A stretch of DNA of 17,684 bases, taken from NCBI GenBank assembly GCA_033551855.1, contig JAWSUI010000070.1:1-17684 (forward strand), read 5' to 3'. This DNA comes from Deferrisomatales bacterium. GTDB lineage: Bacteria > Desulfobacterota > Deferrisomatia > Deferrisomatales > JACRMM01. Position numbers and translations under genes: made by a program. Under the pieces are notes generated by a model that saw only the letters and a list, made by a program, of their open reading frames with translations, was not told where the DNA came from and did not search any database. Numbering within the stretch: the first letter of the stretch is position 1; every line of letters begins with the position of its first letter. This document shows positions 1-17,684 of this stretch, piece by piece.

Positions 1-2
1 CC

Positions 3-179
3 GACGAGGCGGCGCGGGTGCTCGACGAGCCCCGCGACCCGGCGGTGCCCCTTCCCTGGGACTTTCTCCGGGGCCTGCCCGATCGGGCCCACCTCCTCGG
101 GGAGCGGGAAGCGGCCCTCCGGGGCGAGGGGCCGCGCACCTGCCGGCCGGGGGGGTGCCGGGTCTGCGGGGTCTGCTGA
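3..179 (+). CDS. 3' end of a CDS running in from the left edge; probable B12-binding radical SAM protein (TIGR03960/YgiQ-like C-terminus)
   Basis: Frame from nt 3 reads DEAARVLDEPRDPAVPLPWDFLRGLPDRAHLLGEREAALRGEGPRTCRPGGCRVCGVC-stop (TGA 177-179). PLPWD followed by a terminal Cx4CxxCGVC cluster resembles that family's C-terminus. Only 58 codons are visible. Confidence 0.6.
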   Translation, partial: DEAARVLDEPRDPAVPLPWDFLRGLPDRAHLLGEREAALRGEGPRTCRPGGCRVCGVC

Positions 180-364
180 GGGGCCTTGGGGGGTGCGCCG
201 GCGTGCCCGAGCGGGCCCGCGCCCGTGGCAGAAAGCGCGTGCCCGCGGGCACCCGGGCGTAGTAGCCTGCCTCGGCACCCGGGAGCGGGAGGAGCGAGGC
301 GGGCGGACGAGGGCCGGCGAGGGGGTGCCGCCCCGGGATGGACACCGACGAGGAGGAGAGCCCC

Positions 365-868
365 ATGGAGACCGGCACCGCACTGGACATCCTCAAGAGC
401 GCGCTGCTCCTGGAGCGGCGGGGGAAGGCCTTCTACACGGCGGCGGCCGAGCAGGCGAAGAGCCGGCCCGTGCGGGAGCTCTTCGAGCGCATGGCCGAGG
501 AGGAGGAGCGCCACATCGGCGTCCTCTCCGACCAGTTCGCGTCGTACCGGACCCGAGGGGCCTTCGCCGCCCCGCCGGCCGACCGGGACCCTTCCGGGGA
601 CGTGGCGGCGGCGGTGCTCACCCGCCGGCTGAGCGAGAGCATCTCGGCCGCGAGCTTCGAGGCGGCGGCGGTCTCGGCCGCCATGGCCCTGGAGCGGAAC
701 GCCATCCGCCTGTACGCGGACCGGGCGCAGAGCGCCCAAGACCCGGAGGAGAGGGCGCTCTACCAGTGGCTGGCCGACTGGGAGGCCGGGCACCTGGAGC
801 TCCTCTCCAAGGTGGACCGGGAGGTCACCGAGGCGGCCTGGAACGACAACGCCTTCTGGCCTTATTGA
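365..868 (+). CDS. Rubrerythrin-like/ferritin-family di-iron four-helix-bundle protein (no rubredoxin domain)
   Basis: Two E-x(n)-ExxH units (ALLLERRGKAFY...MAEEEERH and AMALERNAIRLY...LADWEAGH). AGGAGG at 351-356 favours ATG 365 over the ORF-track start at 338. Confidence 0.88.
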   Translation: METGTALDILKSALLLERRGKAFYTAAAEQAKSRPVRELFERMAEEEERHIGVLSDQFASYRTRGAFAAPPADRDPSGDVAAAVLTRRLSESISAASFEAAAVSAAMALERNAIRLYADRAQSAQDPEERALYQWLADWEAGHLELLSKVDREVTEAAWNDNAFWPY

Positions 869-879
869 GGTTTTGTTGC

Positions 880-926
880 GACACCCCATCCCCACCTTCG
901 CACTCCCCTTGAAGGGGAGGGAACCG
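880..926 (+). repeat. Single REP-like palindromic unit (GACACCCCATCCCCACC...CTCCCCTTGAAGGGGAGGGAACCG)
   Basis: Near-identical direct copy of 1131-1176. Contains the hairpin CTCCCCTT-G-AAGGGGAG and lies just after the ferritin-like stop codon. Confidence 0.85.
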
Positions 927-1036
927 AAGGACGGGCGGTCCTGGCGCAGCGGGGTGCCTTCGGCCCACCCATGGGTGTTCGGCCGTGCGATTCCGCCGTC
1001 CTGCGGAATCGTCGCCCGCCGGGTTACGCCTGCTTT

Positions 1037-1176
1037 GAGGAGCAGCTCAGCCCCAAGTGCCCCCTCTCCCTCAGGGAGAGGGTTGGGGTGAGGGTGGGGC
1101 TTGTGTCTACCTGCATTCGAAGGCGAGTTTGACACCCCATCCCCACCCTTGCCCTCCCCTTGAAGGGGAGGAACCG
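1037..1176 (+). repeat. ~140-bp REP-doublet (REPIN/BIME-like) element, copy A
   Basis: Contains palindromes CCCTCTCCC-TCA-GGGAGAGGG and CCTCCCCTT-G-AAGGGGAGG joined by a linker. Aligns by eye to the reverse complement of 4157-4302. Confidence 0.9.
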
Positions 1177-1226
1177 ATCCCGGTCCCGGTGAGGGGCGAC
1201 AGAAGGAGCCTGCCCCCCGGCCCGGG

Positions 1227-2252
1227 TCAGAAGCGGGCCTTCACCCCCGCTCGCAGGAACGGCCCGCCGGCCACGGCGGCGCGGTCCCGGGTGCGTTCCT
1301 TGAAGTCCTCCCCCAGGAAGTAGTAGCGGTCGAAGGCGTACCCCCCAGAGACCTCCCACCCCCACCGGGGGGACGGGTCGCGGCGCACCCCGACCTCGGC
1401 CCGCTTCTCGTAGTACCAGAGGCGGTCCCCGCGCCGGTCGCGGCCGGCCAGGAAGTGCGACTCGCTGTCCAGGTGGAACCCGGCGTAGGCCTGGGCGTGC
1501 CCGGGCAGGCGGCGGGTGACCTCGGCCCCGAGGGTGCGCGGCCAGAAGTAGAAGAGACTCGCCCCCCACCCGCCCTCGCTGCCCCACCGCGCCATGAAGA
1601 AGGGCGCCCCCAGCAGCAACAGGCTGCGGGGCGTGGGCTGTGCGGAGTAGGCGAGACCGGGCAGGGGGACGTGGTTCCAGAATTCCCGGGTGTTGTCGTA
1701 GCGCAGGAAGAGGAGCCACGCGGCCCGCTCCCCGTGGGGCAGGCGGTACAGCGCGGTTGCGCTCACCGCCACCTCGCGGCCGCTGCGGAACGGGCGGTCG
1801 CTCGGGGAGCCCACCGTGGCGGCGAGGCCGGCCCAGCGCCCCGGGGTCAGGAATCGCCGGTACCCCACGCCCAGGCCCAGATCCCACAGATGGTCGGGCA
1901 GGGGCGTGCCCGAGGCCGGGAGCCGGGCCTCGCCGGCGAGGCCGTGGTGGCGAAGGCGCAGGGCGGCCGACCCTTCCCCCCGGTGCCCCATGGGAATCGC
2001 CGCGAGAAGGTCGCCCTTCTGGGTCCGGACCTCCACCGACTCCCCGGCCGCGTCGCCCCGGGTGTCGCGCTCGGGCCGCCACTGCGCGGAACCGGCCGCC
2101 TGGATCTGGAGTCCCCGGGCCGGCGGCCCGAGCATCCGCAGCAGGAGCCCTTCCTCGGCCGCCCCCGGCTTCCCGGCCCCCAGCACGGCGGTCAAGACGG
2201 CCAGCACCCCGCAGGCACCGCGCAGGCGGAACCGCGTGGCCGTCACCCGCAT
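1227..2252 (-). CDS. Putative outer-membrane beta-barrel protein (DUF6268-like)
   Basis: N-terminal signal-peptide-like segment (MRVTATRFRLRGACGVLAVLTAVLGAG...), many alternating amphipathic aromatic-rich strands and a terminal Phe (FLRAGVKARF) matching a BamA beta-signal. The family name comes from resemblance, not a search. Confidence 0.7.
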   Translation of the reverse strand: MRVTATRFRLRGACGVLAVLTAVLGAGKPGAAEEGLLLRMLGPPARGLQIQAAGSAQWRPERDTRGDAAGESVEVRTQKGDLLAAIPMGHRGEGSAALRLRHHGLAGEARLPASGTPLPDHLWDLGLGVGYRRFLTPGRWAGLAATVGSPSDRPFRSGREVAVSATALYRLPHGERAAWLLFLRYDNTREFWNHVPLPGLAYSAQPTPRSLLLLGAPFFMARWGSEGGWGASLFYFWPRTLGAEVTRRLPGHAQAYAGFHLDSESHFLAGRDRRGDRLWYYEKRAEVGVRRDPSPRWGWEVSGGYAFDRYYFLGEDFKERTRDRAAVAGGPFLRAGVKARF

Positions 2253-2263
2253 CCCGCGTCCCG

Positions 2264-2291
2264 GCGTCGAGCGTCGAGCGTCAAGCGTCGA
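2264..2291. repeat. Heptamer tandem repeat (GCGTCGA)x4 with one variant GCGTCAA
   Basis: Read directly in the 58-bp gap between the activator stop codon and the beta-barrel start codon. Confidence 0.85.
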
Positions 2292-2310
2292 GCCTCCGGG
2301 CCTCCCCGCG

Positions 2311-3852
<1,542 letters not shown>

Positions 3853-4156
3853 CGCAAGCCTCCTTGGGGAAAAACGGTTCTTCCGGTAAACGACCGGGGG
3901 TGGGCCCGCCCACTCGGCGGCCGACGCCGGACGCCCTCAGGGCCTGTCCGGGAATAACGGATGCAAAGGCGGGGGCCGAGCCGCCCGGCCGACAAGGCGC
4001 GAGGAGGGCGCATCCCCGTTGCGGTACGTAACCGACGAGCAACGCAGTCGGGCGGCATGGATCGGCCCTCGCACTGCGATCGTTATTTCTGGACAGGCCC
4101 TCATATCTGCGAGCCCCCGGGTCCCCCGGAATGCCCGAAGGGACCACGGGTCCCGA

Positions 4157-4302
4157 CGGTTCCCTCCCCTTCAAGGGGAGGGCAAGGGTGGGGATGGGTT
4201 GTCAAACTCGCCTTCGAATTCAGGTAGGTGCAGGACCGACCCCACCCTCACCCCAGCCCTCTCCCTGAGGGAGAGGGGGCTCTTGGGGCTGAGCTGCTCC
4301 TC
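4157..4302 (-). repeat. ~145-bp REP-doublet element, copy B (inverted relative to copy A)
   Basis: Reverse complement matches 1037-1176 except four substitutions, one 1-nt indel and a 7 vs 12 nt central patch. An extra partial unit CCCCTTGAAGGGGAGGG lies at 4323-4339. Confidence 0.9.
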
Positions 4303-4388
4303 GAGGTTGGCGCCCATACCCCCCCCTTGAAGGGGAGGGCAAAGCGGTGCGGGTGCCGCCCATGCAGAGCGCTGCGCGGCCAAGAATT

Positions 4389-4402
4389 CGACAAAAGTGT
4401 AG
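4389..4402. promoter_or_regulatory. Candidate activator-binding palindrome CGACA-N4-TGTAG upstream of glnA
   Basis: Imperfect AT-rich dyad (CGACAAAAGTGTAG) about 150 bp upstream of the glnA ATG, in the region shared with a divergent enhancer-binding-protein gene. Function is inferred. Confidence 0.35.
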
Positions 4403-4549
4403 ACCTTCGCGGCTTTGGGGACAATCACGAAGCCCACGCGCCCCGGCGAGGCAGGCGGCCCTGTCCGATTCGGCCCTTTCCAGGGCGGGCGGGGATTGCT
4501 ATCTTCGGCGCCGGGTTTCCCTGTCCCGTCCGCGTCCAAAGGAGGCACC

Positions 4550-5962
4550 ATGACCCCCAAGGAAGTGCTGGAGTTCGCCAAGGAGAACGAGTGCCGGTTC
4601 ATCGACCTCAAGTTTCAGGACTTCCTGGGGCTGTGGATGCACTACTCCCGCCCGATCCAGGAGCTGGACGAGGCGACCTTCGAGAACGGCTACGGCTTCG
4701 ACGGCTCGAGCATCCGGGGATGGCAGCCGATCCACGCCTCGGACATGCTGGTCGTCCCGGACCCCGACACCGCGCGGATCGACCCCTTCCCCCGGGAGCG
4801 CACCCTCCACCTCATCGGGAACATCTTCGACCCCATCACCCGCGAGCCCTACTCCCGCGACCCCCGCCACATCGCCCAGAAGGCAGAGGCCTACCTGAAG
4901 AGCACGGGGGTGGGGGACACCGCCTACTTCGGGCCCGAGGCCGAGTTCTTCATCTTCGACGACGTGCGCTTCGACCAGACCCGCAACAGCGCCTTCTACC
5001 TGGTGGACTCGGAAGAGGGGCGCTGGAACACCGGCCGCGACGAGCAGCCGAACCTCGGGTACAAGCCCCGGTACAAGGAGGGTTACTTCCCCGTTCCCCC
5101 CACCGACAGCCTCAACGACCTGCGCAACGAGATGGTGCTCGAGCTCATGCGGGTGGGCGTCCACGTGGAGCTCCAGCACCACGAGGTGGCTACCGCCGGC
5201 CAGGGGGAGATCGACATCCGCTACGCGCCCCTCGTGGAGCAGGGCGACAACCTGCAGTGGTTCAAGTACATCCTCAAGAACGTGGCCCGGCGCAACGGCA
5301 AGACCCTCACCTTCATGCCCAAGCCCCTGTTCGAGGACAACGGGTCGGGCATGCACGTGCACCAGTCCATCTGGAAGGGCGGCACCAACGTCTTCGCCGG
5401 GGACCGGTACGGGGGGCTCTCCCAGGAGGCCCTCTGGTACGTCGGCGGCATCCTGCGCCACGCCCCGGCCCTGTGCGCCTTCTGCAACCCCTCCACCAAC
5501 TCCTACAAGCGGCTCGTCCCCGGGTACGAAGCCCCGGTGAACCTGGCCTACTCCAGCCGGAACCGCTCGGCGGCGGTGCGCATCCCGATGTACTCCACGA
5601 ACCCCAAGGCCAAGCGCGTGGAGTTCCGCACCCCCGACCCGAGCTGCAACGGGTACCTCGCGTTCGCCGCCATGCTCCTGGCCGGCCTGGACGGCATCGA
5701 GAACCGCATCGACCCCGGTGAGCCCTTGGACAAGGACATCTACGGGCTCTCCCCGGAGGAGCTCCGGGACGTGCCCTCCACCCCCGGCAGCCTCGCCGAC
5801 GCCCTCAAGGCCCTCGCGGCGGACCACGAGTTCCTCCTGAAGGGCGACGTGTTCACCGAGGACGTGGTGGAGATGTGGATCGAGTGGAAGAAGAAGAACG
5901 AGGTCGACGCCGTGAACATGCGCCCCGTGCCCTGGGAGTTCGCCCTGTACTTCGACTGCTGA
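4550..5962 (+). CDS. glnA: Type I glutamine synthetase (470 aa)
   Basis: [69 protein letters not shown] and EFRTPDP motifs. Adenylylation-loop Tyr in DKDIYGL. AAAGGAGG immediately precedes ATG 4550, so the ORF-track start at 4415 is an over-extension. Confidence 0.98.
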
Positions 5963-5973
5963 GCGCCCCCGGT

Positions 5974-6029
5974 CCCGGCGCCCCGGCTACCCGGCTACCC
6001 GGCGTCCCAGCGTCCCAGCATCCCAGCAT
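5974..6029. repeat. Degenerate octamer tandem array (7 units)
   Basis: Units: CCCGGCGC, CCCGGCTA, CCCGGCTA, CCCGGCGT, CCCAGCGT, CCCAGCAT, CCCAGCAT, between glnA and the next gene. Confidence 0.85.
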
Positions 6030-6054
6030 CCTGGCGGCCACAGAGAGGTCCTGC

Positions 6055-7419
6055 ATGCGATTCACGAGCGAAGAGATCCTCGAAACCGTCGGCATGATCG
6101 CCGAGGACCGCCTCGACATCCGCACGGTGACCCTGGGGGTTTCCCTGTGGGACTGCTCGGACCCGGACCCCCGGGCCTGCGGCCGCAAGGTCCGGGAGAA
6201 GATCCTCGCCCGCGCCTCGGGGCTTGGGGCCGCCGCCCGCGAGATCGAGAGCGCCTACGGCATCCCGATCGTCAACACCCGGGTGAGTCTCACCCCCCTG
6301 GCGCTGGTGGTGCCCTGCGCCGAGCCCGAGGCCTTCCTCGAGGTGGGCCGGGCCGTGGACCGGGCCGCCGAGGAGGTGGGCGTGAACTTCGTGGGCGGGT
6401 TCTCCGCCCTCATCCCCAAGGGCGCGACCCGGGTGGACCGGGCGCTCCTGCAGGCAATCCCCGAGGTGCTCTCCACCACCGAGCGCCTGTGCTCGTCCGT
6501 GGCCGTGGCCTCCACCCGGGCCGGGATCAACGCGGACGCCTGCCTGGAGATGGGGGGCATCCTGCGGGAGACCGCCCGGCGCACCGCCGACCGGGACGGC
6601 ATCGGGTGCGCCAAGCTCGTGGTCTTCGCCAACGCCGTGGAGGACAACCCCTTCATGGCCGGCGCCTTCTTCGGCCCGGGGGAGGCGGAGTCGGCGGTCC
6701 TCGTCGGGGTGAGCGGCCCGGGCGCGGTGCGCCGGGCCCTCGAGGCGCTTCCGCCCGGTGCGGACCTCGGGCAGGTGGCGGAGGCCATCAAGAAGGCCGC
6801 CTTCAAGATCACCCGGATGGGGGAGCTCGTGGGCCGGGAGATGGCCCGCAAGCTGGGGGTCGAGCTCGGGATCCTGGACCTCTCCCTGGCGCCCACCCCC
6901 GCCGAGGGGGACAGCGTGGGGCAGATCCTGGAGGTGCTGGGGCTCGGCAGGCCCGGGGCGCCCGGCTCCACCGCCGCCCTCATGATGCTCAACGACGCGG
7001 TGAAGAAGGGCGGGGCCTTCGCCTCTTCCTCCGTGGGCGGGCTCTCGGGAGCCTTCATCCCGGTCAGCGAGGACGCCTCCATGATCCGCGCCGCGGCCGA
7101 GGGGGCCCTCACCCTGGAGAAGCTCGAGGCCATGACGAGCGTGTGCTCCGTGGGGCTCGACATGGTCGCCGTGCCGGGCGACACCCCGGCCGAGACCCTG
7201 GCGGCGATCATCGCGGACGAGATGGCCATCGGCGTGGCGAACAACAAGACCACCGCCGTGCGCATCATCCCGGCGCCCGGCAAGGCCGCCGGCGACCGGG
7301 TCCACTTCGGCGGGCTCCTGGGGGAGGCCCCCGTCATGCCCGTGAACCCCACCCCCTGCGGTCCCTTCATCCGCAGGGGCGGCCGCATCCCCGCCCCGGT
7401 GCACGCACTGCGGAACTGA
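6055..7419 (+). CDS. UPF0210/DUF711 PFL-like family protein (454 aa)
   Basis: EILETVGMI...[45 protein letters not shown]...[40 protein letters not shown] and [14 protein letters not shown] are all characteristic. GAGAGG precedes ATG 6055. Confidence 0.93.
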
Positions 7420-7483
7420 GAGCCCGTCCACCTTTCCCCCCCGACGAGCCCGCTCGGCTCGCCTGGCCTAAGAAATATTCCTG

Positions 7484-7519
7484 AAAAGGCTACCAAGATA
7501 ATCTTTGAGGTAGCTTTTT
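7484..7519 (+). terminator. Probable intrinsic (possibly bidirectional) terminator
   Basis: AAAAG-GCTACC-AAGATAATCTTTGA-GGTAGC-TTTTT about 65 bp after the UPF0210 stop. Could alternatively or additionally be an operator for the adjacent promoter. Confidence 0.6.
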
Positions 7520-7532
7520 GCGTCATTTTGTC

Positions 7533-7562
7533 TTGACACCCGCCGCCGCGGCAGGGTATCCC
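7533..7562 (+). promoter_or_regulatory. Candidate sigma70 promoter facing the Rhs gene
   Basis: Perfect TTGACA at 7533-7538, 18-bp spacer, weak -10 TATCCC at 7557-7562, with an AT-rich upstream tract. Confidence 0.45.
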
Positions 7563-7663
7563 TTGCGCCCTGTCCCCCGGAGTGGAGGAGAGGGCGCTCC
7601 CCCCTGAGCCGTTCCTCCCGAGTCGGGGCCGCGGGGCTCCGCCGCTCCGAGGGTTCTTCCCCT

Positions 7664-7751
7664 GAAACAGGCGAAGGGGCGAGCGCTGCCACGCTCACCC
7701 CTTCTGGCTGCCGTTGCCGAGGTTGGATGGGACCCCGCGCAGCAACAGGCG
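7664..7751 (-). ncRNA. Candidate ~90-nt two-hairpin small RNA
   Basis: Lies directly downstream of a minus-strand TTGACA-N17-TAGCCT. Stem 1 is CUGUUGCUG/CGGCAACGG with C-rich loop CCCAUCCA. Stem 2 is GAAGGGGUGAGCG/CGCUCGCCCCUUC. All three non-Watson-Crick positions are G-U pairs only on the minus strand. Confidence 0.5.
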
Positions 7752-7757
7752 TGCTTT

Positions 7758-7786
7758 AGGCTAGACCGGCGTTCTTTGCCTGTCAA
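7758..7786 (-). promoter_or_regulatory. Sigma70-type promoter on the minus strand
   Basis: TTGACA (7786-7781), exactly 17-bp spacer, TAGCCT (7763-7758) retaining the conserved T, A and final T of the -10 box. Confidence 0.65.
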
Positions 7787-8060
7787 CCGCCGCCCCCGCG
7801 CCCGCCCCGGCGATGGCCTCCTCGGGTCTCGGCGGGGGTGCGCTCGTGAACATCCCGATCCTCTCGTTCTCCCCGTCCGTTCCGGGCCTCCTGCAGCTCG
7901 TCCCCCGCTCTCTCTGCGCCTCCGTTCCGGACCGCGGCACGTTCTCGACGTGTCCGCGACGTTCGGCTGCTAACCCGCCAGCCGCCAGGCATCCCCTGGG
8001 TGCGGCCGCGGAAGGGCTCCGTCCCGCGCCCCGCCCGGGCGGGGAGAAAGGAAGGCTCCC

Positions 8061-11000
8061 GTGAAGCGACCCTACGGAACCCGGCTCCCCCGGCGCCCCC
8101 TGCCGCACCTCCTCGCCTCGGTACTGGCCCTTGCCCTCGCCTTGGTCCTCACGAGGGGGGCCGCGGCCGCCTGGGAGGAGGTCGTCGTCTTTGGCCCCGA
8201 GCGGTTCGACCGAGACGTCGGGGCGCCCCGGACCGAGGCGCGGGACTTTGCGGTGCCCTCCCAGGGGCAGGCCTTTCTCCTGCGGGTCCAGAACGGCTCC
8301 CTGGACCAGGGGGACCTGGTTTCCAGCGCCGTCGTCGGGCTCAACGGGGTGACGGTGTTCCAGCAGAACGACTTCCGCCGGAACGCGCAGCACCTGGAGA
8401 GCCCGGTGCACCTCGGGGACCTCAATCGGCTCGAAGTGTGGCTCGCGAGCATGCCGAGCTCCCACCTCACGGTCACGGTGCTCGCCTACTACGACCCCGA
8501 GGACCTGGACCGGGACGGCGACGGCTTCAGCCCGCGCCAGGGCGACTGCGACGACACCCGCCCCGACGTCTTCCCCGGCGCAGAGGAGGTGTGCGACGGC
8601 CGCGACAACGACTGCGACGGGATCGCCGACAACGGTTGCCTGGCGGACCTCACCGTGAGCCCCTCCTCCATCCGGTTCACGGGCAGGGGGGAGGCCCGGC
8701 AGCTCACCGTCACCGGGCACTACGTGGCGGCGGGCACGGCGGACCTCACGGCCTCCAGCGAGGGCACGTTCTACGGCACCAGCGCCCCGGCGGTCGCGGG
8801 GGTGAGCCCGGAGGGCCTGGTCACGTCGGAGGATCACGGGGAGGCCGTGGTCCACGTGTCCCACGGGGGGTTCTCCGCGGAAGTCGGCGTCACCGTCTTC
8901 CTCGACGAGGACGGCGACGGGGTGCCCGACCGGGACGACCGGTGCCCCGGCACCGCGGCCGGGGACCCCGTGGACCCCTGGGGGTGCGCCGACGCCCAGC
9001 TCGACGACGACGGCGACGGGGTTTCGAACGCCCAGGACCTCTGCCCCGGCACGCCCCCCGGCCAGGCAGTGGACGACACGGGCTGCCCGCTCGCCCCGCG
9101 GGAGCCCCTGCCGGAAGGAACCTTCGGCAAGGTCTACGAGGATCTGATCCCCGAAGACGCGACCATCGGGGCATACGACCCCAAGCGCTTCTCCCTGGTC
9201 ACGGGCCTCGTGCAGGACCGGGTTGGGGAACCCCTCGCAGGGGTGAAGGTCGCGGTGCACGGCTCGCCCCAGTACGGCTCCGCGCTCACGGACGCCGACG
9301 GGCGGTTCCACCTGCCGATGGACGGCGGAGCGACCTTCACGCTGAGCTACGAGAAGGCGGGTCTCCTGACGGCCCACCGCCAGGTGCAGGTGCCCTGGAA
9401 CGGGGTGGCGGTGGCGGAGACCCTGGCGATGCTCCCGGCCGACCCGGCCGCGACCGCCGTGGCGTTCACCGGGAACCCCGCCGACGTCGTGACTCACCGG
9501 GGCACCCCCGTGACCGACGACTTCGGCACCAGGTCCGCCACCCTCGTGCTCACCGGCGACAACCGGGCGTGGGGGCGGGACGCCGCGGGCAACGAAGTGG
9601 AGCTCCACGAGGTCACGGTGCGGGCCACCGAGTACGACACCCCGGAGTCCATGCCCGCGAAGCTGCCCCCCAACACGGCCTACACCTACTGCGCCGAGCT
9701 CGCCGTGGACGAGGCGGTAAGTGTGCGGTTCGAGAAGCCAGTGGTGGTGTATGTTGACAACTTCCTCGGCTTCGACGTCGGCGAGATCGTGCCCGCCGGG
9801 TACTACGACCGGGAACGGGCGGTGTGGGTGCCCTCCGAGAACGGGGTCGTCGTTCGCCTGCTCGACCGCAACGGCGACGGCGTCGTGGACGCCCTCGACG
9901 CTACGGGCAACGGCCTCCCGGACGACCTGGACGGCAGCGGGTCGTTTGCGGACGAAGTCCGGGGCCTGGGGGACGCGGCTCTCTACGCGGCGGGGAAGAC
10001 CTACTGGCGGGTCGAGGTCACCCACTTCACGCCCTGGGATTTCAACTGGCCCTACGGCCCGCCGCCCGGTGCCATCGCCCCCAACCCGCCGGCCCCCCCC
10101 ACCGCACACCCCTCGCTCGCGGTGCCGCTGCCCGGGCAGACCACGCCGTGCACGGTGAACAACTCGTACACCACTCCCTTGGACGGAACCTTCCACGAAG
10201 ACATCCCCATCCCCGGCACGGGCATGGCCCTGCACTACGCGAGCAGCCGGGTTCCCGGCCGGAAGACCCGGATTACCGTCCCGGCGAGCGGGGCGTCCTT
10301 GCCGGGCAGTCTCAGGGAGATTCTGGTGCACTTGGAGGTTGCCGGACGCCGCTTCCAATCGGCCCTCCCTGCTGCCCCCAACCAGAAGGCGGAGTTCGCG
10401 TGGGACGGGTTCGACGTCCTAGGCAGATCGGTACGGGGCGTGGCGATGGGAAAGGTGAGCATCGGCTTCGTATACGAGGCCGTATACTACACCGCCGGTG
10501 AAGACTTTGCTCAGGCCTTCGGGCAAGTTGGGAGCAGAGTCACGGGCATCCGGGCCCGTCAGGAGCTGACCGTATGGAAGGTCGCCGTCCTTCCGGTGAG
10601 GACCTCCTACCTGGGTACCGGAACCCTCGCCGAAGGCTGGACGCTGACACCCCACCATCAGAGTGTCCCTTGGAGCCAAGGCCTCTTCAAGGGCGACGGG
10701 TCCTTGGCTAGGGGAGTTGGAGGGCAGGTCATCCACACGGTGGCCGGTACGGGTGAATACGGGTACAGCGGGGACGGAGCTGCCGCGATCGACGCGAAAC
10801 TGAGCTCCCCGCAAGGGTGCGCCGTTGATCAAGCAGGGAACCTCTATTTCGCAGACATTGGTAATCACCGGATCCGTAAACTGGCCGTGGACGGGACCAT
10901 CACCACGGTGGCCGGGGGTGACCGCCCGGGCTTCCAGGGTGATGGCGACATGGCCACCCAGTCCCTTCTGCGTTTCCCCACGAGTGTGGCCGTGGACGCG

Positions 11001-14000
11001 GCAGGCAATCTGTACATCGCAGATTCCGGCAACAACAGGGTGCGAAAAGTGGGGAAGGATGGGGTCATCGCGACCGTCGCAGGAACCGGGGTGAGGGGCT
11101 ATAACGGGGACGGGATCCAGGCCAAAGAGGCTGATCTTACCTACCCTCAAGACGTAGCGGTTGACGACGCAGGAAACCTGTACATAGTGCAAAATCAAGA
11201 GCATAGAATTAGAAAAGTGGACCCGAGTGGAATCATAACTACTGTGGCTGGTACAGGGCAGTCTGGGTACAATGGAGATGGCATTCAGGCTATTTCCGCT
11301 AGGCTGAATTTGCCAGGATATGTTGTGATAGATACTGATGGGAACATCATTATAGCGGATACGTTCAATCACAGGATTCGACGGGTAGGCATTGACGGCG
11401 TGATTGCCACCATTGCCGGGACAGGGTCGGCGGGCTACGACAGCGATGAGGTTCCTGCCGGTCTGGCTAGGCTGAACCATCCTTTCAGTATTGCCCTCGA
11501 CGAGAATGGGAATCTCTACATTGCCGATTTCGAGAATGCTCGGATCAGGAAGGTTGGCACAGACGGTATCATTTCTACTGTCGCTGGGATTGGGCGTGGC
11601 GGATACGGAGGCGACGGTGATTTCGCCGTTGCAGGAGAACTGAATGGGCCCCGGGGAATTGCTTTAGATTCAGATGGAAATATCTATATATCCGATTCCA
11701 TAAACAGCCGCATTAGAAGAGTGAGTCCAGAGACCCAGTTCGACATGTTGTCAGGCTATCCTGGACACAGAGTCTATGCAACCGACGGAGTCGCTCATGT
11801 GATGGGCCTGGAAGGCGAGCATCGGCTTTCTTTGGACTTCGTAACCGGTACGCCGGTCCAAAGCTTCGACTACGACGAATCTGGCCAACTCACCACAGTC
11901 ACCGACAAGGACGGGAACACAACAATCATCGAGCGCGGCCCGGACGGCGTGCCTACCGCGATCGTCTCACCGGACGGCCTGGTCACCTCGTTGGGCATCG
12001 ATGGGAGTCGCCACCTGAGGGAAGTGGTCTATCCCGACGGCTCCGGTTACCGGTTCGCGTACACGGCCGACGGCCGGATGACGGACGTGTGGGATCCGAA
12101 CGGGAATCACTTCACCCACGGGTTCGACGACGACGGAGCCCTCACGGAGGTGACCGACCCCGAAGGCGGCCGGTGGAGCTACGGGCACGGGGTGGACGCG
12201 GCCGGAACGATCCACACCCAGGAGGAGACGGGGGAGGGCAATGTCACCTCCTTCCGCGAGCGCACCGACTTCGGAGGCACCTACTCCCGGCTCACCACCT
12301 CGCCCTTCGGTGCGGAGACCGCGCACACCAGGGCAGGGGACGGCCGAAGCGTCTCGGAGGACACCGCCTGCGGCACCCGGGTCGAGCTCGCTTACGGGCT
12401 GGACCCCCACTACTGGCACACGGTCCTTCAGGGAACGACCACCGTGCTGCCCAGCGGGCTCGATCGAACGGTCTCCGTGGACCGCACCTACCAGGACACG
12501 GACGCCGACGGCGTTCCCGACCGAGTGACCGAGACGGTGCGCGTCAATGGGATGCCGTGGACGACGGTGAACGATGCGCGAAGCGGCACGGTCACCTCGA
12601 CCTCGCCCCAGGGTCGCACCGCGACGGCGGTCTACGATCCGGCGTCGCTGCGAGCCCTGCAGCTCTCGGTGCCGGGGTTGCTGCCGGTCTCCTACGGCTA
12701 CGACGCCCGGGGCCGTGTGGAGACCGTGACGGTGGGAAGCCGGACGACCTCCCTCGCTTACGACGCCAACGGCTACCCTGCCGCCGCGGTGACGCCGGAT
12801 GGCCGGACCATCGACTACCGTTTCGACGTGATGGGGCGGCTGCGGGAAGAGGCGCGGCCGGACGGCGCCGTGCTCCAGTACGACTACGACCCCAACGGCA
12901 ACCTCACCGTGCTCACCACCCCCCGCCTCCACGTTCACCGGTTCGCCTACACGGCCAACGACCAGCGCCGGAGCTATCTCGCACCCCTGTCGGGCTCCTA
13001 CGTGTATTCCTACGACACCGAGCGGAACCTCCAGACGGTGCGATCGCCCTCCGGCAGGCTCCTCACGAACCGGTACGCCAACGGGCTGCTCCAGAGCACC
13101 CAGACCCCCGAGGGAACCGTCACCTACTCCCACGACTGCGGAGGCCGCATCTCGGGGGCGGCCCTGGGGGCGGAGAGCGTCTCCCTCACCTTCGACGGGC
13201 CGTTGCTCACTTCCGACACCCGGCACGGGACCCTCAGCCAGACCCTTTCCTACGGGTACGACCACGACTTTCGGCTCACGTCCCTCCACTATGCCGGCGA
13301 GACCGAGACCTTCGGCTACGACCTCGACGGCCTGCTCGTCTCGGCAGGGGAACTTTCCGTCCACCGCAGCGCCCAGAACGGCCTCCCCGAAGCCGTTACC
13401 GGCGGAGCGGCCGAGCTCACGCGCGCCTTCAACGGCTACGGCGAGCTCGACGAGACGGCGTATGTCGTCGCCGGTCGCCCGGTGTTTCAGTGGCAGGTCG
13501 GCGAGCGCGACCCCGCAGGCAGGATCACCCGGAAGGTCGAGACGATCGGGGGAGGGACAACGGTCTGGGAGTATCTCTACGACGAGGCGGGGCGGCTCAC
13601 CGAGGTCACGAAAGACGCCGTCCCGGTCGAAACCTATTCCCACGACCTCAACGGCAACCGCACGCTGGAGGCCAACACCCTGCGAGGCATCGAGGCCCGA
13701 GGCTACGCCTACGACGCCGAGGACCGTGTCGTCACGGCCGGCGCAGAGGTCTACGCCTTCGACGAGGACGGGTTCCTGGAGCGGAAGACGACCGAAGCGG
13801 GGACCACGATCTACACCTACTCCTCCCGCGGAGAGCTGCTTCGGGTCGATCTCCCGGACGGGCGGGTCCTCACCTACGACCACGACCCCTTCGGCCGAAG
13901 GGTCGCCAAGCGGGTGAACGGCCAGATCGTCGAGAAGTACCTCTGGGCCGGCGCCAACCGGGGGCTCCTCGCCGTGTACGACGGCAGCGACGGGCTGATC

Positions 14001-14807
14001 GCCCGGTTCCGTTACGCGGACGACCGGGTGCCGGTCACGGTGACGGTTGCCGGGCAGACCTACCTCCTCGCCGCCGACCAGCTCGGCACCGTGAGGGCCG
14101 TGGCCGACACCCAAGGCAACGTGGTCAAACGCATCGACTACGACACCTTCGGCAACGTCCTCTACGACTCCAACCCGACCTTTCCCCTGCCCCTCGGCTT
14201 CGCCGGCGGCCTCCACGACCGCGACGCCGGCCTGGTGCGCTTCGGCGCCCGGGACTACGATCCCGCCCTCGGCCGATGGGTCGCCAAGGACCCGATCGAC
14301 TTCGCCGGTGGCGACGTGGTTCTCTACGGGTACGTGGCCGGAGACCCGGTGAACTTCACGGATCCCGATGGGCTGTGGGTTCAGTACGCAGCCTCGGCCG
14401 TGGTGGGAGCAGCATCCGGGGCTCTCATGGTATCTTTAACAACTCCGAATGCACCCTTTAGCGTGTATTTAGCGGCGGCAGGACTTGGAGCGGTGAGCGG
14501 TTTGGGTGCAGTCCATTTAGGACCGGGTATATTCTTGCAGTCTATGATAGGAGCCGGAGTTGGAACCGCCGGCTATTCGGCCACAACGATCCTGTCTGGT
14601 CAAAAGCCGAATGCGGCTGGTATCTGTTTCGCTGCAACGGGTGGTGCAATAGGCGGTGCGTTCAGCGGTCTCCAATCACAGAACTTGGCTATTAGCTTGG
14701 CAAGCACCTGGATATCTGGTGTGCGGGGTGCTGCATTTGGATGGCTAGGCCACAATTTACAGCAACAGGTTTCAGCTCATCCTCGAAGTGCGACGATAAT
14801 CCCCTAA
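8061..14807 (+). CDS. Secreted teneurin-like Rhs/YD-repeat protein with NHL propeller and C-terminal putative toxin domain (2248 aa)
   Basis: Signal peptide (...LLASVLALALALVLTRGAAAA), MopE-related motif (DRDGDGF...GDCDD...PGAEEVCDGRDNDCDG), Ig-like segment, two TSP3-like repeats (DEDGDGVPDRDDRCPGT), carboxypeptidase-regulatory-like domain (VTGLVQDRVGEPLAGVKV...TDADGRF), six NHL repeats, many YD repeats and Rhs core (FAGGLHDRDAGLVRFGARDYDPALGRWVAKDP...YGYVAGDPVNFTDPDGL). GTG start after AAGGAAGG. Confidence 0.93.
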   Translation: MKRPYGTRLPRRPLPHLLASVLALALALVLTRGAAAAWEEVVVFGPERFDRDVGAPRTEARDFAVPSQGQAFLLRVQNGSLDQGDLVSSAVVGLNGVTVFQQNDFRRNAQHLESPVHLGDLNRLEVWLASMPSSHLTVTVLAYYDPEDLDRDGDGFSPRQGDCDDTRPDVFPGAEEVCDGRDNDCDGIADNGCLADLTVSPSSIRFTGRGEARQLTVTGHYVAAGTADLTASSEGTFYGTSAPAVAGVSPEGLVTSEDHGEAVVHVSHGGFSAEVGVTVFLDEDGDGVPDRDDRCPGTAAGDPVDPWGCADAQLDDDGDGVSNAQDLCPGTPPGQAVDDTGCPLAPREPLPEGTFGKVYEDLIPEDATIGAYDPKRFSLVTGLVQDRVGEPLAGVKVAVHGSPQYGSALTDADGRFHLPMDGGATFTLSYEKAGLLTAHRQVQVPWNGVAVAETLAMLPADPAATAVAFTGNPADVVTHRGTPVTDDFGTRSATLVLTGDNRAWGRDAAGNEVELHEVTVRATEYDTPESMPAKLPPNTAYTYCAELAVDEAVSVRFEKPVVVYVDNFLGFDVGEIVPAGYYDRERAVWVPSENGVVVRLLDRNGDGVVDALDATGNGLPDDLDGSGSFADEVRGLGDAALYAAGKTYWRVEVTHFTPWDFNWPYGPPPGAIAPNPPAPPTAHPSLAVPLPGQTTPCTVNNSYTTPLDGTFHEDIPIPGTGMALHYASSRVPGRKTRITVPASGASLPGSLREILVHLEVAGRRFQSALPAAPNQKAEFAWDGFDVLGRSVRGVAMGKVSIGFVYEAVYYTAGEDFAQAFGQVGSRVTGIRARQELTVWKVAVLPVRTSYLGTGTLAEGWTLTPHHQSVPWSQGLFKGDGSLARGVGGQVIHTVAGTGEYGYSGDGAAAIDAKLSSPQGCAVDQAGNLYFADIGNHRIRKLAVDGTITTVAGGDRPGFQGDGDMATQSLLRFPTSVAVDAAGNLYIADSGNNRVRKVGKDGVIATVAGTGVRGYNGDGIQAKEADLTYPQDVAVDDAGNLYIVQNQEHRIRKVDPSGIITTVAGTGQSGYNGDGIQAISARLNLPGYVVIDTDGNIIIADTFNHRIRRVGIDGVIATIAGTGSAGYDSDEVPAGLARLNHPFSIALDENGNLYIADFENARIRKVGTDGIISTVAGIGRGGYGGDGDFAVAGELNGPRGIALDSDGNIYISDSINSRIRRVSPETQFDMLSGYPGHRVYATDGVAHVMGLEGEHRLSLDFVTGTPVQSFDYDESGQLTTVTDKDGNTTIIERGPDGVPTAIVSPDGLVTSLGIDGSRHLREVVYPDGSGYRFAYTADGRMTDVWDPNGNHFTHGFDDDGALTEVTDPEGGRWSYGHGVDAAGTIHTQEETGEGNVTSFRERTDFGGTYSRLTTSPFGAETAHTRAGDGRSVSEDTACGTRVELAYGLDPHYWHTVLQGTTTVLPSGLDRTVSVDRTYQDTDADGVPDRVTETVRVNGMPWTTVNDARSGTVTSTSPQGRTATAVYDPASLRALQLSVPGLLPVSYGYDARGRVETVTVGSRTTSLAYDANGYPAAAVTPDGRTIDYRFDVMGRLREEARPDGAVLQYDYDPNGNLTVLTTPRLHVHRFAYTANDQRRSYLAPLSGSYVYSYDTERNLQTVRSPSGRLLTNRYANGLLQSTQTPEGTVTYSHDCGGRISGAALGAESVSLTFDGPLLTSDTRHGTLSQTLSYGYDHDFRLTSLHYAGETETFGYDLDGLLVSAGELSVHRSAQNGLPEAVTGGAAELTRAFNGYGELDETAYVVAGRPVFQWQVGERDPAGRITRKVETIGGGTTVWEYLYDEAGRLTEVTKDAVPVETYSHDLNGNRTLEANTLRGIEARGYAYDAEDRVVTAGAEVYAFDEDGFLERKTTEAGTTIYTYSSRGELLRVDLPDGRVLTYDHDPFGRRVAKRVNGQIVEKYLWAGANRGLLAVYDGSDGLIARFRYADDRVPVTVTVAGQTYLLAADQLGTVRAVADTQGNVVKRIDYDTFGNVLYDSNPTFPLPLGFAGGLHDRDAGLVRFGARDYDPALGRWVAKDPIDFAGGDVVLYGYVAGDPVNFTDPDGLWVQYAASAVVGAASGALMVSLTTPNAPFSVYLAAAGLGAVSGLGAVHLGPGIFLQSMIGAGVGTAGYSATTILSGQKPNAAGICFAATGGAIGGAFSGLQSQNLAISLASTWISGVRGAAFGWLGHNLQQQVSAHPRSATIIP

Positions 14808-14850
14808 GGCAGTGCGGCTGGGGGAGTGCCTGCCATGTGAGGTGCCCTGA

Positions 14851-15141
14851 ATGAATTGTCTCGCCGTGCGACTGAAGTTCGGACTCCTACTTCTGTCAAT
14901 TATTGTGGGGGGATTGTTTTTGTTGGGAATTATTTCATATTTTTTTCTGGTACCATTAACGGATCTTGTCGTTTATTCATTGTTTGGTCACGATCAACAG
15001 GAGACGGATATTATACGGCTCGCAATTGGCTTTCTGTTTACCGTGCTTCCAGCATGTTTCTTGTTTTCTGTATTCCTTAACTCCAAGGCTGGCAAGAGAA
15101 TAACTTCAGCCATCCGATGCGGTGTTTTGCCCCGCCCTTGA
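14851..15141 (+). CDS. Putative immunity protein (96 aa, two predicted TM helices)
   Basis: Starts 43 bp after the Rhs stop with a GAGGTG RBS. Two long hydrophobic stretches. Low GC (22/60 in 14881-14940). Immunity role is inferred from position. Confidence 0.7.
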   Translation: MNCLAVRLKFGLLLLSIIVGGLFLLGIISYFFLVPLTDLVVYSLFGHDQQETDIIRLAIGFLFTVLPACFLFSVFLNSKAGKRITSAIRCGVLPRP

Positions 15142-15183
15142 GATGTCAGTGTGCTCTGACGAGAGGGTCGAAACCTTGGTCGG

Positions 15184-15208
15184 GTAGGGTCGCCTCGCCG
15201 AGGCGGCC
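15184..15208 (+). repeat. GTAG-type REP-like palindrome
   Basis: GTAG followed by GGTCGCCTC-GCC-GAGGCGGCC. Single copy in this window. Confidence 0.4.
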
Positions 15209-15233
15209 GCTCAAGGGCGCACCTCCCACAAGG

Positions 15234-15503
15234 ATGGTACCCAAGCGGCGGCGCCCCAAGCCCCCTGTGCTGTGAGCGGCCATGGCCACTTTCCGTTTCG
15301 GTGTTTCCGTCCTGACCAGCATGGTTTGTGTCAGGATCGGGTTCATCATCATCAACGACGGCGGGTTCGAGAGGGCCACCGGGGACTCGTATGATCTGGG
15401 AACAAGCGCCTTTGGCGTCGGTCTGTTGGTCTCCTTGTTGGGGGTGGCAGTCTTCGTGAACGCCGTTGTGCGCCAGTTCGGCACGAACCGAACCGCGAGG
15501 TGA
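15234..15503 (+). pseudogene. Small two-TM membrane protein ORF, possibly interrupted by an in-frame TGA (orphan-immunity-like relic)
   Basis: ATG 15234 reads MVPKRRRPKPPVL-TGA(15273)-AA, then continues in frame into the 73-aa hydrophobic ORF 15282-15503, whose own ATG has no obvious RBS. Confidence 0.35.
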
Positions 15504-16108
15504 GAAGCGGAAAACAGACGGTGAACGGCTGACATAGTAATGGCGTTGGAGGTCTTGTCCCTCTGCGTCCTCCGGTGCGCCAGGCCAAGCCTGGCCAATC
15601 TAGCTGACTGAAAGGTGTCAGCCATGCGAATTGCTCGTTCAGCATGTAGCCGCGACTCCCCGTGAAGGGTAACCGTAAGCGGGAAGCGCAGTCGGTCTCC
15701 GGCGCGGTCGAACCGGAGGCAAAGGGGAAAAACTCCCCGGACGGCAAAGACGCGAGCCCTAGTGATCGAACCCGATTCGGCCTCGTTACGCTTTCGGCAG
15801 TGGCCAGTCTCCCAGAGATGCTGAAGCCTGCCACCGGAAGGGAAGAAACGAGCAGATGCACCGACCGGACTGCCCGGGGTGGTTGGGGAGAGCGCGCGTC
15901 GAAAGATTGGTCGAGGAACCTGGGAGGCCCGGCGTGGCATCCGGGGCGGAGCATCGCCTCTCGGAAAACGCCAATGGGGAATCCATAACCCATCTGGCGG
16001 CCGCGGCCGGGAGTCAGTCGGCCCGTAGTAGCGAGGAAGCGGGGTAACGCCCGTGGAGCCAAGGGGCCGGACTTCAGTCATGTTTTCGTCAACGAGAGGA
16101 AGAGCCGC

Positions 16109-17455
16109 TTGAGCAGGCGCTCCACTACGGAAGAAGAGGCGCAAGGGTTCCAGCCGGAACCCGGGATGCCGCTGAAACTCTCCCTTCTGCGATGGAAACT
16201 GGGCCGCAAGGCCAAGCAAGAGCCGTCGTTTCGGTTTTACGCCCTGTATGACCGGTTGTACCGCCGCGACGTGCTGGAAACAGCATGGAAGCGGGTACGG
16301 GCGAACCAGGGGGCACCGGGAGTCGATGGAATACGCATCAAAGACATCGAGGCCAGGGAGGGAGGAGTGGGGGCGTTTCTGGATGAAGTGGAACAGGCGC
16401 TTCGCTCCAAGAGCTATGAGCCTCAGCCGGTGCTTCGCGTCTACATACCGAAGGCGAATGGAAAGTTGCGCCCCCTCGGTATACCTTGCATTCGGGACCG
16501 GGTGGTCGAGACGGCCTGGATGTTGATCGTGGAGCCGATCTTCGAGGTGGACTTCCTGGACTGTTCCCACGGGTTCCGGCCCGGGCGGCGAGCCCACGGA
16601 GCCATGGAGCAGATCCAGACAAACCTCAAAGAAGGGCGCTGCGAGATCTATGACGCAGACCTTTCGAGCTACTTCGACACCATCCCATGGGAGCCCCTGA
16701 TGGAGAAGGTGGGGCAGCGGATCGCGGACCGATCCATGCTGCACCTGCTGCGGATGTGGCTGCGAAGCCCGATCGTGGAGCAGGACGGCAAGGGAGGCGA
16801 AACCATCACGAAGCCCACGCGGGGGACCCCGCAGGGCGGCGTGATCTCGCCCCTTCTGGCCAACCTCTATCTTCACCAGTTGGACCAGGCGTTTTATGCA
16901 GAGGCACACGGACCGAACCGGGTGGCCAATGCGCGACTGGTGCGCTACGCAGACGACTTCGTGGTCCAGGCGCGATGGATGGGGCCTCGGGTCATCGGAT
17001 GGCTGGAAAAGAAGCTGGAAGGGGAGCTGGGATTGACCATCAACCGAGACAAGACGAGCATCGTGCGGATGCGGGGAGCAGGGCAGAGCCTGAACTTTCT
17101 GGGGTTCACCCTGCGCTACGACCGAGACTTGAAGGGAAGAGACCATCGGTACCTGAATATCTTCCCCTCGGAAAAGGCCGTGGCGAAGCTGCGGGACAAG
17201 ATCCGCGAGAAGACCCGTACAGGATATAAGAAGGCGCTTGGACCCGTCATCGTCGAGGTCAACGAGATCCTGCGAGGGTGGGCCAACTACTTCGGGTACG
17301 GCTACCCGCGAAAGGCGTTCCGAGGCGTCAACCACTTCGTGCGATGTCGGTTTCGGCGATTTCTGCGAAACCGGAGCCAACGGCGCAGCAAGCCCTTTCG
17401 GAAAGGCGAGACCCTGTATGCAGGACTGCACCGCTACGGCCTCGTCTATCTGTAG
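16109..17455 (+). CDS. ltrA: Group II intron reverse transcriptase/maturase lacking an endonuclease domain
   Basis: RT0 ([16 protein letters not shown]), [56 protein letters not shown] (16946), FLGF and domain X RGWANYF. No HNH C-terminus. TTG start after GAGAGGA. Confidence 0.97.
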
Positions 17456-17509
17456 GCACTGCAACGCCTTCAACTCCTTGCGTCTGCCTTGGGGCGAGAG
17501 ACTGTCGGT

Positions 17510-17542
17510 GCGCCGGATGCGGGAAAGCCGCACGTCCGGTGC
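17510..17542 (+). ncRNA. Group II intron catalytic domain V
   Basis: GCGCCGGATGCGGGAAAGCCGCACGTCCGGTGC: D5 hairpin with GAAA-containing loop, AC bulge and a CGC triad. Confidence 0.92.
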
Positions 17543-17684
17543 GACGAGGAGGAGCAGGCATGAACGGGCATGGAGACCCTAAACGGAAGTTCCTGAAAAA
17601 TTCGTTCCTGAATCGAGGCGAACCCCCTGACTCACTTTCCGCAGGGTGGATTGCGCCCGTGGCGGAATTTCCTGGGGCGACTCA

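Follow-up and report, generated by a model that had tools for sequence, protein, structure and literature searches.

A bacterial teneurin-like toxin locus points to an exchangeable propeller slot, a predicted GAIN-like domain and a probable cargo disulfide across its family

The long open reading frame (ORF) in the 17,684-nucleotide stretch of DNA analysed here (the window) almost certainly encodes a bacterial teneurin-like protein (TLP). TLPs are a toxin/immunity family with cryo-EM structures from 2026; published structures and assays already cover the immunity genes of TLPs as well as their Sec signals and their variable N-terminal adhesins (PMC13018210). The family is thus known and this locus an unremarkable representative, of value for what it reveals about TLPs. 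Three features bear on TLP delivery and release, both of which are stated to be unexplained (PMC13018210): a propeller slot that has very probably been exchanged by recombination, a TIP domain with a predicted ZU5/GAIN fold and a candidate third cut, and a loop-cargo disulfide that is probably family-wide. We found no published account of any of them. As they come down to one deletable domain, one Ser/Thr and two Cys, and BiTLP has already been expressed and solved, they are addressable by point mutation. The parts of the locus are as follows.

8061-14807, + strand: TLP gene, 2248 aa (ORF call, Pfam, structure-database matches)
8061-8171, + strand: likely Sec/SPI signal peptide, aa 1-37 (sequence and hydropathy heuristic)
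8172-8498, + strand: unnamed N-terminal domain, aa 38-146, common to 26 homologues
8499-9095, + strand: MopE-type Cys/Asp repeat (aa 147-193), Ig-like domain (194-280), two Asp-rich Cys repeats (281-345)
9162-9434, + strand: TTR-like (carboxypeptidase-regulatory-like) domain (Pfam PF25020)
9435-10055, + strand: TIP domain, aa 459-665, predicted ZU5/GAIN (MAIN-type) fold
10023-10031, + strand: predicted self-cut site H655-F656-T657 ending TIP (fold and motif)
10029-10163, + strand: 45-aa leader T657-N701, including C697 (BiTLP C719) (alignment, inference from BiTLP)
10164-10715, + strand: FN-plug, first residue S702 (BiTLP S724) (Pfam, BiTLP alignment)
10419-11897, + strand: low-GC block, aa 787-1279, GC3 0.61 versus 0.90
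10716-11735, + strand: six-bladed NHL propeller, inside the low-GC block (Pfam TEN_NHL, AlphaFold2 model)
11781-14375, + strand: YD shell and Rhs core (Pfam, BiTLP alignment)
14376-14807, + strand: cargo, 143 aa, 13.9 kDa, following the DPDGL core end
14851-15141, + strand: two-helix membrane ORF, 96 aa, 43 nt past the TLP stop
15575-17636, + strand: group II intron, outside the toxin system
16109-17455, + strand: reverse transcriptase/maturase of the group II intron

A preliminary description of the sequence, which overlooked the N-terminal domain, the TIP domain and the low-GC block across the propeller, had proposed a teneurin superfold with six NHL blades. Both proposals are borne out. Pfam matched Cu-binding_MopE (aa 162-190, E = 8e-10, single copy), TTR_TEN1-4 (aa 373-457, E = 1e-17), FN-plug_TEN1-4 (aa 745-807, E = 6e-7), six stretches of TEN_NHL (E = 1e-38) between the plug and the YD shell, and TEN_YD-shell (aa 1241-2077, E = 2e-54). 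The nearest solved structures are those of BiTLP (9PT5 and 9IFO, E ~1e-292, residues 368-2105/2111), with animal teneurins next. An AlphaFold2 model of aa 351-1330 (pLDDT 87, pTM 0.54) contains six repeats in the propeller, and a Foldseek search with it returned 9IFO first and 12 teneurin entries below; because its global TM is only 0.36, the domain packing in this model is unreliable. The plug-like region FHEDIPIPGTGMALHYASSR and the DPDG-L motif that had been pointed out lie at aa 711 and aa 2101 (DPDGL). The proposed anatomy therefore holds in its order but is not new, as the family has been published (PMC13018210).

The hallmarks of TLPs are present: a bipartite DPxG motif with its conserved Arg, the plug-loop Ser (S702; this Ser is invariant in A2), both TTR and TIP 5′ of the plug, and a hypervariable cargo of the ~15 kDa class with a small gene immediately downstream. 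In a gapless alignment, R2064, D2077, D2101 and L2105 correspond to BiTLP R2103, D2116, D2140 and L2144; BiTLP S724 is a proven cut site (PMC13018210). The two proteins share the TTR-TIP-FN-plug-NHL-YD-cargo order, the catalytic R/D/D, the Ser cut site, the loop Cys, a hydrophobic ~14 kDa cargo, a small gene downstream and, probably, a signal peptide, but BiTLP has other N-terminal adhesins and an unrelated cargo. Animal teneurins differ in their type II TM anchor, EGF array and Tox-GHH, none of which Pfam finds here, and have an uncleaved linker, whereas the cleavage motif is intact in the locus TLP.

The genome (a 100%-complete draft in 132 contigs) yielded a single TLP and a single Rhs core, and the paralogues with other C termini that the preliminary description had suggested seeking were not found. 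Its claim that no T6SS or Tc partner accompanies the capsule, made for the window, was supported across the genome, where PAAR, VgrG and TssC/VipB (PF05488, PF05943, TIGR01646; controls positive) and the Tc component SpvB (PF03534) had no match. This distinguishes the locus from the T6SS Rhs pore-former Tse5 and the Tc B/C shell, which share with TLPs the YD cage and a cleaved, encapsulated cargo; the accessible part of PMC10684867 describes Tse5 as bringing its pore-forming fragment to membranes. The proposed stand-alone nature of the capsule likewise agrees with 79 related loci, which have no neighbour gene in common beyond 9 loci. We rejected a dedicated export partner: the 591 neighbour ORFs at these loci formed 14 clusters present in at least three loci, none in more than nine. 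Representatives of eight of these clusters were scanned, matching a histidine kinase, an IS200 transposase, Rrf2, an ABC ATPase, a HemC fusion, Sel1 and an integrase, with one lacking a match; the other six were restricted to one Sulfurimonas genome.

The evidence that the NHL slot is exchanged by recombination, which we regard as very probable, begins with base composition. The GC3 drop of 0.29 across the low-GC block is the largest internal drop among the genome's 158 long ORFs (next 0.22, median 0.015; a codon-position filter excluded wrong-frame ORFs), and the block is likely a recently exchanged cassette; if so, the locus records a recent propeller exchange. Since one Logan contig (8604-13795), which may derive from the source sample, crosses both block edges, an assembly chimera is unlikely. 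Across the family, the slot had a lower fourfold-site GC than either flank in 37 of 54 genes; the reduction was significant in 17, and in no gene was slot GC significantly higher.

Sequence identity drops at the same place. Against the closest relative (P0004), identity is 79% in the core, 52% in the slot, 83% in the shell and 0% in the cargo; core/slot/shell values are 91/57/96 for the pair L008/L018, 82/0/92 for L034/L058 and 82/0/88 for L053/L055. Of 57 relatives, 17 (from 13 genome records) carry something other than NHL in the slot: 10 are LamG-type, five Lcl and two other. All six LamG-type slots scanned matched Laminin_G_3 above cut-off and all five Lcl slots matched Lcl_C twice, while the remaining two had no match. 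Non-NHL members retain the TIP motif, the loop Cys and, if complete, an odd number of cargo Cys. On a quick slot-free tree of 48 rows (excluding L079, four Sulfurimonas paralogues and short-shell rows), the starred branches require at least five changes of the LamG label. Because whole folds are swapped between scaffolds that are 82-92% identical and the identity edges are sharp, recombination is required. However, the slot was as conserved as its flanks in 37 of 75 close pairs (which are not independent), and the table, as we read it, lists the NHL family for 118 of the 119 nearest homologues by Rhs core; fold replacement is therefore concentrated in few clades. The published account terms the superfold invariant, its search having demanded all three domains (PMC13018210). 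Slot variation corrects this view and extends the family to NHL-less members.

We consider it fairly probable that the slot sets the target. NHL determines binding specificity in teneurins, and in CdiA a central variable region that sets receptor specificity is exchanged independently of the C-terminal toxin (accessible part of PMC5371414). CdiA is a filamentous two-partner-secretion protein, whereas the locus TLP has no FHA/TPS Pfam match, and slot targeting is a prediction. Rather than aiming, the slot could vary for anchoring to the producer or matrix, self-adhesion, or escape from phages or predators, with divergence in place. Laminin-G domains on polymorphic toxins have been proposed as producer anchors (accessible part of PMC3482391), NHL-to-NHL identities of ~60% could mean fast drift, and at least five copies in one Sulfurimonas genome have one slot and differing cargoes. 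We nevertheless judge this explanation improbable: the fold swaps and sharp edges call for recombination, variable adhesins already occupy the N terminus, and the teneurin precedent favours specificity.

The second feature concerns TIP, to which PMC13018210 assigns no fold. The TIP model (pLDDT 85, pTM 0.83) very probably represents a ZU5/GAIN fold. In VIA, ankyrin ZU5 domains ranked first (Z 9.8/9.7/9.7, rmsd 3.1-3.7, 132-144 residues aligned; best match Z 9.8, rmsd 3.7, 144 aligned), and the five rows with Z of at least 8 were all ZU5 or GAIN. The list included GAIN domains of CD97 (8.6/8.2), GPR126 (7.8), BAI3 (7.2) and GPR110 (7.2) and the CARD8 FIIND (7.1), although VIA warns that Z values of 7-8 are common. 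The top four Foldseek matches were also ankyrin ZU5, but with E of only ~0.1. Pfam ZU5 matched TIP in none of 56 members, sequence searches being blind to ZU5 here; the TIP profile itself matches BiTLP 482-695 (E = 1e-71).

For a TIP cut in vivo, predicted from the model, the balance tips towards cleavage. All 166 TLPs compared have a TIP that ends in H-F/L/M-S/T (HFT 116, HFS 46, HLT 3, HMT 1), and GAIN and MAIN domains cut at HX(S/T). In the model (own numbering), T199 lies between strands 189-198 and 200-206; T657 of the locus TLP corresponds to BiTLP S686. As the third position is Ser or Thr in all 166, the interchange resembles that of a nucleophile. An alternative, which we think unlikely, is that TLPs make only the two published cuts; TIP would then be ZU5-like in fold but serve as a spacer or for binding, with no cut of its own, and the whole N-terminal fragment would stay linked to the cargo. 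The best fold matches, ankyrin ZU5 domains, are not known to self-cleave. Purified BiTLP, with two reported cuts, gave an N-terminal band of ~45 kDa; the corresponding stretch of the locus TLP would be ~31 kDa if cut at the motif and 35 kDa if uncut, and the preparation therefore looks uncut there. Against this reading, the invariant Ser/Thr behaves like a nucleophile, and self-cuts of the GAIN/ZU5 class may be partial (~50% in NLRP1).

Related domains are described in the accessible parts of two sources, both of which mention RHS toxins bearing them. MAIN domains (bioRxiv 10.64898/2026.05.12.724683) share with TIP a predicted beta-sandwich, HX(S/T) before the final strand and a secreted, adhesin-bearing protein, and the ZU5 autopeptidases of Rhs toxins (PMC3482391) share the predicted fold, motif and protein context. 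MAIN domains mostly adjoin a C-terminal anchor, whereas TIP precedes the payload: it occupies aa 459-665 of 2248, the C terminus being cargo, and so does not have a MAIN-type position. The ZU5 toxins of Zhang are mostly SpvB/TcdB-type, unlike TLPs (accessible part of PMC3482391), and the main text of the MAIN preprint contains no mention of "teneurin", "NHL" or "disulfide".

Because TIP, missing in most animals, survives in choanoflagellate (Monosiga) and amphioxus (Branchiostoma) teneurins, these findings bear on teneurin origins. On a tentative reading of TLPs as contact-triggered capsules with a force-released latch, the bacterial teneurin ancestor would have carried its own mechanosensor with the GAIN fold, which is also found in latrophilin, the partner of teneurin in animals. 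The propeller, on which the choice of neuronal partners depends, would descend from a bacterial target-selection cassette.

The third feature is the loop-cargo disulfide, reported for BiTLP alone (PMC13018210). Cargo Cys counts were odd in 147 of 153 distinct TLP cargoes (94 of 95 homology clusters), against 44 of 74 (37 of 63 clusters) in non-TLP Rhs proteins (Fisher p = 2e-11), and all 135 parsed plug loops contained Cys (29 of 164 loops could not be parsed). Odd cargo Cys and universal loop Cys make it probable, from sequence, that the disulfide is family-wide. The BiTLP cargo has three Cys, and in the authors' map under reducing conditions density is missing before S724 and for the cargo. 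Contrary evidence includes single-Cys cargoes in 25 of 63 non-TLP Rhs clusters, even counts in 8 of 119 cargoes (four with zero Cys, two of those incomplete or mis-parsed), and further exceptions among orphan or split cassettes (3 of 17) and among the TLPs of the control set (1 of 4). As 60 of 135 loops carry two or three Cys, sequence does not fix the partner. The locus TLP also contains Cys 544 and 920. Three homologues have a Hint domain in place of the Ser site and a different Cys geometry.

The cargo of the locus is Gly/Ala-rich and hydrophobic (GRAVY 0.65, GC3 0.45) with one Cys (Cys2189), and is likely a membrane-acting toxin. The downstream gene had been described as a small low-GC membrane gene; its GC of 0.43 (GC3 0.44) and two hydrophobic segments agree. 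It is likely the cognate immunity gene, lying directly downstream as TLP immunity genes do (PMC13018210). An ORF with at least two membrane helices follows 9 of 11 hydrophobic cargoes but 9 of 27 others (p = 0.011). Taken together, an antibacterial membrane toxin with cognate immunity is a likely, though putative, assignment. For the BiTLP cargo to permeabilise E. coli, a signal peptide is needed (PMC13018210). Relatives have orphan core-plus-cargo cassettes downstream.

Should the locus copy instead be an adhesin or signalling protein, its cargo would be harmless and the ORF unrelated low-GC DNA. We found no cargo homologue among proteins of 252-2000 aa and only the cargo itself and one weak match among 1.84 billion representatives; atlas matches for cargo and ORF were unnamed or weak, with no enzyme motif or homologue. 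Moreover, only 3 of 9 selected TLP cargoes inhibited E. coli (PMC13018210). The intact catalytic residues, the similar GC3 of cargo and ORF, the family-wide pairing of hydrophobic cargoes with membrane ORFs and the orphan cassettes make a harmless cargo improbable. A eukaryotic grazer or host cell as target, rather than a bacterium, is more improbable still. The alternative slots are lectin-type folds and the reducible tether can be likened to AB toxins, but in 38 of 39 complete relatives the TLP gene has an ORF behind it, the arrangement of antibacterial systems with linked immunity, and the tested cargoes act on E. coli (PMC13018210).

With moderate confidence, we favour a Sec-exported TLP with three self-cuts, a tethered membrane toxin, an exchangeable aiming propeller and a neighbouring immunity protein. 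Sec would take the TLP into an oxidising compartment, and GspD/GspK would perhaps carry it across the outer membrane. Self-cleavage by the Rhs core would fall C-terminal to L2105 and that in the plug loop directly N-terminal to S702, as shown in BiTLP, whose key residues are kept; C697 and Cys2189 would pair, as their counterparts do in BiTLP. TIP would cut at HF|T657 with the strand staying docked as in GAIN/MAIN, leaving the N-terminal adhesins linked to the capsule through the 45-aa leader alone. The slot would then bind a receptor on the neighbour, as the lectin-type fold exchange and teneurin NHL specificity suggest. In a speculative last step, under tension or on a conformational trigger, the docked strand would come loose or the leader would be pulled. 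This would set free a leader-cargo unit, and the membrane of the target would be the site of cargo insertion. That force is the trigger is a tentative proposal. More tentative still is the full picture of a contact-triggered capsule with an exchangeable slot (NHL, LamG, Lcl), a force-released GAIN-like latch and, as a ripcord, a 45-aa leader cut twice and joined by a disulfide to whatever cargo is present.

Export is likely by Sec, judged from the N terminus. The gene starts with GTG, with the purine tract AAGGAAGG closely 5′, and the putative signal peptide has a basic n-region, the core LLASVLALALALVL and an AAA end, and lacks a lipobox. The Sec signal of the preliminary description thus scores positive by hydropathy heuristic, as do 68 of 77 full-length homologues, although this export mode was already published (PMC13018210). 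GspD and GspK are present in the genome, and type II secretion may possibly follow. An outer-membrane anchor was not evident. The unnamed domain (aa 38-146) had no Pfam match. Among the Cys/Asp-rich repeats claimed, Pfam confirmed MopE, but the "TSP3-like" stretch had no Pfam TSP match and nothing beyond DxDxDG motifs and TraB/MtsC matches below the cut-off. Ca binding by aa 147-345 is presumed, and the idea that such repeats stand in for EGF repeats holds as a positional parallel only. The Ig-like domain weakly matched the BIG domains of BiTLP (i-E 1.2-8.6). Since the MopE and TSP3-like stretches matched only five and four of ~180 homologues searched, this N terminus is one of many N-terminal decorations.

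The window, which is the entire contig, opens with housekeeping genes (rubrerythrin-like, a NifA-type activator, glnA, and DUF711), followed by the gene for a bacterial teneurin-like protein (TLP):

8061-14807: TLP ORF, 2248 aa, assigned from Pfam domains and solved relatives
14851-15141: 96-aa ORF, after the TLP ORF
15575-17636: group II intron, with a GTGCG start and an Rfam domain V/VI match at 17508-17636

Pfam domains in the TLP ORF followed the order MopE, TTR_TEN1-4, FN-plug_TEN1-4, TEN_NHL, and TEN_YD-shell. The top solved relatives were structures of a Bacillus TLP (BiTLP; 9PT5 and 9IFO, E ~1e-292), with animal teneurins next, and a structure model of residues 351-1330 had six blades and matched 9IFO first in Foldseek. 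The preliminary description of a teneurin-like toxin was right, and the window locus is a further member of a known family. In the accessible text of PMC13018210, TLPs are a class of polymorphic toxins that have Sec signals and variable adhesins and are accompanied by immunity genes; it reports two cuts, a TIP domain in 96% of TLPs, and a C719-C2216 disulfide in BiTLP, and says that delivery and release have yet to be explained. In a gapless alignment, BiTLP catalytic residues R2103, D2116, and D2140 and cut site L2144 correspond to R2064, D2077, D2101, and L2105 here; C719 and S724 align with C697 and S702. Both the anatomy and the conserved residues are present in the window protein. An uncharacterised domain of ~110 aa directly after the signal peptide (encoded by 8172-8498), common to 26 TLP homologues, is a candidate secretion-targeting or display domain.

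The slot, the NHL propeller region between core and YD shell, stood out in composition. GC3 was 0.61 over residues 787-1279 versus 0.90 in the remaining scaffold, and none of the 158 long ORFs of the genome had a larger internal drop. Within the propeller, GC3 went from 0.72 in the earlier blades to 0.50 in the later ones. Identity to the closest relative, P0004, was 79% for the core, 52% for the slot, and 83% for the shell, and its cargo (the C-terminal putative toxin) was unrelated. To survey slots we took 79 loci (from the best 80 of 239 matches), which gave 58 ORFs spanning core and slot, or 57 after one 5′-truncated row was left out. Among these 57, 40 slots were NHL, five tandem Lcl_C, two other, and 10 LamG-type (six of the 10 scanned; five of the 10 paralogues in one genome). 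Core/slot/shell identities were 82/0/92 for L034 (LamG) versus L058 (NHL), 82/0/88 for L055 (LamG) versus L053 (NHL-type), and 91/57/96 for L008 versus L018. Where near-identical scaffolds differed in the slot, the identity edges were sharp, near residues 840-880 and 1240-1280, and on a quick tree of the flanks the LamG label changed at least five times. At fourfold sites in 54 genes, slot GC lay below both flanks in 37 (significant in 17) and above them in nine (significant in none). Two observations argue against exchange: among 75 close pairs, which are not independent of one another, the slot tracked its flanks in 37 and was at least 15 points lower in 32; and nearly all of the 119 proteins nearest by Rhs core were NHL. 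The comparisons nonetheless show slot exchange, and the propeller slot is likely a second cassette, exchanged between scaffolds.

The superfold is called "invariant" in the accessible text of PMC13018210 because the search behind it required NHL; our literature search found no paper describing NHL-less TLPs. Some slots were unusual: those of L044 (4524-5090, 189 aa) and L056 (11549-12166, 206 aa) had no Pfam match, P0020 was listed with FN-plug and shell without NHL, and the P0097 slot was only 155 aa. One Sulfurimonas genome carried at least five TLP copies (L046, L048-L051), some in tandem and with transposase-like genes around, whose core, LamG slot, and shell were 96-100% identical and whose cargoes differed. 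By analogy with teneurin NHL specificity (PMC6425310; PMC5851990) and the CdiA precedent (PMC5371414), as given in the accessible parts of these papers, the slot may function in targeting.

A second regularity concerned cysteines. The Cys count was odd in all 39 complete cargoes of the related loci and, in a set retrieved independently, in 111 of 119 cargoes (exactly one Cys in 92). After removal of duplicates and cargoes <50 aa, the count was odd in 147/153 TLP cargoes (94/95 homology clusters), versus 44/74 (37/63 clusters; p 2e-11) in same-phylum Rhs cargoes without a TIP or plug match. Every one of the 135 plug loops that could be parsed contained Cys (29 were unparsed), versus 16.5% of draws of 125-residue shell windows. 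The parity is an observation, and these counts make a loop-cargo disulfide tether likely across the family; we infer the same tether in the window protein. Among the control clusters (L134-L188, non-TLP Rhs), 25/63 had exactly one Cys and only four had none, so that other Rhs groups may share a similar tether, or the contrast may be smaller than it appears. The accessible text of PMC13018210 presents the disulfide as a surprise in one protein, its searchable supplements do not contain the word, and our literature search found no paper generalising it to TLPs. According to the available part of its review file, neither the cargo nor the segment preceding S724 had density under reducing conditions, an absence for which other causes are possible.

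The TIP domain (residues 459-665, upstream of the plug) is not resolved in the BiTLP maps as described in the accessible text of PMC13018210. Our TIP model, built from 56 sequences (pLDDT 85), matched only ankyrin ZU5 (Z 9.7-9.8) and CD97 GAIN (8.2-8.6) at Z ≥8; below Z 8, more GAIN and FIIND domains were mixed with axonemal proteins, and Foldseek agreed weakly with ZU5/GAIN (E ~0.1). The C-terminal end of TIP read H-[F/L/M]-[S/T] in 166/166 sequences, a motif type that, in the sections available, is cut in GAIN, Nup98, and FIIND (PMC9539791) and in bacterial MAIN domains (bioRxiv 2026.05.12.724683); RHS toxins carrying ZU5 or MAIN domains are mentioned in general terms (PMC3482391; bioRxiv 2026.05.12.724683). 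TIP is thus predicted, from the model, to be a ZU5/GAIN domain, and a third cut would fall at its motif. Against this cut, the N-terminal band in the BiTLP gel ran at ~45 kDa, nearer the uncut size (PMC13018210, accessible part). ZU5, GAIN, and FIIND had no mention in the accessible text and searchable supplements of PMC13018210, nor teneurin in the available text of the MAIN preprint (bioRxiv 2026.05.12.724683), whose tables may include TLPs; we found no paper tying TIP to ZU5/GAIN, and Figure 2B of PMC3482391 (Zhang) may include TLPs as well. In L042 (10880-11400), P0016, and P0091, a pretoxin Hint domain (PT-HINT E 2e-26 for L042) lay within the plug loop, from the loop Cys to an HN-x-C end, and the conserved Ser site was missing. 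This intein-like domain seems to make the N-terminal cut in place of that site; we found no paper on a Hint domain inside the TLP plug loop.

The window cargo is Gly/Ala-rich and hydrophobic, with one Cys and no acidic residues, and homologue searches with it found none. GC3 is low both in the cargo and in the ORF that follows it (14851-15141). A multi-helix membrane ORF followed hydrophobic cargoes in 9/11 relatives versus 9/27 others. By analogy with BiTLP and Tse5 (accessible parts of PMC13018210 and PMC10684867), the cargo is most likely a toxin that permeabilises membranes and is paired with a membrane immunity protein.

PAAR, TssC, VgrG, and SpvB were each searched for and not found in the genome; GspD and GspK share one contig and may offer a route over the outer membrane. 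The Sec signal proposed in the preliminary description agrees with a signal-like N-terminal start in 68 of 77 full-length homologues, by a crude heuristic. No neighbour gene recurred in more than 9 of 79 related loci. Orphan Rhs-core-plus-cargo cassettes, the usual polymorphic-toxin reservoir, lay downstream of TLP genes in six loci (L008, L013, L016, L024, L031, and L071), with none in the window.

For the third cut, targeting, and the trigger of release, we infer the following. Three cuts would yield a 45-aa leader (T657-N701, 4.7 kDa), which one strand would dock in TIP and a disulfide would tie to the cargo. With the slot gripping the target, tension would either free the capsule from its docking or extract the cargo. 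Through this locus, a few point mutants can probe the family's mechanism.

The TLP locus is accessory: it was matched in 3 of 60 relatives searched, was absent from both same-genus genomes searched (95% and 86% complete), and DNA similarity in four relatives ended at the DUF711 stop codon. In sequencing run X1, intron depth was 226 versus 26, and the ends of six other contigs carried short matches, which suggests that the intron is a collapsed multicopy element. Between it and the immunity candidate, a 73-aa ORF (15282-15503; GC3 0.79) with two hydrophobic segments and no Pfam match, covered by variant contigs in X1, is possibly an orphan immunity remnant. Upstream, within 2311-5962, a GAF-sigma54 activator that scored over the NifA cut-off, divergent from glnA, is syntenic in a same-genus genome. 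The nifA-type gene is flanked by direct and inverted copies of an intergenic repeat with a CCCCTTGAAGGGGAGG core (880-1171 and 4156-4342), a family also present elsewhere in the genome. Finally, one X1 contig lacked 24 nt of the Asp-rich repeat at 8517, a possible in-frame repeat-number variant.
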